Shown: piece by piece, positions 1 through 64,000 of the stretch
How the letters are laid out: the number at the start of each line of letters is the position of its first letter
Numbering within the stretch: position 1 is the stretch's first letter
Source: Escherichia phage vB_EcoM_Lutter
Sequence record: NC_054924.1
DNA length: 64,000 bases
Reading direction: 5' to 3' (one strand)
The notes under the pieces: model-generated
Database searches by the model: none
Told to the model about the DNA's origin: nothing
What the model saw: only the letters and a program-made list of their open reading frames with translations
Program-made: the position numbers and the translations under genes

Positions 1-11
1 AATTTTCCTTA

Positions 12-2189
12 TTAGGCCGCAAGGGCCTTCATAGTTTTAGCGATTTGGGAAACTTCATCATCACTTAAAGAGTTGCGATAACCAATGAAGTCGGAAACAA
101 TACGGAATTTCTTGGTAAACTCAGCAACCATTTTATCACTATTTTTTGAAGCATTACGTGATAATTCATCAAAGAGATTAGTTACTGTCCAGATATCATG
201 ACCGATGGTATCTTTTCCACCATTGAAATACACACCGCGTAATGAACTAACCATATTACCAAGTCGTGTATATTCTTCAGAAACTTCATCTGTACTGAAG
301 TACTTCATCATAAAATCTAGTTCAGGATACTTGATAATTTTATCAATATATCGTTGAGCTGAACTTGAATAACCTACATACTTATCATAATCTACATCAT
401 CAAAAGCATCTACATATAAATCACGCAAAGCTTCAAAAATACATTGGCACTGACCGAGTTCTTTTACCTTTTTCTGTAAAAGCGGACGAATAACATAAAA
501 TTCATTAATGCCAATAAGATTAGCCATACGAATCAAAATATTCATAGATGGATGACAAAGAGATGTAGTACCATCCATAGAGAAAATATCAGAACGATGC
601 ATATACGCTACATAACCAGTAATTTCATCTGCTTCTGATGTGAGCGTAAATAATTCCTCTTTTTCCCAGCGCCCATCTTTAATTTCAAATTTAAATGCTG
701 TAGCAGCTTTAGGACGAGGAGCTTTACTTTTAACTACCTTTGGAATATAGCTTTTAACTAAAGCTTCGATTTCTGACAAATAATGAATGTTAACTTCATC
801 ACTTTCAAACATCGCCATAATATCAGGAAGTAAATCAATCTGCGATTCTACTTCTGGATTAATAAACAGAAGACGCTCGTTGTGATGAATATTTAAAGTG
901 TTATTAAATTCACTATCATCTAACGCATGTGCTAATCCACGAACAATATTAACACGATTTTTAATATTATCAATAACGATATTAATTTTTGTTGTATTAA
1001 TACCAAACAGACGATAACTTGATGCAACGGCTGAAGTTTCATGACTTTGCTTAATGCGCTTCAGTCGAGGGTCAAGATTTACTTCATACACAACTCCTGC
1101 ATTGCATAACTTACTGTCAGGTTCAAACATACTCTGCATCTTCTTATATGACAGATTTTTAGTCGTGAATTTGACTGAATTACTAATCATATAATCTCGA
1201 GCAGAATACCCCATCTTCATCAATTCACGATATGTGTGACGAGGAGATGTAGATTCTTTAAATCGTTTTACATCTTCATTAAATGCTTTCTCACTGAGTT
1301 CTTTAACTCGTTCAATGATATTTTTACGAGTGCGATCATCCAGTGAAAGAGCCTCGCGAGATGGAGCAATATCAAGTGAACCCATTGGAAATTTAATGTA
1401 ATTCACTTCATTGCGAATGCTTAGCCAGTTACGGTCTCTAATAACACCATCGATAGGATAAACAATACCGCCATAGATAGCATATAATCCACCACGATCA
1501 GGCCAGTATCTTTCTGGATTTACACCGTAATAGTCATCAAAATCCGGAAAATAATCAATTTCGCGGTCAAGACCATTAATGATAGCCAAATCTTTGAATG
1601 GTCGCATGATATAAGAAACTTCATAAGCAAAGTTTCTAAAGTCTTTTTCTTCAACTGGAACTACGATTTCAATACCAGTTTTATCATTTGGACCCATTTC
1701 TTTTACGAATGTAGGTTTAATTTGTGGACCATCGCCATCCATGTAAGCTACATAACCACGAATTTCGCCTTTATGATATGAAGTAATACTAAATGTATCA
1801 GTATAACTAAACGGAGATTTAGAACCTAAACCAAATCCGCCAATGAAATCGTTAGATTCAGCCTTAGATGAACTAAAGTATGAATTATACAACCCAGGAG
1901 AATTATCATCACCTTGAATATCAAAATCGCTCATACCCGGACCAAAATCTCGACAAACAAATCGTGGATCTAAACGTCCAGGAACTTGTATGATAAATTT
2001 TTCAGGATTTCCATTGAGAGCATGGGCATCAATCATGTTGGTAATCAATTCACGGACTACTGCGCGAATTTTGTTTGTATACAAATCAGATGACAGAATT
2101 TTAAATACTTTAGGAGATGCTGTGATGCTAAATGCTTTTGATTTAGAACCATTACCAAGAATTGTTTCTTTTTCAGTGGTGATAATCAT
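12..2189 (-). CDS. rIIA: rIIA protein (membrane-associated, GHKL-type ATPase-like N-terminus)
   Basis: 725-aa ORF; length and position at the start of a T4-like early region; followed by topoisomerase gene 39 as in T-even phages. Confidence 0.9.
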
Positions 2190-2199
2190 AATTTCCTCA

Positions 2200-2403
2200 T
2201 TAATTCATATTACGCTTAATAACTTCAGCAACTTCTAGTAGTTCATCTTTAGTTGCAGTGTCGGATTGAATTTTATCTCTAATATCCTTAAAGCGGTTTT
2301 TAAATTCTTCGGCTTCTCCCATATCGAAAAAGCGTTGAATGATTCTATATTCTCGATGAACTGCTTTATCAAAAAGTTCTAAATTTACTTTATATGATTT
2401 CAT
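2200..2403 (-). CDS. hypothetical protein (rIIA.1 position)
   Basis: 67-aa ORF directly upstream of rIIA with an early promoter just upstream. Confidence 0.55.
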
Positions 2404-2426
2404 TTCAATATCCTCATTTGCCCAAT

Positions 2427-2458
2427 TAATTATACCACATCCTTGTGGTAAAGTAAAC
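2427..2458 (-). promoter_or_regulatory. T4-type early promoter (GTTTAC -35, 17-bp spacer, GTATAAT -10)
   Basis: Minus-strand GTTTAC and GTATAAT with 17-bp spacing; ACCACA/TGTGGT inverted repeat in the spacer. Confidence 0.6.
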
Positions 2459-4278
2459 TACTGACTCATCCATTCTTTGCGAAGGTCAGCATTATCTCCC
2501 ATGAGCATTTCAAAAAGCTCTTTCCAGTTCTCAGGAAGTTTAACAACATCATATACTGGATTTTGAATCATTTCACGATATTCAGATTTTTCCAAAGAGC
2601 CAAGTCCTTTAATATAACGGATGCTATGTTTAGGTAGAGCATCTTTGGCACTCTCATATTCAGCGACTGTATAAAACCATTCTTGTTTTTTACCGACCTG
2701 AGCGATGATTACAGGAGTTTTGACGAAGCGAATTCTTCCTTGTTCAAACAGTTCTGGCCAATTACTAAAAAATCCGAGCAGAGAAGGATAAATGCTTCCT
2801 AGACCATCGTGGTCAGCATCGGTCATAATAGCAATATTATGATAATTCAAGTTTTCAGCCTTTTCACCAAGAACTAATCCAGTGATTGCGCAAATGTCAA
2901 ACAGTTCTTTGTTTTTAAGCATATCGGCATATGACATACCCCAACTGTTGAGAACTTTACCACGCAATGGATAACCACCATGAAGTTCTTTATCACGAAC
3001 ATCAATAAGATATCCGATAGCAGAATCACCCTCAGTCAAGAAAAGAGTAGTGTCAGCGTCTTTACCACAAAGATTCGCTTTAATATGTTTATGAACCTTA
3101 GCTTTAGAAGCCTTTTTAGCTGCTTTAGTTTCTGCTGCTTTTTCTGCCGCCAATTTACGAGCCAAGGCAGCTTCAATAATTGGCATCAGAATTGCTTCAT
3201 TATTTAGAATAGCGCGTGAAATCTTTTTAGCGTCAAGTTGAATATGACTACGAATTTCGCCAAATGGAGAAGTCAAACGCTCTTTAGTTTGAGAATCAAA
3301 TCGCATGTTTTTCATATCACGAACAAACATAACGATAGTCAAACATTCTTTAACACGCGCTTTAGTTACATCAATTTTGAACTTACGTTTGATTTGTGGA
3401 ATAAGGTCTTCACAAATATCATCCATAACACAGTCAATGTGATGGCCACCATTCTTAGTATGAATGTTATTGACGTATGTTAATTGACGAAAACCATCCG
3501 GTGAACGACCAACCGCAATAGAACAATTTTCTTGTTCTTGAACAATAGCATGCTCATCATATTGGCGTGCATATTTCTTAAAATTACCCTGAACCTTTTT
3601 ACCATTAAAGGTAAATTGAATATCAGGATAAACTACTGCAAGTGTCTGGAGGCGATCTAATGTAATGTCAAGATAAACTTGAGATAGCTCATTAGTTTCA
3701 AATGACATAAAATCAGGAATGAAAGTAACACGTGTTCCTTTCCATTTTCCAGGAATAGTTTCCCATGATTTATTTTCCATGCCATTTGAACAACGAACTA
3801 CAATATTATTTTGACCGTCGCCAGTTTCACCGACAAACATCACAGAAAAAATGTTTGTCAAACTAGAACCAACACCGTTCATACCGCCAGTGACGCGTTC
3901 TTTATCATCACCGAAGTTACCACCTGCTTTTGGAATAGTCCATGCAGCAACAGGACCAGGAATTTCTTCACCTGTAGGTGTTTTAACCATCGCCTGTGGA
4001 ATACCACGACCGTTATCTTCAACTGTTACTTGATTGTTTTTAATAGTAACATTAATTTTATTTGCGAATTTAAACTTAGTACGAATACCTTCATCTACTG
4101 AGTTATCGATAATTTCATCAATAAGCTTAACAAGACCAGGTACATACTGAACACTTTCCCATTTACCAAACAGAAAGCGCTCATGCATTTCATTAGCAGA
4201 AGAGCCAATATACATGCCGCTACGCTTTTTGATATGTTCAATATCGCTCAGAATTTTAATTTCATTCTTAATCATCAC
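2458..4278 (-). CDS. 39: DNA topoisomerase II large subunit, uninterrupted (gene 39 and gene 60 parts in one frame)
   Basis: 606-aa GyrB-like ATPase; the segment IAIMTDADHDG-LGSIYPSLLGFF is contiguous, so no bypass element or mobA insertion. Confidence 0.9.
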   Translation of the reverse strand: MMIKNEIKILSDIEHIKKRSGMYIGSSANEMHERFLFGKWESVQYVPGLVKLIDEIIDNSVDEGIRTKFKFANKINVTIKNNQVTVEDNGRGIPQAMVKTPTGEEIPGPVAAWTIPKAGGNFGDDKERVTGGMNGVGSSLTNIFSVMFVGETGDGQNNIVVRCSNGMENKSWETIPGKWKGTRVTFIPDFMSFETNELSQVYLDITLDRLQTLAVVYPDIQFTFNGKKVQGNFKKYARQYDEHAIVQEQENCSIAVGRSPDGFRQLTYVNNIHTKNGGHHIDCVMDDICEDLIPQIKRKFKIDVTKARVKECLTIVMFVRDMKNMRFDSQTKERLTSPFGEIRSHIQLDAKKISRAILNNEAILMPIIEAALARKLAAEKAAETKAAKKASKAKVHKHIKANLCGKDADTTLFLTEGDSAIGYLIDVRDKELHGGYPLRGKVLNSWGMSYADMLKNKELFDICAITGLVLGEKAENLNYHNIAIMTDADHDGLGSIYPSLLGFFSNWPELFEQGRIRFVKTPVIIAQVGKKQEWFYTVAEYESAKDALPKHSIRYIKGLGSLEKSEYREMIQNPVYDVVKLPENWKELFEMLMGDNADLRKEWMSQ

Positions 4279-4303
4279 TTATCCTCGTTTGGTTTCGGGA
4301 ATA

Positions 4304-4330
4304 TTATACTCCAATAATCATAAAGCTAAA
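4304..4330 (-). promoter_or_regulatory. Middle-type promoter candidate (MotA-box-like TTTAGCTTTA, N12, TATAAT)
   Basis: Minus-strand TTTAGCTTTA then 12 nt then TATAAT, immediately after a UUCG hairpin; the same module recurs at 37243..37280. Confidence 0.4.
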
Positions 4331-4345
4331 GGCCCGAAGGCCTTT
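4328..4345 (-). terminator. UUCG-tetraloop stem-loop (terminator or RNA stability element)
   Basis: Inverted repeat AAAGGCC-CGAA-GGCCTTT on plus strand, giving a UUCG loop in minus-strand RNA; follows an ORF stop. Confidence 0.5.
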
Positions 4346-4614
4346 TATTTAAAACGAATAGTCGAATCCTTGAAGAATAGACCAGAACATACTGTTCCTT
4401 CTACTTTCTGCCCAGTAGGTCCAATAGCACGAAATCCAGTATGCTGGAAATCATTTTCAGAGCAACCAAACCAATTGTATCCAGTGATTTCAATATTAGT
4501 AAAACCACTTGAAGACAAAACTTTGGTTGCATTATCAGCATCAGTACATCCTACTAAAGACACTGCTAATACTAATGCTGCAATAGAACGATTAATATAT
4601 TTCATAATTTTCAC
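4345..4614 (-). CDS. predicted lipoprotein (39.1 position)
   Basis: 89-aa ORF with signal peptide and lipobox LVGC. Confidence 0.5.
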   Translation of the reverse strand: MKIMKYINRSIAALVLAVSLVGCTDADNATKVLSSSGFTNIEITGYNWFGCSENDFQHTGFRAIGPTGQKVEGTVCSGLFFKDSTIRFK

Positions 4615-4988
4615 TTAAATTTAATGGCTTGAAGAAGACTAATAATTCTCAAGCGACTTCTTTCATCTTTAACTGTAAAGGAAAGGGGGTCACCAGATTT
4701 CATAGTGATAGTGCATCCAAAATCAAAATTTTCGGGAACTTCTTCGAAGAAGTCAAATTCTTCAGCATAAATTAGAACATTACTCTGCATACTGTGAAGA
4801 ATTTTTCCGTCATTTCCAGATGCTGTACTAATCATCGTAACATTATGACCTTTCATATCTTCAACGATAAATTCGCTTGTAGATATTACAGCATTAATAG
4901 AACCATTCCTATAAATAGCAGACATTAGATATTTCTTTTCTTCGCCTTCGCGAATACGATACTTCTTACCGATTTTAAACATAATCAC
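4611..4988 (-). CDS. hypothetical protein (39.2 position)
   Basis: 125-aa ORF, start/stop overlap with neighbours. Confidence 0.5.
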   Translation of the reverse strand: MIMFKIGKKYRIREGEEKKYLMSAIYRNGSINAVISTSEFIVEDMKGHNVTMISTASGNDGKILHSMQSNVLIYAEEFDFFEEVPENFDFGCTITMKSGDPLSFTVKDERSRLRIISLLQAIKFK

Positions 4989-5161
4989 CCTTTAAGTAAG
5001 TCGTAAAATCCACCATTCACATGCTTAGGAGCGGAAACTAACCGAATAGCAATCCGATGACAATCAGGACATACATCAGTATCCCTTTCAGAAATTTTCT
5101 TGATTTTTTCGTATTCTTTTGCGCAGTCTTTGGATTGACATTTATAATCATAAAGAGGCAT
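4985..5161 (-). CDS. small zinc-ribbon protein (CxxC...CxxC), 58 aa
   Basis: ORF below the track cutoff found by reading the minus strand: MPLYDYKCQSKDCAKEYEKIKKISERDTDVCPDCHRIA...; fills an otherwise empty gap. Confidence 0.35.
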   Translation of the reverse strand: MPLYDYKCQSKDCAKEYEKIKKISERDTDVCPDCHRIAIRLVSAPKHVNGGFYDLLKG

Positions 5162-5163
5162 AA

Positions 5164-5583
5164 TTATTCCTTAAAGTGAGCTTTCAACATCTGATACAAG
5201 GACCACGCCTGTTCATTATTTTCAATAGTAACTTTCATTACCGGGAATTCTGTGAAATCTTCTATTTGTTCTTGCTCTTCCTGCTCTTGCTCTTCAGCTG
5301 CCTGATATGGATTTTCCACTTCATCAAAGAACCCAGCTTCGTTAGTAGAGAGCCAGATAAAGTTTTCGTCAAGGATATCACCACCGGCACAACGTTTGAG
5401 TACACCTATGGATGTCATAATTTTAGTAGGACGCCCAAGATAATCAGCATCTAAAATTTTAAAAGGTTCCATACCTAAACGCCGCGCATAGATTCCGTTA
5501 TCAGTATGGTCTTTAATAAAATTTTCTTGAGCTTGTTTATTTTTAAATTGATACCATTTATTAACTTCAAATTTAATAGCCAT
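5164..5583 (-). CDS. hypothetical acidic protein (goF/comC-alpha position)
   Basis: 139-aa ORF; name inferred from size and synteny only. Confidence 0.45.
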
Positions 5584-5798
5584 TAATAAATTTCCTTCCA
5601 GTAAGTTGTGCCGTCTTCAGTAATTTCACGAAATACACCGTAAATTGGTTGTTTATCACCGACTTTCTCATACACATAAACAGAAGTCAAGTGAGTAAAC
5701 TTGCTAGTATGTTCCTTTTGAACTACTACCAAATTTGGATCAAATAATACATCTTCAAATTCATCATTAGTGCAATTCTGAACAATTTTACGTTTCAT
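5583..5798 (-). CDS. hypothetical protein (cef position)
   Basis: 71-aa ORF; name inferred from size and synteny only. Confidence 0.45.
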
Positions 5799-5970
5799 TA
5801 CAATTTCCTCATTAATTAAACATTGGAGCGATGCGTTTCAGAAGAGTATCAGCACCTTTAGCGAATTTCCATTTTATTCTCCAAGTTGTTTTCTGTATCA
5901 GTAGTTGATATTGATATAGTACCATAATCAACTACTGATGTATATAGTTTTATGAAAAAAATTTTAAACT

Positions 5971-6462
5971 TTATGCATAGCGAGCTTTGCTGTAGTGTTT
6001 AATCCAACTTTCAGGAATGACTTTGTATGTTCCTAAAAATACTGCGTTGTATAACTTAACGCCATCTTCTACCCATTGATCAGTAATGTATGCACACATA
6101 GCGCGAGTACGGTTAACAACACCTTCCTCACCTTCAGTAAATTCAAACTCATAAGGAGCAACGAACTTGATAGCTTGACCGAGTTTCCACTTAAAGTCTA
6201 CACCTACATGCGAAGTATCAATCGTTTCAATTCCTTTAGCGGGAACAGCTTTCAAAAACGCAGATTCAAGAAATTTCGCGCGAACATAACCAAACTGAGG
6301 TTTAGACTTTCCATCTTTAGGAATGATACGAACTTTTACTTCAGAATCTTCATCTTTAACACCGTGTTTAAGCTGAATGCTTACAATTTCGACCAATTTT
6401 CCTGCTGCTTTAGAGCGGGATTTATCAGATACACGAGCTAATTCACCAATATTAATAATCAT
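5971..6462 (-). CDS. motB: MotB-like protein
   Basis: 163-aa ORF at the motB position; shares a C-terminal motif (W.TDQW.EDGV.L.N.V) with the next ORF. Confidence 0.5.
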   Translation of the reverse strand: MIINIGELARVSDKSRSKAAGKLVEIVSIQLKHGVKDEDSEVKVRIIPKDGKSKPQFGYVRAKFLESAFLKAVPAKGIETIDTSHVGVDFKWKLGQAIKFVAPYEFEFTEGEEGVVNRTRAMCAYITDQWVEDGVKLYNAVFLGTYKVIPESWIKHYSKARYA

Positions 6463-6504
6463 AGTTATCTCTCACTTGTTAAAAAGATTTTATACTCCAC
6501 GGGA

Positions 6505-6538
6505 CCATTATACTCTGGTCCCAAGAGTTTGTAAACTA
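6505..6538 (-). promoter_or_regulatory. T4-type early promoter with -10 inside an inverted repeat
   Basis: GTTTAC, 17 nt, GTATAAT on minus strand; GGGACCA/TGGTCCC inverted repeat flanks the -10. Confidence 0.55.
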
Positions 6539-7081
6539 TTAATTCAAAATAGCTACCACTGCACTACGAGGTACTACGCTAAAATCACCTGCATGAACAA
6601 CGTTCAGAAGTTCAACACCATCTTCAATCCATTGGTCTGTTACCCAACCACAGACCGAAATAAATGGGGTCTTAATAGCTACCGCATGAGTCAAAAGGTC
6701 AGTAGGATCAACTTCTTTGAAGAGGATAAGCTCTGCTTCAAAGACTATAGTTTTAATTACTTCATCATTATCTAAACGGTGTACTCGAATCACGTAAGCT
6801 TTATTCTTATCATACCAGTTACTTTTTGAAAAGCTTTTAACCACAAACTCGCCTTCACCAAAAGCATTGACTAATGCTTTATAACCCAAATTTAGTTCAG
6901 TAGTTTTAATTTCAGTTTCAACCAGTTTGTAGGTTTTGCCAATTTCGATGGTCCGAGCAGTCATAAATGTTTCCTTAATTTCTAATGGTTTAACAAGAGT
7001 GCCGTACATGCTTGCTATATCCATGTCAAACGGTTTAGCTACCGGATTTGGTATGTATTCAGGATTATAATTAAATTTCAT
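6539..7081 (-). CDS. MotB paralog (motB.1 position)
   Basis: 180-aa ORF; C-terminal motif shared with the 5971..6462 product. Confidence 0.5.
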   Translation of the reverse strand: MKFNYNPEYIPNPVAKPFDMDIASMYGTLVKPLEIKETFMTARTIEIGKTYKLVETEIKTTELNLGYKALVNAFGEGEFVVKSFSKSNWYDKNKAYVIRVHRLDNDEVIKTIVFEAELILFKEVDPTDLLTHAVAIKTPFISVCGWVTDQWIEDGVELLNVVHAGDFSVVPRSAVVAILN

Positions 7082-7083
7082 AA

Positions 7084-7587
7084 TTATCTCATTTCAATAA
7101 AATCTACGAGTTCAGCATGCGATTTGCGGAACATTACTTGGTGCCCACCAATGATAACTTCATCTTCAGGAACTTCGTATACAGCAAGATAAAATCCTTT
7201 AGAAGATAATTCTTCACGCTCTTCTCGTGTGAACCATCTCATCATATCATATTCACTAGCGAAAGCAAAATGATAAAGAGCTATAAACCATCCAGGAATA
7301 TAATGATCTACGCCTACATATTCTTCTTTCTCAAAGTTAGTATTAATTGCTATATTAGCATTTTTAACTAATAATTTGTCTTCGCGTGGAAGAGGAATTC
7401 TTTTGTTATCATTACTATGATGCATAAAATTAGGTCTATCATAACCTACGTGTAATAACCATTCTTCGCTCCATGAATCTATTATACTCCTGTATGGCGT
7501 TATTTGAACACAAAGATTTCGACGTATTGTTATAGCATCTTCACAATTAAGAATACTAAAAGATGATTCAACACGATAAATTTTCAT
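7084..7587 (-). CDS. hypothetical protein (motB.2 position)
   Basis: Start placed at the internal ATG 7587 (MKIYRVESSF) with GAGGA SD, because the early promoter at 7612..7646 lies inside the longer track ORF. Confidence 0.5.
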   Translation of the reverse strand: MKIYRVESSFSILNCEDAITIRRNLCVQITPYRSIIDSWSEEWLLHVGYDRPNFMHHSNDNKRIPLPREDKLLVKNANIAINTNFEKEEYVGVDHYIPGWFIALYHFAFASEYDMMRWFTREEREELSSKGFYLAVYEVPEDEVIIGGHQVMFRKSHAELVDFIEMR

Positions 7588-7611
7588 TTTATTATCCTCA
7601 GTAGCTATGGT

Positions 7612-7646
7612 GTTATAATACCACAACTAACCGAGGAAGTAAACAA
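7612..7646 (-). promoter_or_regulatory. T4-type early promoter
   Basis: GTTTAC, 17-nt spacer, GTATTAT on minus strand. Confidence 0.5.
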
Positions 7647-7650
7647 CTTT

Positions 7651-8334
7651 TTATCGTTTTGTTGGAAGAGACAGAGGATCGCACTCTTCCTCTGACGGAG
7701 CATCTTCAAGACCCATAGCATATCGCAAAGCATACTTCATCATCAGGATGTCTTTCGCACAGTCATGAATAGAATTATGCGCAACAAATCCATCTAAAGT
7801 TCCCTTTGGAAGGGGACACGTTGTCATATCACGAACAAGTAGAAGTGCTTCAATTCTGGTACGAATATCACGCTGATTCCAAAATTTACAAGGTTCTAAC
7901 TTAAATGTATCAAGCTCATTCTCGGAAACACCATTAAGACGTTGAATATCGCGAATGAGATCGACTAAAATTGGAAAATCAAACGACATTCCACGGCACC
8001 AGCCCTGAGATTTCCAAGGATCGATGTTATGTGCATTGATGTAATCATTAAATTTTGCAATACCATCGATAGTGCTTACATCTTCATCTGATGGCGCAAT
8101 ATTTTTTCGAGCTTCGGGAGACTGATTTTTCCACCATTCAATAGTGCTTTTAGTAAAAAGACGATGTCCTTTTTGGCTTTTTAAATCAAACTTGATTTTA
8201 ATGCCACGTGAAACTAATTCATCAAATGTTTCAACTACTTCCGGATTAGGGTCAAAGGCAATAACAGCCAAATCAATAACAGCTGCCTTTTCACCGCTTC
8301 CCATTGTTTCAAAATCTATAATAAAATCAAACAT
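7651..8334 (-). CDS. dexA: exonuclease A (DnaQ-like 3'-5' exonuclease)
   Basis: 227-aa ORF with DnaQ-like exo motifs (FDFETMG start, H..D near C-terminus); T4 DexA length and position. Confidence 0.85.
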   Translation of the reverse strand: MFDFIIDFETMGSGEKAAVIDLAVIAFDPNPEVVETFDELVSRGIKIKFDLKSQKGHRLFTKSTIEWWKNQSPEARKNIAPSDEDVSTIDGIAKFNDYINAHNIDPWKSQGWCRGMSFDFPILVDLIRDIQRLNGVSENELDTFKLEPCKFWNQRDIRTRIEALLLVRDMTTCPLPKGTLDGFVAHNSIHDCAKDILMMKYALRYAMGLEDAPSEEECDPLSLPTKR

Positions 8335-8576
8335 TAAATTTTCCTCGCTAAATCGCGAATTTGACCTACAGTATAGTCTTGAATATAAACTTTATTAATG
8401 GGCTCATCAATAAATTTTGCCATAGATTCAATATCTTTTTGTATCTCTTCAAGACTGTATACTATCTTTAAAGCTTTTTCGCGAATAGTAACATTATCAG
8501 GTCCTGGATTTTCCTCAATGACAGCTTTGACATTTGTCATAAGAGATTTAAACTGATGCAAACTTAATTCAATCAT
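8334..8576 (-). CDS. hypothetical protein (dexA.1 position)
   Basis: Start placed at internal ATG 8576 to avoid a 41-nt overlap; small helical protein. Confidence 0.4.
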   Translation of the reverse strand: MIELSLHQFKSLMTNVKAVIEENPGPDNVTIREKALKIVYSLEEIQKDIESMAKFIDEPINKVYIQDYTVGQIRDLARKI

Positions 8577-8829
8577 TAATAATCGCCTTATAAAGATGGC
8601 TAATTTCACCTAAAATGTAATCACTGATTGTAACAGTTTTTACTTCACCACAAAAGAATTCTAACGCAATCAAATCTCGTTCAATTTCTTCCAATTGAAG
8701 CATTAACTTGCCTGATTCAATTTTTACATTTCTGCGATTTTTACTATAAGCTATTTCATATATTTCGCTCACTTTATCTTGAAGTAGATAAAACTGGTCT
8801 TTAGTTATTTCCACGAATAGCTTCCTCAA
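8569..8829 (-). CDS. hypothetical protein (dexA.2 position)
   Basis: 86-aa ORF. Confidence 0.4.
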   Translation of the reverse strand: MRKLFVEITKDQFYLLQDKVSEIYEIAYSKNRRNVKIESGKLMLQLEEIERDLIALEFFCGEVKTVTISDYILGEISHLYKAIIND

Positions 8830-8835
8830 ATTTAA

Positions 8836-10155
8836 TCATACGTAAAACACATCATAACGACCACGAGTGACACCAACATAAAGAAGCTGCTGAGCTAATT
8901 CAGCATCTGCATAATGAATACAAGGCGTATAGATGAAAGCACGGTCTACAGACATACCCTGAGCTTTATGGAATGTTGACGCAGGAAGTGCTTTCACTTT
9001 ACTAAACTGTGATTTAGCATCCCAAAAATCACTCCACGGAGCTTTTCCACCTTTATTCCAATTTTTGTAAGTTTCTGCCGTTTTACCTAAAAATAAGTTA
9101 AACTTATACAGCTCTTCATCAGATGAAATTATTTTAATCTTTTCACGATAATATTCATCATCGCCGTAAGTTTCTACTGTTAAATCCCAATGACGAATTA
9201 GATATTCTCCAGAAACACCACGAGCTTTAACAAAGGTTGATGTATACTCTGCTTCTATAATACGAACTAATTGTCCGTTATTAAAAATAATTTCTGACAC
9301 AGGCTTTCCATCAATTTTATATGTTTTAATTAATGGTTCCTGCATTACAATAATTTCACCGACAATAAAATCTTTATCAGTTTCAAAAATCTTTTTGCGA
9401 ATAATGCTATTTAACTTGTCAACAGATTTATTCGTAAATGCCATTACGCGATTTTCAAACAAATCATCTAGTGATTTTACGATTGAAAAATAATTTACCA
9501 TAAAATCGCGTAAAGCGGTATCACCAGTAAATCCACGTACTCCATGCCCGTCAACAACTTTATCATAAATCCACTTACCGTTACGAACGTCAGTAGCTAC
9601 ATCAATAATAGGAGCATTACTGCGTTTAACTTCAGTGAGTTCACACTGATAAAAATCTTTGTGTGTAAAGAATGGACTGATATAAGCAGTATTTTCTCCT
9701 GGGTCAACAGGTCTAATTTGCTTATTATCACCTATTCCAATTATAGTACACCAAGGTGGAATGGTTGAAAGCAGAATTTTAAATAGCTTTCTATCATACA
9801 TTGACACTTCGTCGCAGATTAATACCCTGCATTTAGCTAAATCTGGTACTTCCTTCTGTTCAAAAAGAACATTTTCTTCATATGTTACCGGGTTAATTTT
9901 AAGAATACTATGAATAGTACTTGCTTCTTTCCCAGATAGTTTTGAAAGAATCTTTTTAGCTGCATGAGTAGGAGCTGCTAAAATAATACCAGTTTCACCT
10001 GTAGATATTAGGGCTTCAATAATGAACTTAGTAAGAGTAGTCTTACCAGTACCAGCAGGTCCATTAATAGTTACATGATGTTTCTTTTCTTTGATAGCCC
10101 TCATAACGATGTTAAAGGCATTTTTCTGGCCTTCGGTCAAATCATCAAATGTCAT
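8836..10155 (-). CDS. dda: Dda DNA helicase (SF1)
   Basis: 439-aa ORF with Walker A GPAGTGKTT; length and position match T4 Dda. Confidence 0.9.
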   Translation of the reverse strand: MTFDDLTEGQKNAFNIVMRAIKEKKHHVTINGPAGTGKTTLTKFIIEALISTGETGIILAAPTHAAKKILSKLSGKEASTIHSILKINPVTYEENVLFEQKEVPDLAKCRVLICDEVSMYDRKLFKILLSTIPPWCTIIGIGDNKQIRPVDPGENTAYISPFFTHKDFYQCELTEVKRSNAPIIDVATDVRNGKWIYDKVVDGHGVRGFTGDTALRDFMVNYFSIVKSLDDLFENRVMAFTNKSVDKLNSIIRKKIFETDKDFIVGEIIVMQEPLIKTYKIDGKPVSEIIFNNGQLVRIIEAEYTSTFVKARGVSGEYLIRHWDLTVETYGDDEYYREKIKIISSDEELYKFNLFLGKTAETYKNWNKGGKAPWSDFWDAKSQFSKVKALPASTFHKAQGMSVDRAFIYTPCIHYADAELAQQLLYVGVTRGRYDVFYV

Positions 10156-10463
10156 CGTAAATTCCCTGCAATTGGAATACTAACAATACGCCCAGTATCT
10201 AGAATTCGCTGATATAATCTTTGTGTGTCTACATCAGGCTTAACATGTTTAACTTCTATTTTATTAAACCAAAATTTACGTGGAGTCTCAACTAATCTTG
10301 GAATTCCCTTGCCTAAAGCTAGTTGATACTGCTCTTTAAGAGTGGTAAATACTTTGTCAGCAATATTCCATTCAAAAAATACAGCAGGACGATGTTCATC
10401 AAGCGGAACTGGCGCCGTAAATCCGTCTTTGTCTCGGTAAACTATCGCATATACATAAACCAT
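10152..10463 (-). CDS. hypothetical protein (dda.1 position)
   Basis: 103-aa ORF, start/stop overlap with dda. Confidence 0.45.
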   Translation of the reverse strand: MVYVYAIVYRDKDGFTAPVPLDEHRPAVFFEWNIADKVFTTLKEQYQLALGKGIPRLVETPRKFWFNKIEVKHVKPDVDTQRLYQRILDTGRIVSIPIAGNLR

Positions 10464-10464
10464 A

Positions 10465-11211
10465 TTATCCTCGGATAAGTTTAAAAATTGAACAATTTAG
10501 CGGATATCCTCTTTTCAGTTTAAGTTTATCAATAAAAGACAAGTTTTGATACCGCTCTACACCTTGAATAATTTTATCACACATATCATATTGCATTTCT
10601 GCTTCTGACAACTTTTTCACAGTTTTCCAATCCGAGCCTTTAAGAAGAACGTTCAATTTAACAACTTCAGCGCCTTCTGCTATACGAGAACCATCAATAC
10701 GAGCTTTAAGTGCTATAATCGTTAGCTTAACGTCAGAAGTTTGTTTTGATTTAGAAAGCTGAGAAATGTGTTCAATTCGGTTTTCACGTTTTTTCTGTAT
10801 AGCTTTAATTTGATTATAGGTCTTTTTGATTTTAGCCCATTTCTTTTCATCTAAATTTAGTTTATGAACTTTTTTCGCAGATGAACGACCAATTCGCAAA
10901 GCAAATAAATCACGCTTTTCAATCAACTCTTCTAAAGTATAATCAGAACGAAATGTATTATACTTTTTCTTTACTGCAATAACATTCCCTTTAATGTATC
11001 CAACGTTATTATCAAAACGTTCTAATGATAATTTCTCTCCTTCAATACGATTATCAAAAGGTTCTCCCGAGTAAGCACAAACTTTTTGATCTAAAATGTT
11101 CTTAATGTAATTGAAGTCTAAGTTAAAATCTTTAGAACGTCTTTTTGCAGATGCCTGAGTATGCTCTAAGCGACGTTTAATTTTACGAATTTGATTATTA
11201 GACAGTTTCAT
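10465..11211 (-). CDS. srd: Srd-like protein
   Basis: 248-aa basic ORF between dda and modA; assigned by size and synteny. Confidence 0.5.
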   Translation of the reverse strand: MKLSNNQIRKIKRRLEHTQASAKRRSKDFNLDFNYIKNILDQKVCAYSGEPFDNRIEGEKLSLERFDNNVGYIKGNVIAVKKKYNTFRSDYTLEELIEKRDLFALRIGRSSAKKVHKLNLDEKKWAKIKKTYNQIKAIQKKRENRIEHISQLSKSKQTSDVKLTIIALKARIDGSRIAEGAEVVKLNVLLKGSDWKTVKKLSEAEMQYDMCDKIIQGVERYQNLSFIDKLKLKRGYPLNCSIFKLIRG

Positions 11212-11289
11212 ATTTTTCTCACATCTTACGGACGGTTGACTACTTATACTATAACATTTTTACTTTAACTTGTAAACAACTTTATGTAA

Positions 11290-11317
11290 AAATGCTTTAA
11301 AACTTTCGTGGTATAAT
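11290..11317 (+). promoter_or_regulatory. Plus-strand MotA box (TGCTTTA) with extended -10 (TGgTATAAT), antisense orientation
   Basis: aaTGCTTTA, 13 nt, TATAAT preceded by TGG, all on the plus strand; faces into minus-strand modA. Confidence 0.35.
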
Positions 11318-11334
11318 GAATCTAAGTCCTTCCA

Positions 11335-11937
11335 TTATAGATTAAATCCTTCAAAATCAAGAGTATAGATAGTGTATGTTGAATACTTTTTGTACTCATA
11401 TCTATCTGCAATTCTAAATACACTTCCAGCTGGTATCATTACTTCTTGTTCATCTGAAACTAATTCCATATTACGATAACGATGACTATCCGGAAACTTA
11501 AAGTTTGGATTGTATTCTTTACAGCGTAGAGCTTTTATAGCATACTCCTGGAAATTGAATACCATAGGAGCTTTGAATTCAAAAATAACTTGTGTGTTAT
11601 ACTCTAAACCGGAAGCAAAATGTAGAGCTATATTTTTATCATATGAAGCTGATACTACTTTATCAAATGTAATAATATCAATTCCTTGATTTAACACCTG
11701 CTTAGTCTCAGCTGGAACACCTCTCCAAAGAGGTTTATCGTTTGGAACCAAACGAGATTTGATTATTTCATTTAACCAAGTATGGTCATCTGGCTTATTA
11801 GTAATACAATGAATTAAAAGTTCAATTTCAGATAAATTAAACCCTTCAGAAAGTAATTCTTCACGAATAGAAGCACGCACCGATGCATCCATTGATTTTA
11901 TTTTAAAATCTTTTAGTTGCATTACTGAGTATTTCAT
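11335..11937 (-). CDS. modA: ADP-ribosyltransferase ModA
   Basis: 200-aa ORF with R / S-x-S / E-x-E ART motifs (LWRGV, SASYD, EQEVMIP). Confidence 0.8.
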   Translation of the reverse strand: MKYSVMQLKDFKIKSMDASVRASIREELLSEGFNLSEIELLIHCITNKPDDHTWLNEIIKSRLVPNDKPLWRGVPAETKQVLNQGIDIITFDKVVSASYDKNIALHFASGLEYNTQVIFEFKAPMVFNFQEYAIKALRCKEYNPNFKFPDSHRYRNMELVSDEQEVMIPAGSVFRIADRYEYKKYSTYTIYTLDFEGFNL

Positions 11938-12557
11938 TCAACTACCTCAATATCATAAACTTTAAATGTTCCAAATGAATCGTGTAATTTTTCTTTTGAA
12001 ATAGAAGTTATTCTATACTTTCCAATTGGAATCATCCATTCTTGTTCACGCACAATCATCATTAAGTTATCAGTACGCTCTGAATCTAGCCCATCAGTAT
12101 CTTCATACGTGTACTTAAACTCAGTATTAGGAGAAGAAAGTATAATATCGCTGATATGGTCAGAATAATTAAAAGCTTTATCAGTTTTTAAGCGAAATAT
12201 TATTTCAGTGAAATACTCAACATAAGAAAAACCACATGCTGTGTGCAAACTAGTAGTAAATGAATCTACCCTATTCGTTGAAAACACTTCTCCAACTTGT
12301 AAATCTTTAATGAGTTCTTTTGTCGATTTTGATATACCACGATATAACTGATAAGGTGATTTAGTTAAATGCTTTTTAACGATTTTATTCAACTGCCGAT
12401 GAAGAGCTTCATTCTTTTTAGCTTCCATACATTGCCAAAGAATTGACTGCTCAAAGTCAGTAAATTTTTCACAGACCTTTTTATACATATCATATTGAAA
12501 ATCAACGCTTTCAGCTTTTATAGATAACTGTTCAACATCTGCAAGATTAATAATCAT
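11934..12557 (-). CDS. modB: ADP-ribosyltransferase ModB
   Basis: 207-aa paralog of ModA with the same ART motifs (LYRGI, STN, EQEWMIP). Confidence 0.8.
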   Translation of the reverse strand: MIINLADVEQLSIKAESVDFQYDMYKKVCEKFTDFEQSILWQCMEAKKNEALHRQLNKIVKKHLTKSPYQLYRGISKSTKELIKDLQVGEVFSTNRVDSFTTSLHTACGFSYVEYFTEIIFRLKTDKAFNYSDHISDIILSSPNTEFKYTYEDTDGLDSERTDNLMMIVREQEWMIPIGKYRITSISKEKLHDSFGTFKVYDIEVVE

Positions 12558-12583
12558 GATAGCCTCCGTATACTTCAGAAGCT

Positions 12584-12615
12584 ATCATATCATCATTAGA
12601 AAGGAAAGTAAACAA
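12584..12615 (-). promoter_or_regulatory. early promoter candidate
   Basis: GTTTAC at the right distance from an AT-rich -10-like element upstream of modB. Confidence 0.35.
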
Positions 12616-12624
12616 CTTTTTGAA

Positions 12625-12807
12625 TTATTTTGCCCAGGGAGCCCAGGGCGGAGGGTCAAGATGGTATGAAGCTAGTTCTTCTAGAAGAGCATCTGGGGCT
12701 TCAATTCCATAATTCTGTAATACTATACGGTACTCTTTCTTATAATCACTAGAATCATTCCGGATATTCGTAGAATGATTATCTTCTAACATCTCAAATA
12801 AATCCAT
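12625..12807 (-). CDS. hypothetical protein
   Basis: 60-aa ORF. Confidence 0.35.
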   Translation of the reverse strand: MDLFEMLEDNHSTNIRNDSSDYKKEYRIVLQNYGIEAPDALLEELASYHLDPPPWAPWAK

Positions 12808-12815
12808 ATTAATTC

Positions 12816-13298
12816 CTAGCGATAAAAACCAAAATAACGATTAGCTTCAATAATCTTTCTTTCTTCTTCGGACATTCTCCAACGTAGTCCAACATCAAAA
12901 TGAGCCCAGACCATCCTAACAAATGCATTTATATCTTTAATATCTTCAATAATGAATGTTTTACTTTTAGAAGATTGACCTGCTAAATTAAGTGCTAATT
13001 TAACTTTATCGTCTTCAAACAGGTCAAAAAGACCATATTCATGAGCTCTTTTATAGCCTTTAATAGTTAAAGCTTCAGAAGAAGAAAACGGTGAATCAGT
13101 ATTCTGCAAAATATCTTCAGTATGCTTTATAATTAGAATAACATTTTCTGGATATTTTCTTTCTTTTATATCTTTAATTAAAATATCCGGATTTTCTGCT
13201 AAAGGAATAATTAATGAGCACTTTTTATCAAGTGTATTTACTGATTTACCTTCTTTAGACATAAATTCTATTGAATAATGTTTTGCTACTTCAATCAT
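12816..13298 (-). CDS. hypothetical protein
   Basis: 160-aa ORF. Confidence 0.5.
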
Positions 13299-13443
13299 GC
13301 GATTTCCTTTTGCCTACTAATGGACCATCAGGAATTTTGTTTTCCTGGATATATTTCTCATTTTCTTCCATCATTTTACTGCCAATTTTAAGAAGCAAAT
13401 TTAAAGCTTCATTTGCTTTAGCTTTAGCCTCTTCTAGCGTCAT
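13291..13443 (-). CDS. hypothetical small protein (50 aa)
   Basis: ORF below cutoff; ATGA-type overlap with the downstream gene. Confidence 0.3.
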
Positions 13444-13451
13444 ATCTCTGT

Positions 13452-13655
13452 TCACGATTTATCCCCATAAATGTCTCTCATCAATTTAAGCGCTGAGCGT
13501 TCTAATTTCTTTTCTTTCTCAACGCTAATCATTGATTTCATCCATTCTTCTGATTCGTTCTGCATTTCTTTATTTGCTTGTTCAACCCAACCATCATCAA
13601 TGTACATTGAGTTTGGTCTACTGAACCATTCAAACATTTTCTTCAGAACTTTCAT
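13452..13655 (-). CDS. hypothetical protein
   Basis: 67-aa ORF. Confidence 0.4.
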
Positions 13656-14127
13656 TTGTTTTACCTAAAACAACAGTAGGAGCATCATCGAATTCATGAA
13701 TTTTTAGCAAATTTGGATGTAAACTATTCCATATAGAAGAAATAAAGTATGATAAAGCATCTTCACTCACAATTATAAATTTATTTCCTTTATCTATTTT
13801 CCAACTATATACTGAATCATACGAATAGAAAGATATAGGTTTATCATTATATTGTTCTGCGCTAACATTAATGTATTCGGATTTAGTAAATGCTTCAATT
13901 GCTCTAAACGGAATATTTGGTACAGTTTCAATAATACCAATCTTTTTAAGTTTTATTTCAGCATCTTCTGGAACTGGCATTGAAACGAAATTTTCTACGA
14001 GATACATTGGGTCACAATAACCCTTATCAATCATTACTGCTACAGTAATTGGAACGTCTTTAGCAAACGACATACTATTACTGCTAATATACATTTCAAA
14101 CAAAATCGCTTCCATAATTTTCCTCAA
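13630..14127 (-). CDS. hypothetical protein
   Basis: 165-aa ORF. Confidence 0.5.
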
Positions 14128-14465
14128 TCACAAGATGTAGATGAACAACTAGAATCACAAGAACTTCCACACGAATCGCCCGTCCATACATGAACAGGAA
14201 CATTAGTGTCATATGAATCAGAACTAGACTGTGTATTCTGTGTATTAGATGATGTAATAGGTGTTGACCAGCGCCAAGGATTTTTATAATATTCTTGGGC
14301 TTCTTCATAAGTCATAGTAACTGCTTCTACTGTTCCATCTCCCATATAAACATATTCAACTACAGTTAAAGGAAGGTAGTCATTTGAAATAGGAACTACA
14401 CCTTCTCCAGGAGTTGTAGAGAAAAAATCTGTAAAGAAGCTTTTAAACCAATTAAAGATAAACAT
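14124..14465 (-). CDS. hypothetical protein with Cys/Ser-rich C-terminus
   Basis: 113-aa ORF ending [18 protein letters not shown]. Confidence 0.5.
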
Positions 14466-14671
14466 TACAAAAAGCCTCTCTTGAATTCGACTTGCTTCTC
14501 GCCATAATCATATCGAATTTCTGCATTAAATTCGACAGAACCATCTGCGTACATCATAAATGAATGCACAACAACTTCTGTAGACCATGGCTGCAGTTCA
14601 TATTTCTTCATTACATGCCGTGAAATGATAATATCTAAATCTTCATTTGGTTTAATCCAACGATTTAACAT
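14465..14671 (-). CDS. hypothetical protein
   Basis: 68-aa ORF. Confidence 0.45.
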   Translation of the reverse strand: MLNRWIKPNEDLDIIISRHVMKKYELQPWSTEVVVHSFMMYADGSVEFNAEIRYDYGEKQVEFKRGFL

Positions 14672-14695
14672 AGTGCTCTCCTCTATAAGATAATT

Positions 14696-14729
14696 CTATT
14701 ATACCATACTCATTTTGGAAAGTAAACCA
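14696..14729 (-). promoter_or_regulatory. T4-type early promoter
   Basis: GTTTAC, 17 nt, GTATAAT on minus strand just downstream of the soc terminator hairpin. Confidence 0.55.
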
Positions 14730-14741
14730 GTAAAATGAAAA

Positions 14742-14763
14742 AAGGACTCCCGGAGGAGTCCTT
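14742..14763 (-). terminator. rho-independent terminator after soc
   Basis: GGACTCC-CGGA-GGAGTCC stem-loop followed by a U-rich tract in the minus-strand RNA, right after the soc stop. Confidence 0.6.
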
Positions 14764-14767
14764 GAAA

Positions 14768-15013
14768 TTATTCACCAGTTACTTTCCACAAATCTTCGTT
14801 TGCAGTAATCCAGTCAGTACGTTGATTTTCTTCATATACTGTAGAATATGCTGCTTTTTCTGAAGGGAATATTTGATAATGAGCTCCAGAAATTTTGTGA
14901 ACGTCAGAATAAAGAGGGAAAGCTACTGAAATTTCCTTTCCTTCAATTTTCTTATTTCCATCTAATTTCTGCTCAAATGTTTTGATATTAACATAACCGC
15001 GAGTACTAGCCAT
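14768..15013 (-). CDS. soc: small outer capsid protein Soc
   Basis: 81-aa ORF matching T4 Soc (MASTRGYVNIKTFEQK...), preceded by a late promoter. Confidence 0.9.
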   Translation of the reverse strand: MASTRGYVNIKTFEQKLDGNKKIEGKEISVAFPLYSDVHKISGAHYQIFPSEKAAYSTVYEENQRTDWITANEDLWKVTGE

Positions 15014-15044
15014 GTAATTCTCCTTTTTATTTAAATTACATGAT

Positions 15045-15052
15045 TATTTATA
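15045..15052 (-). promoter_or_regulatory. T4 late promoter TATAAATA
   Basis: Exact TATAAATA on minus strand about 30 nt upstream of the soc ATG. Confidence 0.65.
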
Positions 15053-15081
15053 ATAAATTCTCGCGGCTTTAAGACAAGCTG

Positions 15082-15600
15082 TTAATAACCTCGGTCTTGA
15101 CGAGCAAAGTTTTCAGCATTTTTCAGATAATAAAGTTTAAAGATTTCTTCAGCCGTAAGACCGAGACCTTGGAACATGTTCAGAACGAAATGAAGAATAT
15201 CAATCATTTCGAATTTAATTTCCAACTGGTCTTGTGGAGACAAATCAGTAATCAGAGTTTCACGACGTTCACCATGTTGAGCTTTCCAAGGCTTCCATAC
15301 AGCAGATGCATCTTTTTCGCCATTGCTCATACCACCGAGAGAAGTCAGAAGTTCGCGGAATTCATCATCAATATAATCTTTCTGATTGCGCAGCCAATCA
15401 ACAACTTCACCTGCAGTAGCCAAATCATCAGGATGACGGTTATATTCAGGTTTATCTTTAGCTAAACGAACCTGCAAAGATTTCTGCATATCAAGCATAA
15501 CCTGCAGCGGGTCTTTTTCATCACCGAGAATATCCCAGTATTCATTTTGAGCTTTATCAGCACCTTCGATCAGTTGTGAACATTCATTAAAATATGCCAT
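15082..15600 (-). CDS. 56: dCTP pyrophosphatase (MazG-like)
   Basis: Start placed at MAYFNECSQLIEG (ATG 15600) with SD; matches T4 gp56. Confidence 0.85.
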   Translation of the reverse strand: MAYFNECSQLIEGADKAQNEYWDILGDEKDPLQVMLDMQKSLQVRLAKDKPEYNRHPDDLATAGEVVDWLRNQKDYIDDEFRELLTSLGGMSNGEKDASAVWKPWKAQHGERRETLITDLSPQDQLEIKFEMIDILHFVLNMFQGLGLTAEEIFKLYYLKNAENFARQDRGY

Positions 15601-15660
15601 TATTTTTCCTTTCAATTCATCAATAAGTTAAATAATTATATCATTTGAATATGTAAGCAA

Positions 15661-17000
<1,340 letters not shown>

Positions 17001-17023
17001 TATATCATCCTCAGCAATTTATT

Positions 17024-17056
17024 TTATAATACCATAACAAGCTGAGAAAGTAAACA
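17024..17056 (-). promoter_or_regulatory. T4-type early promoter
   Basis: GTTTAC, 17 nt, GTATTATAA on minus strand. Confidence 0.55.
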
Positions 17057-17099
17057 AATTTATGAAATTTGTGATAAATATTAATTTAAAGGAGGACAT

Positions 17100-17300
17100 A
17101 TGGTACAAAAATTAATGGCACTTGTTAATGCCATAAAAGGTAATAAAAAACGTATAGCTTTTACTATTTCTGCTATGGTAGGAATTTTACTCTGGAACTT
17201 TATTTTATCACCAATTGCAATTGCGCATGGTGTTAATATTCCAGTAGTTACTCTTGATACATTCGTAGATCTAGCATTTGCTTTAGTTGGGTTAATTTAA
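17100..17300 (+). CDS. small hydrophobic membrane protein candidate (66 aa), plus strand
   Basis: Only plus-strand ORF in an otherwise ORF-free 300-bp interval; AAAGGAGG SD 4 nt before ATG; two predicted TM helices; late-promoter-like GATAAATA upstream. Confidence 0.3.
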   Translation: MVQKLMALVNAIKGNKKRIAFTISAMVGILLWNFILSPIAIAHGVNIPVVTLDTFVDLAFALVGLI

Positions 17301-18325
17301 ATCTTGGCATATTTAGATAGCCGCATTTTAGCCATCAACCCCTGGGCAATATTATTTTTCATATATTCCATAATTTGTTCAGGGGTTGCACCTTCCTTTC
17401 TAATCATATCATTAACATCTTTTGATTTCCAGGGAGATTTATCCCAAAACATAACCCTTTCTCCTGCATCAACTAATTTAGTCATTCGTTTAATAGTGTC
17501 AGGGTGACGAGGTTCATTATCTAAAACCCACACTCGTCTATCTTTAAATGGAACAACTTCTAGGTCTAATTGACCACCCGTAATAGCTATACCATTTTCA
17601 ATAAAAAGTGAATCTATAGGTCCTTCTAGAACATATACATCACCATCTTTAACTCGTTCGACTCCATAGATTTTTGTTGCTTCAGGATAAGCTTTGATGG
17701 TGATATATTTTTGAGGAGCATCTTTCTTTAATGCACGTCCTTGAAACGACTCAGCTTTTCCATTAGCATTATAAATTGGAATAACAAGACGAGGCTCAGA
17801 AATTTCCTTTTTATATGTTCCCGGTGCTATGCTATTAACCAATTTAGGCCATTCGGTTGTAAACCAAAGATATTTCCATTTATCCTTTGGAATACAACGA
17901 GCTTTTACATATTTTATAATTGGATGGTCTTCCGCCAGTTTATCTAATCTAACACATGACGGAAGAGATTTAATTATTTTCTTCTCAGGTTGTTTAGGAA
18001 GTTCTTTAGGTTTTTCTACTGGACGACTTTTACCTTTTTCTTTTCTTATTTCAAAAATATACTCACGATATAAATCGGGTTCAAACTCCTTTAAATATAT
18101 TCCGATTGGTGCATGATAGTTACAGTTATAACAATGAATATTTCCTTCATTATTATCGCCATAATACCATCCACGGGCTTTATTTTGGTCGGTTTTTGAA
18201 TCTCCACAAACAGGGCATCTAAACCGCAATTTAAAAGTTGAACTATTATTTACTTGTGTGAATTTAGGTAAATGAGCTAATGCACGGTATGCAAACTCAT
18301 TATCAATCCAAGGTATTGATGACAT
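17297..18325 (-). CDS. 61: DNA primase
   Basis: 342-aa ORF with zinc-ribbon (CPVCGD...CYNC) and TOPRIM-like region; T4 gp61 length. Confidence 0.9.
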   Translation of the reverse strand: MSSIPWIDNEFAYRALAHLPKFTQVNNSSTFKLRFRCPVCGDSKTDQNKARGWYYGDNNEGNIHCYNCNYHAPIGIYLKEFEPDLYREYIFEIRKEKGKSRPVEKPKELPKQPEKKIIKSLPSCVRLDKLAEDHPIIKYVKARCIPKDKWKYLWFTTEWPKLVNSIAPGTYKKEISEPRLVIPIYNANGKAESFQGRALKKDAPQKYITIKAYPEATKIYGVERVKDGDVYVLEGPIDSLFIENGIAITGGQLDLEVVPFKDRRVWVLDNEPRHPDTIKRMTKLVDAGERVMFWDKSPWKSKDVNDMIRKEGATPEQIMEYMKNNIAQGLMAKMRLSKYAKI

Positions 18326-18327
18326 TT

Positions 18328-18492
18328 TTACTCTTCTTTTTCTTTAGATTCCTCTTTCTTCTTTTTAGGAATCTGTTCAGGACCTTTATTTACTACAGCA
18401 CCTGACGTTGTTCCAGTAGAGATATTTTCAGGATTACCACCTGAATCTCCAGCGACCATATCTTCTTTAATAAATTCTTTATATGTTTTCAT
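18328..18492 (-). CDS. hypothetical small protein (61.1 position, 54 aa)
   Basis: ORF below cutoff (MKTYKEFIKEDMVAGDSGG...), fills the gap upstream of 61. Confidence 0.45.
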   Translation of the reverse strand: MKTYKEFIKEDMVAGDSGGNPENISTGTTSGAVVNKGPEQIPKKKKEESKEKEE

Positions 18493-18493
18493 A

Positions 18494-18850
18494 TTAACCT
18501 CTATTCATAAAAGCATTAAAAATTTGGTCATCAATAGATGGTGCAGTAATATTTTCTGCATCATTTAGCAAATCATTAATTTCATCAGATAGCATAACAC
18601 ATGTACCTTTATTTCCTGTAATTGTTACTGCACAATTACGAACGTTTTCTTTATCAAATTTTAGGTTAATATTTTCGTAGTGAAAATCCTTTAATGCCGA
18701 ATATATCTTTAAAATGAAATTGTCTTTTACTACAATAAACCCAACCTCACTATTAAAACGCGGTTCATGGAAACTGTAATAAACCTTTTCATCTATAAAA
18801 TCGTATGAAATTTTTTCCATTTTTAAATATGAAAATTCAGAACTATACAT
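18494..18850 (-). CDS. single-domain paralog of the 61.2-position protein
   Basis: 118-aa ORF; last 14 codons plus the stop/start junction nearly identical at DNA level to the end of the 18852..19484 gene. Confidence 0.55.
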   Translation of the reverse strand: MYSSEFSYLKMEKISYDFIDEKVYYSFHEPRFNSEVGFIVVKDNFILKIYSALKDFHYENINLKFDKENVRNCAVTITGNKGTCVMLSDEINDLLNDAENITAPSIDDQIFNAFMNRG

Positions 18851-18851
18851 A

Positions 18852-19484
18852 TTAACCTTTATTCATAAAAGCATTAAAAATTTGATCGTCAATAGAAACT
18901 TTTACTTTAGGCTGTTCTTCAAACGGTAATTCATATCCACATATTACAATTTTGTGATCGATACCAAAATACACAGAAGCAATATTATTAATATTATTTT
19001 CAGTGAAATCTAAATCAACATCAATATCTTTTTGACTAACGCTCAAAGGATAATTAATACGAATAATTCGATTATCTTTAACAAAGATTCCACCGACATA
19101 CTCTGTGCTGCGTTTAAAGTTTACACGTTTCCTAAATGAAAAATATTCAGGTTCTTTATGGGCTCGACTCATAGGGCTTAAAGTGTATTCCGAATATGAA
19201 ATATCAAATCCTACACCTTCAATATGAGCCAAAGTATCATGATTAAACCAATTATAATCGTATGCCAAATCCATTAAATTGTAATATGTGAAAGGCACCG
19301 GATTAACATCATATGTTGTACCTTTAAAATCTGCCCAGGCAACGATTTCGTTATCTTTAACAATTACAAAAATTGTGCCAATAAGATATCTACGGTTATT
19401 TTCATCAGGTGTTATATTATAACATTGTGCATCAGGAAATTTACCGTATTTAAACGGTGGATTTTTGTGCATATAATAAATCAT
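18852..19484 (-). CDS. two-domain protein (61.2 position)
   Basis: 210-aa ORF with two internal repeats of a VKDN-containing domain. Confidence 0.55.
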   Translation of the reverse strand: MIYYMHKNPPFKYGKFPDAQCYNITPDENNRRYLIGTIFVIVKDNEIVAWADFKGTTYDVNPVPFTYYNLMDLAYDYNWFNHDTLAHIEGVGFDISYSEYTLSPMSRAHKEPEYFSFRKRVNFKRSTEYVGGIFVKDNRIIRINYPLSVSQKDIDVDLDFTENNINNIASVYFGIDHKIVICGYELPFEEQPKVKVSIDDQIFNAFMNKG

Positions 19485-19485
19485 A

Positions 19486-19779
19486 TTATTCGCCTGTGAT
19501 TTCGGTTACGATATTTTTGTTATTAAAGTTTTTATCGCAATACAGAACATAATTATACTGCATTACACCACCAGACTTAAGTTGTTTTTGCACTTCAGCT
19601 TTCATTTCAGGACGATCACGCTCAACGATATTCATAATATCTGCTTCAATTTGAGTTTCAACCTCAGTCTGATCTGCAGTCATAGACCATTCACACAAAT
19701 CTTTATCATAACCTGCCATAGCAGGCTGAGCAGCACAAGAAGCTAAAGCAAAAATTGTAGCAAAAATAAATTTTTTCAT
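19486..19779 (-). CDS. sp: spackle periplasmic protein (superinfection exclusion)
   Basis: 97-aa ORF with cleavable signal peptide; matches T4 Sp size and location. Confidence 0.75.
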   Translation of the reverse strand: MKKFIFATIFALASCAAQPAMAGYDKDLCEWSMTADQTEVETQIEADIMNIVERDRPEMKAEVQKQLKSGGVMQYNYVLYCDKNFNNKNIVTEITGE

Positions 19780-19837
19780 GATAATCTCCTCAGTAGTTTA
19801 TGTTTATAGTATCTCAATTTCCAACAAAAGTAAACAG

Positions 19838-20095
19838 CTATTTTAAAACTTCTGCATAATCACATGTTACAAACTGTTTCTCTAGCTTAACGATCTTACG
19901 AAAATACCTTTTACACTGACGAATCTGCCGCTTCGTAGGGCGAACAGCAAACTTAATAAATTCCACTCGACCAAATGGAGGACTTTCTTCTGCTGGAATA
20001 TCTAACACCAATTCCCACGTATCGGCAATAAGTGCTTTGAATTGCGTATTTTTCCTGACGTTATACGGAGTAGGTTTAAATAAAACAATATGCAT
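19838..20095 (-). CDS. hypothetical protein (61.4 position; possible TifA-type anti-toxin factor)
   Basis: 85 aa from internal ATG 20095 with GAGG SD; basic protein adjacent to dmd. Confidence 0.45.
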   Translation of the reverse strand: MHIVLFKPTPYNVRKNTQFKALIADTWELVLDIPAEESPPFGRVEFIKFAVRPTKRQIRQCKRYFRKIVKLEKQFVTCDYAEVLK

Positions 20096-20096
20096 A

Positions 20097-20279
20097 TTAT
20101 CCTCGGCAATCCACTTCACATACTTTCTTGTCATCAATGAAAGCTTTAACTAATGCTTTATTAACTTCAGCATACTGAGTAGTAGCCCATTGAACGTCAT
20201 CTTTCATCATTGTGATTTCTTTAGTAAACATGCTTTCATTCTTAAACCACCCCATAAAAACTACCTTTACCAATTCCAT
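20097..20279 (-). CDS. dmd: Dmd-like antitoxin (inhibitor of RnlA/LsoA toxins)
   Basis: 60-aa ORF between 61.4 and 41; size and position match T4 dmd. Confidence 0.65.
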   Translation of the reverse strand: MELVKVVFMGWFKNESMFTKEITMMKDDVQWATTQYAEVNKALVKAFIDDKKVCEVDCRG

Positions 20280-20308
20280 AACAATCTCCTCATTTAACCA
20301 ACAAGACT

Positions 20309-20339
20309 ACTATACCATAGTCTTGTCAGCTTGTAAACT
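20309..20339 (-). promoter_or_regulatory. T4-type early promoter with -10 inside a 9-bp inverted repeat
   Basis: GTTTAC, 17 nt, GTATAG; ACAAGACTA/TAGTCTTGT inverted repeat brackets the -10. Confidence 0.5.
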
Positions 20340-21765
20340 AAAATTTTAATTCATTCGCCAAAGCATCTAACTGAGCTCGAGTCGATTCGTTTCTTTGATA
20401 GCGATTCTGTTCAGCCTGAATCTGTTGTGAACCTGCTACTTCGTTCACTTCAGTTGGAGTAGAATCTTGTTCAATTTCTACCCATTTCTGATTTCCTTTT
20501 TGAACACCCATCAAAAACTTATTCCATTTATTCTTATCACCATATCGTGATTTGATTTGCTTAATGAGTTGTTGTTCAGCAGCTGCTAACTCCTCGGTTT
20601 CAATGACCGCAAGCATAAAATCAGCTGTCGCTGGAAGACCAGCAGATTCTGCGATATCACTCATGTTAACATCGGAAGAGTCCCAAGCTTGTTTACCAAC
20701 CTGTGCTGCAGTCCAAAGAACAGTTTCAGTTTCAACAGCCAGAGCACGCAATTCTTCTGCGATGGCTTTAACAGCTGTGTAACTATTTTCTGAATAAACT
20801 CTGATGCGGCAAGATTTACAAATACCTAGATAGTCGACAATAATGATTGTTGGAACAAAATTTTTCTTGAGCTTCAATTCATTCAAGAGAGACCTGAATG
20901 TGTTAGCATCTGCCCCACCAGTAGGATACTGTTTAACGATTAAACGACCGAGAGTAGATTTCTCACGCCATTTTTCCATTTTTCCTTTATACTCAGCGTA
21001 AGAAATATGCCCATCATCAATGTCATCAAGAGAAACATCAAGCATATTAGCATCAATACGCTTAGCACAGACTTCTTCTGCCATTTCCATGGAGATGTAA
21101 AGAACATTATGTCCGAGCTGCAAATAATCTGCTGCCAATGAACACAATCCTAATGACTTACCAACGTTAACGCCAGCCATTAAAACGTTCAGTGTTCCAG
21201 TCTCAGCTCCGCCTTTAGTAATTTTGTTCAGAATTCTGAGTTTAAATGGAACCTTACGAGCTTTATTCATATAAGATAGCCAACGTGCTTCGTAGTCATC
21301 CATCCAATCATGACCAACGTAACTATCAAATGAAATTGATAATGCTTGGCGCATGATGTCAGGAATAGCACCAACATCCGGCATTTTCTTATTTCGTTTT
21401 TCCGGAGGAAGTTCAGCATTAGTTTGAATTTCGATTATTTTAGACGTAGCATTAAACATCGCCCTTTGCTGAACATATTTTTCTGTTTCTTTTATTAACC
21501 AACTGTGGTCTTCCGGAGAATCAGCCAGTTTTGAAATAAGTGTTTTTACACCAGAATATTCTGTTTCAGTAAATGAACTATTTTCTAATGCAACATTTAA
21601 CGCATTAATAGATGGAACGCTATGATACTCATTGACATGAGATTTAATTAATTTGAATGTATTTTTAGCTGGACCACTTTCAAAATATTCTGAATCCATA
21701 TATGGCCAAACTTTTGAAAAATAAGCTTGATCAAATATGAGATGAGAAAGAATAATTTCTACCAC
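20338..21765 (-). CDS. 41: replicative DNA helicase (DnaB-like)
   Basis: 475-aa ORF with Walker A GVNVGKS; T4 gp41 length. Confidence 0.9.
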   Translation of the reverse strand: MVEIILSHLIFDQAYFSKVWPYMDSEYFESGPAKNTFKLIKSHVNEYHSVPSINALNVALENSSFTETEYSGVKTLISKLADSPEDHSWLIKETEKYVQQRAMFNATSKIIEIQTNAELPPEKRNKKMPDVGAIPDIMRQALSISFDSYVGHDWMDDYEARWLSYMNKARKVPFKLRILNKITKGGAETGTLNVLMAGVNVGKSLGLCSLAADYLQLGHNVLYISMEMAEEVCAKRIDANMLDVSLDDIDDGHISYAEYKGKMEKWREKSTLGRLIVKQYPTGGADANTFRSLLNELKLKKNFVPTIIIVDYLGICKSCRIRVYSENSYTAVKAIAEELRALAVETETVLWTAAQVGKQAWDSSDVNMSDIAESAGLPATADFMLAVIETEELAAAEQQLIKQIKSRYGDKNKWNKFLMGVQKGNQKWVEIEQDSTPTEVNEVAGSQQIQAEQNRYQRNESTRAQLDALANELKF

Positions 21766-21774
21766 ACTTACTCC

Positions 21775-22119
21775 TTAAAAGAATTTAAATTTTTTCTTTG
21801 ACCTTTTATTAAATGCATCTTGCAGTTGCATTGTAATACATTTTTCTACATGAGGAGCTAACTCAGCTTTTCTTTCTTGGTCAAGAACAGCAAAGTCCAT
21901 TACAACCTTTCCATCAACCCAATCTAATTTTGTCACATACACAATGTGTGTAGAACCATCTTCTAGTTTAATGACAATCTCCTGGATAACATTTTCCATG
22001 GCAGATTTAATTATCTTAAGAGATTCATTAAAAAGACGTTCTTTTCTTTCTTCTTCCCCCTCCGAAGAGGGGGATTCGTCGATAATTTCTAGATCTAAGT
22101 CTAAATCATCTTTATTCAT
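21775..22119 (-). CDS. 40: head vertex assembly chaperone gp40
   Basis: Start placed at internal ATG 22119; acidic N-terminus; position between 41 and uvsX. Confidence 0.65.
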   Translation of the reverse strand: MNKDDLDLDLEIIDESPSSEGEEERKERLFNESLKIIKSAMENVIQEIVIKLEDGSTHIVYVTKLDWVDGKVVMDFAVLDQERKAELAPHVEKCITMQLQDAFNKRSKKKFKFF

Positions 22120-23293
22120 TAAATTCTTCCATATCACTTAACTGCTCGAGGTCAGTTTCTAAATCAGCTGCTGATTTACTTTTACTTTCTGGAGATTTAA
22201 ATTTTTCAACCTTTGAGTTAATCAATTCATCAACTTCAGCTTCAACAATTTCATTACTATCAATAGCACCTAACTGATAAGCACGTTTAATAGCATCTCG
22301 GAATGGTTGATGCTTAAATAAAGGACCCCAGAATGTAGTGCAGTTGGTATCTTTTGCACGCCAAGATTTTTCTTCGCGAATCATCTCGCCGGTTTCTTCA
22401 TCAAGAAATTCACGAGCATACCAGCCATTTTTAGGTTTTACCACGAATCCTAATTCTAGAGCCATATCTAACAATCCAGAATAAGGATCGATACCACCGT
22501 CAAATTTAACATCAATAAAGAATTTACTTTTTTCTTTAACGGTACGAGATTTTTCTACATTTAGAACAAATTGATACCCCTGAAGATCAGAACCATCTTT
22601 AATCTGACGCTTACCGATAATGAATACAGTATCAGCCGAATACATTACGCCTGTACCACCTGTCATCACGGTTTTACTAAACATTTCAATTGTTTCAATT
22701 GTATGGTTAACCGCAACGCACGGAATATTTTTAATGCTAAAATAAGGAGTAACAATACGGAATAATGACTTCAGTGATTTAGCACGAGTCATATCTGCCA
22801 CAGATTTTTCATTCAAGGCATCTTCCGTTTCTTTCTTAGAAGCCATATTACCGATTGAGTCGATGAATACAATAACCTTTTCACCACGCTCAATAGCTTC
22901 AAGCTGGTTCACCATATCAATTTTCAGTTGTTCAACTGACTGAATCGGCGTATGAATTACTCGTTCCGGGTCAACTCCCATGGATCGCAAATAAGCTGGA
23001 GTAATACCAAATTCGCTATCATAGAATAGACAAACCGCGTCAGGATATTTGTTCAAATACGCCGCAACCATAGTCAAAGACATATTTGATTTAAAGTGTT
23101 TAGAAGGCCCTGCGAAAATAGTTAAACCAGACTGCATACCACCATCAATCGCACCAGAAATAGCAATATTAAGCATTGGAATTTTTGTACGAATTACATC
23201 CTTTTCATTAAAGAATTTAGATGTAGTCAGTTCAGCAGTCATTTTAGAAGTGGAAGCTTTAATCAAACGGGATTTTAAATCTGCAATAGACAT
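22112..23293 (-). CDS. uvsX: UvsX recombinase (RecA-like)
   Basis: 393-aa RecA-fold ORF with Walker A (GPSKHFKS). Confidence 0.9.
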   Translation of the reverse strand: MSIADLKSRLIKASTSKMTAELTTSKFFNEKDVIRTKIPMLNIAISGAIDGGMQSGLTIFAGPSKHFKSNMSLTMVAAYLNKYPDAVCLFYDSEFGITPAYLRSMGVDPERVIHTPIQSVEQLKIDMVNQLEAIERGEKVIVFIDSIGNMASKKETEDALNEKSVADMTRAKSLKSLFRIVTPYFSIKNIPCVAVNHTIETIEMFSKTVMTGGTGVMYSADTVFIIGKRQIKDGSDLQGYQFVLNVEKSRTVKEKSKFFIDVKFDGGIDPYSGLLDMALELGFVVKPKNGWYAREFLDEETGEMIREEKSWRAKDTNCTTFWGPLFKHQPFRDAIKRAYQLGAIDSNEIVEAEVDELINSKVEKFKSPESKSKSAADLETDLEQLSDMEEFNE

Positions 23294-23370
23294 TCATTTT
23301 TTCCATAGGCATCATTATATTTTCCTCACTGGTTAAAGATAGAGTAATTATAACACAATAAATTTAGGCA

Positions 23371-24219
23371 TTAATCAACTGCTATTGGATGAATAGCATT
23401 AAACTTATGAAATGCTTCTGATTTTTCTTTACGAGAAACACACATGCGAAGAACCTTTAATGGCTCGTCTTCTTCACCCAACGATTTTCGTTTTTCAATA
23501 TTAGAAGTTTTCCAACGAGCTTGCTCTGGAAACTCTCTATTGATTTGTTCAAGCGCTCTATTATGTTTAGAATTACTACGAATTGAACTGCACCCGCCGG
23601 GAGCGTGTGATTTTCCAGATACAACTAGATATTTGAACAAGGCCAAATGCGGATAACCTTGATTAATTAAATTGAGAAATGCGTACATATCTTCACATAA
23701 ATCAATTTTTCCATACCCAATTTGTTCTGTCGTAAGTTTTCCGAGGTCATACCATGTATTCGTGAATCCATATGAGTTTTCACGATAATTACCCCAAGAT
23801 GAAGTAATTTTAAAAATTGGTAGACGAGCATGACCGTGATAATACCCGCAATCCATAGCATCCTCAACGTATTGAATTAATTCATAGAACTGTTCACGAG
23901 TTAATTGATTAATTTTATCTACGCGCCGTTTATCGTCTCTCTTTCGTATTGAACTCATACGAATAGTAGTATCATCATCAATCATCCAGATTCGTTGACC
24001 TGCATACATATCAGTAATTGCTTTACGAGTACCGGCAATTCCATTAACATCATCAGGAATAGTTACAATTTTAGCTCTAGACCCATAAGCATCATAATAA
24101 GCTTTTTCTTCGTGTTCACGCACTACAATATGTGGTTCATAATCAGTCGGAAACATATCAAGGGCAGAAACTGCCCCTACGCGTTGATAGCTTGGAATTA
24201 CGAATTGAATCATTTCCAC
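23371..24219 (-). CDS. putative beta-glucosyl-HMC-alpha-glucosyltransferase (T2/T6-type)
   Basis: 282-aa ORF in the slot where T4 has the 351-aa beta-gt; size fits the T2/T6 enzyme; glycosyltransferase-like DDD motif. Confidence 0.5.
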   Translation of the reverse strand: MEMIQFVIPSYQRVGAVSALDMFPTDYEPHIVVREHEEKAYYDAYGSRAKIVTIPDDVNGIAGTRKAITDMYAGQRIWMIDDDTTIRMSSIRKRDDKRRVDKINQLTREQFYELIQYVEDAMDCGYYHGHARLPIFKITSSWGNYRENSYGFTNTWYDLGKLTTEQIGYGKIDLCEDMYAFLNLINQGYPHLALFKYLVVSGKSHAPGGCSSIRSNSKHNRALEQINREFPEQARWKTSNIEKRKSLGEEDEPLKVLRMCVSRKEKSEAFHKFNAIHPIAVD

Positions 24220-24950
24220 TCACCGTTATAATCTTTTTTCACAATATGAGTTTCGCCAGTATTCCACCAATGATCAACCAAGTAAAAATGACGAGAATAT
24301 ACATGAAGACTTCCAACATTCCATATAATAGAACCTGCTTTATACTGACGAGTTGAATCGCCTGCATTCAAATCAGATACTAATTTATCTAATACGTATT
24401 TTTGCCATGCATAATCATTACGGAATCCGAAGACCACGTCATTTGAGCGCATGCTTACTACTGCATTGACTTTCTTATCACGAATCAGGTACTGTACTGT
24501 ATTCGTACACATGAAATCTGACATACCATCTTTATTGTAGTCAAATTGCATGGATGGACGAGTATAAATCATGATACCACGTCGAGAATCAGGATTTTGA
24601 CCAAGTTCAGCTAAACACATATCATACTGAGCATAGTTATCTTCTGACCAGATAGCCCAACCATAATTCGAGTTAATTTCGCCTTTAGAAGATGCTACCT
24701 GCTGCCAAATCTTCGGTGTTTCACCTGGAATATCTTTAACGAACAAGCTCTTAGATTTATACCATTCAAGTTCACGCTGAATGTATTCATCATTAAGAGC
24801 GCCAAAAATAAAAGGTTCATCTGCTACAAATGATGCACCAATAATTTCAATAGTTTTAACCCCGGTTTTATCAATTACGAAATCTTTTTCCTTTAATGCA
24901 AGACCCAAATCAAGACGGATTTCTTCAACTGTCATATAATCGTTAATCAT
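24210..24950 (-). CDS. 42: dCMP hydroxymethylase
   Basis: 246-aa ORF, thymidylate-synthase-like fold; matches T4 gp42. Confidence 0.9.
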   Translation of the reverse strand: MINDYMTVEEIRLDLGLALKEKDFVIDKTGVKTIEIIGASFVADEPFIFGALNDEYIQRELEWYKSKSLFVKDIPGETPKIWQQVASSKGEINSNYGWAIWSEDNYAQYDMCLAELGQNPDSRRGIMIYTRPSMQFDYNKDGMSDFMCTNTVQYLIRDKKVNAVVSMRSNDVVFGFRNDYAWQKYVLDKLVSDLNAGDSTRQYKAGSIIWNVGSLHVYSRHFYLVDHWWNTGETHIVKKDYNGEWK

Positions 24951-24954
24951 TTAA

Positions 24955-25107
24955 ACCTCAATTGATGCATTCATATTTAATTTGTAACAGTAATAAACTC
25001 CAACCTAAAATAATAGTTGGAATCATAAGAGGAACCGTTACACTATAGTATATACTTATTATAACCATCAAGATTAAAAGCAACACTGCTATAATTTTGC
25101 TTTTCAT
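24955..25107 (-). CDS. small hydrophobic protein (50 aa)
   Basis: ORF below cutoff with ATGA overlap onto the imm stop; single TM helix. Confidence 0.3.
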
Positions 25108-25355
25108 TCCTTCTCTCTGATGATAATTACCTGATTTGGCTGCGCAGACTTTTTAGTTTCACCTACAATTGACCAAATAAATGTAATAAACCAACCAATA
25201 ATTGACCAGTTAAACAGTAAAGATGTGAAAAAGATTCCTACTGTCGATTTTGACCCACGCATCAAGGCGATAAACCATGGAAGCATGTATATAATAATAG
25301 CCAACACGCCTGATACTAAAACCATAAAAATTGAACCTGCTACTAAAGTTTCCAT
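25104..25355 (-). CDS. imm: immunity protein Imm (superinfection exclusion)
   Basis: 83-aa two-TM membrane protein at the T4 imm position. Confidence 0.8.
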   Translation of the reverse strand: METLVAGSIFMVLVSGVLAIIIYMLPWFIALMRGSKSTVGIFFTSLLFNWSIIGWFITFIWSIVGETKKSAQPNQVIIIREKE

Positions 25356-25362
25356 GTTTTCC

Positions 25363-25743
25363 TCACTTAGTCAAATTTTTTACGCATGAATTATAAGAAT
25401 TCACTACATACTCCATCGGAGCATTTTTACCAGTACGCCATTGGTAATTATTAGCCCAATTAGCCCAAATTTCGGCGCAGTAGTTTTCAATTTTTTCTTC
25501 GCGTGTAATTACATCAGAATTACGATATGCTTGAGCAGATTCATCTGGACGAATAGCTTCGTCAAAATTCGCCTGCATTTGTTCGACTGTTTGCTTTGGA
25601 GCTTCTTTATAACACTTGACATTAGGATTATAAAATTTGCTTGAACAGTTTACAATTTTTCCTGCATCAGACTGATTTACTACCGGTCCTTGAGCTACAC
25701 AACCAGTAAGACCTAATGCAATAACCAAAATAGCGATTTTCAT
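25363..25743 (-). CDS. predicted lipoprotein
   Basis: 126-aa ORF with signal peptide and lipobox LTGC. Confidence 0.5.
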   Translation of the reverse strand: MKIAILVIALGLTGCVAQGPVVNQSDAGKIVNCSSKFYNPNVKCYKEAPKQTVEQMQANFDEAIRPDESAQAYRNSDVITREEKIENYCAEIWANWANNYQWRTGKNAPMEYVVNSYNSCVKNLTK

Positions 25744-25753
25744 AATAATTTCC

Positions 25754-25990
25754 TCAAATACAAGTAGTAATTACTCCAGTAGTGCTTACACAGATATTAC
25801 CTAATTGAACACCCAGCGTTCCATTAGTATTCACATGAAGATTATCATCAATTTTAACTGATATTTTACCATTAGTGTGAATAACGGTGCTAGATTCAAT
25901 CACAGGTTGAGTATCATTTTCAACACTAACAAATGGAACTGCTGCTAATGCAACTAAACAAACTGCTAAGCATCCCATAACAATTTTCAT
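25754..25990 (-). CDS. small secreted protein
   Basis: Start placed at MKIVMGCLAV (ATG 25990) with GGAG SD; the longer track ORF translates the upstream promoter. Confidence 0.45.
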   Translation of the reverse strand: MKIVMGCLAVCLVALAAVPFVSVENDTQPVIESSTVIHTNGKISVKIDDNLHVNTNGTLGVQLGNICVSTTGVITTCI

Positions 25991-26022
25991 TTTATTCTCC
26001 AAATCCGTATTAGTTGATAATT

Positions 26023-26055
26023 GTATAGTACCACAGAGGAACAGTCTTGTAAACA
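26023..26055 (-). promoter_or_regulatory. T4-type early promoter (member of an 85-bp repeated cassette)
   Basis: GTTTAC, 17 nt, GTACTATA; near-identical cassette at 54426..54513. Confidence 0.55.
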
Positions 26056-26141
26056 GTTTTGTGAAAAAATTTTTAATGAATTTACAGGACCTAGAATCAT
26101 CTATTTTTCCTAAGTATAGATTTATATTACTTGTATGAAAA

Positions 26142-26159
26142 AGGGACCCGGAGGTCCCT
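26142..26159 (-). terminator. stem-loop terminator after gene 43
   Basis: GGGACC-CGGA-GGTCCC inverted repeat just downstream of the gp43 stop. Confidence 0.5.
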
Positions 26160-26171
26160 AGATTTATTCTA

Positions 26172-28868
26172 TCAGCCAAACAGGAAGTCTAACGAAGCTT
26201 TTTCTTCATAGTCCATACCAGCCGATTCACACATGCCCGCAAGCGGTTTAACAAACGATTTTTGGAACAAAGTTGAGTAGTCAATCCAAGATAGTACATC
26301 AGAACGAATTTCTTTTGGAAGTTCTGTGCCCGACGGCCAAGCAATGCACTTGTCACCAAATGGATTTCCTTCACGCAATGGAAGAACCATTACTTTATTT
26401 CCATCCAAAATTGGAGCTACACCCAGACCACTAACAGCTCGACGATAAGTTAGCACACCGCGAATATGGAACGGACATTTAAATCCTGGCCAACCTTTAT
26501 CATCATATTTTGCTATATCGTTCGCAGTTTTTACTTCAGCAATAACTTTATAGTCAAGTTGACGATATTCTTTCTCGAAGTTCTTGTAGTATTCTTGGAC
26601 AGACTCTTCACCTTCCTGAAGAATACGACGAATACTTTCTTCGAGAGCTTCTTGCACTGCTTTTGGTGTTGAACTCTGTTGAGTTTCCATACCCATGATT
26701 TTTAGATGCGGTTCAGCAAATCGTTTATCTTCCATATCATAAACGTTCAGAGCATAACGCTTTTTCGCTTTCCAAAATCCACCAACGCCCTTTGAACCAA
26801 GTGGAGGGCAAGAAATAGCTTCACGGTCCATATGCATCAGATGCTCGCGATTATTCATATAATCACATAACTCACGATATGCAACATCAATCATAGGTTC
26901 CATCTTTTTCTTACCAAACTGATTCATGAATTCAACTAAATCATTTTGTTCTTTAAAGCGGTCAAGACCTACTTTTTCAATTACTTTATCTACACAAACA
27001 TATACCGAATCAGTATCACCCGCGGCAATGAAATCTTCACCATCAGTTCCACATACTTTATTTAGATATTCATTAATTTTACGAGCAATCCACTGAATAC
27101 CGACTTGACCGAAAATTGTGATAGCAGTAGCATTTCGCAAATCATAGTAACGGAAATGAATATTACCAAGAGCACCATAAAGACTGTTAATAAGAATTTT
27201 ACGGTTCAGCTGATTTGTGTTAGCAAGTGTAGCTGCTTTTTCACATTCCTCAATCAGACTATTGAGAACGGATTCGGTGTAATTCGATAGTTCATTTAAG
27301 AAATCATCACTGAACTTAACATATCGTTCAACTTCTGGTTTAGTTGAACAAGACCCTGCGCCTTTCATAATAATCTTTTTAATAGCTTCGGCATTCATTT
27401 CTTCAGCGAACATTTTCTTTTTCCAATCTTTACGCTGGAAAAATACTTTAGCGATTTCCTTTGGAATGATACCTTCTTGATGCTTATCATACATCCATCC
27501 ATTCGGAGAACAAGAATATTCATCACTTGGCTTAGGAGCTGTTCCTGCGATATATTCATGAATTGGATGAACTTTAAATTGTCCACGAATAGTCTCAGGA
27601 CTAATGTTAACCTGACGAATAATGCTAGGATACAGAGACGTCAAGTCAAAACTCATAATGTATCGACGAGCAATCGGTTTAGGTTCAAACACAAATGCAC
27701 CTGGAAAACTCTGTTTAACGTGCGAACCTTGTTGAGGAATAACCTTATGTTCACCTTTCAGTGAGTTAAAAATAATAGCGTCCCAAGTTTTAATAGGACT
27801 CATTACGCCAGAAAAAGGCATTTTAGCGTAATAAGACATACTTAAAACTAGATCGATAAACCCACGAATTTTATCAATTGCTTGAACTGATTCTACGTCA
27901 ATGATGTTATAACTAATGTATCGTTGATGATTAGTCTCACGAAGTTTATTAATAGGACCATCGTACGGCAATTTACCTTTTTTGGTTTCGTGCTGAGCAA
28001 CTGATTCCAAAGAGAATGATGGCAAATTAGTAAATGCGAATTTTTTGTACAAATCTAAATAATCAAGAATAGATACGCCATCAATAGAATAAATTTCTTT
28101 GCTACCGTACATATTTTGAATTAGTTTAGATTTTACTCGACCGATTGGAGAGAAACGTTTCATACTACGTTCACCGAGAACCATTTTAACACGATTCATG
28201 ATATACGGAACGTCAAATCCCTCAATATTCCAACCAGTAAAAATAGCAGGTCGTTTCTGTTCCCAGAGATTAATATATTCCATGAGCATATCACGCTCAT
28301 TATCAAATGGCATATAAATTACTCGGTCAAGAATTTCTTGAGGAACTTCATCACCACCTTCACAGTCAAGTTTAGCAGCTAACTTTGCATCCCATTTTGA
28401 TACTGAACCATACATTGAATTCAATAAATCAAAGACGTAAAAACGGTCATCAATTGAATCATAATGAGTGATAGCATCAATTTCATATTCAGCTTTCATT
28501 GGGTCAGGAAATTTATCACCAGTAACCTCAATGTCACAGTTAGCTACACGAACAAATTTTCGGTCATAAACAATTTCTGAACCATATGTATCACTGATAT
28601 AAGCGAGTTTAAAATCGTTCATACCGAGAGCTTCGAGACCGATGTCTTCCATTCGTTTCATCCAATCTCGAGCATCTTTCATTGATGGAAATTTTTGAGG
28701 AGCGCAGTTTTTACCATAGATGTCTTTGTACTTTGACTCTTCCTTACAATGCCTAAACATAGTCGGAAGATATTCTACTTCACGAGTACGTTCCTTTCCG
28801 TTTTCATCAATATAACGTTCAACGATGTTATTTCCGACTGTTTCAATAGAGATATAAAATTCTTTCAT
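26172..28868 (-). CDS. 43: DNA polymerase (family B) with 3'-5' exonuclease
   Basis: 898-aa ORF with exo and polymerase motifs (YGDTDS-like DTDS); T4 gp43 length. Confidence 0.95.
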   Translation of the reverse strand: MKEFYISIETVGNNIVERYIDENGKERTREVEYLPTMFRHCKEESKYKDIYGKNCAPQKFPSMKDARDWMKRMEDIGLEALGMNDFKLAYISDTYGSEIVYDRKFVRVANCDIEVTGDKFPDPMKAEYEIDAITHYDSIDDRFYVFDLLNSMYGSVSKWDAKLAAKLDCEGGDEVPQEILDRVIYMPFDNERDMLMEYINLWEQKRPAIFTGWNIEGFDVPYIMNRVKMVLGERSMKRFSPIGRVKSKLIQNMYGSKEIYSIDGVSILDYLDLYKKFAFTNLPSFSLESVAQHETKKGKLPYDGPINKLRETNHQRYISYNIIDVESVQAIDKIRGFIDLVLSMSYYAKMPFSGVMSPIKTWDAIIFNSLKGEHKVIPQQGSHVKQSFPGAFVFEPKPIARRYIMSFDLTSLYPSIIRQVNISPETIRGQFKVHPIHEYIAGTAPKPSDEYSCSPNGWMYDKHQEGIIPKEIAKVFFQRKDWKKKMFAEEMNAEAIKKIIMKGAGSCSTKPEVERYVKFSDDFLNELSNYTESVLNSLIEECEKAATLANTNQLNRKILINSLYGALGNIHFRYYDLRNATAITIFGQVGIQWIARKINEYLNKVCGTDGEDFIAAGDTDSVYVCVDKVIEKVGLDRFKEQNDLVEFMNQFGKKKMEPMIDVAYRELCDYMNNREHLMHMDREAISCPPLGSKGVGGFWKAKKRYALNVYDMEDKRFAEPHLKIMGMETQQSSTPKAVQEALEESIRRILQEGEESVQEYYKNFEKEYRQLDYKVIAEVKTANDIAKYDDKGWPGFKCPFHIRGVLTYRRAVSGLGVAPILDGNKVMVLPLREGNPFGDKCIAWPSGTELPKEIRSDVLSWIDYSTLFQKSFVKPLAGMCESAGMDYEEKASLDFLFG

Positions 28869-28870
28869 AG

Positions 28871-28905
28871 ATATTCCTTAGTTTATAGCCCGAGTTATTA
28901 GGCTC
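28871..28905 (-). promoter_or_regulatory. gene 43 translational operator hairpin plus SD
   Basis: Minus-strand GAGCC-UAAUAACUC-GGGCU hairpin immediately upstream of AAGG SD and the gp43 ATG; this loop is the known gp43 RNA-binding site. Confidence 0.65.
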
Positions 28906-28926
28906 TTGATATATTATACTCCAAAT

Positions 28927-28944
28927 AAGGGGCCGAAGCCCCTT
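28927..28944 (-). terminator. UUCG-tetraloop stem-loop
   Basis: AAGGGGC-CGAA-GCCCCTT inverted repeat followed by TTGGAGTATAAT. Confidence 0.45.
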
Positions 28945-28946
28945 GC

Positions 28947-29168
28947 TTAAATTAGTACTATTTGTCGGTGAAAAATTGTCATTCCATCTGCATTAATTGA
29001 CTTAACGACTGCGGTAAAGTGTTTTTGTTCTGGATGAATTAATTTTTGAAATTCTACCTGAAATTTTAGTTGAAGGTTTTCTGGTAAATCAAAAAGTGTT
29101 TCTGTTGCAGAAAGATTATATTTTTCTTTAAGAGACGCCATGTATTCTTGCGGAGTTATAGCAGTCAT
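28947..29168 (-). CDS. hypothetical protein
   Basis: 73 aa from internal ATG 29168, which sits one nt after the regA stop. Confidence 0.3.
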   Translation of the reverse strand: MTAITPQEYMASLKEKYNLSATETLFDLPENLQLKFQVEFQKLIHPEQKHFTAVVKSINADGMTIFHRQIVLI

Positions 29169-29169
29169 A

Positions 29170-29538
29170 TTAATTACCAATCGTATATTTAGGAACGAGC
29201 TTCCATTCATGTTTTTGTTTAAAAGAAATAACTCGGAAGTTATTAGTTAAATCTTTCATAAAAGTTCTTTGACCAGGAACGATTTCAATCAGTCCCCAAT
29301 CTTCTAACAGCCATGCAATCGAATCACGACGAACTTCATCTTCTTCTGTCATTTCAACTTGGCGACCATCCATACGAAGCATTTCTTTAAAATGAACGAT
29401 ATAGTATAGTCCTTTTTTCTGAAGAATATGACAGGACTGATACAGAACTTTATCTTTATTATTAGCAATTCCCATACGAGTCAAAGTTTCTTTTACTTTC
29501 AGAAAATCTTCAGGTTTTTTAAGAGTAATTTCAATCAT
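29170..29538 (-). CDS. regA: translational repressor RegA
   Basis: 122-aa ORF at the T4 regA position. Confidence 0.85.
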   Translation of the reverse strand: MIEITLKKPEDFLKVKETLTRMGIANNKDKVLYQSCHILQKKGLYYIVHFKEMLRMDGRQVEMTEEDEVRRDSIAWLLEDWGLIEIVPGQRTFMKDLTNNFRVISFKQKHEWKLVPKYTIGN

Positions 29539-29539
29539 T

Positions 29540-30103
29540 TTACCATTCCAATACTAGTTTTTTGAGTTGTTTCTGTTCTTTTACGTTCTTAGTCACTTCT
29601 TTCAAAAAATCATCCGTGACTAAACCTTTTAGTTCTTTTAATACTAAAGGAAGTTTTCCATTTTTAGTAAGAATTGATTTATAGTTAATTGCATCATTTG
29701 TATTAACTTGATACCGTTTAGCAAGTAACTTAATAATCAATACTTCGGTGGAATCTTCAACCAGTTTTGCCCATTTACCATATCTTTTACCACGAGGAAC
29801 TGCAGCCATTAGATAATTAAAATGAGATTCATCACTTAATCCAGAACCGATTAAATTCATTGCATATACAGCTGGCATGCACTCTGGAAATTGTGATAAT
29901 GCATTTTCAACCATGAATTTTGAATAATCTTTTTGAGCAATAGAGCATTTAGTTTTATTATTAATAGCTCCAATTATTTCAAAAAATTCATTTTCAGCTT
30001 TTTCTTTAAAAGAATCAGCAGCGGATTGGACAGCTGTCCAATCTTTTGAATACCAAGCAACTTGATGCTCGTTTAATTGAATATCATCTTCAAATAAGCT
30101 CAT
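29540..30103 (-). CDS. 62: clamp loader small subunit
   Basis: 187 aa from ATG 30103 ([10 protein letters not shown]); T4 gp62 length. Confidence 0.85.
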
Positions 30104-30104
30104 A

Positions 30105-31064
30105 TCACTTCCACTGCATTTCACATGCTAACTGAATGAAAAGATAAGCTAGATGCAATTCAGTATTAGCTGCAATACCATGATACTGGTTATTTTCACC
30201 AACAATTTCATACATACGAATAATACTTTGCGGAGTTACGCGTGTATAGATTTCTTCGGCAAGTTTACCCACGAACCACGAATAATCAGCTGCATATTTT
30301 GGTGCTAAAGCTCTGAGTTGTTTAACATCTTTATTTTTGAGAGACTCAAGAACATCATCAATAGCACCACGATCGTTAGTAACCAGTGATAAAATACCAG
30401 CATCCAAAACACCTTTAGATGAATAACTATCGAGCTCGCCAATAGTTTTACGAAAATCAGGAAAATTCTTTTTAACCAAAGCTGCTACAACTTTCATATC
30501 AGCTATAGCAATTCCTTCATGCTTACAGATTTCAGTCAATCGACGAATCATCTGCTTCATCATTTCAATTTTATCTTCATCGGTCGGTTGACCGAATGTA
30601 ATAACTCGGCAGCGTGACTGAAGCGGTTTAATAATACCATCAATATTGTTAGCAGTAATAATAATACTACAGTTTGAACTATAAGCTTCCATAAATGAAC
30701 GAAGATGTCGCTGAGACTCTGCTAGCCCTGAACGGTCAAATTCATCAATAACGATTACTTTTTGACGACCATCAAATGAAGCTGCACTGGCAAAATTAGT
30801 CAAAGGACCGCGAACGAAATCAATTTTACAGTCTGATCCATTTACAAACATCATATCAGCATTTACATCATGACACAATGCTTTTGCTACAGTTGTTTTA
30901 CCTGTTCCTGGAGAAGGAGAATGAAGAATAATATGTGGAATCTTACCTTTACTTGTAATAGATTTAAAGGTTTCTTTATCAAAGGCGGGAAGAATACATT
31001 CATCGATAGTAGATGGACGATATTTCTGTTCAAGAATGTGTTCTTTTTCATTTACGGTAATCAT
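30105..31064 (-). CDS. 44: clamp loader ATPase subunit (AAA+)
   Basis: 319 aa from ATG 31064; Walker A GTGKTT and SRC motif. Confidence 0.9.
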
Positions 31065-31098
31065 AATTTCCTCATTCAAGTTTTAGTGTAAATTATAA

Positions 31099-31112
31099 AG
31101 GGCCGAAGCCCT
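31099..31112 (-). terminator. UUCG-tetraloop hairpin between 45 and 44
   Basis: AGGGC-CGAA-GCCCT inverted repeat in the intergenic region. Confidence 0.45.
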
Positions 31113-31115
31113 CTA

Positions 31116-31802
31116 TTAAAAATCGTGGGTAGAATCAGCTTCAAGAGCTACTACATAATTCGCGTGTTCACCTTCAAATTTAGCAGCGCCTTGTTTACCT
31201 TTTGCCCAGAGCAGAAGTTTATAATTTCCTGGTTGCATTTTCATATTTGCCATATTGATAATGAAATTAAATGTATTTTCACCATCATAATCACCAAGAG
31301 TCAAAGAATATTTAACACGGGTCAGAGCAGAATCTTCTACTTTATTAAAACCGTTAATTACGATTTTACCTTCTTTTACCGTGATAGCAATTGTATCAAT
31401 TTGCAGACCACGAGATACACGCAACAGTTGTTGAAGGTCTTCAGCTTTAATTTCAGTAACAACAGATGCTACCGGGAATGGAATCGGTTTATTAGGAGCA
31501 ACTACTGTACTCGGATCGGCTGCTGGCCAAAAAATTGTTGAACGAGCATCAGCAATTTTAATATTTCCATCTTCTGACTTGGAAATTTCTGCATCATCAT
31601 TAACTAGAGACAGAATACCGAGAAAACCGTTCAAATCGTAAATTGCTACATCAAAATCAATAACGTCAGAAATATTTGCTTCCGCATAAGTTGTACCATT
31701 AACTGCGCGAGTCATAATAAATTGACCGGATTTAAGCATAATGCCAGAGTTAATAGTAGCGAAATTTTTCAAAATATTCAGTGTATCTTTAGACAGTTTC
31801 AT
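31116..31802 (-). CDS. 45: sliding clamp
   Basis: 228-aa ORF at the T4 gp45 position and length. Confidence 0.9.
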   Translation of the reverse strand: MKLSKDTLNILKNFATINSGIMLKSGQFIMTRAVNGTTYAEANISDVIDFDVAIYDLNGFLGILSLVNDDAEISKSEDGNIKIADARSTIFWPAADPSTVVAPNKPIPFPVASVVTEIKAEDLQQLLRVSRGLQIDTIAITVKEGKIVINGFNKVEDSALTRVKYSLTLGDYDGENTFNFIINMANMKMQPGNYKLLLWAKGKQGAAKFEGEHANYVVALEADSTHDF

Positions 31803-31857
31803 GTAATTTCCTTCAATTCAAATGAGATTTAATTTTATAACTAATTTAATAAAGCAA

Positions 31858-32247
31858 TTAACGATTAAAATCAGCCGCAATTGTTTCCGCAACAATTTGA
31901 GCAGCAACAATTAGACGTTCATCTGCATTACCGCAATAATCATCTTCAAGACGTTCACCACATGAAGTCATAATAAATTTAGCACCGGCGTTTAGGGATT
32001 CTGTAGTATGTTTGCGCATTAGTTCAATCCATTTATTACTTACTTCACGATCGATAGCTTCATAATACGCATGACGAGCAGGTGCAGATTTAATTTTGTT
32101 CTGAATAACTTCCATTGCGTTATCAGAAAGAGACAAAACCCATGCTCGACGAATTTTATTTTGGTTTTGTGGATTTGATTCAGAACGCACGTGTTTTGGC
32201 TGAATATCTTTTACATCAACGTTATAATTCACAGTAATTTTAGTCAT
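31858..32247 (-). CDS. rpbA: RNA polymerase binding protein RpbA
   Basis: 129-aa ORF between 45 and 46. Confidence 0.75.
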
Positions 32248-32256
32248 AATACACCT

Positions 32257-32445
32257 TTAGTCATAATAATCAGTAACAGTCCAAGCTTCATTTCTATTGG
32301 ACATTATTTTTGTATATTCTGCTTTAAATGCATTCCTAAGCATAGATTCAGTAACTATATGCTCTTCATTAGAAAAATTATTTCTCAGAATATATCGTTT
32401 TATTTCAGGAATAGTTAATAGATGCTGTCCAGTTGAATATTCCAT
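32257..32445 (-). CDS. hypothetical protein (45.2 position)
   Basis: 62-aa ORF. Confidence 0.45.
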   Translation of the reverse strand: MEYSTGQHLLTIPEIKRYILRNNFSNEEHIVTESMLRNAFKAEYTKIMSNRNEAWTVTDYYD

Positions 32446-32500
32446 GTTTTTCCTCCATAGAGATTATACTCTAATAAATTAAAGCATAATCTCTTATAAA

Positions 32501-34183
32501 TTAAACCATTACAGTAAATCGACCAACTTTCTTCATTTGAAGATGCTGACCATATTCTTGCGGGTCATGGTCTTTATGCGAAATTATAAAAACATTAGTG
32601 TTTTTCATTGAATTTATAATATTAGCTACACCTTTAATACCTTCGGCATCAAATGACCCATCAAACACTTCATCGAGTATTAATGTACTAATACTAACAC
32701 CAGATACAATAGAAGCAATATCACGCCAAGTAAATAAAAGAGCAATATCAATTCTTGCTTTTTCACCTTCACTAAATGAAGCATAACTAAAATCTTCGCG
32801 ACCACGGGATTTAATTGTCTCATTAAATTCTTCATCTAATGTAAACACATAATCCGCTTCCATTATTTTAAGATAATGGTTAATCTGCTTATTAAATAAT
32901 GGAATGTACTTTTTAATAATAGCACCTTTAATACCAGAATCTTTGAGCATATCAGTCAAAATTCCTCGGTGGTATTTTTCCATTACTAAATTAGTTTTTG
33001 TCTTAACAATTTTATCAAGTTCTTCTTGAAGCAGTGCTATTTCATCAGCATGGTCAATAAACTCAGAAGATGCTTTTTCTATAGCCGCTTTAACTTTTTT
33101 AGCTTTATCTACTGCTGCGATCAGAGATTGCTTTTTATTGCGAATATCATTTGCCAACGACTGCTGAGTTTTAATATTATCTCGGTATTCATCAACAAGA
33201 ACTTTTAAATTATCACGATGTGTTGAAAGCTGTTCAAACGAATGCGTGCATTCAGAAACTTTATCTTTAATTTTAGAAACAACTTTATCACCGGAACTCA
33301 ATTGTGACAAACAGGTTGGACATAATCCACCTTCGTGATACATATTAATGACTTTATTATATGAGTCAATTTTTGATTTAATTAAAACTGCTTCTTGACC
33401 GATTTTATTAAATGCATCAGTCGGGTCTTCATCTAAAACAATATTAACTAATCTTTCATTAGCTTCTTCTATTTCCGATTTTAGCGTTCTAGCTTCTTTT
33501 GCCAAATCATCATACATATTTTGCAGACGAATAAGGTTTTCACCAGTTAATTTTTTCTGGCGTTCAACGTTATCATTATATATTTTAATTTGTTGGATAA
33601 TACTATCTTTTTTAACATCAAGCACTTGGTTTTGTGAATTTAATTCACGTATTAGTGCTTTATTAAGCTTATCCATTTCAGCTAATGTTCCTACCTCGAG
33701 CAGGTCTTCCACAAGCTTTCTTCGCGCAGGGGTCGACAAACCCATGAAAGGGGTATACCCTGCTGTACCAAGGACAACAATCTGCTTGAAACTGGCATAT
33801 GACATTCCGATAAGCTGTTCAAATTCTGCTTGGAAATCTTTACTGCTGGCAGATTCATTAAGACGTGTACCGTTAACGGTGATTTCGAAAACGTTCGGTT
33901 TTTGTCCTCTTTTGATATAGTACTTTTTCTCATCATATTCCATCCACAGTTCAACTAAAAGTTCTTTCTTATTTGTGCTGTTTATTAATTGACCTTTCTT
34001 TACATCACGAAATGGCTTGCCAAAAAGCCCAAATGTGATGGCTTCTAGCATAGTAGACTTACCACCGCCATTTCGTCCAGTAATAAGAGTTTTTTGAACC
34101 TTATCTAATTGAATGTCAACTCCATTTTGACCAACTGACATTATATTTTTATATTTTACTCTATTAAGTTTAAATGATTTCAT
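32501..34183 (-). CDS. 46: recombination endonuclease subunit (Rad50/SbcC-like ATPase)
   Basis: 560-aa ORF with N-terminal Walker A (GRNGGGKST), coiled-coil middle, C-terminal signature and Walker B (LILDEVFDGSFD). Confidence 0.9.
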   Translation of the reverse strand: MKSFKLNRVKYKNIMSVGQNGVDIQLDKVQKTLITGRNGGGKSTMLEAITFGLFGKPFRDVKKGQLINSTNKKELLVELWMEYDEKKYYIKRGQKPNVFEITVNGTRLNESASSKDFQAEFEQLIGMSYASFKQIVVLGTAGYTPFMGLSTPARRKLVEDLLEVGTLAEMDKLNKALIRELNSQNQVLDVKKDSIIQQIKIYNDNVERQKKLTGENLIRLQNMYDDLAKEARTLKSEIEEANERLVNIVLDEDPTDAFNKIGQEAVLIKSKIDSYNKVINMYHEGGLCPTCLSQLSSGDKVVSKIKDKVSECTHSFEQLSTHRDNLKVLVDEYRDNIKTQQSLANDIRNKKQSLIAAVDKAKKVKAAIEKASSEFIDHADEIALLQEELDKIVKTKTNLVMEKYHRGILTDMLKDSGIKGAIIKKYIPLFNKQINHYLKIMEADYVFTLDEEFNETIKSRGREDFSYASFSEGEKARIDIALLFTWRDIASIVSGVSISTLILDEVFDGSFDAEGIKGVANIINSMKNTNVFIISHKDHDPQEYGQHLQMKKVGRFTVMV

Positions 34184-34198
34184 TTTGTATCCAATTGT

Positions 34199-35053
34199 TC
34201 ACAATGAAGAAAATTCTTTAACTAAAGCCTGTAATGAAGCCTCTATTGGATATCCGTTCTTAACTAACATTTTCCTAAACATCACATGTTTAGGACGATT
34301 ATATGATATCCACAATTCATACAATTTATCTTTATTATCCCAATGATAGCCTTTTCGTCGAGATGCTATATGAGCTTTTCTAATCTCCGGATTTTTCCAA
34401 CTAGCAGCTACTGAATTTGATATAGCTATTTTATATTCAGGTTTTGATAAAGCAGCACGAACAGCCTTTTGGTGTTTAATTTTATTTTCTTCGTTATTAA
34501 ACCATTCCCTTGAAGCCATTGAAATTTTTTGTTTTGTTTTAAAACTATTTAATCTTTCTTTGTTATCTTTCCTATTTTTTGCTACTGAAAAATATTTTAA
34601 TGCCCTTTCTCTAGCAGCATTTCTATTTTGCGGATTTGAATAATATTGTTGAAGCCTTTTTGATATTGTGTCACTTACATCTTGTTTTATAAAACTATAT
34701 TCAGCAGCTATTAAATCAACTTCGGCTAAAGATAAATTTTTATATGTTTTTCCTGACATCATTCTATTTAAAGCATTTAGCATTTTTCCATTTTTACCTT
34801 TTGCTAATAAGAAATGTGCTTTAAAATGATTAAAATGACTTAAATTAACTAAATTCCATGTAGATTTTAAATATTCAGGAAATATTGATTTAGGAAGCAC
34901 GTGATGTGCTTCCGTTTTACCTGGAGTTTTAACAGTTGAATTCATAGAAATAAAATTAATGTAAGACTTGGCGTCTTCTTCACTCAACGCTAATTTTTCA
35001 ACTAATTCCTTTATTAAAAATTCATCATTAATGTCAAGTTTAAAATTCTTCAC
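34199..35053 (-). mobile_element. free-standing HNH homing endonuclease gene (GTG start)
   Basis: 284-aa ORF with HNH motif (EAHHVLPKS...NLVNLSHFNHFKAH) and a basic repeat-rich C-terminal DNA-binding region; inserted between 46 and 47. Confidence 0.7.
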
Positions 35054-35256
35054 AAAAGATTCCTTTTAATGTATCTTTTAGACCATTCTATCATATCATC
35101 ATAATCTAAAAAGTATTCATCAAATTCAGCCATGCAAACAACACCTTGTGCTGTTTTTGATGTAATATAAATTATTCCAACATATCTAGAATCTTCTTCG
35201 GTATAATCAATGTTTGCTATGAATTCATCATTAATGTCAAATGTCGAAAACTTCAC
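35050..35256 (-). CDS. hypothetical protein (46.1/46.2 position); start uncertain
   Basis: Track ORF runs to 35313; likely GTG start at 35256 with AAGGA SD, homologous to the HNH gene initiation region. Confidence 0.35.
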   Translation of the reverse strand: MKFSTFDINDEFIANIDYTEEDSRYVGIIYITSKTAQGVVCMAEFDEYFLDYDDMIEWSKRYIKRNLL

Positions 35257-35500
35257 AGTATGCATCCTTAATACAAGATACGGCCATATCTCGCAATGAT
35301 TTAGGTGTGTCATTATCTAAAATGTTGAAGTTAAAAGATACAGCCCAATCTGTACAGACCGTAACTTTTTTAATACAATTATCTTCAACCTCTAGCGGTT
35401 CAAACCAATATTCAATAATTTCTTTATGCCCAATATCATCTTTTACTTCACATTCAAAATGCTGACTCATCATAACATTTTTAAATTCATCAAAAGTCAT
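35237..35500 (-). CDS. hypothetical protein (46.2 position)
   Basis: 87-aa ORF. Confidence 0.4.
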   Translation of the reverse strand: MTFDEFKNVMMSQHFECEVKDDIGHKEIIEYWFEPLEVEDNCIKKVTVCTDWAVSFNFNILDNDTPKSLRDMAVSCIKDAYCEVFDI

Positions 35501-36516
35501 TGTGTTGCCTCTACATATAACTGATTTGCATATTGAATAAGTGCTTCACGGTCAGAATCAGTGATGTCTGGAATTGCATTAATGTATTCTTCCATCAACG
35601 TCTGAAGAGATTGAACTTCAACTTCTTCACTGTCATCTGACTCGACAGAGTTATCAATCTTTGACACAACTCGTAATGAATGCACAACTTTTTCTAGTTC
35701 AGATTCGAACTTCGTCAGATTTTTGTCTACTTCAGTTACTATAACACGTACTGATAGATTTGTAAAATCTTTATAGTCAATTTTTCCTTTAAATGGATAA
35801 TGAATTCTACGATGCCAGGTAGTATTGTTTGGAATAAATTCCATTCGTTCTGTTTCTGTATCAAACATCCAGAACCCACGAGGGTCATTCTCGTCACCTG
35901 CAGTTAGTGTCCATGGTGTCCCAATATATCTGACGTTTGCAGCCTCAGAGATAGTATGGAAGTGACCAGACCACACCTCTTTATAAGTCTTAAGGAAATC
36001 AGGTTCAAGACCGTGAGATTTCATTCCTTTATAAAAATAAAATCCATTCAGTTCCCAGTGACCAACACAAAAAGAAGCAGATGAAGTTTTGATGTGCTCA
36101 AGAATTTCACCAGTATTTTCTTCGCACATCCAAGGAATTAAATCAATTAAACATCCGTCAAAATCGACTGTAGTAGGCTTATCATATACTTTAACATTAG
36201 GATATTTAGCCAAAAGCTCAGTAGAAGCATTTGGATGCATTACATTTTTGTAGTGGAGATCGTGATTTCCTACAATAGTATGTAATGTGATTCCAGCGTC
36301 ATCAAGCATTTGAACTATTTCACGGGCAAACTCCATAGTTTTATGTGTGATTGCTTTTCGCACATCAAAAATATCACCATATTGAATCCATACAGTAATT
36401 CCATTTTTCTTAGAATATTCTATCGCTTGCTTAATTCCATCAATTTGAATACCGCGAATCCACTCATCATCAGCTTTAACGCCTAAATGCCAATCACCCA
36501 AGTTTAGTATTTTCAT
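35497..36516 (-). CDS. 47: recombination endonuclease subunit (Mre11/SbcD-like phosphoesterase)
   Basis: 339-aa ORF with calcineurin-like motifs (DWHLG, GDIFD, GNHD). Confidence 0.9.
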   Translation of the reverse strand: MKILNLGDWHLGVKADDEWIRGIQIDGIKQAIEYSKKNGITVWIQYGDIFDVRKAITHKTMEFAREIVQMLDDAGITLHTIVGNHDLHYKNVMHPNASTELLAKYPNVKVYDKPTTVDFDGCLIDLIPWMCEENTGEILEHIKTSSASFCVGHWELNGFYFYKGMKSHGLEPDFLKTYKEVWSGHFHTISEAANVRYIGTPWTLTAGDENDPRGFWMFDTETERMEFIPNNTTWHRRIHYPFKGKIDYKDFTNLSVRVIVTEVDKNLTKFESELEKVVHSLRVVSKIDNSVESDDSEEVEVQSLQTLMEEYINAIPDITDSDREALIQYANQLYVEATQ

Positions 36517-37117
36517 GGTGTCTTTTCCATCCTAATTTAGCTGCTTTTGAAACCAGTTCTTTAATTTTTCCTTTTGTCCATTCAGGACCAGGAGGTTCAT
36601 GACATAACAATTGCTTAACTCCGTTATTATACCATTTTTTACCTTTATTATGTGATGAAGCTTTAAATTTATTTGACCTTCCTTTTACATAACCTTCTGG
36701 AATATAAGGCAAAAAGGCAGATTTTCCTGTTAATGGATCATGTGAATGTATATTTCCTTTACAATTATGAGAACCATATAATGGATGATTTTGTCCTTTA
36801 TTATCTCTTCCAAATGAACCTTTTGGAGCAGCATATGACATATTAAAGAATAATGGATTTTTAACTGCATCATGCAATCGTTGATAATATAACTCGCATT
36901 TAATAGCTTCTTCACGTGTATCAAATTCAGCTAAAATGCATGAATCAAATAAGTGAGGATTATCTAAAAGCTCTTTATTATAAATTTTCTTATACTTTTT
37001 AGATAAAACTGAACCATGATATCCAGCTAAATGCCTATCTAAAGACGTAGATCCAATATAAAAAGGAGGAAGTTTATCTCCACTATATATTGTTAAATAA
37101 GTTATATATTTTTTCAT
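36494..37117 (-). mobile_element. GIY-YIG (Seg-like) homing endonuclease gene
   Basis: 207-aa ORF with GIY-YIG motif (YITYLTI...FYIGST, R, E) and NUMOD3-like repeats (GQNHPLYG, KGKKWYNNG); 3' end overlaps the start of gene 47 by 23 nt. Confidence 0.6.
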
Positions 37118-37244
37118 ATATCAAGAACCGTCATTGAAATGCAAAATAAAATTAATGAAATAAATCCATCTGGAGTGCTAAAGAACCCAATCCAACATGC
37201 TCTAGTGAACAAATAAAACGCTAGAAAAAGTATCACATATCCAA
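37107..37244 (-). CDS. small hydrophobic protein (45 aa)
   Basis: ORF below cutoff with GGAG SD; weak. Confidence 0.2.
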
Positions 37245-37277
37245 GAAATATCATTATATCAAACTCCGTATAAAGCT

Positions 37278-37296
37278 AAAGGGCCGAAGCCCTTTA
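37278..37296 (-). terminator. UUCG-tetraloop hairpin after a-gt
   Basis: AAAGGGC-CGAA-GCCCTTT inverted repeat overlapping the a-gt stop; same 30-nt module as at 4321..4350. Confidence 0.5.
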
Positions 37297-38496
37297 TTTT
37301 GTAATAATGTCAAACTGTTCTTTAAAGCAGAAGCTTGAATCTTGATGCTGATACAAAAATTCATAAGCTTTTTCGCGTTCACGGTCATAAAGAGCTCGGT
37401 CAGATGACAGTTCTTTAATACGCTCAAATGTTGATTCCATGTCATTTTCATCAAACCAAACGATACCGCTATCATGAGAAATTAACGGAGTATTATCAAC
37501 ACGGAATTTTAAATTTTCACCAGTAGATTTCCAAAATACTGGAATTGTTCCGCATGCACCAAGCTCGAGATGAGTGTATTCTAAAGAACGTTGTAGATAT
37601 TTTTTATCTAATTTACTCAGCTGATAACCAAATCCGGATTTACTCATACGTTCAAGCATTTCGCTATTTACATAACGGTCGAGAATTTGCGTTGACAAAT
37701 TAGGAGCAATTTTAATTTGGTCTACTTGATGAAGACGATAATACTCGTATGGAATTCCTTTTTCTTTAATAGGAATGAACGCTGGAGAACGTTCCAGACC
37801 TTCCATAATAGTACTCAATCCCGCAGGTTTAAGATGTTTTTCATGAAAATCAAACATCTGATAAAAGCCTTTCCATGTAGTAGTACGACCAATCCAACGG
37901 TTGATATTCATGTTAATTTCAGAAACATCTTTCCAGTAGGTTGATCGAACCTTCGCAATATCCATAGGAGGCTGAAAGTTATATACGGTCGGTGCTTCTT
38001 CAATATCATCAAACAGAGAAACTGTTTCTGGATACCATTCTTTCATCAGAACTTTATTAAAATCGCCATTATCAGAATGGCTAAAAATAACATCAGCTCG
38101 ACGAACAGTTTCTTCTAATCCCAAATTTCGGCGCAAAGAAAGAGAAGAATGGTCATGTTGATAAACTACAACACGAACCGAAGGTTTAATGTTATCAATA
38201 ATTTTTTTATAGTTATTAATAGTGTCTTCTTCGACTGAAGTAGCAGGAACTGAATTGATAATTAGAATATCACAATCATTTACCAGCTTAAGTGTTTTAT
38301 CGTATTCTTTTGCCAATAAAACCGGAATTGAAAATGACTTATAATCATGCGCGCAATTACGAGTAAATGATTTATCTTTAGCATAAACCAAAGTTACTTC
38401 ATGACCATTTTTAATAAACCAATCACGTTGCTCAAGAGAAAATTTAGTTACGCCACAACCTTCAAGACCTCGAGCCATAAAAATGCATACTTTCAT
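37294..38496 (-). CDS. a-gt: DNA alpha-glucosyltransferase
   Basis: 400-aa ORF matching T4 alpha-gt in length and N-terminus (CIFMARGLEGCGVTKFSLEQ). Confidence 0.9.
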   Translation of the reverse strand: MKVCIFMARGLEGCGVTKFSLEQRDWFIKNGHEVTLVYAKDKSFTRNCAHDYKSFSIPVLLAKEYDKTLKLVNDCDILIINSVPATSVEEDTINNYKKIIDNIKPSVRVVVYQHDHSSLSLRRNLGLEETVRRADVIFSHSDNGDFNKVLMKEWYPETVSLFDDIEEAPTVYNFQPPMDIAKVRSTYWKDVSEINMNINRWIGRTTTWKGFYQMFDFHEKHLKPAGLSTIMEGLERSPAFIPIKEKGIPYEYYRLHQVDQIKIAPNLSTQILDRYVNSEMLERMSKSGFGYQLSKLDKKYLQRSLEYTHLELGACGTIPVFWKSTGENLKFRVDNTPLISHDSGIVWFDENDMESTFERIKELSSDRALYDREREKAYEFLYQHQDSSFCFKEQFDIITK

Positions 38497-38560
38497 TTAA
38501 TATCCTCATTGTTTTGGTTTATTTTACCAAAAATTTATAAAGCAATATAGGAGCCGAAGC

Positions 38561-38734
38561 TCCTATCCACATAATACACCATACAGAGGCTCATTAGAGC
38601 TTCTAAATTTTATACGCTTATATGTTATAGTTCCTTCTGCTTTAGCTTTATCATGAGACTCTTTAAAGCGTCTCATCATTTCTACTTTAGAGGAACGAAT
38701 TTTATTATAATCTATTTCAGAAGTCTGGGTGTTC
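38561..38734 (-). CDS. hypothetical small protein (57 aa)
   Basis: ORF below cutoff upstream of a-gt. Confidence 0.3.
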
Positions 38735-38739
38735 ATCTT

Positions 38740-38946
38740 TCACAGTTGCCACCATTTTTTGACTTGATAGGAATCAACCCACACTTTCATATTAGGGTCT
38801 GCTCTTACAATAGGAGGATTAACTTCTTTAATTGAACTATCGTGGTACTCTTTTTCAGAAATTTTCACGCAAAGATGACCATTCAAAGATTCAGTAAATC
38901 CTGCATTAATTTTAAGACGCTTGAATTTTACGTGTGTAAGCATCAA
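38740..38946 (-). CDS. hypothetical protein
   Basis: 68-aa ORF. Confidence 0.4.
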   Translation of the reverse strand: MMLTHVKFKRLKINAGFTESLNGHLCVKISEKEYHDSSIKEVNPPIVRADPNMKVWVDSYQVKKWWQL

Positions 38947-39229
38947 TCATATCCTCAATTTGCGATCTAGTAGTCTTCCAAAGAATACTGATGAGTTCAT
39001 CGTTATATGGCTGTTTTAGAATATCCCGACTTTTCTTGATAGCATATTCGTATTGAGCAAAATTATTGTTTTCAGCTGCGATCTGAGCGTGCTTATAAAG
39101 ACGATTCAGTTCGCGTTTGTTTTTAGACAATAACTTATTTGCTTTTCTTTCTGCTTCAAGACGGTTCTTTTCTTCAATAGAAGAAATAAGCTTTTCCACT
39201 TCATCATTAATTTCGGGTTTATCAGTCAT
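38912..39229 (-). CDS. hypothetical protein
   Basis: 105-aa helical ORF. Confidence 0.4.
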   Translation of the reverse strand: MTDKPEINDEVEKLISSIEEKNRLEAERKANKLLSKNKRELNRLYKHAQIAAENNNFAQYEYAIKKSRDILKQPYNDELISILWKTTRSQIEDMIDAYTRKIQAS

Positions 39230-39230
39230 A

Positions 39231-39449
39231 TTATTTCTCTAATATAAAATAAAAATCATCATCTGTTAAATGATACCGATAGTTTAATTCTACACCATTA
39301 GATTTAAAAGCGGTATCATACGGATTTTCTGGATCAATATCAATGTCAAGAGCTAAAACTTCCCTGAGATACATTTTAAGTAAATAGGGAATAGCTTCAA
39401 CTTCAGGTATTTCTTCCAAGAATCCGGAGAGGTTAATCGTTAGCCTCAT
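39231..39449 (-). CDS. hypothetical protein
   Basis: 72-aa ORF. Confidence 0.4.
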
Positions 39450-39990
39450 ATAAAAAATCCAAACTAGGAGAATCGTCTACAACACTTTTCTTTTCAGCCC
39501 CTGGTGTTCTATAGGTTGATTCTTCGTAATGCGTCATTTTATCGTAGATGTCTTGAATAAAAGTTTCATCTACTAACGCAACCATATCGTCGTCACGACT
39601 GTCATAGACATTGTGAACGAAGTAACTATATTTCTTTGCAACTTCCTTACGTTCTTTTTTAATACGTTGGACGAATGCATTAAAACAAGCTTGAGTTATA
39701 TACGCATGTGGGTTTTTATATTTCGTTTCATCAAAATTGTGAAGCCCCTTAATAGAAGCTTCTATACCATCTGCAATCATTTCTTGTTTCCAAGACTGGG
39801 TGTATCCTGAAAAGTTGAAACGTTTAGATAAGCCTTCTGCAATAAGCATAATGGCTAATCCGATAGTATCATTCTGACGAACTACTTTATTTGGGTCTTT
39901 ATTATTTGCTAATTCTGTTTTCCAATCAATAATAGCTTGTAAAAGCTCTTTATTGTTTACGTAATTATATTTAGGCTTAGTTTCTGACAT
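39433..39990 (-). CDS. 55: late-transcription sigma factor gp55
   Basis: 185 aa from ATG 39990 ([17 protein letters not shown]); matches T4 gp55. Confidence 0.85.
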
Positions 39991-40068
39991 TTTCACCTCT
40001 TAGCTCAATTCATAGATCTATTATATCATAATATTTGAAGATCTATCTTAAAGCACAGAGGATATCAG

Positions 40069-40338
40069 TTATCTAAGTAAGCAGTATGCTTGGAACACTT
40101 TCTCCATCATCTTTTTAAATTCATGAATATCTATATAATGACTAGTTAAATCAGCATGATATAAAAAGTCTAAAAACTTTTTATGGGTATTAGAATATTT
40201 ACTTCCAGTTAATTCAGAAACATGGCTTTCCCAATATCCAACACCAGTTTTATTTGGGAAAAATGAAATTTTCATGTATTGGTCAACATAGAAAATACCA
40301 AAATTTTCAATAGCAATAGAAATATTAATTAATTTCAT
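40069..40338 (-). CDS. hypothetical protein
   Basis: 89-aa ORF. Confidence 0.4.
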   Translation of the reverse strand: MKLINISIAIENFGIFYVDQYMKISFFPNKTGVGYWESHVSELTGSKYSNTHKKFLDFLYHADLTSHYIDIHEFKKMMEKVFQAYCLLR

Positions 40339-40550
40339 ACATTCATCAACTTAGCCGCTTCAAGAGCTGCATCTAGTGAATCAAATTGGTCAACATATTC
40401 AATCAATTCGCCGTAATTGGCATATAACCACCATTGGCTAAATTCATACTCAAGGATGAATCCATTTCCTTCAATTTGAGTTAAACCAATGCCATTTGTA
40501 TTTACTTCATATCCGGCAAGACGCAAATCGTTAATAAGAGCTTCGTTCAT
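40335..40550 (-). CDS. hypothetical protein
   Basis: 71-aa ORF. Confidence 0.4.
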   Translation of the reverse strand: MNEALINDLRLAGYEVNTNGIGLTQIEGNGFILEYEFSQWWLYANYGELIEYVDQFDSLDAALEAAKLMNV

Positions 40551-40552
40551 AA

Positions 40553-40879
40553 TTATACCTTAGTAATTTTCAGGTCTGCAAATTTTTTCTTGCGTTGATT
40601 TTTCATGCGACGAATAGTTTTATCGGAAATTTCATGCTTTTGATAAGCTTTAGATTCTACACCAAAAGCTTTAACATCAAATTCTGACAAGATATATTGA
40701 ACCAACAATTCACGGACAGTATTGCGTCCAATCTTCTGATCATTCTGTTTCATCATCTGATGAAGCTCTTTTTCCCATTTATCCAAAATTTGAGGAGTTA
40801 CAATATCGCCTTTTTCTAGCAAAGAAACTACTTTATCGTATGCGTAAGAATTAATGACGTTTTTAATTTGAATAGTCAT
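40553..40879 (-). CDS. hypothetical protein
   Basis: 108-aa ORF. Confidence 0.4.
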   Translation of the reverse strand: MTIQIKNVINSYAYDKVVSLLEKGDIVTPQILDKWEKELHQMMKQNDQKIGRNTVRELLVQYILSEFDVKAFGVESKAYQKHEISDKTIRRMKNQRKKKFADLKITKV

Positions 40880-40917
40880 ACATTATCCTCAATTACGTTA
40901 AAATTTTATTATCCAAA

Positions 40918-40933
40918 AAGGGCCGAAGCCCTT
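40918..40933 (-). terminator. UUCG-tetraloop hairpin
   Basis: AGGGC-CGAA-GCCCT inverted repeat overlapping an ORF stop. Confidence 0.4.
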
Positions 40934-41132
40934 AGCTAAACTGTTTGGCACCCTTCCAGCCTTCGTACATCATTGCAGCTGATATTAATATTGCTCCTGC
41001 GCATTTTGAATATTTGTGATTCCAAAACCAGTTCAGAAAAACTTCGTCATCAATACCCTGGGCTATCATATTTTCAAAGAACTGGCGACGAGCTTCAGCA
41101 ATTCGTTGCGATAATTTAGATTCAGGATTCAT
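40932..41132 (-). CDS. hypothetical protein
   Basis: 66-aa ORF. Confidence 0.4.
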   Translation of the reverse strand: MNPESKLSQRIAEARRQFFENMIAQGIDDEVFLNWFWNHKYSKCAGAILISAAMMYEGWKGAKQFS

Positions 41133-41264
41133 TTAAATTTTCCAATTACCATTTTCATCAATAAATTTAATCCAGTCATTTACTGACCACTTGGTCGTAT
41201 CGCCTTTTGGAGCAACATTTAAAGTATATAATCCCTGTTTAAAAAGCATGCGTTTGATATTCAT
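41133..41264 (-). CDS. hypothetical small protein
   Basis: Start placed at internal ATG 41264 with GAGGA SD to resolve overlap. Confidence 0.3.
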   Translation of the reverse strand: MNIKRMLFKQGLYTLNVAPKGDTTKWSVNDWIKFIDENGNWKI

Positions 41265-41271
41265 ATTTTCC

Positions 41272-41565
41272 TCAGCTGTAACGATAGCACTCGTTTGATT
41301 TACGCTTAGCAACTCGTTGAGAAGTATTGTAATCAAAATCATCGTCAATGTAAACTGATTTTTTCAACTTTCTTACTTCACCACGTAATTGACGATTTAA
41401 CTCATCTTTAACTTCTGAATCAATGCCTTTCATTCTACGCCATTTATCTGAGCGAAAAATGTTTTCAACCATATCTTTATGACTTACACCATCAGGAGCT
41501 TTACGCTTTCCGAAATAGTCATAATCACGTACTTTTAAATCTTTACGACGATACGTTTTACCCAT
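41272..41565 (-). CDS. hypothetical basic protein
   Basis: Start placed at internal ATG 41565 with AGGA SD. Confidence 0.4.
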   Translation of the reverse strand: MGKTYRRKDLKVRDYDYFGKRKAPDGVSHKDMVENIFRSDKWRRMKGIDSEVKDELNRQLRGEVRKLKKSVYIDDDFDYNTSQRVAKRKSNECYRYS

Positions 41566-41733
41566 GGAGTTTAATTTCCTTAGCAACTGAACTAAATACA
41601 GCACGATCGCAAATCATCTGTTTATTCCATTTAAGTACAGTATAATGAACATCTAGATCATCTACTGCTGTAACAATAACAATATGTCCGTTAACACGAT
41701 AATACTGATCCTTTTTAATCTCTTTATCAACCA
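41557..41733 (-). CDS. hypothetical small protein (58 aa)
   Basis: ORF below cutoff downstream of the early promoter at 41766..41805. Confidence 0.3.
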
Positions 41734-41765
41734 TATCAAATCCTCAAAGGCAATTCATATGTTAA

Positions 41766-41805
41766 TAATACCACAGTTTGAACTTCTTGTAAACAACTTT
41801 GTGAA
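41766..41805 (-). promoter_or_regulatory. T4-type early promoter
   Basis: GTTTAC and GTATTATTAAC -10-like element on minus strand. Confidence 0.45.
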
Positions 41806-41872
41806 ATTATTTTAGGGAACGATAAGAAGGGAACGATAGCTTAGAATGGTAATATACAGAATGCGAGAAAGA

Positions 41873-41889
41873 AAGGCCCAGAGGGCCCG
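41873..41889 (-). terminator. stem-loop terminator after nrdH
   Basis: GGCCC/GGGCC inverted repeat followed by a T-rich run in minus-strand sense. Confidence 0.4.
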
Positions 41890-41891
41890 TC

Positions 41892-42200
41892 TTAGTCTTC
41901 TATGATATCTCTATCATATCCAAGTGAAATGAGAGTTTCTTTGAAGTGTTTAATGTTCTTTTGTCTAGAATCATTGATGAAAATGACTGGATAACGAATG
42001 TTAAGAGATGTGAATCCAGCGCGTTTAGCAAGAGATACAATCAGTGGACGATCATACTCAATCTTACCATTATTTGTAAGAACTTTATAGAAAGTAAAAG
42101 GAGCATTGAGCTCCTTTAGAAGTTTTGTAACTGATTGACATCCAGGACAACGACCTACTTCATCTGGAATTCCATAGACTTCAATCTTGTTTTGTTTCAC
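41892..42200 (-). CDS. nrdH: glutaredoxin-like protein NrdH
   Basis: 102-aa ORF with CPGC redox motif. Confidence 0.75.
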   Translation of the reverse strand: MKQNKIEVYGIPDEVGRCPGCQSVTKLLKELNAPFTFYKVLTNNGKIEYDRPLIVSLAKRAGFTSLNIRYPVIFINDSRQKNIKHFKETLISLGYDRDIIED

Positions 42201-42202
42201 AA

Positions 42203-42415
42203 CTATTCCTTACTAAGAGCAGCATTCAGCTTGTTAGTAATTTTATCCAGACGCTCATTGAACTCACTAGAAGATAGTCCTTTTTCTGGAGAAATCAAAC
42301 TAATCACGAAAAATATAGCAATAAAAGGAATAAGGAAAATAGCTCCAACTGCCATAAACAGAAAGAATGTTACAGTTGTAAGAAAATCAGCTAAACCTTT
42401 ACGAAATTTATACAT
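42203..42415 (-). CDS. small membrane protein
   Basis: 70-aa ORF with two hydrophobic helices. Confidence 0.45.
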   Translation of the reverse strand: MYKFRKGLADFLTTVTFFLFMAVGAIFLIPFIAIFFVISLISPEKGLSSSEFNERLDKITNKLNAALSKE

Positions 42416-42530
42416 ATTTTACCCTTAATTGATTAACCAAGCATTGATAAGCACTAAACTATATTGGGAATAAAATTCTGGACCAAAATGAAAAATCATA
42501 TCATTTATAGTATCCATAATGTAATTCAAT

Positions 42531-43001
42531 TTAATCATGTTTCCACACCCCATCGGTATTTGACCAAAGCCGCTGATTATCTGATCCTCGCCACAGCTTT
42601 TTAGTCGGAAGATTTTTCTCATACTTCCCATCAATAATAACATCAACATATTTAAGCATTTCTAGCTGTTTAACATCTTCAAACTTATATCCTGTCCACA
42701 ACCAAATGCTTTTATTGGGATAAAGATTTTTTACTGTTTGAACAATGCAATGAATAACATCTCGGTTATCAGGATAGAGAGGGTCACCTCCAGTTATAGT
42801 CAATCCTTCTATATAATCATTATTCAAACATTCAATTAATTGCTCTAGTGTTTCACCAGTGAATGGAACGCCATTTCTAGCGTTCCATGTTGATTTATTA
42901 TAACACCCTTCACATTTATGCAAACAACCTGTAACGAAAAGAACGACCCTGCATCCAGGGCCATTCACAAAATCGCAAGGATAAAATCTATCATAATTCA
43001 T
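42531..43001 (-). CDS. nrdG: anaerobic ribonucleotide reductase activating protein (radical SAM)
   Basis: 156-aa ORF with CxxxCxxC cluster (CLHKCEGC). Confidence 0.9.
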   Translation of the reverse strand: MNYDRFYPCDFVNGPGCRVVLFVTGCLHKCEGCYNKSTWNARNGVPFTGETLEQLIECLNNDYIEGLTITGGDPLYPDNRDVIHCIVQTVKNLYPNKSIWLWTGYKFEDVKQLEMLKYVDVIIDGKYEKNLPTKKLWRGSDNQRLWSNTDGVWKHD

Positions 43002-44815
43002 TGGTGTTTAACCCTATGCATGATTTCTTTATTTTTGCCGAGATTAAATCCACGTTCGTTCGGATTTCCCAAATAACCACAAGTTCTTCTTATTGTGTTC
43101 ATCTTTTTAGGATCAGTTTCTCCACAAATAGAACAAACAAACCCGTTTTCAGTAGGAGTCATTTCATGGGTACTTCCGCATGTAAAACACTTATCTACTG
43201 GCATATTAACACCAAAATAATCTAAATGCTGTGCAGCATAATCCCACACGGCCTCAAGACCTTTTAGGTTATTTTTCATATCAGGAAGTTCAACATAAGA
43301 AATGTGACCACCTGTCGCAATGAAATGATATGGCGCTTCACGAGAAATCTTTTCAAACGGAGTAATATTTTCTTCTACTGAAACATGGAAACTATTAGTG
43401 TACCAGCCTTTATCAGTAACATCCTTTACACTTCCATATTTCTCAGTATCAAGTTTACAGAAGCGATAGCACAGGTTTTCAGCAGGAGTAGAATACAAGC
43501 TAAAAGCAAAACCAGTTCTTTCAGTCCACTGCTTAAGACGAGCATTCATTTTAGTTAAAATTTCTCGTCCAATATCACGACCGACAAGAATATTCAATTC
43601 GTGAATACCAATGTATCCTAGGGACACTGAACTTCTACCGTTTTTAAATAACTCAATTATGTCGTCATCAGGTTTAAGACGAACCCCGAATGCACCTTCT
43701 TGGTAAAGAATAGGAGCAACAGTAGCTTTAACTCCTTTTAAGGAACTAATTCTACACATCAAAGCTTCAAAACATAAATCCATTCGTTCATTAAATAGCT
43801 CAACAAATTTCTGTTCATTGAATTGTGTTCCAATATAAGAATCTAACGCGATGCGAGGAAGATTCAGTGTTACAACACCAAGATTATTACGTCCATCAAG
43901 AATTTCATTACCAGTCGAATCTTTCCATACGCTCAAGAAACTACGGCAACCCATTGGAGAAACAGGAACAGATGAACCGGTGATAGCTTTATTGTTCTTA
44001 GCTGAAATAATATCAGGATACATTCTTTTGCTTGCACACTCTAGAGCAAGCTGCTTAATATCATAGTTCGGATCGTCTTTGTAAAGATTAACGCCTTCTT
44101 CGACGAACATAACAAGCTTAGGAAAAATAGGAGTTATCCCATCACGACCGAGACCTTTAATGCGGTTTTTAAGAATTGCCTTCTGAATCATTCGTTCAGT
44201 CCAGTCAGTTCCCGTACCAAATGTAATTGTTACAAAAGGAGTCTGTCCGTTTGAACTAAAGAGAGTATTTACTTCATATTCATAAGCTTGGAATGCATCG
44301 TATACGTCTTTTTCTGTTTTAGATTGAGCATAATTCAACGCATCAGCGATTTGCCATTTTTCTGCATCCTCAATATGTTTTGCATAGGTGCGTTTAACAT
44401 AAGGAGAAAGTACTTTATCTACATTCGCAAAAGTCGTTCCGCCATATTGGTGAGAAGCAACCTGTGCAGTAATTTGTGCCATAATTGCAGTAGCAACGCC
44501 AATTGATTTAGGAGTTTCAATCTGTGCATTACCTAGCTTAAATCCATTCTCAAGCATCCCCTTTAAATCTACTAAACAACAATTAGTAAAGGGCAATGAT
44601 ATACTGTAATCTAAATCATGAAAATGAATTAATCCAACATTATGGGCATTTACAATATGACTTGGAAGAATACGACAAGCGATATGTTTAGAAACAATAC
44701 CGGCCATTAAATCTCTTTTTGTTGGAAAGACACGAGAATCTTTGTTGGCGTTTTCGGTATTTAATTCTTTATCTTTATTTGAAATAAAATTTAAAACATC
44801 TTTCTCTAAAGACAT
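42998..44815 (-). CDS. nrdD: anaerobic ribonucleoside-triphosphate reductase, intronless
   Basis: 605-aa continuous ORF with C-terminal glycyl radical motif (RRTCGYLG) and zinc ribbon. Confidence 0.9.
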   Translation of the reverse strand: MSLEKDVLNFISNKDKELNTENANKDSRVFPTKRDLMAGIVSKHIACRILPSHIVNAHNVGLIHFHDLDYSISLPFTNCCLVDLKGMLENGFKLGNAQIETPKSIGVATAIMAQITAQVASHQYGGTTFANVDKVLSPYVKRTYAKHIEDAEKWQIADALNYAQSKTEKDVYDAFQAYEYEVNTLFSSNGQTPFVTITFGTGTDWTERMIQKAILKNRIKGLGRDGITPIFPKLVMFVEEGVNLYKDDPNYDIKQLALECASKRMYPDIISAKNNKAITGSSVPVSPMGCRSFLSVWKDSTGNEILDGRNNLGVVTLNLPRIALDSYIGTQFNEQKFVELFNERMDLCFEALMCRISSLKGVKATVAPILYQEGAFGVRLKPDDDIIELFKNGRSSVSLGYIGIHELNILVGRDIGREILTKMNARLKQWTERTGFAFSLYSTPAENLCYRFCKLDTEKYGSVKDVTDKGWYTNSFHVSVEENITPFEKISREAPYHFIATGGHISYVELPDMKNNLKGLEAVWDYAAQHLDYFGVNMPVDKCFTCGSTHEMTPTENGFVCSICGETDPKKMNTIRRTCGYLGNPNERGFNLGKNKEIMHRVKHQ

Positions 44816-45627
44816 AATTCTAATTTATCCTTTTGAAATTCTTCGTCTAAATATGGGTTCCAACCCATTTTAAACCTTTTGATGAAATTATCAATTCTAA
44901 ATTTCGGTAAGTTTAAATCCGCAAAAATAGATGATTTACTTTTAAAATCTGGACCTAAATAATCATATAAAATTTCTGCGTATTTTAACCATAATATACA
45001 AGTACCAGATTTAATTGCGTTCGGATGTTTCCAAGGTTTTACACCATACATCGGATTTCCACTTCCTTTATGCCTGATAGAAGATGAAATTCCAATTTTA
45101 ATTTTAGCTTCCTTTGTATGCGAAAATCCACGATGCGGATTTTCTTTCCAGTATTTTTTAGAAGCTTCTGATATTTTCTTTCTGGCTAAATTAGTATGAT
45201 GCTTTCCATAAAATCCATGATTTTTGCCTTTATTACGATTTCTTTTAATCATGGTTATTGATTGCTTTTCTCTAGTTTCTTTAGAAGGAGAAACACCGTA
45301 CGTTGTAAATTGACCATCAGCATATGCTAAATTAAAATACTCTTTATTCCATACATCTTTTTCTATATTCTTTTGAAATTCAGCTTCAATGCTAGTTATT
45401 TGTTCATCTCCGACTAATTGAAAATATAATATTTCAACTTTCGGCGTTTCTTTCAATAAGGCTTTTTGAAATTCGGAAGATGACGAAGACGAATAATAAA
45501 ATTTACCATTTTTATCAATAATATTCGTTCCATCAAAAGTGCAATTGGTTTTACTTCCAATGTAATAATATGGTGGGGTTTTAGCATTAATTCTATTAAT
45601 AAATGATAGTTTATATACTACGTTCAT
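44806..45627 (-). mobile_element. GIY-YIG (Seg-like) homing endonuclease gene
   Basis: 273-aa ORF with GIY-YIG-like N-terminus (VYKLSF...YYIGSKT) and NUMOD3-like repeats (GKNHGFYG, SGNPMYG); between nrdD and 49. Confidence 0.6.
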
Positions 45628-46097
45628 TTTAAACTCTTTCTAAGCTGCTTCTTAAATGAAGCTATTAACTGTGTTTTGGTGTCAGATTCATTATATTCAA
45701 ATCCTCTTTGAAGCATCTCGGCCATCATTTCCTCTTTTCCTAAACGAGAAAATTCCTTTGATTTATCTCCAACAAAGTTAGGGTGAATATTATTTTGGGT
45801 GTAATCGGATTTTAAATAAGTAAGTAAATTTTCTAACCATTCAAGATAATCAACACCTTGTCCCTTTAAGCCAGAACGATTAAATTTATGTTTCATTTGA
45901 CCTTCTGCGGCATTGCAGAGATTACAAAGCAATCCACGTACCTTTCCTGCTTTTGGTCCATTTAATTCATGGTCATGGTCGAGGTGATTAGCTTGAACAT
46001 CAGGATTTAGTTCTCGTTGGCAAATTAAGCATTTACCGTTTTGTGCATCATAAAATTTCTGTTTTTCTTCTTTATATAATTTGCCAGTCAATAACAT
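45624..46097 (-). CDS. 49: endonuclease VII (Holliday junction resolvase)
   Basis: 157-aa ORF with zinc-binding and H-N-H-like core (CLICQRE...HLDHDHE...CNLCN). Confidence 0.9.
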   Translation of the reverse strand: MLLTGKLYKEEKQKFYDAQNGKCLICQRELNPDVQANHLDHDHELNGPKAGKVRGLLCNLCNAAEGQMKHKFNRSGLKGQGVDYLEWLENLLTYLKSDYTQNNIHPNFVGDKSKEFSRLGKEEMMAEMLQRGFEYNESDTKTQLIASFKKQLRKSLK

Positions 46098-46138
46098 AAT
46101 AAACCCTTACCTTAAATAGATAAGGGTATTTATTATTT

Positions 46139-46642
46139 TCAAGTATTGTAAAACATTTGATTCAATCGCTTATATTGCCGAATCTTTTGGTCAGAAAAAG
46201 AAATTTGGGTTTCAAGCCATTCAATATATTCTGCCGCAGCTTGCATCAGGTTACCTTCATAGCCATCGTTATTTTCTTGTGCAGCTAATTTAGCTAATGC
46301 GTATGAAATACGTTCACCTTGAAAATCGGCTTTAGGCTTCTGAACAACTTGATTAGTTCGCTCTACAACTTCTTCAATTTCGCCATTTTCTACTGATTCA
46401 GTATTCCACAAGCACCAATACGTAATTGGCTTATCATAGATGTTAATAATCTTTCCGTCGGAAAGTTCAATTTCAATAATTCCAGTATCAGGCTCTATAT
46501 CATCTTCACATTCTTTTGCAAGTTCACGAACTTTAAAGACAGTACCTGCACTAAGTTCCGGCCAGTAATTACACAGCCCTGTATCAGCACGATTAATTCT
46601 AAACCACTTATCTACTGTAATCATGTCCCATCTCCATATCAA
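46139..46642 (-). CDS. hypothetical protein (pin position)
   Basis: 167-aa ORF between 49 and nrdC; name from synteny only. Confidence 0.4.
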   Translation of the reverse strand: MIWRWDMITVDKWFRINRADTGLCNYWPELSAGTVFKVRELAKECEDDIEPDTGIIEIELSDGKIINIYDKPITYWCLWNTESVENGEIEEVVERTNQVVQKPKADFQGERISYALAKLAAQENNDGYEGNLMQAAAEYIEWLETQISFSDQKIRQYKRLNQMFYNT

Positions 46643-46663
46643 TTAAGTCATTTATCGTTGGTT

Positions 46664-46696
46664 CATTATATACTGTTTCTTCATCAGTGTAAACCG
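46664..46696 (-). promoter_or_regulatory. T4-type early promoter
   Basis: GTTTAC, 16 nt, TATATAAT in a 104-bp interval with no startable ORF. Confidence 0.5.
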
Positions 46697-46746
46697 GTTC
46701 TTCCGGCTCTGGCTCTACAGTTTCCCATCTAACCGCCCACCAAGGT

Positions 46747-46956
46747 TTAACCCCGAAGCTTATTAAGTTCTTCATAATCAATCCAGGATTCTAGTCCTGA
46801 TGGCAAATCAGATTCAATTTCCCAAAGAAGCTCTTCAATTTTCTGAAGACGATCTAGTTCTTCGGCTGGAATAGTAACCATTGACGGAGTTCTTGATACA
46901 CTAATATCGTAAATCATATTTACCCCAGTTTGACCATACAATCGCCATATTTCCAT
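46747..46956 (-). CDS. hypothetical protein
   Basis: 69-aa ORF. Confidence 0.4.
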   Translation of the reverse strand: MEIWRLYGQTGVNMIYDISVSRTPSMVTIPAEELDRLQKIEELLWEIESDLPSGLESWIDYEELNKLRG

Positions 46957-47135
46957 TTAGAAATAGACTTTTCACCGTTAGAATAATAAACTTCGAGTTT
47001 AGCACGGTTATTTTTAATTTGAATAACTTTGGCTGTCATCAAAGTTCCATACCCGTAATAAACTGCAACCTCATCACCTACATATACCGCGCTTCCGCGG
47101 TAGTCATGGATATAATCAGTTCCTTCGAGAATCAT
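46920..47135 (-). CDS. hypothetical protein
   Basis: 71-aa ORF. Confidence 0.4.
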   Translation of the reverse strand: MILEGTDYIHDYRGSAVYVGDEVAVYYGYGTLMTAKVIQIKNNRAKLEVYYSNGEKSISKWKYGDCMVKLG

Positions 47136-47395
47136 TTAAAGTATTCCCGCAATTTGTCAAATCCACCAATATAACTTCCATCAGGAGCAAATACCTGGGG
47201 CATTGTCAAGCCGATTTGAGTATCACGACCTAGTTTAGTCAGAAGCTCAGCGATTTTCTCATCATCAAAAACACCTTTTTCCGGCATAATGTTGATAAAT
47301 TCAAACGGTTGTTTCTTCACTGTCAAAAGACGTTTTGCATTATCGCAATACACACATTTGTGGATGTTGCTATCATAACCATATACTTTAAACAT
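47132..47395 (-). CDS. nrdC: thioredoxin/glutaredoxin NrdC
   Basis: 87-aa ORF with CVYC active site. Confidence 0.85.
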   Translation of the reverse strand: MFKVYGYDSNIHKCVYCDNAKRLLTVKKQPFEFINIMPEKGVFDDEKIAELLTKLGRDTQIGLTMPQVFAPDGSYIGGFDKLREYFK

Positions 47396-47396
47396 A

Positions 47397-47639
47397 TTAT
47401 TCCTTAATTCCTAGTACTTGTTTAAAAGTCTCGTCGTAATCAAGACTTTGGCCCGTTTGTTCTTTATGTTTGTATATAATATCACTTACTTCTGATAGCA
47501 TATTTTTATATGAACGAGTTAAAGCAGATTTAAGCACGCTGTATCTATCAGGAAATTTACCGTGTTCATTATAATAAGCTATTGCTAATTCACGGACTGC
47601 CTTTTCAGCAGTCTCCATATATTCTTTACGCTTGGTCAT
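47397..47639 (-). CDS. hypothetical protein (nrdC.1 position)
   Basis: 80-aa ORF. Confidence 0.45.
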
Positions 47640-47641
47640 TT

Positions 47642-48031
47642 TTAATCCAAAATATTATTAGGCATTGGTTGAACACTCGCAAGTTCTTTAAAGAACTCAG
47701 TAGAGTCAGGTAATTTAACCATTTCCGGAGCATGCTTACTAAATTTATGTTTGCAATGACGGCATTTATATTCAAGTTCCGGTTTACGCCAGTTAATCAA
47801 TTGAACTTGTTCAGTACCGCATTCAGGACAATTAGGAACGTTTTTAGAAGCCCTTTCGCGACGTTTAACCATAACCATAATAGCATCCCAGGCTGGAGGT
47901 TTAAAATCTAAATCATCACAACCATGAATCTTTCCGCGCATTTCCAGATCGTCTTCTTCACCAGCCATAATAATTTTAATTAGACTGGAATTACTTGAAG
48001 CTGCAATATCTTCTAATAGACGCTTTTTCAT
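47642..48031 (-). CDS. zinc-ribbon protein (nrdC.2 position)
   Basis: 129-aa ORF with CPECG...CRHCKHKF. Confidence 0.45.
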
Positions 48032-48957
48032 TTCAATACCTCAATAGCATTACGTAAACCATTTGCTTTTGCATTAAGAGCTTTTAACAATTTAGTGTGT
48101 TCGGCAATCTGAGCTTCAACTTCAACTAGTCGAGATTTGAGGTATTCACGTTCTTCGCTCAAGTTATCAATCTTTTCTACTTTAGGCTCTTTTACAACTG
48201 TCTTATATGTATTAGGGTTCTTCAGTTTAATTAAAATGCGTGAACTGTATAACATTGAACCATTATCTTCGGTTTCGTCATACATTTCTACTACGTCCAT
48301 GATTTTTAACATCATGCGGAGTTTATAAGATAACGAACGAATAGTTTTGTTGTGCTTATTAATTTCTCTAGAGTTCATGGTGCCGAGATTACGTGAGTAA
48401 TAATAAGGAACCTGGATATTAATTAATACTGATGAACCACCTGGCTTGTGTGTTACTTCATCAGCAATAACCCAATCCTTAACATGAACTGTATTTGTAC
48501 GGTCATCGCCCGCGGTAAATAGTTTGCGAGCATGCTTAAAAAGCATATTCACTTGGTCATTGAATTGACAAGCAAATTTATCAGCAAATTTAGTTTCAGG
48601 AATGGTAGATAACCAATCAGCCAAATGGGTCTTTTTAACATCGTTAACAATAGTAAATTCAACCAAATCAGTTATAGATGTCTCAGATTTAATAAAGCTC
48701 GGCTTCATAAAGTTTTTAATGTTATCGCGAGCTACAGTAGAAGATAACATACGAGAACGTTTAAACCATTGAAGCAAATTGCCCAACGAATGAGAATAAG
48801 CGTTTTGAGTATCTTTACAGATATGATTTTCCTGGCCAACATATTGAAGGAAATCACGAAGAATATTATTGATTACTGCTCTGTGTCCGATCTGATAATT
48901 ACGGTGTTTAGTAATAAGACTGTCAAAATAATCAATATAATGTTTACGAGTTTTCAT
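48028..48957 (-). CDS. hypothetical protein with C-terminal coiled coil
   Basis: 309-aa ORF. Confidence 0.5.
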   Translation of the reverse strand: MKTRKHYIDYFDSLITKHRNYQIGHRAVINNILRDFLQYVGQENHICKDTQNAYSHSLGNLLQWFKRSRMLSSTVARDNIKNFMKPSFIKSETSITDLVEFTIVNDVKKTHLADWLSTIPETKFADKFACQFNDQVNMLFKHARKLFTAGDDRTNTVHVKDWVIADEVTHKPGGSSVLINIQVPYYYSRNLGTMNSREINKHNKTIRSLSYKLRMMLKIMDVVEMYDETEDNGSMLYSSRILIKLKNPNTYKTVVKEPKVEKIDNLSEEREYLKSRLVEVEAQIAEHTKLLKALNAKANGLRNAIEVLK

Positions 48958-49009
48958 GTTCTTCTCACTTGGTTAATGATTTATACTCCGAGCCATCCTT
49001 GGCTTTAAA

Positions 49010-50011
49010 TTACTTAATTAACTGTAAAGCTTGTTCCAGACGATCAAGACGATTAACAGATTCTTCCCAAATCCTTTTAGCCTGCTCATATTCTTTCTGC
49101 GCTTTATTAGAAATTTCTAGAACTTCTTTATAAGCTTTTTCTAGTGCAATAACTTCTGGACGAATTTCTACCGGTTCAGGTGAATCGTCAAGACATTCCA
49201 TTAGTTCCTCAAGGGTAGTTTCTTCTTTAGGAGTATTCACAATTTCATCACATTTTTGTTGGTAAATTTCTTTATCAGTAGGTGAATAAGCACATTTCAC
49301 TTCACGAAGACTAATTACAATTTTATATCCTTCCCAACCGCATATATTCTTAAAAGGATAAGTATGAATATTTTCTACTGTTTCCATACAAAGTAATGCG
49401 GTCTCTAATTGACGAGTTATAGTGCTAGCAATTGAGAAAAATTTATTAATATTCTTTTGGTTAGTTTCTGGTGTAAAAAATCCATAATTCACAAAAATAG
49501 ATACTTTATTTTTATCAAGTTCATATTCTTTTACGATAATCATATCAGAAGCCAAAGGATGAATTTGACGATAATCGCCATAACATAATTTAGAAGCTGA
49601 TTTTAGAATCTGTCCTTTGAAAAGTCTGAAATTACTAATCCAACGACGAGTAAAAATATTCTCAGGGTCTTCTTTATTATTAAGATGATAAGAATTAACA
49701 TCACCGAACCAATTATATCCTACTACATCTTTAGTTCGTTTAATTTCTTTCCCAAAATTACCAAGAATATCCCGATTAACCAAATATGAAAGAAGACGAG
49801 ACTCTTTAAAGGTTTTCTTGATAACATCTTTATCTACACGACTAGAAATTTTACGAATTTCATGAATAAATTTAGTAGAAGAAACAATACTTGCATCAAC
49901 ACTATTGAGCCATTGATTGATAATAGAAAGAACGATATTTTGACCAAACATCGGTATAGCTTTATCATCAATAACGCTATTGAATGATTTGATATATTCG
50001 TTACGAGTCAT
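49010..50011 (-). CDS. hypothetical protein with C-terminal coiled coil
   Basis: Start placed at ATG 50011 (MTRNEYIKSF) with GAGGAG SD; the longer ORF overlaps the promoter. Confidence 0.5.
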   Translation of the reverse strand: MTRNEYIKSFNSVIDDKAIPMFGQNIVLSIINQWLNSVDASIVSSTKFIHEIRKISSRVDKDVIKKTFKESRLLSYLVNRDILGNFGKEIKRTKDVVGYNWFGDVNSYHLNNKEDPENIFTRRWISNFRLFKGQILKSASKLCYGDYRQIHPLASDMIIVKEYELDKNKVSIFVNYGFFTPETNQKNINKFFSIASTITRQLETALLCMETVENIHTYPFKNICGWEGYKIVISLREVKCAYSPTDKEIYQQKCDEIVNTPKEETTLEELMECLDDSPEPVEIRPEVIALEKAYKEVLEISNKAQKEYEQAKRIWEESVNRLDRLEQALQLIK

Positions 50012-50039
50012 ATTAATCTCCTCAGTAGAAAGTAAGAGC

Positions 50040-50070
50040 ATTATACCACATCCTTGTGGCAAAGTAAACT
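50040..50070 (-). promoter_or_regulatory. T4-type early promoter
   Basis: GTTTAC, 17 nt, GTATAAT; 30 bp identical to the promoter at 2427..2458. Confidence 0.55.
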
Positions 50071-51094
50071 AGTTCAGTGCATTTAGTGCATTGTTCAGTT
50101 TAGAACGTTGCTTTGTCAGATTTTGAACCCTTGACTGAGCTTGTTTTAACACCTTTTCAGCTTCTAGCACTTCATTAGTTGCTTTAACGAGTTCATCATC
50201 TACTGCCTTAAGAGACTTCTCAATCGCATCCGCGTGCCATTTTTCAACAGGTTTAAGACTCGGATTTTCAACAGGAAGAAAATTCACTTTATTGAATTTC
50301 CATGCATCTTTATTACCTGAACTATACATCCAAAATTTAGGATCGTTTGATAAGTAATTGGATAAATTTAAATTTAAGTTATCTTGTACTTCCTGCTTTT
50401 TCTCTTGCGGGACTTCGTCCTTTCTCAAAAATTCATATTTAAATGAAACGATCATATCAAGTTCATATGATGTTGTATCTAACTTAAATCGTTCAAAACG
50501 AGGTAAAATCTTAGATTGAACAGCAGCAACAACATCCATATACTTAAATGCTTCTGTCAACTGTGATTTAAGGCATTCACAAATTGAAAGAGAATTTTTT
50601 GTATTAGGTTTAAAGCTAATTCGTGCAGTTCTATTATTTTCTTTTAACGGTCTTACTTCCATCTGAAGAGTATAACCATCAAATTTCAGGTTCTTTAAGT
50701 TAATATCAGAACCTTTTAATCGACTAGCAGTAGACAAAATTTGCTTTAATTGTTTACGGAATAGAGCAATAAATCTCCATTCAAGACGATAATGATTTGG
50801 ATTGAAAAATCCAGATGATAAATCAACCTTACTTTGACCAACGCCTTGAACAAATAGAGGATTTTTATAATCAATAGTTTTACAGAAATCGGTGAGCTGC
50901 TCACGAGCAGTCATTTGTGTAATATACCCAGCTTTACTAAAATGACGTAACCATTCACTGCTATTCATATACTTAAAGTGAATATCACGATTAACTTTAT
51001 CAGGGTCTAAATTATTTTGGCACAAAAATGTCATAACATCACGAGTATAGCTGGCATTACGAACCATATCTTCAATTTGAGAACGAGTTTTCAT
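50069..51094 (-). CDS. hypothetical protein with C-terminal coiled coil
   Basis: 341-aa ORF. Confidence 0.5.
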   Translation of the reverse strand: MKTRSQIEDMVRNASYTRDVMTFLCQNNLDPDKVNRDIHFKYMNSSEWLRHFSKAGYITQMTAREQLTDFCKTIDYKNPLFVQGVGQSKVDLSSGFFNPNHYRLEWRFIALFRKQLKQILSTASRLKGSDINLKNLKFDGYTLQMEVRPLKENNRTARISFKPNTKNSLSICECLKSQLTEAFKYMDVVAAVQSKILPRFERFKLDTTSYELDMIVSFKYEFLRKDEVPQEKKQEVQDNLNLNLSNYLSNDPKFWMYSSGNKDAWKFNKVNFLPVENPSLKPVEKWHADAIEKSLKAVDDELVKATNEVLEAEKVLKQAQSRVQNLTKQRSKLNNALNALN

Positions 51095-51102
51095 GGTGTT
51101 CC

Positions 51103-52005
51103 TTAAGATTTAAGTAAATCAACAATTTTAATTAATTTTTCACGCTCAGATTTAGCTTTACTACTCAATCCAGATAGTCTGAAAATTTCATCGTCATACT
51201 GTTGAATAGAAATATTCAGCTCTTCAATTTGCTTATTAAAATAATCAATTTGCTCAGAATGTTTTTCATTACTGCGAACTGGTACAGGTTTTGTAGGCAA
51301 TTTAGTTAAACTGGATTCATCCGGGCGATAAATTAAAATACAACTTGAACCAATCGGGCATTTAGCACCAGACACATATTCTAATGTTCCGGCTTCTTTT
51401 AAAACTTCAAAAGCTAAACAGAGATGATGCCCCATATTAACATAATCTGTAGAGCGAGCTCTGACGTAATAATCATCGCCGCGAATACTAAATTTAAAGC
51501 ATTTAAGGTCTTCTGTATTATTGGTCTTAAAAATCATTTGTTTATCTAGACCTTTAGCTAATCGAGCGCCTAATGCTAATAATCGTCGTTGATTTTCCCA
51601 CAAATCTGCGATCATTTGGTCAAATGATAATTTCGGCATTAGTCGACCGTAAAGATCATAGCCTTTATTATAATTGCGAAGAATTTCACTTGCATTAATA
51701 CGAGACAATGCTCCAATTTTATTAAGGGCTTTCATAATGCGATTAGATAAACCCATTCCAGACCCGTTTGTTCGCTGCAAATGTTTTTCTAATCCAAATC
51801 CAATATCAACTTTAAATTTATCTAAAATTTCAGCATGAACATCTCTGTCAATAACATTCAAATCCAAAGTTGGGTTAAATCTATGAAAAAATTTATCTGG
51901 CTCTCCACGACGAAGTACAGTCCATTCATTTAATTTTTTATTAGCTAAAGATTTAATTACTGCATTGACATTATTAATTACTACTGACATATTTTCCTCA
52001 CTCAA
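51103..52005 (-). CDS. hypothetical protein with C-terminal coiled coil
   Basis: 300-aa ORF. Confidence 0.5.
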   Translation of the reverse strand: MSEENMSVVINNVNAVIKSLANKKLNEWTVLRRGEPDKFFHRFNPTLDLNVIDRDVHAEILDKFKVDIGFGLEKHLQRTNGSGMGLSNRIMKALNKIGALSRINASEILRNYNKGYDLYGRLMPKLSFDQMIADLWENQRRLLALGARLAKGLDKQMIFKTNNTEDLKCFKFSIRGDDYYVRARSTDYVNMGHHLCLAFEVLKEAGTLEYVSGAKCPIGSSCILIYRPDESSLTKLPTKPVPVRSNEKHSEQIDYFNKQIEELNISIQQYDDEIFRLSGLSSKAKSEREKLIKIVDLLKS

Positions 52006-52412
52006 TTTTCAATTTTAATTTTACTAAATACGCAGAATATGATGGAAAAGACTATATAAGCACCACACACAGATTGAACTAATACCATTCCAAAGAACCA
52101 AACAATATTATCAAACAATGTCTGTTTTACGTCGAAAGGACGTAAACTTACAGTAATATTATCACCTTTTTCTATTGAAGAATACATCTCTGGGGAAATA
52201 TATTCGCTAAATCTATAACCGTCTTTGAGTTCATATACGGCAATAAACGATAAACTAGACCCTTTTCCTTGTGTTCCTGTAATGGTATTAACTACAGTAA
52301 CATCATAATCTTTATAATGCATATAATCATTAATTGCGTAATAACCATATGCAACTACTACACATAAACAACATATCAATAAATTCAATCTTTTAATTAT
52401 CAACTGTTTCAT
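52002..52412 (-). CDS. membrane protein (two TM helices)
   Basis: 136-aa ORF with hydrophobic N- and C-terminal segments. Confidence 0.5.
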   Translation of the reverse strand: MKQLIIKRLNLLICCLCVVVAYGYYAINDYMHYKDYDVTVVNTITGTQGKGSSLSFIAVYELKDGYRFSEYISPEMYSSIEKGDNITVSLRPFDVKQTLFDNIVWFFGMVLVQSVCGAYIVFSIIFCVFSKIKIEN

Positions 52413-52467
52413 AATAATCTCAATTAAAAGGGCTTAGAACCATTATACCATCCTTGGTATAAAGCGG

Positions 52468-52995
52468 TTATGCGAGTACCGTCTTTAACCGTTCTTCAAA
52501 CTTCCGAAGAGTATTCTGGCGTTCAGCTCTTTGCTTTTTGTAAGTTTCAATACGCTCTGAAATGAGAGTGTATCGTTCATTTACTGATTCTTTCATAAAA
52601 TCAGGAATTTCACGAGAAGATTTAATCTCGTCAAATTTATCAATAACAGCTTGCTCTTCAGCAATTAAGTTATCATACATCAAAATATCTTTCTTGATGA
52701 ACTCAATATCTTCTTGAGTTACACGAGATAATTTAGATGCTTTATCCTTTTTGTACTGTTCATTAGTATCACGAGACCAGTGTAATGTACGATTTTTATT
52801 CGTATTTTTGTAAATTTCTACAATACCGATCTCATCAATAATAACGATCCAATTCCAACGAGATTTGTAAATTTGCCCTCCATCAACCGTGATTTCACCT
52901 CCGATTGAGATGTCATTAAAGAACTTGCTTTGTGCTTCAGATTTAAATTTACCATCATTGTAGTTTACCAAGTTGAAAATATCTTTAGCATTCAT
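52468..52995 (-). CDS. hypothetical protein
   Basis: Start placed at ATG 52995 (MNAKDIFN) with GGAGGAA SD; upstream part of the track ORF is promoter sequence. Confidence 0.5.
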   Translation of the reverse strand: MNAKDIFNLVNYNDGKFKSEAQSKFFNDISIGGEITVDGGQIYKSRWNWIVIIDEIGIVEIYKNTNKNRTLHWSRDTNEQYKKDKASKLSRVTQEDIEFIKKDILMYDNLIAEEQAVIDKFDEIKSSREIPDFMKESVNERYTLISERIETYKKQRAERQNTLRKFEERLKTVLA

Positions 52996-53021
52996 TTTCT
53001 GTTCCTCCGTAGTTGATAGTT

Positions 53022-53054
53022 GTATAGTACCACAGAGGAACGGTCTTGTAAACA
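53022..53054 (-). promoter_or_regulatory. T4-type early promoter
   Basis: GTTTAC, 17 nt, GTACTATA. Confidence 0.55.
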
Positions 53055-53055
53055 A

Positions 53056-53370
53056 CTAAAAGAAACTTCTTTCACAATTTTTTCCACTGAACCACGCGCT
53101 CACTGCTTTCTTAGTCTCAGGAGCAGTGTTATCCATAAACCATTCAAAGGCAGCCTTTTTATGATTCTGGAGAGCTTCTCGGGCTTTAATCTGCTCACGG
53201 TCTATTAACACTAACATATGAGCCTTTCTTGTCACCAAGGGCTTCTTATGATTCTTGGAGTATTCCCAGTCATTTGTCCAACGCATTGTCGTTGCGAACT
53301 GATGAACCGCGTCTTTAATTTTAGTTTCGTAAATTTCACGAGCCTTTGAGTATAACATCACTACCTCCAT
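53056..53370 (-). CDS. hypothetical protein
   Basis: 104-aa ORF. Confidence 0.45.
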   Translation of the reverse strand: MEVVMLYSKAREIYETKIKDAVHQFATTMRWTNDWEYSKNHKKPLVTRKAHMLVLIDREQIKAREALQNHKKAAFEWFMDNTAPETKKAVSAWFSGKNCERSFF

Positions 53371-53459
53371 TTACCAGTTTAATTCTAATCATCTTTTTGA
53401 TGGCAGTCCATATAATCTATTTCTGAACTGCCTTTTTGTCATAGAAGTCCTCTTATGAA

Positions 53460-54428
53460 TTATTTCAGAAGAGTAACCTCAGCGATTTCTTGCCAACCGT
53501 TTTTGTCGGTCATAATAAAGTCAGCAAGATAAAGTGCAGTACGCAGTGAAACATTGCGTAAACGGTTAACATTGACTTTCATCCATGATAATGCTTTATA
53601 AGTTTCTTCATCAGAAAGACCGCGCTTTTGCATCATGTCGGTTGAAAGAATAACATCTTCAACCCTGACCATAATTTCTTCATTAGTGTGAACACCCAAA
53701 TCTAAATAAACTGAGCGGGACACTAACGCTTGTAAGTGTGGGGCAAGTTTAGTACCACGGTCTAATTCGCGGTCAATGTCAACGTTTGTGATAAAAACAA
53801 TCGTTCCTTTAAATTCAAACTCACGCTCAATGTCTTTTTCTTCTAAGTAAGAAGATGCAGTGCTCCAGCAGACTTTACGGGTCTCTCCGGTGTCCAGAGC
53901 GGCTTTTAGAAGATTAAGAATGTCCATATCAGAGAAAACATCCACATCATCAATCAAAAGGACAGAATTCTCTTCACGATTATTCCAGAGCTGTTCATAA
54001 AGACCAATACCAGAGATTTTACCGTTAATGCTTTTATATTCAATGTATCCATTATCATTTGCTTTATTCAAAGCTTTATCTAAAGAATACGTTTTACCAA
54101 TACCCGCCGCACCAGAGATAATTAATGAACGAATGTTTCCGTTAATAATACCATTCGTCATCATTCCCATAACATTAAATCTTTTATTAATGCGGGTTTT
54201 CATATCTTCATATGATTCTTTAACTTCTTCAACTTTTACACCATCATATGAAATGTCTGATTTGTAAACCCAAACACCGCGACGTTTACCGTCAATTTCA
54301 ACAAAAACTTTACCATCTCCTTGTGCATCTACCGGAGCATTATCTGGGAACCATTCGCCTAAGAGCTCAAAAGTTCCAGAGATTTCTTTACCGAAGTAGA
54401 TACCCTTATTGATAGTTACAGTTTTCAT
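53460..54428 (-). CDS. P-loop NTPase (AAA+-like ATPase)
   Basis: 322 aa from ATG 54428; Walker A GAAGIGKT and Walker B VLLIDDVD. Confidence 0.6.
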   Translation of the reverse strand: MKTVTINKGIYFGKEISGTFELLGEWFPDNAPVDAQGDGKVFVEIDGKRRGVWVYKSDISYDGVKVEEVKESYEDMKTRINKRFNVMGMMTNGIINGNIRSLIISGAAGIGKTYSLDKALNKANDNGYIEYKSINGKISGIGLYEQLWNNREENSVLLIDDVDVFSDMDILNLLKAALDTGETRKVCWSTASSYLEEKDIEREFEFKGTIVFITNVDIDRELDRGTKLAPHLQALVSRSVYLDLGVHTNEEIMVRVEDVILSTDMMQKRGLSDEETYKALSWMKVNVNRLRNVSLRTALYLADFIMTDKNGWQEIAEVTLLK

Positions 54429-54460
54429 TTTATTCTCCAAATCCGTATCAGTTGATAGTT

Positions 54461-54493
54461 GTATAGTACCACAAAGCTCTATGCTTGTAAACA
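54461..54493 (-). promoter_or_regulatory. T4-type early promoter (second copy of the 85-bp cassette)
   Basis: GTTTAC, 17 nt, GTACTATA; cassette nearly identical to 25988..26075. Confidence 0.55.
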
Positions 54494-54520
54494 ATTTTGT
54501 GAAAAAATTTTAAAATAAAA

Positions 54521-54540
54521 AGGGAGCCCGAAGGCTCCCT
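54521..54540 (-). terminator. UUCG-tetraloop terminator hairpin
   Basis: AGGGAGCC-CGAA-GGCTCCCT inverted repeat immediately after an ORF stop. Confidence 0.5.
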
Positions 54541-54541
54541 A

Positions 54542-55555
54542 TCATTTATAATAACTTCGATGGTTTTCAAGATAGACCTTCTCAAGGAAGTCATCCCAGA
54601 AACTCATGTCTACTTTTTGCTGCATACCGTTCTTAGAAGCTTCAGTAGATGCTGCTTCTACTTGATCGACCACATCTTCCAAAAACTCTTGAACTGTTTT
54701 AAATGGGTGTTTACCCAACTTCACGTCGAGAATAAATGGAGCATCTTGGAGTGGATAAACCAAGTCACCAGTTTTGTAAATTTCCAATAGTTGGAGTCCA
54801 CCACGGCAGGCATGGCTCAGAGCTTTCCAGTCAATGCCTTCATTGGCTTCGGCCTTACGAGCGCGTTCACCGTATTCAGCATCTAATTTGTTCAGTGACT
54901 GCTTAAGCTCAATAAGAGAAAGCGTTGTCTGATATTTACGACCCAACACAGTGTAGAACATTTGTGGGCCTGTTTTCTCATGATTATGGAACACCCATTC
55001 ACAGAATTCGTTTTCTGGAAGACGATGCTTAATATCTTCAACTTTAGTACGACGCTGCTTAATAGAACCATCTTCTTGGTAATCAATCCATTGCTCAGGG
55101 ATTTGATTAACTACTTTCAATACATCACGTAATGCAGCCAAACGAGAACCCTTGACGCCATATTTAGAAGCTTGCTTACGGACATATCCTAAATAGGATT
55201 TCATGTTAGTCGTATAAAAACGAGAACGGTTGTCTTGAATAAACTTCCACACATCAGGCAAATCAGATTTAACCACTAGTTCAGGTGGAGTGTGAAGCAT
55301 ATCCAATGCTACAGTTTCACCATCTGCTGCTAATTTAAAGAAATATTTAAGACTGTATAGTTCATGGTCAATATCATCTTTAGTGTTTTTAGATGATGTA
55401 TTGTTGGTATTTTTACTCATATGCTCTTTAACATTTCCGATAAGAATATCACGAGCAGGAGGAACAAAGATTTCTTTAAAATCTACATCAGATTCTGGGG
55501 TAGAAGTTCCATAAAGATGACTACCAAAATAGCTTTTCATTACTGTTTTCATCAT
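54542..55555 (-). CDS. Pol-beta-superfamily nucleotidyltransferase-like protein
   Basis: 337-aa ORF; N-terminal YFGSHLYGTSTPESDVDF matches the G-S-x9-13-D-x-D nucleotidyltransferase signature. Confidence 0.5.
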   Translation of the reverse strand: MMKTVMKSYFGSHLYGTSTPESDVDFKEIFVPPARDILIGNVKEHMSKNTNNTSSKNTKDDIDHELYSLKYFFKLAADGETVALDMLHTPPELVVKSDLPDVWKFIQDNRSRFYTTNMKSYLGYVRKQASKYGVKGSRLAALRDVLKVVNQIPEQWIDYQEDGSIKQRRTKVEDIKHRLPENEFCEWVFHNHEKTGPQMFYTVLGRKYQTTLSLIELKQSLNKLDAEYGERARKAEANEGIDWKALSHACRGGLQLLEIYKTGDLVYPLQDAPFILDVKLGKHPFKTVQEFLEDVVDQVEAASTEASKNGMQQKVDMSFWDDFLEKVYLENHRSYYK

Positions 55556-56013
55556 TCAGCCTTATATTCAATAACAGGACATACTTTAGCTTTACGAGCC
55601 TTTAAAAATTCGACGATAATCGATTTCTTAGGTTGAATAGGAGGTAAACCTTTATACGCCCTATCAATATTTTCTACGTGTAAAGCATAATCCTTTTTCC
55701 ATTTATAATCTTTATATTTTTCACGCAGTTGTGCAGGAATAACAAATGAACCGATAATAAGTAAAACAAGCAAAATGGCAAGTATAAATGCTGATGGAAT
55801 AAGAGTCCATAAACTACCAAAAATAAGCCAACGTTGTAGGCTTTCTGCACAAATAATTGTTAACCCTACGAGTATAGCACACCCAAAAATAGAAACGAAA
55901 AATGTAGGAATGGCAATAGACCAAAAATATGCGCACAGTGTCTTAGGTCGTTTCCATTCGTCGTTAAACATTTTGAATAATTTATAATGCCAAGAGTTTT
56001 CATTAATAATCAT
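55552..56013 (-). CDS. membrane protein
   Basis: 153-aa ORF with several hydrophobic helices. Confidence 0.5.
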   Translation of the reverse strand: MIINENSWHYKLFKMFNDEWKRPKTLCAYFWSIAIPTFFVSIFGCAILVGLTIICAESLQRWLIFGSLWTLIPSAFILAILLVLLIIGSFVIPAQLREKYKDYKWKKDYALHVENIDRAYKGLPPIQPKKSIIVEFLKARKAKVCPVIEYKAE

Positions 56014-56015
56014 AA

Positions 56016-56537
56016 TTATCCTTTCATTGAAGGTGTAACAGTTGTTAAATACTTAATCATAGCTTCAGCTTCTGATTTTGATAATGAAATTTCTCCATTG
56101 TTTTGACGAATAGAAATAAAATCCGGATGACGGTCACCACCAGCTTTTAAAACACACATATAAGTATCAGTTTCATCTTCAATATTTGAAATGATTGAAG
56201 CAGTTCCACATGAATGTGGTTTTTGATAAATCAATGCAGCTTTTCTTCCGCCATTTGACTGTTCATAAACTTTTAACACATCAAACAAATCGCTTCTTTT
56301 ATCAATAGCTAAGATGTTGTTTTCATCTTCAATATTAAATCCTTCGGATACTTCATAAAGTGTCACCCATAAATCACCAATATCAATAACAGCGTTCACT
56401 TTTCCATGACTTTCAAGAGCATTACAAATTTTCTTAATTTCATCATAACTCATTTTAATAATATCATCTCCTTGAATAAGGAAGATGTCATTTTTAAATT
56501 CAACACGAATTAAACCACTTCCACTTGAAATAAACAT
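56016..56537 (-). CDS. hypothetical protein (tandem paralog A)
   Basis: 173-aa ORF; C-terminus resembles that of the next ORF. Confidence 0.45.
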   Translation of the reverse strand: MFISSGSGLIRVEFKNDIFLIQGDDIIKMSYDEIKKICNALESHGKVNAVIDIGDLWVTLYEVSEGFNIEDENNILAIDKRSDLFDVLKVYEQSNGGRKAALIYQKPHSCGTASIISNIEDETDTYMCVLKAGGDRHPDFISIRQNNGEISLSKSEAEAMIKYLTTVTPSMKG

Positions 56538-56543
56538 ATTTCC

Positions 56544-57101
56544 TCACTTTGAAATCATAGTTGGAATAACAGAATCAAGATAAGTCTTTAGTGCAATAGC
56601 TTCGTCTTTGTTTAATGTAATGATATGTGATCGAAAATCGTCAATTTGACGAATAGATACTACATCTCCCTCTTCATAGCATTTTGACACATTTAAAATA
56701 GTTTCATCATTATGATTACAGGAGTTAGTAATAATAGCATTACATTTTTTAAACCATTTTAAATTATGTTTTCTTTTAGTAGAATCATAAAAATATTTAA
56801 TGTTAGTTATAAAATTATCCCAATTATTAATTGATAAGCACATTGACTCGCTTTTAATATTAAATCCTGGGCATGAAGAATAAAAATGAATTTTATGCTC
56901 ATCATTAATGCTTACAATTTTATCAGTGTAAGCATATTCAATTTGGGTTAAACGAACAATTTCGCTAGGCGTAAAATATAACATGTCATCTTCTTGCGTC
57001 AAACGATACATGTTATTTACTTTTTCTATAGCCAATTCACCAAAAAGTGGACTAACTTCTAATACTAATCGTTTCATATTGATTCTCTTCGACTCGCTCA
57101 C
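56544..57101 (-). CDS. hypothetical protein (tandem paralog B)
   Basis: 185-aa ORF; C-terminus TLNKDEAIALKTYLDSVIPTM versus SLSKSEAEAMIKYLTTVTPSM in the previous ORF. Confidence 0.45.
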   Translation of the reverse strand: MSESKRINMKRLVLEVSPLFGELAIEKVNNMYRLTQEDDMLYFTPSEIVRLTQIEYAYTDKIVSINDEHKIHFYSSCPGFNIKSESMCLSINNWDNFITNIKYFYDSTKRKHNLKWFKKCNAIITNSCNHNDETILNVSKCYEEGDVVSIRQIDDFRSHIITLNKDEAIALKTYLDSVIPTMISK

Positions 57102-57268
57102 AATTACATACTCCTTTGAATAATATCAATAATGTTGTTCACCAAATTATAAGTAAACATTGGGTAATTATATTGAATCATCACATACACAACAAACAAA
57201 ACTTTCATTCTCTTCTCCTTGGCAGTTGACAAGATTACTATACCATAACCTTGCCAACTTGTAAACCA

Positions 57269-57442
57269 TTAAATGACGTTTTCAATAAAATTCTGAAGCT
57301 TTGTGTGAGCATCAACCATGATTTTCATTTCTTCCTTTGCGAAAGCTGTACCTCTTTCCCGAGCAGAATACTCATAGTCAGAAACTGCATTAGCATATTC
57401 TTCAATTAGCTTCATTAAAAACATCTGCTTTTCAGTTTTCAT
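57269..57442 (-). CDS. hypothetical small protein (57 aa)
   Basis: ORF below cutoff. Confidence 0.25.
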   Translation of the reverse strand: MKTEKQMFLMKLIEEYANAVSDYEYSARERGTAFAKEEMKIMVDAHTKLQNFIENVI

Positions 57443-57626
57443 TATTCCACCTAATCATTTCAAGATATTGAACTAACTTAGCTTTAGATTTGTCCAAATC
57501 CTTTTTAGCTGCTTCTATACCATCGTATGAATATCCTTCACAATGCTCAACTGCTAATTGGTATGAATCTATTTCAATATCATGCGCTAATTTAATGATT
57601 TTTTCAAACTGTTCGCGTGTTAGCAT
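57432..57626 (-). CDS. hypothetical protein
   Basis: 64-aa ORF. Confidence 0.4.
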   Translation of the reverse strand: MLTREQFEKIIKLAHDIEIDSYQLAVEHCEGYSYDGIEAAKKDLDKSKAKLVQYLEMIRWNNEN

Positions 57627-57628
57627 AA

Positions 57629-57847
57629 TTAAACTCTCGTATTATGATCGATAATTTCATCAAGAAACATATCTAACGCTTCTAAAGCATTATCAACTTT
57701 AGCTTCAAATTCTTCAATACTTGATAAGGCAAAGTTAATGCGTTCCTCATCTGCTTTACGAATTAAAGCTACCAATTCCTTAATTTTATCCGCTTGTTCG
57801 ATACTAATCATTATTCCACCACATATGAAAGAGAGAATATTGCACAC
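57629..57847 (-). CDS. hypothetical protein
   Basis: 72-aa ORF. Confidence 0.4.
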
Positions 57848-57999
57848 GCCATGTGAGTTGCAACTTCATCACACATATTATAACGTTTCTTAAGAAGTTC
57901 TACAAGTTCTTCACTAGTAACTTCATCCATGTCGACGAAAAAATCACCATTAATGATGACGTAGATATTTCCTTCTTGATTGAGTGCTTCAATTTTCAT
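57811..57999 (-). CDS. hypothetical protein
   Basis: 62 aa from ATG 57999 (MKIEALNQ) with GGAGAA SD; the upstream part of the track ORF is promoter. Confidence 0.4.
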
Positions 58000-58025
58000 G
58001 ATGTTCTCCTCTTTATCCGATAGTT

Positions 58026-58058
58026 GTATAGTACCACAGCTCAAACGGAAAGTAAACC
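58026..58058 (-). promoter_or_regulatory. T4-type early promoter
   Basis: GTTTAC, 17 nt, GTACTATA. Confidence 0.55.
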
Positions 58059-58070
58059 GGTAAAATGAAA

Positions 58071-58092
58071 AAAGTCTCCCGAAGGAGACTAA
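58071..58092 (-). terminator. rho-independent terminator after rI.-1
   Basis: AGTCTCC-CGAA-GGAGACT stem-loop plus U-run; same module as 14742..14763 with compensatory stem changes. Confidence 0.55.
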
Positions 58093-58094
58093 TG

Positions 58095-58481
58095 TTATTC
58101 GAGGGAAAGAAGATACTTACTCTGGTAAAACATTCCAGTAATATCATCTATCGTGCTTTGGATGGCTGGAGGCATTTCTTTATAAATGCTGTTAGATTGG
58201 TCTAGTATGCGATCAATCATTTTAATTGTGTCGGTAGGAAGTTTACTGGCATCTGGAATTGAAGGTGTGTATTTTCTACCAGAATACCCCAAATATTGCT
58301 CACCAAATTTATCAATCAAATCTGGCAACTCGGAAAAAATAAAATCGTATGCTTTGTGTCTAGCATAACTTTTAGTTTCAAAATGTGCAGAATGAAAATA
58401 AGCTTGTGCAGCCATTAATAAACCTAAGTATTCATCTGCCTTTGAAGGTTTTCCACTTTGTGAAAAGTCGCTGAATTTCAT
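58095..58481 (-). CDS. hypothetical protein (rI.-1 position)
   Basis: 128-aa ORF immediately downstream of rI. Confidence 0.45.
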
Positions 58482-58771
58482 TCAGTCTCCAATTTAATGT
58501 TCATAATTCTAGCGTATGATTGTGCCATCTCCGCGCCTCGTTCTATACATTCAAAATCAGAAGAGCACGGGTCATTTTTATAGGTCGTTCTCATAAAACT
58601 ATAGAATTGTTCAGACGATTCTACGCTTTTATTTTCAAAAAGCATATAAACGTGCCTAATACCAGATTCCATAAATTTATCAAAATGAGGATCGACATTC
58701 GCTTCAATCGGTGGAGATAAAGCAAACGCTAATCCTAGCATGGCAAATAGTGCCGTTGCTTTTAAGGCCAT
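58478..58771 (-). CDS. rI: lysis inhibition regulator RI
   Basis: 97-aa ORF with N-terminal signal-anchor (MALKATALFAMLGLAFALS), matching T4 RI. Confidence 0.8.
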   Translation of the reverse strand: MALKATALFAMLGLAFALSPPIEANVDPHFDKFMESGIRHVYMLFENKSVESSEQFYSFMRTTYKNDPCSSDFECIERGAEMAQSYARIMNIKLETE

Positions 58772-58783
58772 AAAGGCCTCCTA

Positions 58784-58996
58784 TCATTTTTGTCCTGTAT
58801 TTACTTTATGCCGATGCACGGCCTTAACTTTATCAAGGTATTTTTCAAAATTTCGCAATCTAGTATAGTCTGCCGGAGATTGGTTGAGTGATACTTCTCG
58901 ACGCAAAGCTGAAATGATATTTCCAACTTCCCTACGAATTTCATCTAATTGAAGAACGGTAAGATTGCGAAGTTGCTTTTCAGTTAATTGTAGCAT
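58784..58996 (-). CDS. hypothetical protein (rI.1 position)
   Basis: 70-aa ORF. Confidence 0.45.
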
Positions 58997-59038
58997 ATAT
59001 ACCCCTTTAGTTAGATAAACCTATTTATAACTTTTGCA

Positions 59039-59620
59039 CTAACCGAGCTTTTTAGTTAATTCATTCCAATGTTTTCTACACAAAGAAACATAAATTTCAT
59101 CACCAATACAGATTTGATTACCTTCTTTAACTGGTGTTCCATCTTCCATTAATCGAGCTGTCATAATAGCTTTTTTACCACAATGACAAACTGCCTTTAG
59201 TTCAATAAGTTTATCTGCAATCGCCAAAAGTTCTTTAGAACCTTCAAATAATTTTCCAGCGAAATCAGTCCTTAGTCCATAAGCCATAACAGGAACATTA
59301 TATGTATCAACAATTCGGCTTAATTGATGCACTTGTTCAGTTTTTAAAAACTGAGCTTCATCTACAAATACACAATGAATATCTTTTTGTGCTTCAGCCC
59401 ATTTATAGAACTCAAAAATATCCATATCATCCGTAATAATATTCGCTTCCTGTTTAATTCCAATGCGAGAAACGACTTCACAGACAGAATCGCGAGTATC
59501 AATAGCAGGCTTAAGAACTAATACACTCATTCCACGTTCTTTATAATTATGCGCAGCAGTCAAAAGAGAAGCAGATTTTCCAGCATTCATTGCTGCATAA
59601 GTAAAAATTAAACTCGCCAT
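59039..59620 (-). CDS. tk: thymidine kinase
   Basis: 193-aa ORF with P-loop (AMNAGKS) and zinc ribbon CHCG...C. Confidence 0.9.
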   Translation of the reverse strand: MASLIFTYAAMNAGKSASLLTAAHNYKERGMSVLVLKPAIDTRDSVCEVVSRIGIKQEANIITDDMDIFEFYKWAEAQKDIHCVFVDEAQFLKTEQVHQLSRIVDTYNVPVMAYGLRTDFAGKLFEGSKELLAIADKLIELKAVCHCGKKAIMTARLMEDGTPVKEGNQICIGDEIYVSLCRKHWNELTKKLG

Positions 59621-59629
59621 ATCACCTTC

Positions 59630-59815
59630 TTAAAGCGTATTCACATAAGCTATTAATTCATTTTCTTTCTTATCAAACCGATCAGCAAATTCTTCCTGCT
59701 GTTCAGGAGATAGCGGGCCGTATTCATCATAAAAGGTGTTTGCTTCTGTATGCTCATCTAGAAGTTCATGGATAAGCTCAAACAATTTATCTTTTTGTTC
59801 TTTGCTTAGGCTCAC
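59630..59815 (-). CDS. hypothetical protein (tk.1 position)
   Basis: 61-aa acidic ORF. Confidence 0.4.
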   Translation of the reverse strand: MSLSKEQKDKLFELIHELLDEHTEANTFYDEYGPLSPEQQEEFADRFDKKENELIAYVNTL

Positions 59816-59984
59816 AGTATGTCAATCCCCAAAAGTTTTAAAATGACTCGTTTCTGATTCATAACTGCTACGATTGAATGACCGTTGGGGTCTTTTTGAC
59901 CTGATCCAATTATAAATCCTTTTTGCGCAGAAAGTTTAATCAAAACATCAAGTTCACGTAATAATTGATATTTTAAATCATCAT

Positions 59985-60212
59985 TCATTTTGGTTTACCT
60001 TCTTTAACGAAATCAGGATAAGGATAAAATCCTGAATAAAATCCTTCACCTTTATGATTGATGCATCCTTTATTAGAACAATAGCACCAATAATCGAAAT
60101 CACAAGTCATTTCATCGTTGCATAAAGCAAAAACAACCGGCCACTTACACTTTTCGCAGTGGGCATTTTTAAGAATACTAGTTTGGCTCATAACCATGTA
60201 ACCTTTAAGCAA
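59985..60212 (-). CDS. Cys-rich small protein
   Basis: 75-aa ORF with many Cys/His. Confidence 0.4.
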   Translation of the reverse strand: MLKGYMVMSQTSILKNAHCEKCKWPVVFALCNDEMTCDFDYWCYCSNKGCINHKGEGFYSGFYPYPDFVKEGKPK

Positions 60213-60415
60213 TATTCTTCTACATGTTGTTTACGACCTTTCTTATCAATAAAGGTATATTCAACGAATGTTCCAATGTAGTCTTTATCTACATCATGTG
60301 GACTATTAATTGGACATTTAGTACGGCAAATGCGTTCCCATTGACGAATAATTACTGCCTTATTCTTTGGGTCATACGGATGTGGATAATGTATATTCAT
60401 AATAACGGTTCCCAA
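60188..60415 (-). CDS. hypothetical protein
   Basis: 75-aa ORF. Confidence 0.4.
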   Translation of the reverse strand: MGTVIMNIHYPHPYDPKNKAVIIRQWERICRTKCPINSPHDVDKDYIGTFVEYTFIDKKGRKQHVEEYCLKVTWL

Positions 60416-60864
60416 TCAACAATCACAATTTCTAATTTAGAGGAATATGTATCTAAAATCCCCTCAATAATATCCCAGTTCCCTTTACCTATGCCTGCAC
60501 CAATCCTAGGCATATAGATTGTAGGTTTAATCAGTTTATTTTCACCAAACTCATTTAATTCTAACATACAATTCATTAAAGCGGAATACTCAAAATTTGG
60601 CCCCGGTTGAAATTGAGTATAAAGATTGAAGCAGTAAGCTTTATGAGTCCTAAAGTATTTTTCATAGACTGAGTAAGAACCGAGTTTAGTTACATCGCCC
60701 CATTCTGTCTGTAATTTATCAGCTTCCAAAATTTTAGGGAAAGCTTTAGTTAATTGACCTGCGACTCCAGCTTTCATCGTGTGAAAACAGTTACACCCAT
60801 GCGCAATAATATTACCTTCAAGAAAGAGGGCGACAATATCGCCCTTGATATATTTTACAATCAT
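60397..60864 (-). CDS. macro domain protein (ADP-ribose binding/processing)
   Basis: 155-aa ORF with macro-domain signatures (KGDIVALFLEGNIIAHGCNC...AGVAG and IYMPRIGAGIGKGNW). Confidence 0.6.
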   Translation of the reverse strand: MIVKYIKGDIVALFLEGNIIAHGCNCFHTMKAGVAGQLTKAFPKILEADKLQTEWGDVTKLGSYSVYEKYFRTHKAYCFNLYTQFQPGPNFEYSALMNCMLELNEFGENKLIKPTIYMPRIGAGIGKGNWDIIEGILDTYSSKLEIVIVDWEPLL

Positions 60865-61208
60865 CTAGTACTCAATCCTCGATTATAAGAATCTACCAAA
60901 CGGTCAACCATTGAATGACAAGCGGCTTTATCTTTCTCCTCCGCAACTGAACATTCTAAGGTATTCCACTTTTTAGCATATCGTTTTAACAATGTATCAT
61001 TTTTGTATCTGCTTGATTTATCTCTTTCTCCGTCTTTATATGCATATATTAATTTCTGCGCAAATTCAGCTTGGCATGCTTTATTTTTCCCGCAATAATC
61101 CGCTGCAGTACGGTTTACATACTCTCTAATTTCAGTATATGATGTATCTGCTAACGCAGAAGCAGAAAATGAAATTAATCCTATACATAAAACCAAAATT
61201 TTAGTCAT
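60861..61208 (-). CDS. secreted protein (vs position)
   Basis: 115-aa ORF with signal peptide; size matches T4 Vs but assignment is by synteny only. Confidence 0.4.
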   Translation of the reverse strand: MTKILVLCIGLISFSASALADTSYTEIREYVNRTAADYCGKNKACQAEFAQKLIYAYKDGERDKSSRYKNDTLLKRYAKKWNTLECSVAEEKDKAACHSMVDRLVDSYNRGLSTR

Positions 61209-61746
61209 TTACTATTTCCAAAAGTTTATTATTTTTAAGGTAATTAGCCTTTTCTAGGACTTCAGAAGCATATTTAGAACCAGCTTTAACATTCCATCCC
61301 GAATTATAAGAGGATATTGCTTTTCTTATATCGCCCTTATGTATATTTAACCAATAAGAAAGTTCAATGTACGCCCAGGAAGCTGAATTGGATCGTTTAT
61401 TCAACATTCTTTTTATTTCAGCATCGGTCATATTATAACCAAGTTCCTTAACTCTCGCTCGCATAGTAGGCAAATAATTTTGGAACATTCCGTAGGCGTG
61501 ATGCTTTGGTTTAGATTTTAAATTAACTCCGCCAGAGCTTTCTTGCCATAAAATGGCTGCCATTATATGACCTAATCCGCTCTTGTGGATATTTTTGTGT
61601 GTTTTATATTTTCCATCCTTAGAAAATTGTTCCCCGAATTGATACGCGTAACGCATGTTATCGAGTTGGACATTACTGAAAGTATGCTCGGAGCTATGCG
61701 CCATCATTGAAATGGCCAATAGACCAGCGAGTAGTGCTTTTCTCAT
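61201..61746 (-). CDS. lytic transglycosylase-like protein (SLT domain), secreted
   Basis: 181-aa ORF with signal peptide and SLT motifs (ILWQESSGG, AYGMFQ). Confidence 0.6.
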   Translation of the reverse strand: MRKALLAGLLAISMMAHSSEHTFSNVQLDNMRYAYQFGEQFSKDGKYKTHKNIHKSGLGHIMAAILWQESSGGVNLKSKPKHHAYGMFQNYLPTMRARVKELGYNMTDAEIKRMLNKRSNSASWAYIELSYWLNIHKGDIRKAISSYNSGWNVKAGSKYASEVLEKANYLKNNKLLEIVND

Positions 61747-61753
61747 GCTTACC

Positions 61754-62215
61754 TCATTGAGTTTTAATTACTGCTTTAGAAGCCTTTCCTGGTAAACGAC
61801 GACTGTTGATAATTGCCATCCTGCATTGAAGTGACGGGTTTTTGAACTTCTCATTAGGCTTACAAACTGTAAATCCAAGCCAAAGATTTCCATCTGTGAT
61901 TTCTAAACGTCCAGGACGATATTCAACCCCATCAATAAAATCCTCATCAATGTCAGGACGCGGAGGCATACTCAGGAATTCATTAACTTCTAAAACATGG
62001 TCTTTTATTTTATGGAATAATTCAAAAACATATGTCTCATCAATCTCCCGTTGAATTGCACGATCAAGAAGATGCTGAGAATATTTTAGATGAAACGATG
62101 AGACCCCTGCTGCTTTTGATGCCTCACGAATCTCATTGTTAATTTGACGAAACTCCGACTCAAAGTGACGACGAAGCTTATTTCGACGGATAAAAACTTC
62201 TGTATTGATAGTCAT
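61754..62215 (-). CDS. regB: endoribonuclease RegB
   Basis: 153-aa ORF matching T4 RegB in length and position, with an early promoter upstream. Confidence 0.8.
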   Translation of the reverse strand: MTINTEVFIRRNKLRRHFESEFRQINNEIREASKAAGVSSFHLKYSQHLLDRAIQREIDETYVFELFHKIKDHVLEVNEFLSMPPRPDIDEDFIDGVEYRPGRLEITDGNLWLGFTVCKPNEKFKNPSLQCRMAIINSRRLPGKASKAVIKTQ

Positions 62216-62242
62216 GTTATTCTCCTCTTAACTGATAGAAAA

Positions 62243-62273
62243 ATTATACCACAGTCAAGAGGAAAAGTAAACA
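62243..62273 (-). promoter_or_regulatory. T4-type early promoter
   Basis: GTTTAC, 17 nt, GTATAAT. Confidence 0.55.
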
Positions 62274-62274
62274 G

Positions 62275-62553
62275 TTATTCTTTAAATCTAATCAATTTAT
62301 TCATAGACTTTGAAACTTCTGCACGAACCTCATGTAGATTTTTGAGCTGTTCAAGACGCTGCTCATAGTAAGCAATTTCATCTTCTTCGAGACAGTCCTG
62401 TGAATCTTCTTTAAGATAACGTGCATAGTCCTGGAAAGCTTTACGGACTACTTCCTGGAAGTCATCAAGACTTTGAATTTTCTTAGGAGCAACAGATACA
62501 CGACGAGGGGCAGTATAATACTCATAACCAAACCCTGCGCTTAATTGAGCCAT
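62275..62553 (-). CDS. hypothetical protein (vs.3 position)
   Basis: 92 aa from internal ATG 62553. Confidence 0.4.
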
Positions 62554-62819
62554 TAGTATTTTTCCTCTGGTTGGAACACAGCACGGCAAGCCCACATACT
62601 GGCTTCTTTGAGTTTCGTTTTAGCAATAGTTAACTGATCGAGGCTTTCGGCGTAATTCTTCGCGAGTTCATCATCTTCACAGCTATCAAATGCTTCCCAG
62701 AATTCATCATATAAAGCATCAAAGATAAGCCCTAAACGAACTTCAGCATCTTTGATAGCATTCACTTTACTGATTTTATCGTCAGTATGTGGTTTATAAC
62801 CTTTAATGTCTTCAATCAT
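62553..62819 (-). CDS. small acidic protein (vs.4 position; possible Acb2-type cyclic-nucleotide sponge)
   Basis: 88-aa ORF at the position where T4 vs.4/Acb2 lies; assignment by size and synteny only. Confidence 0.4.
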
Positions 62820-63033
62820 ATTTTACTTCCTCACCTGTTCCCAAATCATATTCAACTAAACGAATAGGTTCATGAATGCCATATCCTTGAACAGAAATTT
62901 CTGTCGTAGGATAAATTCCATTAATATCACCCATGTTCCATACTTCGTTAAATTGCTGTTCGCCTGAATTACTAAACCACTCGGCGAAAGCATTTAGCAC
63001 ATCTTCAGAACCTTCAATAATTATCTTTGCCAT
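62812..63033 (-). CDS. hypothetical protein
   Basis: 73-aa acidic ORF. Confidence 0.4.
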   Translation of the reverse strand: MAKIIIEGSEDVLNAFAEWFSNSGEQQFNEVWNMGDINGIYPTTEISVQGYGIHEPIRLVEYDLGTGEEVKYD

Positions 63034-63395
63034 TACAAACTCTCGGTGAAGGTACGAGCGATAACGTCGCGCTGCTGTTCCGGAGTCAGAGAGTTAAAGC
63101 GAACTGCATAACCGGATACACGGATGGTCAGCTGCGGATATTTTTCCGGATGCTTAACTGCATCTTCCAGAGTTTCACGACGCAGAACGTTAACGTTCAG
63201 GTGTTGACCACCTTCAATTTTAACTGTAGGCTGTTGCTCAATTTCAATTTCACGGGCATGCAAACCATAGAAAATTTCTGGGTCTACAAAAGAGTCCTCT
63301 TTAAAGGTTTTAGAGACAATAATTCGTGCTTGAATACCATCTTCAAAATAAATAGTACCTTTATGTGTGCCTTCAAGAATTTGATATGCTTTCAT
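63033..63395 (-). CDS. autonomous glycyl radical cofactor (GrcA/YfiD-like, T4 Y06I-type)
   Basis: 120-aa ORF; C-terminal ~60 aa essentially identical to E. coli GrcA including RVSGYAVRF; that half is markedly GC-rich. Confidence 0.85.
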
Positions 63396-63402
63396 ATAAA
63401 CC

Positions 63403-63732
63403 TCAATTAGAAAATAAATTTATCCAAGATTGTTCTTTAATTAAAAATGGCTCAGAATCATATGCCATTAAACTCTGTGTGATTAGTCCTTTAAAAGGCC
63501 CATCAATAAATTCCATGGTAAAATATGGAATTTTATTCATTAGCCGTGCATTAGGAGCAGTACACAAAACTCTGCATCCTTTGAATACGCCTTTTTGTAA
63601 TTTGTATTGCTTAGGATAAAATTCGCTCAAGACGTTGTTATTTGCCAAAATTTCAAAATGATTCACCAATTTATTTTTAATAGTTTTTGGCGAAAAATAA
63701 AGATATTCGAAAAGCTGAGTGTCTGTCATCAT
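63403..63732 (-). CDS. hypothetical protein
   Basis: 109-aa ORF. Confidence 0.45.
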
Positions 63733-63859
63733 TGCATTCCGATTACGAAAAACTGTGGACGAGTAATACCATCAATGCAACATTTAATATTACAGCAGCA
63801 GTGTACAGTGTCAATATGGACACTATAAATCTTATCCATATCAGGAGATTTGACAGGCT

Positions 63860-64000
63860 CATCAATTATATACAAAATTCGCGAAAGCGATAAACCTCTG
63901 AACTTGCTTCCTTTATTACCAATAAACTGCGCACAGAATCAGTAAATAAACGAAAACGTATATCATCATTAGAATAACGCGAAAATTCCTTTTTAATGTT
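63860..64000 (-). CDS. hypothetical protein, 3' end only (start lies beyond window)
   Basis: Minus-strand frame open from the window edge to a stop at 63860. Confidence 0.3.

Follow-up and report, generated by a model that had tools for sequence, protein, structure and literature searches.

The window analysed here is a 64,000-nt stretch of the genome of Escherichia phage vB_EcoM_Lutter (NC_054924.1). On its minus strand, between gene 49 and nrdD, lies a free-standing, SegG-like GIY-YIG/NUMOD3 endonuclease gene (HEG) of 273 aa (44806..45627), an open reading frame with an ATG start and a TAG stop, as originally predicted. Its upstream neighbour is gene 49 (endonuclease VII; 45624..46097, minus strand; Pfam Endonuclease_7, 5.4e-22, and Endonuc-dimeris, 1.5e-33), which is 97.4% identical to gene 49 of T4. 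The ATG of HEG sits on the TGA of gene 49 (ATGA), a 4-nt overlap found at the same spot where nrdD starts in HEG-less phages. At its other end, the HEG stop codon TAG overlaps the ATG of nrdD (42998..44815, minus strand), and the overlap is exactly the predicted 10 nt. This gene encodes the anaerobic ribonucleotide reductase large subunit (605 aa; Pfam NRDD, 5.7e-171, and Gly_radical, 1.3e-25) and is followed, again with a 4-nt overlap at the nrdD stop, by nrdG (42531..43001, minus strand; Pfam Fer4_12, 2.6e-48). Transcription in the window proceeds in the order 49, HEG, nrdD, nrdG, which places HEG upstream of nrdD and not, as the original prediction had it, immediately downstream. The nrdD/nrdG junction of the window holds neither mobC nor segH, whereas the T4 annotation has mobC there. 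Another GIY-YIG gene is present at 36494..37117, in keeping with the earlier description of HEG as the second Seg-like gene. The GC content of HEG is 28.9%, compared with 34% for the window.

The predicted protein matches PHROG 7504, 'homing endonuclease' (7e-34), and can be divided into three parts, all encoded on the minus strand. A catalytic GIY-YIG domain (aa 1 to about 105; 45313..45627) carries VVY (residues 3–5), YIG (22–24), E81 and N99, together with the clade-specific residues R12 and K26. It is followed by a linker with two NUMOD3 modules (aa ~115–195; 45043..45285; Pfam NUMOD3, 5.5e-8, in two stretches) and by a C-terminal, SegG-type putative DNA-binding domain (aa ~196–273; 44809..45042) with the motifs PWKxP and GWNPYLDxEFQK. 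Of the combined GIY-YIG/NUMOD3 label given earlier, the second half is borne out directly, as NUMOD3 (PF07460) scored 33.1 bits against a Pfam gathering cut-off of 20.4. Pfam's GIY-YIG model (PF01541), however, gave no match to the protein at E<=1, and a phmmer search of the PDB with the single protein returned nothing relevant; the family was detected only via a profile of the HEG clade, which matched I-TevI (1LN0) with E=1.3e-6. The linker likewise gave a profile match to the I-TevI DNA-binding domain (1I3J, NUMOD3 region; E=6e-5). Compared with SegG-type proteins, this linker is an insertion of about 76–85 aa (a 76-aa gap against the SegG-like protein P0004). BLASTP aligned HEG with T4 SegG over aa 1–126 (40% identity, 4e-27), and P0004 could be aligned across 97% of the protein (5e-30). 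The C-terminal domain aligns end to end with P0004 and P0005, and also with the C-terminus of T4 SegG; its structure model is of low confidence.

The catalytic domain has the alpha/beta fold of GIY-YIG enzymes, and most of the motif residues are conserved on alignment. Y5, Y22 and G24 correspond to Y6, Y17 and G19 of I-TevI, with a GIY/YIG spacing within 10–17 residues, and occur in 24 of 25 aligned homologues, the remaining one being truncated at its N-terminus. E81 and N99, the counterparts of the catalytic Glu (E75) and the structural Asn (N90) of I-TevI, are invariant (25/25). The exception is the canonical catalytic Arg, R27 on helix alpha1 of I-TevI, which has no aligned counterpart and is paired with D32; residues 29–44 of HEG are predicted to form short strands and no helix. 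T4 SegG shows an identical arrangement of these motifs, the missing alpha1 Arg included. Since R12 is conserved in 21 of the 25 homologues and K26 in 20, judging from the alignment either of these could stand in for the alpha1 Arg. By these sequence comparisons, HEG is a free-standing member of the SegG clade of GIY-YIG enzymes, and would be expected to cleave DNA. It is a paralogue of SegG at another locus and not SegG itself, because it lies between 49 and nrdD and not between 59 and 32, the location of SegG, whose cut falls in gene 32. Some GenBank records call it 'SegG' (JK42) or a hypothetical protein.

HEG was found in 47 of about 690 related phage records with this locus, always between gene 49 and nrdD. 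It is always accompanied, among the records compared, by an unusual version of the nrdD 5′ end; 48 records have HEG, and in 47 of them HEG and this segment form one continuous match. The recoded, apparently imported segment comprises nt 1–223 of nrdD, or codons 1–74 (44593..44815, minus strand). It shows 63% nucleotide identity to the T2, T4 and Mosigvirus alleles, compared with 96% further along nrdD, and its GC content (29.1%) is near that of HEG and unlike that of the rest of nrdD (37.1%). The recoded allele is present at identities of at least 95% in 48 records, while 937 records show 60–80%. The left border of the combined element is exactly the ATGA at the gene 49 stop, and its right border was identical in an alignment of five HEG-carrying phages (5/5). 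HEG and the first 74, recoded codons of nrdD together make up a mobile unit, or cassette, about 1.03 kb long (window ~44593–45623). Comparison of the window, a Tequatrovirus sequence, with phage 55 (Mosigvirus) illustrates its independence of the flanks: HEG is 98.9% and nrdD nt 1–223 are 100% identical between the two, whereas gene 49 is only 77.4% and the downstream part of nrdD 91.1% identical. These identities indicate that the cassette has been transferred horizontally, independently of its surroundings, and recently across genera. When IMG/VR and JGI metagenomes were scanned for further intermediates at this position, every match was either a near-identical copy or a SegG-like gene located elsewhere.

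The missing arginine and the silent Pfam GIY-YIG model could also be read as signs of a dead or decaying relic, or of a domesticated DNA-binding protein, retained because it supplies the translation start of nrdD and is hard to delete. Frameshifted copies do occur, in the metagenomic orthologue described below and in Pu-Krd-SF3/SF4, where the HEG span is 1 nt longer and only 266 aa could be aligned. Yet about 45 records retain a full-length open reading frame (97–99% aa identity), the catalytic Tyr/Tyr/Gly/Glu/Asn set is maintained and the transfer across genera is recent. As T4 SegG, with its equivalent motif configuration, reportedly promotes the exclusion of markers (PMC2988022), we regard decay or domestication as very improbable.

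The original prediction had connected HEG with the nrdD intron. The part concerning nrdD itself was accurate: the gene is one continuous frame, collinear with the T4 exons. The empty site of the group I intron lies at 44277..44280 (minus strand; nrdD nt ~537–538), with flanks identical to those of intronless T2, and the BLAST junction (window 44277/44280 to T4 4815/5851) shows that an intron of about 1.03 kb is precisely absent. The endonuclease encoded by the nrdD (sunY) intron in the T4 annotation is I-TevII, and not I-TevIII as had been stated; the latter belongs to nrdB (PMC2988022). The supposed link between HEG and the intron did not hold. The intron site is about 310 bp past the cassette, and both elements occur together in five phages (Manna, G8, fPS-2, Lv5cm and F26), so that mutual exclusion is ruled out and the two are independent elements. 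The intron was found in 7 of the 47 HEG-positive records, compared with about 10% of all records. HEG is not an intronless substitute for the nrdD intron, and the idea of intronless homing survives only in the sense that the distribution and flanks of HEG fit a homing element. With HEG included, nrdD of T-even phages is seen to be exploited at three positions: the 49/nrdD junction, the intron site and the nrdD/nrdG junction.

The position of the cassette has consequences for how HEG and nrdD might be expressed. The end of gene 49 contains a ribosome-binding region used by nrdD when HEG is absent and by HEG in the window, suggesting that HEG has taken over both the ATG/ATGA junction and the ribosome-binding region of nrdD; it would therefore probably be translationally coupled to gene 49. 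In exchange, the last codons of HEG (CAA AAG GAT) provide AAGGA ahead of the transplanted nrdD start, so that the 3′ end of HEG may supply nrdD with a new Shine-Dalgarno-like sequence and ATG. Modest RNA structure is predicted across this new start (z=-2.3). There was no significant RNA hairpin that would mask the ribosome-binding site of HEG in the manner of I-TevI and segB (z=-1.5), and scans for sigma-70 promoters and terminators gave counts at chance level. HEG transcription may start at a candidate MotA-type middle promoter within the gene 49 end (minus strand; box at 45709–45718, a 13-nt spacer and TATAAT at 45690–45695), identified by its match to a published consensus (PMC2988021).

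It is probable, from sequence comparison, that HEG cleaves nrdD near its 5′ end in phages lacking the element and spreads as the ~1.03-kb cassette by double-strand-break repair. During a mixed infection the enzyme would cut HEG-less nrdD within the first ~230 bp, most likely around nt 165–230, and the break would be resected and repaired from the HEG-carrying genome. One homology arm would be nrdD from about codon 75 on and the other the conserved gene 49 terminus, whose final 112 nt (45628..45739, minus strand), the putative left arm, are 92.9–100% identical across genera, compared with 77% for the remainder of the gene. Along with HEG, repair would introduce the recoded nrdD segment, which is presumably resistant to cleavage and which we infer to be an immunity or replacement segment covering the target region. 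SegG and SegF provide the precedent, both behaving like this when T4 is crossed with T2 (PMC2988022).

The original prediction named nrdD or gene 49 as the probable target, and nrdD appears the likelier of the two, because HEG is completely linked to the recoded nrdD 5′ end while the 3′ end of gene 49 is alike in phages with and without HEG. An endonuclease directed at gene 49 or some other site, cutting HEG-positive and HEG-negative genomes alike, would make the nrdD recoding irrelevant to immunity. SegH and Hef are reported to cleave their own DNA, which would offer a parallel, but gene 49 shows no HEG-linked polymorphisms and the complete linkage with the recoded segment would be left without explanation. 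We consider this the least probable of the readings discussed here.

A more serious alternative, though still an unlikely one, is that HEG is mobile but recognises the native 49/nrdD junction, which its insertion disrupts in the classical way. The recoded 223 nt would then be hitch-hiking donor DNA, dragged in when the gene was first acquired and not lost since, because recombination cannot resolve inside it. It would agree with the finding that the HEG start coincides exactly with the native ATG of nrdD, and the gene 49 end, being so highly conserved, would make a good and widely shared half-site. Nor does the fixed right border discriminate, as it is expected under a junction target from lack of homology alone, recombination being unable to resolve inside DNA of 63% identity. 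The cleavage sites of SegG and SegF, however, are hundreds of bp away from their insertion sites.

A metagenomic orthologue (contig L007) bears both on this alternative and, in favour of the nrdD 5′ end, on the position of the target. Gene 49 is followed there by a remnant comprising 55 codons from the start of the resident nrdD, then by HEG and finally by a complete nrdD, the start of which overlaps the stop of HEG. HEG there follows resident nrdD codon 55 and the 49/nrdD junction is intact, which argues against the junction as the recognition site, although the argument from the remnant comes from one metagenomic contig and its HEG copy has a frameshift. The L007 HEG is 57% identical in amino acid sequence to that of the window, and its cassette-borne nrdD 5′ end is 69% identical to the recoded allele of the window and 62% to T2. 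A search of the phage collection for close relatives of L007, with which to compare the remnant and the resident allele, found none (best 68%). SegG and SegF cut inside the neighbouring gene (PMC2988022).

The preferred reading, cleavage within the nrdD 5′ end, can be extended, at somewhat less than even probability for all its parts jointly, to a self-contained and immunizing cassette of endonuclease plus recoded nrdD start that is older than the split between the window and L007 types and whose enzyme uses R12-based chemistry. The nuclease would have captured the nrdD start codon and ribosome-binding site, and nrdD would have received a substitute start together with 74 rewritten codons, making the carrier immune. 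The cassette would have been kept as a unit since before the window-type and L007-type HEGs diverged to their present 57% aa identity, and the SegG clade may perform GIY-YIG chemistry with R12 of a clade-specific helix in place of the alpha1 Arg.

HEG is unremarkable in itself but illustrates the spread of such genes clearly. The type is well known in T4-like phages and current understanding of homing endonucleases is unchanged by it, but the locus is a cleanly delimited natural case of a free-standing HEG coexisting with a useful host gene. The borders of the cassette can be placed to within a few bases, and thanks to the recoded segment the cleavage site need be sought in only about 230 bp. 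When T4-like phages are crossed or combined in cocktails, HEG would cause localized marker exclusion.

The closest known system is T4 SegG, with which HEG shares a catalytic-domain signature (MNxVY...R12...KTPPYYYIGSK...E...YFN; 40% identity) and a homologous C-terminal domain (PWK..., GW.P..D.E). Both are promoter-less cassettes between two conserved genes, 59 and 32 for SegG and 49 and nrdD for HEG, and HEG is likewise expected to act on the adjacent downstream gene of HEG-less phages. HEG is about 63 aa longer, through the insertion with two NUMOD3 modules, and unlike SegG it brings with it a substitute 5′ end for the downstream gene and sits on that gene's start codon. I-TevI (td intron; structures 1LN0/1MK0 and 1I3J) is intron-encoded whereas HEG is free-standing; its R27, H31 and helix alpha1 are without aligned counterparts in HEG, the C-terminal domains differ, and HEG has an extra helix (aa 10–15) with the conserved R12. 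I-TevII of the nrdD intron, also a GIY-YIG enzyme (PMC2988022), and mobC/segH are likewise selfish elements using nrdD but, unlike HEG, both are absent from the window. SegF at gene 56 resembles HEG as a free-standing GIY-YIG gene beside a conserved nucleotide-metabolism gene, with a diverged allele of the neighbour in the phage that carries it, and the predicted outcome for HEG is similarly a localized co-conversion (PMC2988022). HEG differs from the SegF system in being known from sequence alone and in its recoded tract, which is sharply bounded (223 nt) and common to two phage genera.

The window, Tequatrovirus DNA that matches several GenBank phages at about 97% identity and none exactly, has the minus-strand gene order gene 49, homing endonuclease gene (HEG), nrdD, nrdG. 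Gene 49 (endonuclease VII; 45624..46097), nrdD (605 aa; 42998..44815) and nrdG (42531..43001) were unambiguous by Pfam, and the HEG is a 273 aa ORF at 44806..45627. Its ATG shares an ATGA with the gene 49 stop codon and its TAG falls 10 nt within nrdD. The HEG therefore precedes nrdD in transcriptional order (upstream of it, rather than immediately downstream as originally predicted); the predicted 10 nt overlap with the nrdD start is correct. In T4, T2 and the Mosigvirus phage O157tp3, gene 49 and nrdD overlap directly as ATGA, with no gene in between. The nrdD/nrdG junction (42998..43001, a 4 nt overlap) is a known HEG insertion site, and both mobC (of T4) and segH are absent from it. A terminator scan gave a single terminator-like match, a 10 bp stem-loop followed by a T-rich run (46103..46127, minus strand) directly upstream of the gene 49 ATG, which may be the hairpin described for T4 gene 49 regulation.

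The nrdD gene of the window is 96% identical to that of T4 over most of its length, while the first ~223 nt (44593..44815, codons 1–74) show ~63% identity to every allele from phages lacking the HEG, and 28 of the first 74 NrdD residues differ. This recoded allele was found at ≥95% identity in 48 records, the same number as carry the HEG, and at 60–80% in 937; one continuous match spans the HEG and recoded segment in 47 records. The GC contents of the recoded segment (29.1%) and HEG (28.9%) are similar, compared to 37.1% in the remainder of nrdD. Identity to Mosigvirus phage 55 is 77.4% in the 5′ part of gene 49, 92.9% in its last 112 nt, 98.9% in the HEG, 100% in nrdD nt 1–223 and 91.1% in nt 224–816. 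The left border of the cassette is placed exactly at the ATGA because no HEG-linked changes were found in gene 49, and their absence leaves gene 49, one of the two targets originally proposed for the enzyme, without support; the other, nrdD, is likely. In each of the five HEG-carrying phages aligned, the right border is just 5′ of TTTACTAATTG (codons for PFTNCC), past which the phage matches the sequence of its own genus. These sharp borders therefore delimit a mobile unit of ~1.03 kb, consisting of the HEG and 74 rewritten nrdD codons, and the two highly conserved stretches flanking it can be used as homology arms.

The final 112 nt of gene 49 (45628..45739, minus strand) are 93–100% identical between Tequatrovirus and Mosigvirus, compared to ~77% for the rest of the gene. 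This conservation could reflect a promoter and translation-start region of nrdD, or homogenisation by repeated homing. The region contains a match to the MotA middle promoter consensus (PMC2988021), TGCTTCA and TATAAT with a 13 nt spacer (45690–45718; −10 at 45690–45695), making it a candidate middle promoter. The HEG occupies the start and ribosome-binding region used by nrdD in phages without it, and the conserved FQKD codons at its end supply the new nrdD ATG with an upstream AAGGA. No significant RNA hairpin was found at the HEG start.

The HEG is in place in 47 of the ~690 phage records matching the flanks. By tblastn, 48 records were ≥90% identical to its protein, and the next matches were below 60%. 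Carriers occur in both Tequatrovirus and Mosigvirus, on hosts including Escherichia, Shigella, Salmonella and Yersinia. An inactive relic, of which the few frameshifted copies might be a sign, is unlikely because ~45 copies are intact (97–99% identity) and transfer between genera has been recent. In Pu-Krd-SF3/SF4 (PQ249397, PQ759884) the locus has one extra nucleotide and only 266 aa of the HEG aligned (91% identity), which looks like a C-terminal frameshift variant.

The original prediction saw the HEG as intronless homing at the locus of the T4 nrdD intron, and named the endonuclease of that intron I-TevIII; it is I-TevII (T4 annotation; PMC2988022, Table 1). Alignment to the T4 exons confirmed that the intron is precisely absent at nt ~538 (44277/44280), where the sequence is identical to intronless T2. 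T4-type introns were found in 25 records and JK45-type introns in 44. Three HEG carriers (Manna, G8, fPS-2) have an insertion of T4 intron length (span 2834), and two (Lv5cm, F26) have the JK45-type intron. These five phages account for 7/47 HEG-carrying records, compared to an overall intron frequency of ~10% of records, and the two are therefore independent elements. The HEG as an intronless stand-in for the intron was rejected, as both co-occur; homing of an intronless kind is retained, the tie to the intron is not. The two intron variants (JK45 locus, 1225–2205; T4 locus, 4830–5840) differ in exon flanks (CCAGGCGTATGAGT versus CCAAGCTTATGA), and their megablast record sets are nearly non-overlapping, with two weak cross-matches (80–90%).

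Intronless homing with nrdD as target is the likely reading. By analogy with SegG and SegF (PMC2988022), the enzyme should cut nrdD: it would cleave the allele of phages lacking the HEG, most likely around nt 165–230, repair off a carrier genome would then copy the cassette into the cut genome, and the recoded segment would shield carriers. Alternatively, the enzyme could target the actual 49/nrdD junction, in which case the recoded tract would be a passive passenger, but the arrangement in a single contig, L007, argues against this. L007 (4.7 kb, metagenomic) is from a distant T4-like phage (gp49 64% and NrdD 68% identical to the window proteins) and encodes the nearest non-identical homologue of the HEG protein (P0002, 57% aa identity). 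Its order is gene 49, a 55-codon nrdD remnant, HEG, complete nrdD. The remnant, a truncated 5′ end of T4-like sequence (FPTQRDL), begins at the native ATGA; the HEG is joined to it by ATGA as well, and there is a 16 nt overlap between the HEG stop and the ATG of the complete nrdD. A +1 frameshift after HEG codon ~47 (2480–2500) gives ORFs of 50 and 222 aa and could be due to decay of this copy or to misassembly of the one contig. The cassette-borne nrdD 5′ end is 69% identical (nt) to the recoded allele of the window versus 62% to T2, and shares ELNTENANKD, FPTKRD and HDLDY with the former; farther along nrdD, L007 is equidistant from both (72–73%). This layout and 5′ likeness suggest that the HEG and replacement nrdD start are an old unit that first entered at about codon 55 of a resident nrdD. 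The remnant appears to have been lost since in the window-type lineage, placing the HEG on the native nrdD start codon.

NUMOD3 was the only Pfam domain detected in the HEG protein (5.5e-8, above cut-off). Pfam did not detect GIY-YIG even at E ≤ 1, and neither phmmer against PDB nor Foldseek with the whole model gave a match. PHROG 7504 ('homing endonuclease') matches at 7e-34, and a profile of 25 homologues matches I-TevI both in its catalytic domain (1LN0, E = 1.3e-6; 1MK0, 2.1e-5) and in the NUMOD3-type region of its DNA-binding domain (1I3J, 6.2e-5). Residues 1–100 of the AlphaFold model have pLDDT >94, except residues 71–80 (~83). Y5, Y22, G24, E81 and N99, the counterparts of I-TevI Y6, Y17, G19, E75 and N90, are invariant or nearly so among the homologues. 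Judged by profile and model, the predicted GIY-YIG/NUMOD3 assignment holds despite the negative direct tests, with one defining residue missing: the residue aligned to I-TevI R27 is D32, which lies where short strands, not helix α1, are predicted. R12, in a clade-specific helix (conserved in 21/25), or K26 (20/25) might substitute for the absent α1 Arg.

A second Seg-like gene in the window, as predicted, is matched by the SegG-clade N-terminal profile (7.5e-12): it encodes 207 aa (36494..37117, minus strand). It has a weak Pfam GIY-YIG match (3e-4, just below cut-off). Its neighbours are gene 47 (Metallophos, 35497..36516) and alpha-glucosyltransferase (37294..38496), and in T4 the HNH gene mobB is found close to this position. 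Another 273 aa protein (P0003), whose gene is flanked by gp5 and a gp5.1-like gene on a different T4-like contig (L008, 5001–5822), is 56% identical to the catalytic half of the HEG protein and has a different C-terminal half, suggesting that Seg-type genes at separate loci have had their catalytic and DNA-binding modules shuffled.

The HEG already bears the generic annotation 'homing endonuclease' in many GenBank records, and a literature search found no paper describing it. T4 SegG, reported to be an active homing endonuclease promoting marker exclusion (PMC2988022), is 40% identical over residues 1–126 and likewise lacks the R27 counterpart. SegG-like proteins of ~210 aa (P0004, P0005) align end-to-end with the HEG protein except for a 76-residue gap at its NUMOD3 linker. 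It is therefore a SegG paralogue of three-part build: a catalytic domain (residues 1–~105) and a SegG-type C-terminal domain (~196–273), joined by an inserted linker that contains two NUMOD3 modules (~115–195). Although one GenBank record labels it 'SegG', the SegG locus is 59/32, and the HEG belongs to the SegG clade as an uncharacterised member whose locus is empty in T4 itself.

What the first reader, a model, noticed from the sequence alone, without database searches (positions are those of the whole stretch)
60397..60864. Macro-domain protein in a genome that also encodes ADP-ribosyltransferases
The 155-aa ORF has both macro-domain signatures (GDI...N-terminal glycine-rich segment and PRIGAGIGKG). 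ModA and ModB at 11335..12557 are ADP-ribosyltransferases in the same genome. A macro domain could reverse or read ADP-ribosylation, either tuning the phage's own modifications or removing ADP-ribose placed on phage DNA or protein by host defences such as DarT.
Basis: partly seen in the sequence, partly recalled or inferred. Interest (0 to 1): 0.5.

Follow-up and report, generated by a model that had tools for sequence, protein, structure and literature searches.

The report
Phage macrodomain that counters DarT2
This is the T4-type phage gene tk.4 (recently renamed adfM), a small macrodomain enzyme already shown by knockout to protect phage T4 from the bacterial DarTG2 defence that ADP-ribosylates phage DNA, so the finding is correct but already known.

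Summary

The window is a Tequatrovirus. The ORF is gene tk.4, 97% identical to T4 Tk.4, which has long been annotated as an 'A1pp phosphatase / macro domain'. A 2025 preprint (HIDEN-SEQ, 10.1101/2025.11.20.689424) found tk.4 to be the only T4 gene that becomes essential on a DarTG2 host. A clean knockout confirmed this, and the authors renamed the gene adfM.

The suggested link to ModA/ModB is not supported.

What I add:
- Tk.4 is not DarG-type. The catalytic Lys of DarG and TARG1 is replaced by an invariant Gln (Q84, 120/120 homologues).
- The active site matches Streptomyces SCO6735, a proven Lys-independent thymidine-ADP-ribose DNA hydrolase: Q85↔Q84, N27↔N25, G128↔G124.
- It is unrelated at pairwise-sequence level to PhiKZ gp104, which carries the same name AdfM but is truly DarG-like.

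Removal of ADP-ribose from DNA by Tk.4 has not been shown biochemically.

Verdict: already known, low interest.

The parts
60397..60864 (-). tk.4 / adfM coding sequence, 155 aa, single macrodomain
60757..60801 (-). Codons 22-36, HGCNCFHTMKAGVAG: ADP-ribose-binding loop 1 with H22 and the conserved Asn N25
   Evidence: N25 is conserved in 120/121 homologues, H22 in 116/121 and G33 in 121/121. hhalign places H22 and N25 on SCO6735 H24 and N27. N27S nearly abolishes SCO6735 activity.
60613..60627 (-). Codons 80-84, NLYTQ: Q84 occupies the position of the catalytic Lys of DarG (K80) and TARG1 (K84)
   Evidence: HMMER profile alignment to TARG1, MAFFT with DarG, TARG1 and PhiKZ gp104, and hhalign to SCO6735 Q85. 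Q is present in 120/120 homologues. SCO6735 Q85A and Q85E are inactive.
60481..60510 (-). Codons 119-128, PRIGAGIGKG: phosphate-binding loop 2
   Evidence: P119, I121 and G124 are invariant in A1; G122 and G128 are nearly invariant. The segment aligns to PRIGCGLAGG of SCO6735 and BT1257 and to PRIGCGLDRL of TARG1. TARG1 D125 corresponds to G126 here.
60876..60880 (-). GAGGA Shine-Dalgarno-like sequence, 11 nt upstream of the tk.4 ATG and inside the 3' end of vs
   Evidence: Upstream sequence printed. The tk.4 ATG overlaps the vs stop codon (ATGA), and T4 annotates the tk.3 start 4 nt before the tk.4 stop. The genes are therefore tightly packed and co-directional.

Best explanation
The ORF is the orthologue of T4 tk.4/adfM, a stand-alone TARG1/ALC1-class macrodomain that the phage makes to neutralise the host DarTG2 toxin-antitoxin defence.

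Proposed mechanism: DarT2 attaches ADP-ribose to thymidine N3 in single-stranded phage DNA and blocks replication. Tk.4 most likely binds the ADP-ribose through its two glycine-rich loops and hydrolyses the thymine-ribose bond, restoring normal DNA.

The chemistry is predicted to be the lysine-independent type described for Streptomyces SCO6735. There, a glutamine (Q84 here), held in place by the conserved asparagine (N25), positions the distal ribose for water-mediated cleavage. It is not predicted to be the catalytic-lysine chemistry of DarG.

Shown: macrodomain fold and class, orthology to T4 Tk.4, conservation of the SCO6735 catalytic residues, and (in the literature, for T4) the genetic requirement on DarTG2 hosts.

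Inferred: that the protection is enzymatic, that the substrate is thymidine-linked ADP-ribose on DNA, and the role of Q84.
For: Orthology: 97% identity to T4 Tk.4 in the same vs-tk.4-tk.3 context.

Genetics, from the literature: tk.4 is the single hit on a DarTG2 host and Δtk.4 is sensitised. T4 lacking adfA and adfN stays DarTG2-resistant, so another factor was expected.

Fold and class:
- pLDDT 95.6.
- Foldseek to TARG1 6e-10, Poa1p 4e-9, BT1257 8e-9, Taq DarG 6e-7.

Active site:
- Q84 aligns to TARG1 K84, DarG K80 and SCO6735 Q85; N25 to N27; G124 to G128; H22 to H24. hhalign to SCO6735 gives probability 98.6%, E 7e-16.
- Q84 is present in 120/120 homologues and N25 in 120/121.
- SCO6735 cleaves dT-ADPr DNA and protects against DarT; Q85A/E and N27S kill or nearly kill it.
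- BT1257, the best PDB match of Tk.4, is a close relative of SCO6735 (E 1e-53).

Correlation: DarTG2-sensitive T5 has no such macrodomain. The best profile score is 10 bits, against 210 bits in the window.
Against: - No biochemical assay of T4 Tk.4 was found in the searched literature. The preprint only says enzymatic removal 'seems likely'.
- The DNA-contacting lysines of SCO6735 (K34, K89) are not conserved; they correspond to A32 and G88 by the alignment.
- Identity to SCO6735 is only about 20%.
- The genetic evidence is from a preprint and from T4 itself, not from this phage.
- SCO6735, DarG and TARG1 also inhibit DarT by direct interaction, so protection need not be purely catalytic.
Confidence: 0.8

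Rival explanations
1. Tk.4 protects mainly without catalysis, by binding and inhibiting DarT2 or by shielding or sequestering ADP-ribosylated DNA.
For: Catalytically dead SCO6735 (Q85A), DarG (K80A) and TARG1 (K84A) all inhibit DarT in vitro, SCO6735 most strongly. Tk.4 lacks the catalytic Lys of DarG.
Against: Tk.4 has no counterpart of the DarG C-terminal DarT-binding domain: it is 155 aa and matches only positions 2-146 of the 338-position DarG model. The strict invariance of Q84, N25 and the ADP-ribose loops across distant phages is what an enzyme active site looks like. Those phages must meet divergent DarT2 proteins, which argues against a toxin-specific binding surface.
Confidence: 0.1
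2. Tk.4 reverses or tunes the phage's own ADP-ribosylation by Alt, ModA or ModB.
For: ModA and ModB are encoded in the same window. Macrodomains in general remove protein ADP-ribose, and SCO6735 and TARG1 also act on Glu/Asp-linked protein ADP-ribose.
Against: Tk.4-like genes are found in 2734 phage records across many host genera, ModB-like genes in 1009 records that are nearly all enterobacterial T4-likes. Most carriers therefore have no detectable Mod enzyme; Alt was not searched. tk.4 is about 48 kb from modA/modB. In T4 it is dispensable on a host without DarTG2 and becomes important only with it. From general knowledge, Alt, ModA and ModB modify arginine, which ARH/DraG-type enzymes reverse, not TARG1-like macrodomains.
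Confidence: 0.04
3. Tk.4 is chiefly a small-molecule enzyme, as RefSeq annotates it ('phosphatase', 'A1pp motif', 'Poa1p-like'). It would dephosphorylate ADP-ribose-1''-phosphate or process O-acetyl-ADP-ribose or other soluble ADP-ribose derivatives.
For: Annotations. Poa1p is among the best sequence and structure matches. The H-x-C-N-C motif is shared with Poa1p, and Poa1p H23 and S30 (mutated in PDB 6lfs and 6lft) align to Tk.4 H22 and T29. In two metagenomic T4-like contigs the gene lies near RNA ligase 1 and PNKP.
Against: The only phenotype known is DarTG2 sensitivity. Neither T4 nor this window is known to make ADP-ribose-1''-phosphate. The Poa1p-like label is a domain-family name, not a tested function. 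Poa1p has Ser, not Gln, at the key position (alignment).
Confidence: 0.05

Closest known systems
T4 Tk.4 = AdfM (anti-DarT factor Macrodomain), HIDEN-SEQ preprint 10.1101/2025.11.20.689424
   Same: Orthologue: 150/155 identical, same length, same neighbours vs and tk.3.
   Different: Five substitutions, at positions 15, 18-19 and 31-32. KA replaces GS at 31-32 in loop 1, so the window protein gains a Lys next to the ADP-ribose loop. This phage itself has not been tested.
Streptomyces coelicolor SCO6735 (PDB 5e3b) and its Bacteroides relative BT1257 (2fg1/2afc)
   Different: Only about 20% identical. SCO6735 K34 and K89 are not conserved. Tk.4 has its own invariant residues (C26, D49, Y82, T83). 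SCO6735 is a cellular, DNA-damage-regulated gene, whereas Tk.4 belongs to a clade seen here only in phage genomes or phage-like contigs.
DarG antitoxin of DarTG2 (Thermus aquaticus 5m31, M. tuberculosis 5m3i)
   Different: - The catalytic Lys (FPTKKHWR) is replaced by Gln (NLYTQFQPG).
- There is no C-terminal DarT-binding domain.
- The NCBIfam DarG equivalog scores 25 bits against a cut-off of 250.
- The gene is not next to a darT gene.
PhiKZ gp104, also named AdfM (Cell Rep 2026, PMC13309987)
   Same: Phage-encoded stand-alone macrodomain that counters DarTG2. It is shown in vitro to remove ADP-ribose from DarT2-modified DNA, and its conserved Asn is important.
   Different: It is truly DarG-like: it has the FPTKDNWR lysine motif and hits Mtb DarG at E 9e-25. 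Pairwise BLASTP to Tk.4 finds only 8/33 identities, E 0.012. One name therefore covers two different macrodomain subfamilies.
Human TARG1/OARD1
   Same: Best Foldseek match (E 6e-10). Cleaves thymine-ADP-ribose on DNA and uracil-ADP-ribose on RNA.
   Different: The K84/D125 catalytic dyad is absent; the corresponding residues here are Q84 and G126.
Yeast Poa1p, ADP-ribose-1''-phosphate phosphatase
   Different: Poa1p has Ser at the Q84 position and an extra insertion. It is a small-molecule enzyme of tRNA-splicing by-product metabolism.

Membership tests
Macro domain (Pfam PF01661) | Sequence score above the curated Pfam gathering threshold | tested here: met
   25 bits against cut-off 22, E 2e-5, profile positions 2-113 of 118.
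Macro domain (Pfam PF01661) | Three-layer alpha/beta/alpha macro fold | tested here: met
Macro domain (Pfam PF01661) | ADP-ribose binding | not testable with these tools
   Both binding loops are conserved, but binding itself needs ITC, a thermal-shift assay or a co-crystal.
ALC1/TARG1-like macrodomain class | Closest relatives are TARG1, DarG, Poa1p and SCO6735/BT1257 rather than MacroD, PARG or macroH2A types | tested here: met
T4 Tk.4/AdfM orthologous group | High identity over full length and conserved position between vs and tk.3 | tested here: met
   150/155 identical with no gaps. T4 gene order is regB, vs.1, vs, tk.4, tk.3, tk.2, tk.1, tk, matching the window ORFs.
T4 Tk.4/AdfM orthologous group | Required for growth on DarTG2-expressing hosts | not testable with these tools
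   Shown for T4 only, in preprint 10.1101/2025.11.20.689424.
SCO6735-type (Gln) thymidine-ADP-ribose hydrolases | Gln at the position of DarG K80 / TARG1 K84, essential in SCO6735 (Q85) | tested here: met
   Q84 aligns to SCO6735 Q85 by hhalign (probability 98.6%) and to TARG1 K84 and DarG K80. Present in 120/120 homologues.
SCO6735-type (Gln) thymidine-ADP-ribose hydrolases | Asn that locks the Gln rotamer (N27), and Gly of the phosphate loop (G128) | tested here: met
   N25 aligns to N27 and G124 to G128. N25 is present in 120/121 homologues and G124 in 118/118.
SCO6735-type (Gln) thymidine-ADP-ribose hydrolases | DNA-positioning lysines K34 and K89 | tested here: not met
   These align to A32 (S32 in T4) and G88. 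Nearby K31 (this window only) and K127 might substitute, which is untested.
SCO6735-type (Gln) thymidine-ADP-ribose hydrolases | Hydrolysis of dT-ADP-ribose on ssDNA | not testable with these tools
   Needs a gel-shift or AMP-Glo assay on DarT2-modified oligonucleotide.
DarG antitoxin (NCBIfam NF048014 equivalog) | Score above the equivalog cut-off | tested here: not met
   25.2 bits against a cut-off of 250.
DarG antitoxin (NCBIfam NF048014 equivalog) | Catalytic lysine in the FPTK(K/R)HWR motif | tested here: not met
   NLYTQFQPG is in its place.
DarG antitoxin (NCBIfam NF048014 equivalog) | C-terminal DarT-binding domain and an adjacent darT gene | tested here: not met
   The protein has 155 aa and covers model positions 2-146 of 338. 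Its neighbours are vs and tk.3.
PhiKZ gp104-type AdfM | Detectable pairwise similarity and the DarG-like lysine motif | tested here: not met
   BLASTP gives 8/33 identities, E 0.012. gp104 hits Mtb DarG at 9e-25, whereas Tk.4 alone hits it at 0.2.
Poa1p-type ADP-ribose-1''-phosphate phosphatase | Residues equivalent to Poa1p H23 and S30 (mutated in PDB 6lfs, 6lft) | tested here: inconclusive
   H22 and T29 align to them, but the paper describing their role was not in the library, and phosphatase activity is untested.

The most novel reading that the evidence does not exclude
T4-type AdfM is not a captured DarG antitoxin. It would be a separate, phage-wide clade of Gln-type (lysine-independent) TARG1-class hydrolases, with family-specific invariant residues of unknown role (C26, D49, Y82).

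It may have a wider substrate range than DNA thymine. One candidate is uracil-ADP-ribose on RNA, which TARG1 and SCO6735 cleave. If so, it would be a general eraser of N3-pyrimidine ADP-ribosylation rather than a DarT2-specific antidote. Two non-orthologous phage macrodomains currently share the name AdfM.
Probability: 0.45. Interest if true: 0.35.

Novelty: already known. Interest (0 to 1): 0.2.

Why it matters
DarTG systems stop phages by ADP-ribosylating their DNA, and T-even phages carry a layered set of antidotes: AdfA (61.2), AdfN (30.3) against DarTG1, and Tk.4/AdfM against DarTG2. Recognising the gene here helps predict host range on DarTG2-carrying strains, which is relevant for choosing therapeutic phages.

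The only point beyond the literature is mechanistic. The T4-type protein has the Gln-type active site of SCO6735, not the Lys-type site of DarG or PhiKZ gp104. Inhibitors or mechanistic conclusions drawn from DarG may therefore not transfer, and the shared name AdfM hides two independent solutions.

Tried and rejected
- Promoter and terminator scan of 58900..63200: counts were no higher than in shuffled sequence (14 against 15.9 promoters). A regex for MotA-box middle promoters found none correctly spaced upstream of tk.4. I make no claim about the transcription unit beyond tight co-directional packing.
- The terminator-like hairpin inside tk.4 (60827..60845) folds no better than shuffles (z -1.2) and was rejected as a feature.
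- Homologues labelled as bacterial MAG proteins (P0069, P0102) might have shown a cellular origin or darT linkage. Both lie in T4-like phage contigs.
- T5 ORF T5.105, annotated 'Sir2', was suspected to be a macrodomain. Its sequence looks like a HAD phosphatase (DIDGVLN motif, by eye) and it did not match the macrodomain profiles.
- The paper on the Poa1p structures was not in the library, so the roles of H23 and S30 could not be checked.
- A first attempt to obtain the SCO6735 sequence through a DarG query failed. A BT1257 query succeeded.

Full report
**Observation.** The window has an ATG-initiated ORF of 155 codons at 60397..60864 on the minus strand (sequence).
- Pfam's Macro model matches above its curated threshold (25 against 22 bits).
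- PHROG 335 matches at 2.5e-65.
- An AlphaFold2 model built on 63 homologues is very confident (pLDDT 95.6, pTM 0.91).

**ModA and ModB.** The ORFs at 11335..11937 and 11934..12557 are ModA (99% identical to T4) and ModB (95%). Both hit PHROG 832 'RNA polymerase ADP-ribosylase'.

**Identity.** A 3.3-kb stretch around the ORF is 99.6% identical to Escherichia phage vB_Eco_BGP and 95-99% identical to hundreds of Tequatrovirus genomes.
- In T4 the corresponding gene is tk.4 (NP_049723), annotated 'phosphatase; contains A1pp phosphatase motif'. It lies between vs and tk.3.
- The window protein is 150/155 identical to T4 Tk.4. It differs at residues 15, 18-19 and 31-32.
- Other records call it 'macro domain protein' or 'Poa1p-like family protein'.
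- The tk.4 ATG overlaps the vs stop codon (ATGA) and a GAGGA lies 11 nt upstream. By the T4 annotation, the tk.3 start overlaps the tk.4 stop.
- Promoter-like and terminator-like matches in the region are no more frequent than in shuffled sequence, so I make no claim about its own promoter.

**What is already published.**
- The HIDEN-SEQ preprint (bioRxiv 10.1101/2025.11.20.689424, Nov 2025) screened a T4 transposon library on E. coli expressing DarTG2. tk.4 was the single significant hit, and a clean knockout was sensitised to DarTG2. The authors noted similarity to the M. tuberculosis DarG macrodomain and renamed the gene adfM. They state that enzymatic removal of ADP-ribose from DNA 'seems likely', but they did not assay it.
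- Earlier work had shown that T4 lacking adfA (61.2) and adfN (30.3) remains DarTG2-resistant, and had predicted a further factor.
- Independently, a Cell Reports 2026 paper named PhiKZ gp104 'AdfM'. It showed in vitro that gp104 removes ADP-ribose from DarT2-modified DNA, and that mutating its conserved Asn reduces activity.
- A survey of viral NAD/ADP-ribose systems found macrodomains in about 41% of myoviruses.

A macrodomain in a T4-like phage is therefore ordinary, and its anti-DarT2 role is known.

**What kind of macrodomain it is.** In 120 database homologues aligned to the family profile, these residues are essentially invariant: G23, N25, C26, G33, A35, D49, N80, Y82, T83, Q84, P119, I121 and G124.
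- *Lysine replaced by glutamine.* HMMER's profile alignment to TARG1 and a MAFFT alignment with TARG1, Taq and Mtb DarG and PhiKZ gp104 both place Q84 at the position of the catalytic lysine: NLYTQ against LITKK (TARG1 K84) and FPTKKHWR (DarG K80). TARG1 D125 corresponds to G126. Tk.4 therefore has neither catalytic residue of TARG1 and lacks the one catalytic residue known for DarG.
- *Not a DarG equivalog.* The NCBIfam DarG model scores 25 bits against a cut-off of 250 and covers only its macrodomain part.
- *The SCO6735 precedent.* PMC9411070 shows that S. coelicolor SCO6735 has Gln85 at exactly this position. SCO6735 hydrolyses thymidine-linked ADP-ribose on DNA and protects against DarT. 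Q85A and Q85E are dead and N27S is nearly dead. The authors propose a water-mediated mechanism in which Gln85, locked by Asn27, positions the distal ribose.
- *Direct alignment to SCO6735.* I recovered the SCO6735 sequence through its close relative BT1257 (E 1e-53), which is also Tk.4's best PDB match. hhalign of the Tk.4 family profile against SCO6735 gives probability 98.6% and E 7e-16. It pairs H22/H24, N25/N27, N80/N81, Q84/Q85, and G122 and G124 with G126 and G128. The two DNA-positioning lysines of SCO6735 (K34, K89) are not conserved.
- *Contrast with PhiKZ gp104.* gp104 has the DarG lysine motif, hits Mtb DarG at 9e-25, and shows no meaningful pairwise similarity to Tk.4 (8/33 identities, E 0.012).

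The two phage proteins called AdfM thus belong to different subfamilies of the TARG1/ALC1-like class.

**Mechanism.** The best-supported account has three steps.
1. DarT2 ADP-ribosylates thymidine in phage ssDNA. This comes from the literature.
2. Tk.4 binds the ADP-ribose through loop 1 (N25...G33-V-A) and loop 2 (P119-R-I-G-A-G). The loops are shown by sequence and fold; binding itself is untested.
3. Tk.4 cleaves the thymine-ribose bond by SCO6735-like, lysine-independent chemistry that depends on Q84 and N25. This is inferred from residue conservation.

Two further observations fit this account.
- DarTG2-sensitive phage T5 has no detectable TARG1-like macrodomain. tblastn with Tk.4 finds nothing at E up to 10, and the best profile score is 10 bits against 210 bits in the window.
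- Homologues labelled as bacterial MAG proteins lie in T4-like phage contigs. The close family therefore looks phage-borne, and no darT gene was evident next to them.

**Rivals.**
- *Non-catalytic inhibition of DarT2.* This is possible, because dead mutants of SCO6735, DarG and TARG1 inhibit DarT in vitro. However, Tk.4 lacks a DarT-binding domain, and its strict active-site conservation across very different phages argues for catalysis.
- *Tuning of the phage's own ModA/ModB/Alt modifications.* This is poorly supported. Tk.4-like genes are in 2734 phage records, including 184 Pseudomonas, 128 Vibrio, 92 Acinetobacter and 86 Aeromonas phages and non-T4-like myoviruses of 80-150 kb. ModB-like genes are in 1009 records, nearly all from enterobacterial T4-likes. 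In T4 the gene matters only when DarTG2 is present. From general knowledge, the T4 transferases make arginine-linked ADP-ribose, which this macrodomain class is not known to cleave.
- *The RefSeq 'phosphatase' reading (Poa1p-like Appr-1''-p phosphatase).* This rests on family naming. H22 and T29 do align with Poa1p H23 and S30, so a side activity is not excluded, but nothing supports it as the main role.

**Novelty and score.** The macrodomain annotation is old, and the anti-DarTG2 function was published in 2025 for a 97%-identical orthologue.

What remains open is biochemical: no assay of T4 Tk.4 was found. This analysis adds the modest point that the protein is SCO6735-type rather than DarG-type. 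TARG1, DarG and SCO6735 also remove uracil-linked ADP-ribose from RNA, so a wider substrate range is conceivable.

Verdict: already known, interest about 0.2.

Noticed in passing
window 18855..19484 (-) and 18497..18790 (-): The orthologue of T4 gp61.2/AdfA (anti-DarT factor A) is only 72% identical to T4, while ModA, ModB and Tk.4 are 95-99% identical. A second, weaker match (35% over 103 aa) lies immediately downstream and may be a diverged partial duplicate. This looks like a fast-evolving counter-defence gene.
   Followed up: partly
window 60397..60864, residues 31-32 and 127: The window allele has K31-A32 where T4 has G31-S32; the family consensus is G-A. It shares with T4 a K127 where most homologues have Gly. 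Both positions flank the ADP-ribose loops. They might stand in for the missing SCO6735 DNA-contact lysines, which is speculative.
   Followed up: no
Tk.4 residue D49 (window 60718..60720): Asp49 is conserved in 119/121 family members (the other two have Glu), but DarG, BT1257 and PhiKZ gp104 have Tyr and TARG1 has Leu at the aligned column. It is a family-specific residue of unknown role.
   Followed up: no
window 60827..60845: An 8-bp inverted repeat (AGGGCGATATTGTCGCCCT) lies in codons 7-13 of tk.4. The terminator scan flags it on both strands, and one related record annotates a 'terminator' under the tk.4 match. The RNA fold is not better than shuffles (z -1.2), so it is probably fortuitous.
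   Followed up: yes
L004-L006 (phage T5, NC_005859): T5, the DarTG2-sensitive control phage, has no detectable Tk.4-like or gp104-like macrodomain. T5.105, annotated 'Sir2', looks by eye like a HAD-type phosphatase (DIDGVLN motif) and seems mis-annotated.
   Followed up: partly
L002 41..2397 and L003 6001..8941: In two metagenomic T4-like contigs binned as bacterial MAGs, the Tk.4 homologue sits near RNA-repair genes (Rnl1, PNKP). In L002 it is also close to a DUF4326 gene. Any functional link is untested.
   Followed up: no
window 60188..60415 and 59985..60212 (-): The downstream neighbours tk.3 (DUF7202, E 2e-38) and tk.2 (Phage_zn_bind, E 3e-29) are conserved small proteins of unknown function. 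Upstream, vs.1 carries an SLT lytic transglycosylase domain.
   Followed up: no
PDB 7enn/7otq (ALC1/CHD1L), seen: The non-catalytic ALC1 macrodomain also has Gln (VAQH) at the position of TARG1 K84. Gln may therefore be the older state in this class and Lys a derived one.
   Followed up: no

Follow-up and report, generated by a model that had tools for sequence, protein, structure and literature searches.

The closest described counterpart of the gene analyzed here is vs.4 of phage T4, whose product, Vs.4 or Acb2 (7UQ2; Jenson et al., Nature 2023), binds cGAMP with a Kd of about 30 nM, forms a hexamer with three cGAMP molecules and inhibits CapV (PMC10097602). T4 lacking vs.4 was sensitized about 50-fold to CBASS with weakened cGAS conjugation (PMC10097602), and T4 Acb2 acts by sequestering the signal and does not cleave it (PMC10312549, PMC12657218). 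Specifically, Y8 and F82 of T4 Vs.4 pi-stack on cGAMP, while Y8, H11, K23 and R79 provide hydrogen bonds or salt bridges (Jenson et al., PMC10097602); L29, F33, A66, A73 and A77 form the hexamer interface, and a loss-of-function screen yielded T12I, S74N and A77I, which abolish function, as well as L60F (PMC10097602). Acb2 of PaMx33 (8H2J, 8H2X, 8IXZ; Huiting et al. 2023; Cao et al.) is likewise a hexameric dinucleotide sponge, in which Y11 and K26 are essential for dinucleotide binding and R67 and T74 for binding of cA3 (PMC10312549). The latter two residues belong to a second pocket that takes up cA3 and cAAG with nanomolar affinity, whereas T4 Acb2, although it binds dinucleotides, takes up neither cA3 nor cAAG, even with the D61R exchange (PMC10312549).

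Acb2 is also sensed by the host. Panoptes (OptSE) fires once its decoy, 2',3'-c-di-AMP, is sponged away, and it is triggered by the Acb2 proteins of T4 and Bas38, with a Kd for 2',3'-c-di-AMP of about 62 nM; T4 Acb2 was both necessary and sufficient for triggering (PMC12657218).

The window, that is, the whole 64,000-nt stretch of Escherichia phage vB_EcoM_Lutter DNA (NC_054924.1) that was analyzed, is collinear with phage T4, with rIIA at position 1. Its segment from 60000 to 64000 shares 98.8% identity with Escherichia phages slur03, slur08 and slur14 and is matched by 834 phage records. For the vs.4 gene of this window, what was shown directly, as described below, is the reading frame, its homologs, the conserved residues, the predicted fold and the gene order.

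The acb2 reading frame and its neighbors

The gene acb2 (vs.4) starts with ATG, ends with TAA and occupies exactly the coordinates assigned to it in an earlier sequence-only reading (Table 1). That reading had described an acidic protein of 88 aa, and the open reading frame, its length and its acidity were all borne out, the computed values being 10.2 kDa, a pI of 4.54 and 20 D+E residues versus 12 K+R.

Table 1. Features at the acb2 locus, in window coordinates
Feature	Position	Strand	Remarks
acb2/vs.4 CDS, 88 aa + TAA	62553..62819	-	Predicted hexameric cyclic-dinucleotide sponge
Shine-Dalgarno-like GAGGAA, 8 nt 5' of acb2 ATG, within vs.5 3' end	62827..62832	-	Read from sequence: ...GGTGAGGAAGTAAAATATG
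vs.5, 73 aa, PHROG 1986, function unknown	62812..63033	-	95.9% aa identity to T4 counterpart
vs.3, 92 aa from ATG at 62553, PHROG 2037, function unknown	62275..62553	-	97.8% aa identity to T4 vs.3
Candidate sigma-70-type promoter, TTGACA - 16 nt - TAATAT, upstream of vs.7	63787..63814	-	Consensus scan

Because an in-frame TAA lies 6 nt before the ATG, the frame cannot be extended in the 5' direction. In AR1, vs.4 (AR1 locus 4054-4350) is annotated as 98 aa, with the N-terminal extension MIYVLVRKSN. This extension depends on a different 3' end of vs.5, common to AR1 and T2; in T4 and in the window (62819-62850) it is blocked by the in-frame TAA, and we therefore rejected a 98-aa form for the window. 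Judging from these comparisons, the conserved vs.4 product is the 88-aa form, the one that was crystallized. The GAGGAA motif in front of acb2 probably serves as its ribosome-binding site.

The start of acb2 and the end of vs.5, with its TGA stop codon, overlap by 8 nt, so that the two genes may be translationally coupled, and at the other end the acb2 stop codon and the vs.3 ATG share bases (TAATG); vs.3 has the same length as in T4. Pfam searches and comparison with the annotated AR1, T4 and T2 records gave the local order vs.7, vs.6, vs.5, acb2, vs.3, regB, vs.1, vs and tk.4, of which the segment vs.7-vs.6-vs.5-vs.4-vs.3-regB is common to the window, T4, T2 and AR1. The proposal that the gene stands at the T4 vs.4 position thus held, the neighbors being the same in the AR1, T2 and T4 records. 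The orthologous gene is labelled vs.4 in the AR1 and T2 records, while its CDS is unnamed in that of T4. More widely, vs.4 was found between vs.6/vs.5 and vs.3/regB in AR1, T4, T2, Sf22, JS98 and UTI-K4.

The flanking genes varied among relatives. In JS98, vs.3 is absent though vs.4 is kept; in UTI-K4 both vs.3 and vs.5 are absent and vs.4 comes directly after vs.6; and in Maroon vs.6 directly precedes vs.4. Thus vs.3 and vs.5 are dispensable neighbors of vs.4. We also considered whether they form an anti-defense module with acb2, and rejected this, since they match only PHROGs of unknown function (2037 and 1986, respectively) and are missing from some relatives that carry vs.4.

Domains were recognized by Pfam in three genes of the region. 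The product of vs.1 has an SLT domain; vs.6 (63033-63395, minus strand), which flanks the acb2 block, encodes a glycyl-radical protein resembling GrcA (PF01228, 67 bits); and tk.4 (60397-60864, minus strand), also flanking the acb2 block, encodes a macro domain (PF01661, 25 bits). Since macro domains are able to reverse ADP-ribosylation, tk.4 might be another counter-defense gene.

The candidate promoter upstream of vs.7, the best such site there on the minus strand, could drive vs.7-vs.6-vs.5-acb2-vs.3. However, a promoter and terminator scan of 61700-64000 returned 9 promoter-like sites versus 7.2 +/- 3.0 in shuffled sequence, that is, no excess over chance, so that this site is a lead rather than a finding. 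The whole window was also scanned for Rfam families and tRNAs, and no RNA features turned up over or near acb2.

Family membership, predicted fold and ligand-contact residues

A phmmer search of all PDB chains returned 7UQ2 ("Vs.4") as the best match, covering residues 1-88 (E = 8.2e-52, 176 bits), followed by weak yet full-length matches to PaMx33 Acb2 (p26; 8H2J and 8IXZ). The window protein also scored 70.4 bits against Pfam PF24729, Acb2_Tad1_hairpin (gathering cutoff 27), and matched PHROG 717 (E = 1e-31), the family in which Jenson et al. had found 198 Vs.4 homologues (PMC10097602). These matches support the possible Acb2-type sponge put forward in the sequence-only reading, which had been staked beforehand on similarity to the Acb2 family; the similarity proved clear, with 81 of the 88 residues (92%) identical to those of T4 Vs.4. 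An NCBIfam scan of Acb2, vs.3 and vs.5 gave no meaningful match, that library containing no Acb2 model.

A tblastn search located acb2 in 1231 phage records, with a coverage of at least 80% in 1227. Small size is what could suggest a chance ORF, or a small non-Acb2 protein that happens to occupy the vs.4 position. This reading has a negligible probability: the Vs.4 structure is matched with E = 8e-52, the Pfam and PHROG scores exceed their thresholds, and the gene is conserved in over 1200 phage genomes.

The fold agrees with this assignment. An AlphaFold2 single-sequence monomer model (mean pLDDT 86.4) placed helices at residues 11-45 and 50-81, so that the predicted fold is a two-helix hairpin of about 90 aa; confidence was low at the termini, where Y8 and F82 sit. 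Searching the PDB with this model by Foldseek again gave 7UQ2 as the best hit (TM 0.74), followed by PaMx33 Acb2, 8H2X and 8H2J (TM 0.71-0.72).

Tad1 (Thoeris anti-defense 1) shares the Pfam hairpin domain with Acb2 and has additional structure beyond the hairpin. No Tad1 chain appeared in the PDB sequence search at E <= 10, which listed Vs.4, PaMx33 Acb2 and one unrelated match (E = 1.5), and no Tad1 structure was among the top 50 fold matches. As these searches gave no closer similarity to Tad1 than to Acb2, we rejected a Tad1 identity.

All five residues that contact cGAMP in T4 Vs.4 (Y8, F82, H11, K23 and R79) are identical in the window protein. Unchanged as well are the interface residues L29, F33, A66, A73 and A77 and the screen positions T12, L60, S74 and A77. 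Thus every family-defining feature of Acb2/Vs.4 that can be tested on sequence was found in the window protein. We regard it with high confidence as a true orthologue of T4 Vs.4/Acb2, its function being assigned by homology.

The likeness to T4 Vs.4 extends to the length of 88 aa, the gene order, the overlapping start and stop codons and the Asp61/Thr68 arrangement of the non-functional trinucleotide site; the two differ in that the window allele carries seven substitutions and that the T4 protein was characterized experimentally, the window protein by sequence. PaMx33 Acb2 resembles the window protein in fold (TM about 0.71), and presumably in being a hexameric dinucleotide sponge, but shares only about 23-25% identity with it. 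In the phmmer alignment, Y11 and K26 of PaMx33 pair with Y8 and K23 of the window protein, and R67 and T74 pair with D61 and T68. The equivalent of the trinucleotide-pocket Arg67 is therefore Asp61, accompanied by Thr68, both as in T4 Acb2. Since Asp61 stands where Arg67 is needed, we rejected membership in the trinucleotide-binding subgroup of the PaMx33/JBD67 type; as in T4 Acb2, trinucleotide binding is not expected, and the window protein is predicted to be a dinucleotide-only sponge.

From the experiments on T4 and PaMx33, we infer that the window protein forms hexamers, binds the ligand, inhibits CBASS and triggers Panoptes. In the mechanism we propose, 10-kDa two-helix hairpins would interlock to form a hexamer, in which three pockets, lying between pairs of protomers, would each hold one cyclic dinucleotide. 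Tyr8 and Phe82 would grip the ligand by pi-stacking, and Tyr8, His11, Lys23 and Arg79 by hydrogen bonds or salt bridges; the ligands would be 3',3'-cGAMP and related CBASS/cGAS dinucleotides, as characterized for the family. Sequestration without degradation would keep the free dinucleotide below the activation threshold of effectors such as the phospholipase CapV, so that the CBASS effectors would stay silent and the phage cycle could be completed. As a corollary, dinucleotide binding would expose the phage to Panoptes.

Natural variation of acb2 and its possible consequences

The seven differences from T4 Vs.4 are E13D, E14D, G17S, L44F, N46S, C50D and F52L. Residues D13, D14 and S17 are found where helix 1 begins, and F44, S46, D50 and L52 around the hairpin turn; without Cys50, the window protein has two cysteines, versus three in T4. 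We aligned 12 alleles from five genera (Tequatrovirus, Dhakavirus, Jiaodavirus, Pseudotevenvirus and one Phapecoctavirus) and found that residues 1-33 and 68-88 were nearly invariant, the middle of the protein near the hairpin turn being the part that varies. All seven substitutions of the window allele sit in columns that vary naturally. For example, the motif DDKIS also occurs in JS98, and a further variant stretch of the window also occurs in Sf22.

At the nucleotide level, no gene of the 3-kb block (60861-63732) differs more from T4 than acb2, which shares 91.4% identity with its T4 counterpart, versus 94.1% for vs.5 and 96.7-99.3% for vs.7, vs.6, vs.3, regB, vs.1 and vs. Such a pattern is suggestive of local mosaicism or of a recombination patch centered on the anti-defense gene. 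Relative to T4, there are 13 synonymous and 7 non-synonymous codon differences. Since both classes are raised, the pattern fits an old allele, or a recombined one, better than it does a demonstrable case of adaptation.

The same observations bear on whether the ligand spectrum of the sponge has shifted from that of T4, for example against 2',3'-c-di-AMP or by gaining the Thoeris signal 3'cADPR, as a result of the seven substitutions. Positions 13, 14 and 17 adjoin both His11, a ligand contact, and the helix-capping Thr12, so substitutions there could alter affinity or specificity. Furthermore, acb2 is more diverged from T4 than its neighbors (94-99%), and phages have been argued to be under pressure to retune Acb2 specificity (PMC12657218). 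However, every known ligand contact is the same as in T4, and the changes are either conservative (two E-to-D exchanges and one G-to-S) or at the turn, distant from the pocket in the model. The variants recur in other T-even-like phages and have the appearance of ordinary allelic variation, the mixture of synonymous and non-synonymous codons again pointing to an older or recombined allele and not to adaptation; moreover, the Tequatrovirus phages Bas36-45, although diverse, are all restricted by Panoptes (PMC12657218). We consider a shifted spectrum improbable. Slightly less probable still is the specific form in which the allele has lower affinity for 2',3'-c-di-AMP while 3',3'-cGAMP binding is kept, owing to D13, D14 and S17 by the His11/Thr12 pocket wall and F44, S46, D50 and L52 at the turn. 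If true, the reduced decoy affinity would make this a natural instance of a sponge whose specificity has been adjusted so as to evade a decoy-guard system.

Loss of acb2 function does occur naturally in the genus. The T2 vs.4 locus (NC_054931) is orthologous, and its residues 9-88 are the same as those of T4, but a frameshift after codon 7 has removed Tyr8, whereas the window allele is intact. Specifically, in the T2 record (10591-10880, minus strand), MIEDIKG* is found in one frame and ...KPHTEEK... in another, and the RefSeq CDS gives an 86-aa product with a non-ATG start codon. The frameshift and the loss of Tyr8 agree with the Panoptes paper, in which the T2 Acb2 mutation is said to be likely to disrupt the dinucleotide site (PMC12657218). 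T2 is not restricted by Panoptes, and PaMx41 has a premature stop (PMC12657218). By analogy with these losses, the window allele might be inactive or decaying, as proposed for T2, the ORF persisting without sponging. This is very improbable, since the full-length ORF begins with a proper ATG behind a Shine-Dalgarno motif, the functionally tested residues are all intact, and the identical protein occurs in several independent isolates, within a 373-member cluster. We therefore favor the reading of a functional, T4-like dinucleotide sponge.

Because T4 Acb2 binds the decoy 2',3'-c-di-AMP and the window allele is intact, the phage is expected to be restricted by Panoptes. The intact acb2 thus predicts sensitivity to this system, unlike the frameshifted T2 gene, and it also predicts resistance to low-output CBASS of the cGAMP type. 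Whether acb2 is intact may be worth considering when T4-like phages are picked for therapeutic use or for studies of host range.

The 88-aa protein is 100% identical to those of vB_EcoM_G2540-3 (QBO65528.1), vB_EcoM_Lutter (YP_010071863.1) and others, and the cluster that contains it at 90% identity has 373 members. The gene, its family and its exact protein sequence are all already known and bring no new biology. The UniRef label is "Acb2/Tad1 hairpin domain-containing protein", and most GenBank entries read "hypothetical protein", a description that the name acb2 (vs.4), anti-CBASS cyclic-dinucleotide sponge, can replace.

Other differences from T4 in the window

Several further ORFs of the window, all on the minus strand, differ from the corresponding parts of T4. 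In segments without a T4 match, we found a 248-aa ORF with no Pfam match (34199-34945), a 207-aa GIY-YIG ORF with a weak score of 21.4 bits (cutoff 22.6) at 36494-37117, and one of 273 aa that contains a NUMOD3 motif (44806-45627). Conversely, some T4 stretches carrying homing-endonuclease genes, for example T4 2971-3789, had no match in the window. From these comparisons, the sets of mobile endonuclease genes appear to differ between the window phage and T4.

In addition, a 118-aa ORF at 18494-18850 matches only the C-terminal half of PF23813, AdfA (anti-DarT factor A), with 31.9 bits. It stands where the T4 locus (19118-19744) has a 208-aa ORF, which we take to be gene 61.2, and may represent a shortened or diverged anti-DarTG factor. 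Finally, a 280-aa ORF at 23371-24213, with a match of 39 bits to PF20691, TAGT (TET-associated glycosyltransferase), lies at the place of the T4 beta-glucosyltransferase gene and does not match the T4 record at the DNA level, although that record is itself from a beta-gt mutant. This ORF may encode a second glucosyltransferase of the T2/T6 type (beta-alpha-gt) and not the T4 beta-gt.

Follow-up and report, generated by a model that had tools for sequence, protein, structure and literature searches.

We found that gene vs.6 of Escherichia phage vB_EcoM_Lutter is very likely an old phage copy of grcA whose glycyl-radical domain tract was replaced, probably repeatedly, by the homologous part of the host E. 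coli grcA gene, and that a parallel event took place with the grcA of K. pneumoniae. The gene was analyzed within a window of 64,000 nt (the whole stretch of DNA examined, from record NC_054924.1). The features used below are as follows, with gene nucleotides counted from the ATG.

62812..63033, minus strand: vs.5 ORF, whose ATG shares bases with the vs.6 stop (TAATG)
63033..63395, minus strand: vs.6 (phage grcA); the ORF runs from ATG to TAA, encodes 120 aa and has its stop codon at 63033..63035
63033..63048, minus strand: gene nt 348-363, phage-type tail TTC ACC GAG AGT TTG TAA, the right-hand junction zone
63049..63217, minus strand: gene nt 179-347, putative host-derived conversion patch of 169 nt encoding the glycyl-radical domain; 169/169 identical to E. 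coli grcA
63111..63113, minus strand: predicted glycyl-radical site Gly95 (GGT, motif RVSGY), counterpart of GrcA Gly102
63218..63395, minus strand: gene nt 1-178, putative old phage-lineage N-terminal domain (diverged GrcA N-domain), AT-rich; GC 33.7%, GC3 20%
63403..63732, minus strand: vs.7 ORF, directly upstream of vs.6 and syntenic

Gene vs.6 and its neighborhood

By sequence and synteny, the ORF at 63033..63395 is the known T4-type gene vs.6 (Y06I in T4), a full-length homologue of bacterial grcA/yfiD. It is orthologous to and syntenic with T4 vs.6 (NC_000866 63557..63919) and with vs.6 of RB69 and e11/2, and lies in the regB-denV early region with vs.7 and vs.5 on either side, as in the T4 vs.6 orthologue group. 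The T-even early-gene block around it has vs.7 upstream and vs.5, vs.4, vs.3, regB, vs.1 and vs downstream, comparable to RB69, e11/2 and T4, and the overlap of the vs.6 stop with the vs.5 start is likewise annotated in these three phages. Only 6 of 363 nt and 2 of 120 aa differ from reference T4 (357/363 nt and 118/120 aa identical), in agreement with the Y06I homology that an earlier note, made by reading the sequence, had proposed. Phages Pinarejo and REP3 carry a vs.6 that is 100% identical to the window gene. The gene has been found conserved in 6 of 6 T4-like genomes and recorded as a Gly_radical match (PMC1524935).

The vs.6 product matched Pfam Gly_radical (PF01228) over residues 60-101 (E = 2.5e-18) and NCBIfam TIGR04365 (GrcA; IPR011140), with residues 20-120 aligned (E = 1.2e-45). 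Because its N-terminal domain is diverged, the TIGR04365 score (154.9 bits) falls under the equivalog cut-off of 170, and on these profile matches the product would best be classed as a phage subfamily of GrcA rather than as a strict equivalog. Residues 61-120 are identical to residues 68-127 of E. coli GrcA (PDB 6OWR chain), as the earlier note had recognized for the C-terminal 60 residues and GrcA/YfiD, and RVSGY with Gly95 aligned both to GrcA and to the C-terminus of PflB (residues 697-759).

Genes vs.7 and vs.6 are likely co-transcribed. A sigma-70-like match upstream of vs.7 (TTGACA-16-TAATAT, 10/12, at 63814..63787 on the minus strand) is a consensus match only. An Rfam scan of the vs.6 locus found no relevant family. 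Two other candidates were rejected: a terminator-like hairpin at 63199..63213, which lies on the plus strand antisense to vs.6 and is one of 2 such sites, no excess over the 0.9 expected from shuffled sequence (sd 1.0), and a 127-aa plus-strand ORF at 63027..63410, antisense over all of vs.6, which appeared to be a mechanical ORF without support.

The earlier note had also listed the glycyl-radical enzyme NrdD among the phage genes, and it is present as an uninterrupted 605-aa ORF (42998..44815, minus strand) with Pfam NRDD (E = 5.8e-171) and Gly_radical domains. Unlike vs.6, nrdD had no nucleotide match to E. coli in a megablast search of the whole window. T4 nrdD carries a group I intron, and the uninterrupted ORF thus marks this phage as an intron-less T-even relative distinct from T4 itself. 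A 156-aa ORF (42531..43001, minus strand) adjoins nrdD in the nrdG position.

A tract identical to E. coli grcA

When vs.6 was searched by blastn against 5,426 complete E. coli genomes, grcA was matched in all 5,426 of them, with 97.3% identity over the last 185 nt. This was clearly not the low identity to host grcA that, according to the earlier note, would imply ancient divergence. Ungapped comparison resolved the match into an unbroken run of 169 identical bases and, after it, one synonymous difference in each of the five final sense codons. All bases of the tract agree with the majority E. coli grcA allele (169/169), and 5,156 of the 5,432 E. coli records that matched contain it with 0-1 mismatch; K-12-type grcA differs from it at one base. 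Among other hosts, grcA was 98.8% identical to the tract in a cryptic Escherichia and 91.7% identical in Citrobacter amalonaticus; the figure was approximately 85% for Klebsiella and Enterobacter and 82.8% for Salmonella enterica, and the remaining species gave 76-88%.

The 56 residues encoded by the tract are nearly invariant across Enterobacterales. The donor comparison took in grcA of 80 bacterial species besides E. coli, and in many of these the encoded peptide is the same. Bacteria with the identical peptide differed from the tract at 14-35 of 169 nt, Enterobacterales with the same amino acids reached only 79-92% nucleotide identity, and other phages with nearly the same peptide differed at 20-45 nt. 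Judging from these alignments, a conserved protein cannot account for nucleotide identity of 169/169; since bacteria with the same peptide are less identical to the tract, the donor was E. coli itself and the transfer recent. In a neighbor-joining tree of the tract, Tequatrovirus, Mosigvirus, E. coli and cryptic Escherichia formed one clade (97% bootstrap) and the phage sequences were nested in Escherichia. The 5' halves of phage grcA grouped by phage genus.

The boundaries of the tract are also visible in base composition. Gene nt 1-178 have a GC content of 33.7% and the tract 49.7%, compared with a window mean of 34.0% (sd 4.2% for 169-nt windows; z = 3.7 for the tract), and both GC and GC3 of the tract are host-like. 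The GC-rich 3' half noticed earlier, at roughly 63040..63250, is therefore real and could be narrowed to 63049..63217; in a sliding 169-nt GC plot this was the maximum of the window and the only site in 64 kb where any 169-nt stretch attained 49.7%. Similarly, megablast of the entire 64-kb window against the E. coli collection returned the vs.6 tract as the sole match, and blastn detected no similarity to host nucleotides upstream of gene nt 179 or downstream of the stop codon.

E. coli grcA and its relatives are comparably similar in the 5' part and in the tract, without a host-side discontinuity. The discontinuity sits in the phage gene, which passes from no detectable nucleotide similarity to 100%. 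On this comparison the direction of transfer is from host to phage. Hundreds of phages sequenced independently, and metagenome contigs as well, have the tract in frame with phage sequence on both sides, and about 498 GenBank phage records reach 95% identity or more to E. coli grcA.

Probable replacement within an older phage gene

The N-terminal half of vs.6 had been described in the earlier note as phage-like and AT-rich, and the host 3' end as a recent capture fused to a phage N-terminus. The composition (33.7% GC) and the lack of host similarity by blastn agree with the former description, but this half proved to be a diverged GrcA N-domain. With the radical domain removed, a profile of the phage N-half aligned by hhalign to the bacterial GrcA N-domain profile with a probability of 97.1% (E = 6e-11), end to end over 61 columns at 28% amino acid identity; BLASTP of the N-half against the GrcA N-domain gave E = 5e-6. 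Pfam found no domain in the N-terminal 60 aa of the product alone. Since its N-half is homologous to the GrcA N-domain, the entire phage protein is a GrcA homologue.

The same two-part architecture of about 120 aa is shared by T5-like phages and by Straboviridae of at least seven genera. It often starts with MKAYQ... and occurs in Mosigvirus, Jiaodavirus, Karamvirus, Slopekvirus, Pseudotevenvirus, Krischvirus, T5-like Demerecviridae and other large phages. Over seven or more genera, the identity of phage 3' domains to the best host in a panel of 81 host genes ranged from 63 to 91%. Outside Tequatrovirus, Mosigvirus and Jiaodavirus the radical-domain DNA was 72-85% identical to the best of these 81 genes; the Slopekvirus 3' domain, for example, was 80-81% identical to K. 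pneumoniae grcA. As two-part genes with a diverged 3' domain are present in other genera, the complete gene is older than the conversion event. Unconverted homologues (those of Slopekvirus, Karamvirus, Pseudotevenvirus and Krischvirus, and T5-like trn 2.21 / T5p055) share with vs.6 the two-domain architecture and the MKAYQ... N-terminus, and the T4-like ones among them occupy the same site upstream of a vs.5-like ORF; they differ from it in that even the best host gene matches their 3' domain at only 72-85% identity. We infer that these homologues show the pre-conversion state of the window gene.

In T5-like Demerecviridae a 122-aa grcA-like protein is encoded beside tRNA genes (records L092:220-588, Bf23 ORF trn 2.21; L093:215-583, Salmonella phage S133; and L140-L165). 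It has the MKAYQ start and an otherwise distinct N-domain, and its radical domain is 72-76% identical at the nucleotide level to any host gene. The T5-like gene accordingly represents an old, unconverted lineage.

The 3' end of vs.6 has also kept its phage character. All five sense codons of the tail differ synonymously from the host TTT ACT GAA AGC CTG, and a GAG AGT CTA TAA tail is common to Mosigvirus and the distant Slopekvirus. On the left the tract is bounded by the E-G-G-Q-H codons, the first point at which the phage gene can be aligned with the host gene, and on the right it ends a few codons short of the stop. N-half homology, old two-part homologues and the phage-type last 16 nt together argue for internal homologous replacement rather than fusion. 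Thus, of the capture proposed in the earlier note, the recent host origin stands (169/169) and the fusion does not. The simplest reading of these sequence features is that the tract arose by homologous patch replacement (gene conversion) inside a pre-existing phage gene.

The idea that the right junction is fixed by GAGAG serving as the vs.5 Shine-Dalgarno sequence was weakened by T4, where the codon is GAA, and by metagenome contig L183, where host-type sequence continues through the stop codon. Phage vB_VIPECOOM01 (L181:301-669) has a 6-nt in-frame duplication just upstream of the junction that lengthens the EIEIE repeat and gives a product of 122 instead of 120 aa; the direct repeat GAAATTGAAATTGA near the junction of its vs.6 looks slippage-prone.

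Probable recurrence within E. coli phages

Between Tequatrovirus and Mosigvirus, the 5' 178 nt showed 10.8% divergence with 11 fixed differences, whereas the tract showed 1.3% divergence and none (Fisher p = 3e-4 for 5' part versus tract, window compared with RB69). Given this absence of fixed differences, the tract must have arisen long after the two genera separated. At every variable tract site among converted phages the host base was the majority allele.

The tail was analyzed in 22 converted sequences from isolates, IMG/VR and metagenomes, over 15 nt with 5 variable sites. Each of these sites toggles between the phage base (p) and the host base (H) in a largely nested order, and 10 haplotypes were found among the 22 sequences, such as ppppp, Hpppp, HHppp, HHHpp (T4) and HHHHH (L183). 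The number of host bases is 0 of 5 in the window gene, 1 in e11/2, 2 in several phages, 3 in T4 and 5 in L183, a Mosigvirus-like contig. Differing step lengths occur inside both Tequatrovirus and Mosigvirus, four pairs of tail sites violate the four-gamete test, and the left junction is identical in 22/22 sequences. These tail patterns suit conversion tracts with variable end points better than a single event followed by mutation, although the sample is modest. All staircase sites are third-position transitions, so recurrent mutation could generate some of the haplotypes.

Within the tract, nt 219 (T/C) is the one site that separates the majority from the K-12-type E. coli allele, and it is polymorphic in phages too; this is suggestive at most, because C is also present in other phage genera and may be a retained ancestral base. 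Rare in-tract variants were also compared with other genera as possible ancestral phage bases left behind by patchy heteroduplex repair; several match the state of other genera, at third-position sites with few alternatives. As read from the patterns in these 22 sequences, host DNA has probably overwritten the vs.6 tract more than once in E. coli phages. Laboratory T4 (L178:5558-5920, minus strand) carries a non-synonymous change in the tract (CGT to CAT, R73H) that is absent from the other 21 converted sequences.

Klebsiella phages and host tracking

In the neighbor-joining tree, tracts of Jiaodavirus (Klebsiella phages) were located among Klebsiella and Enterobacter hosts, apart from those of other phages. 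Jiaodavirus tracts (L084, L085, L123, L182 and L185) were 154-166/169 identical to K. pneumoniae grcA (L195:100-483; this comparator is chromosome CP125156.1, filed in the plasmid collection), with a perfect run of 158 nt in metagenomic contig L185, and only 146-149/169 identical to E. coli grcA. Their left junction coincides with that of E. coli phages, and their tail, TTC ACA GAG GCA CTA, is again phage-type. Within the tract, 21 sites distinguish E. coli grcA from K. pneumoniae grcA, and here each group of phages sides with its own host. Besides, 77 GenBank phage records were at least 95% identical to K. pneumoniae grcA. These alignments show an independent exchange of the same segment, from K. 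pneumoniae grcA into Jiaodaviruses, and the spread of Jiaodavirus identities suggests that the tracts differ in age or came from different species of Klebsiella.

Two donors have thus been seen for the tract, E. coli and K. pneumoniae. A Salmonella grcA query found no phage above 95% identity, nor did a query with grcA of a Klebsiella MAG; the latter result is explained by the MAG being of the wrong species compared with K. pneumoniae, whereas the Salmonella result stands. The gene is unconverted in Slopekvirus (Klebsiella), Karamvirus (Enterobacter), RB49 (E. coli) and T5-like phages. With these genera and without a Salmonella-type phage, host tracking is not universal. A broader reading is that the radical-domain segment evolves in concert with grcA of the current host, being repeatedly re-templated in a strictly lytic, host-DNA-degrading phage, independently in E. 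coli and Klebsiella phages, so that the segment is a record of the recent host; for us the case for this proposal is evenly balanced. The tract may reflect the recent natural host better than the isolation host does, and the exchange may be favored by keeping the phage spare part matched to host PflA/PflB.

Several records are of separate interest. Yersinia-labelled phages PST, PYps55T and PYps32T carry the E. coli-type tract; the single Yersinia grcA in the panel is only 83% identical. Salmonella phage PSE-D1 has a K. pneumoniae-type tract (97.1%). Records CP125156.1, NZ_OL790696.1 and NZ_CP141089.1 are filed as plasmids and have whole-chromosome size (4.8-5.4 Mb). A contig labelled 'Vagococcus sp. 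WN89Y' (L033) carries an enterobacterial grcA, which suggests contamination or mislabelling, and the IMG/VR 'viral' contig L126 contains a full-length host-type grcA (MITGIQI...).

Alternative explanations

The tract could have entered one T-even lineage in a single recent host-to-phage conversion, its allele then spreading through Tequatrovirus and Mosigvirus by phage-phage recombination during co-infections and the junction variants arising later by mutation or phage-phage exchange. T-even phages recombine readily, and this general knowledge, together with the left junction shared by all 22 sequences and the fact that every tail variant is a single transition, gives the scenario some weight. 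It would need crossovers exactly at the tract edges, since the adjacent 178 nt keep their 11 fixed differences. Besides, all five variable tail sites toggle specifically to the host base in nested order, junction lengths vary in both genera, and the separate-host event in Jiaodavirus indicates that the process is repeatable. We therefore consider a single conversion unlikely, and repeated replacement by host DNA remains our preferred reading.

Two further explanations would remove the replacement itself. Illegitimate recombination might have captured a 3' fragment of host grcA and joined it to an unrelated ORF of the phage to give a new chimera, as the sharp mid-gene discontinuity in GC and identity and the absence of a Pfam domain in the N-terminal 60 aa could suggest; this is highly improbable, given that the N-half shares ancestry with the GrcA N-domain, that many phage genera have the complete gene with an old 3' domain, that the five last codons are phage-type and that no host flank follows the stop codon. 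That there was no such transfer at all, the identity being due to extreme purifying selection or convergent codon choice, to an assembly or contamination artefact, or to movement from phage to host, is hardly credible. The near invariance of the 56 encoded residues across Enterobacterales is the one point in favor of conservation, but as described above bacteria with the identical peptide and phages with nearly the same one differ at many of the 169 nt, and the Rfam scan found no family. An artefact does not fit in-frame tracts in hundreds of independently sequenced phages and metagenome contigs, and the reverse direction does not fit an E. coli grcA that is continuous with its relatives across the junction.

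Function and proposed mechanism

E. coli YfiD and T4 Y06I are the two biochemically validated spare-part proteins of pyruvate formate-lyase (PFL), which are radicalised by PFL activase and restore the oxygen-cleaved enzyme (PMC8683613); radical installation on Y06I and PFL rescue were reported by Wagner et al. 2001, as summarised in PMC8683613. From its 98% identity to Y06I, the vs.6 product would share this spare-part function. The host activase PflA would install a glycyl radical on Gly95, the radicalised product would dock on PFL that has been stripped of its radical domain by oxygen, and the rescue would restore fermentative production of acetyl-CoA and formate in the infected cell.

With regard to the origin of the tract, phages have long carried a grcA whose N-domain had diverged and whose radical domain, at the outset, had diverged too. 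In the E. coli-infecting Tequatrovirus and Mosigvirus lineages, a fragment of chromosomal host grcA would have undergone homologous recombination with the phage copy, the two being about 75-85% identical at that time. Replacement would have been limited to the only segment similar enough to pair, 169 nt from the E-G-G-Q-H codons to a point a few codons short of the stop; the sequence shows that the phage kept its own N-domain and final codons. Recurrent conversion would keep the tract synchronized with the common E. coli allele and produce variable right-hand junctions. Once installed, the tract provides perfect homology to host DNA and should make further exchange easier, a plausible positive feedback that would account for the continued synchrony with the common host allele. 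T4 recombination proceeds via UvsX/UvsY/gp46-47 and join-copy replication. On general T4 biology, phage nucleases would free fragments of host DNA, and these are assumed to be taken up by this recombination and replication machinery.

Significance and comparison with known systems

The vs.6 gene and its biochemical role are already known and belong to textbook T4 biology. In the searchable literature we found no report for vs.6 of nucleotide identity to the host, junction structure, conversion or host tracking, and these may have been noticed earlier. Parallel and probably recurrent host-specific conversion is the added result and is of moderate interest. T-even phages destroy host DNA and have almost no sequence in common with E. 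coli at the nucleotide level. The vs.6 tract is a clean natural example, base-perfect, bounded by the limits of homology and with a K. pneumoniae counterpart in Klebsiella phages, and it makes homologous recombination from a host into a lytic phage directly measurable. It is also a possible marker of a phage's recent host. Caution is needed with phylogenies and host predictions based on vs.6, which reflect conversion and not descent.

T4 vs.6 (Y06I) has the same locus, neighbors (vs.8-vs.7-vs.6-vs.5-vs.4-vs.3-regB) and length as the window gene. T4 differs by Q54P and R73H and by a right-hand junction that is three synonymous sites longer (TTT ACT GAA in T4, TTC ACC GAG in the window). E. coli GrcA (YfiD; PDB 6OWR; TIGR04365) has the C-terminal 60 residues, the 169 nt and RVSGY in common with vs.6, and the N-domains are homologous over their full length; that of vs.6 is about 28-35% identical to, and 7 residues shorter than, the N-domain of E. 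coli GrcA. Unlike E. coli grcA, vs.6 is placed in an early-gene cluster of a lytic phage, without the host promoter or 3' flank.

The closest comparison is with cyanophage psbA and psbD, for which intragenic recombination between host and phage has been described (Zeidner 2005, Sullivan 2006, as cited in PMC3037559). As presented there, these are also host-like metabolic genes of T4-like phages, with host patches detected by G+C shifts and mosaic phylogeny (PMC3037559). Similarly, vs.6 displays an abrupt phage-to-host switch and a composition shift within one ORF, and its patch nests with its own host. It differs from psbA and psbD in that the patch covers a single defined domain, has a fixed left junction and is host-identical at every base, and in that it occurs in a classical coliphage model, with a parallel in Klebsiella phages.
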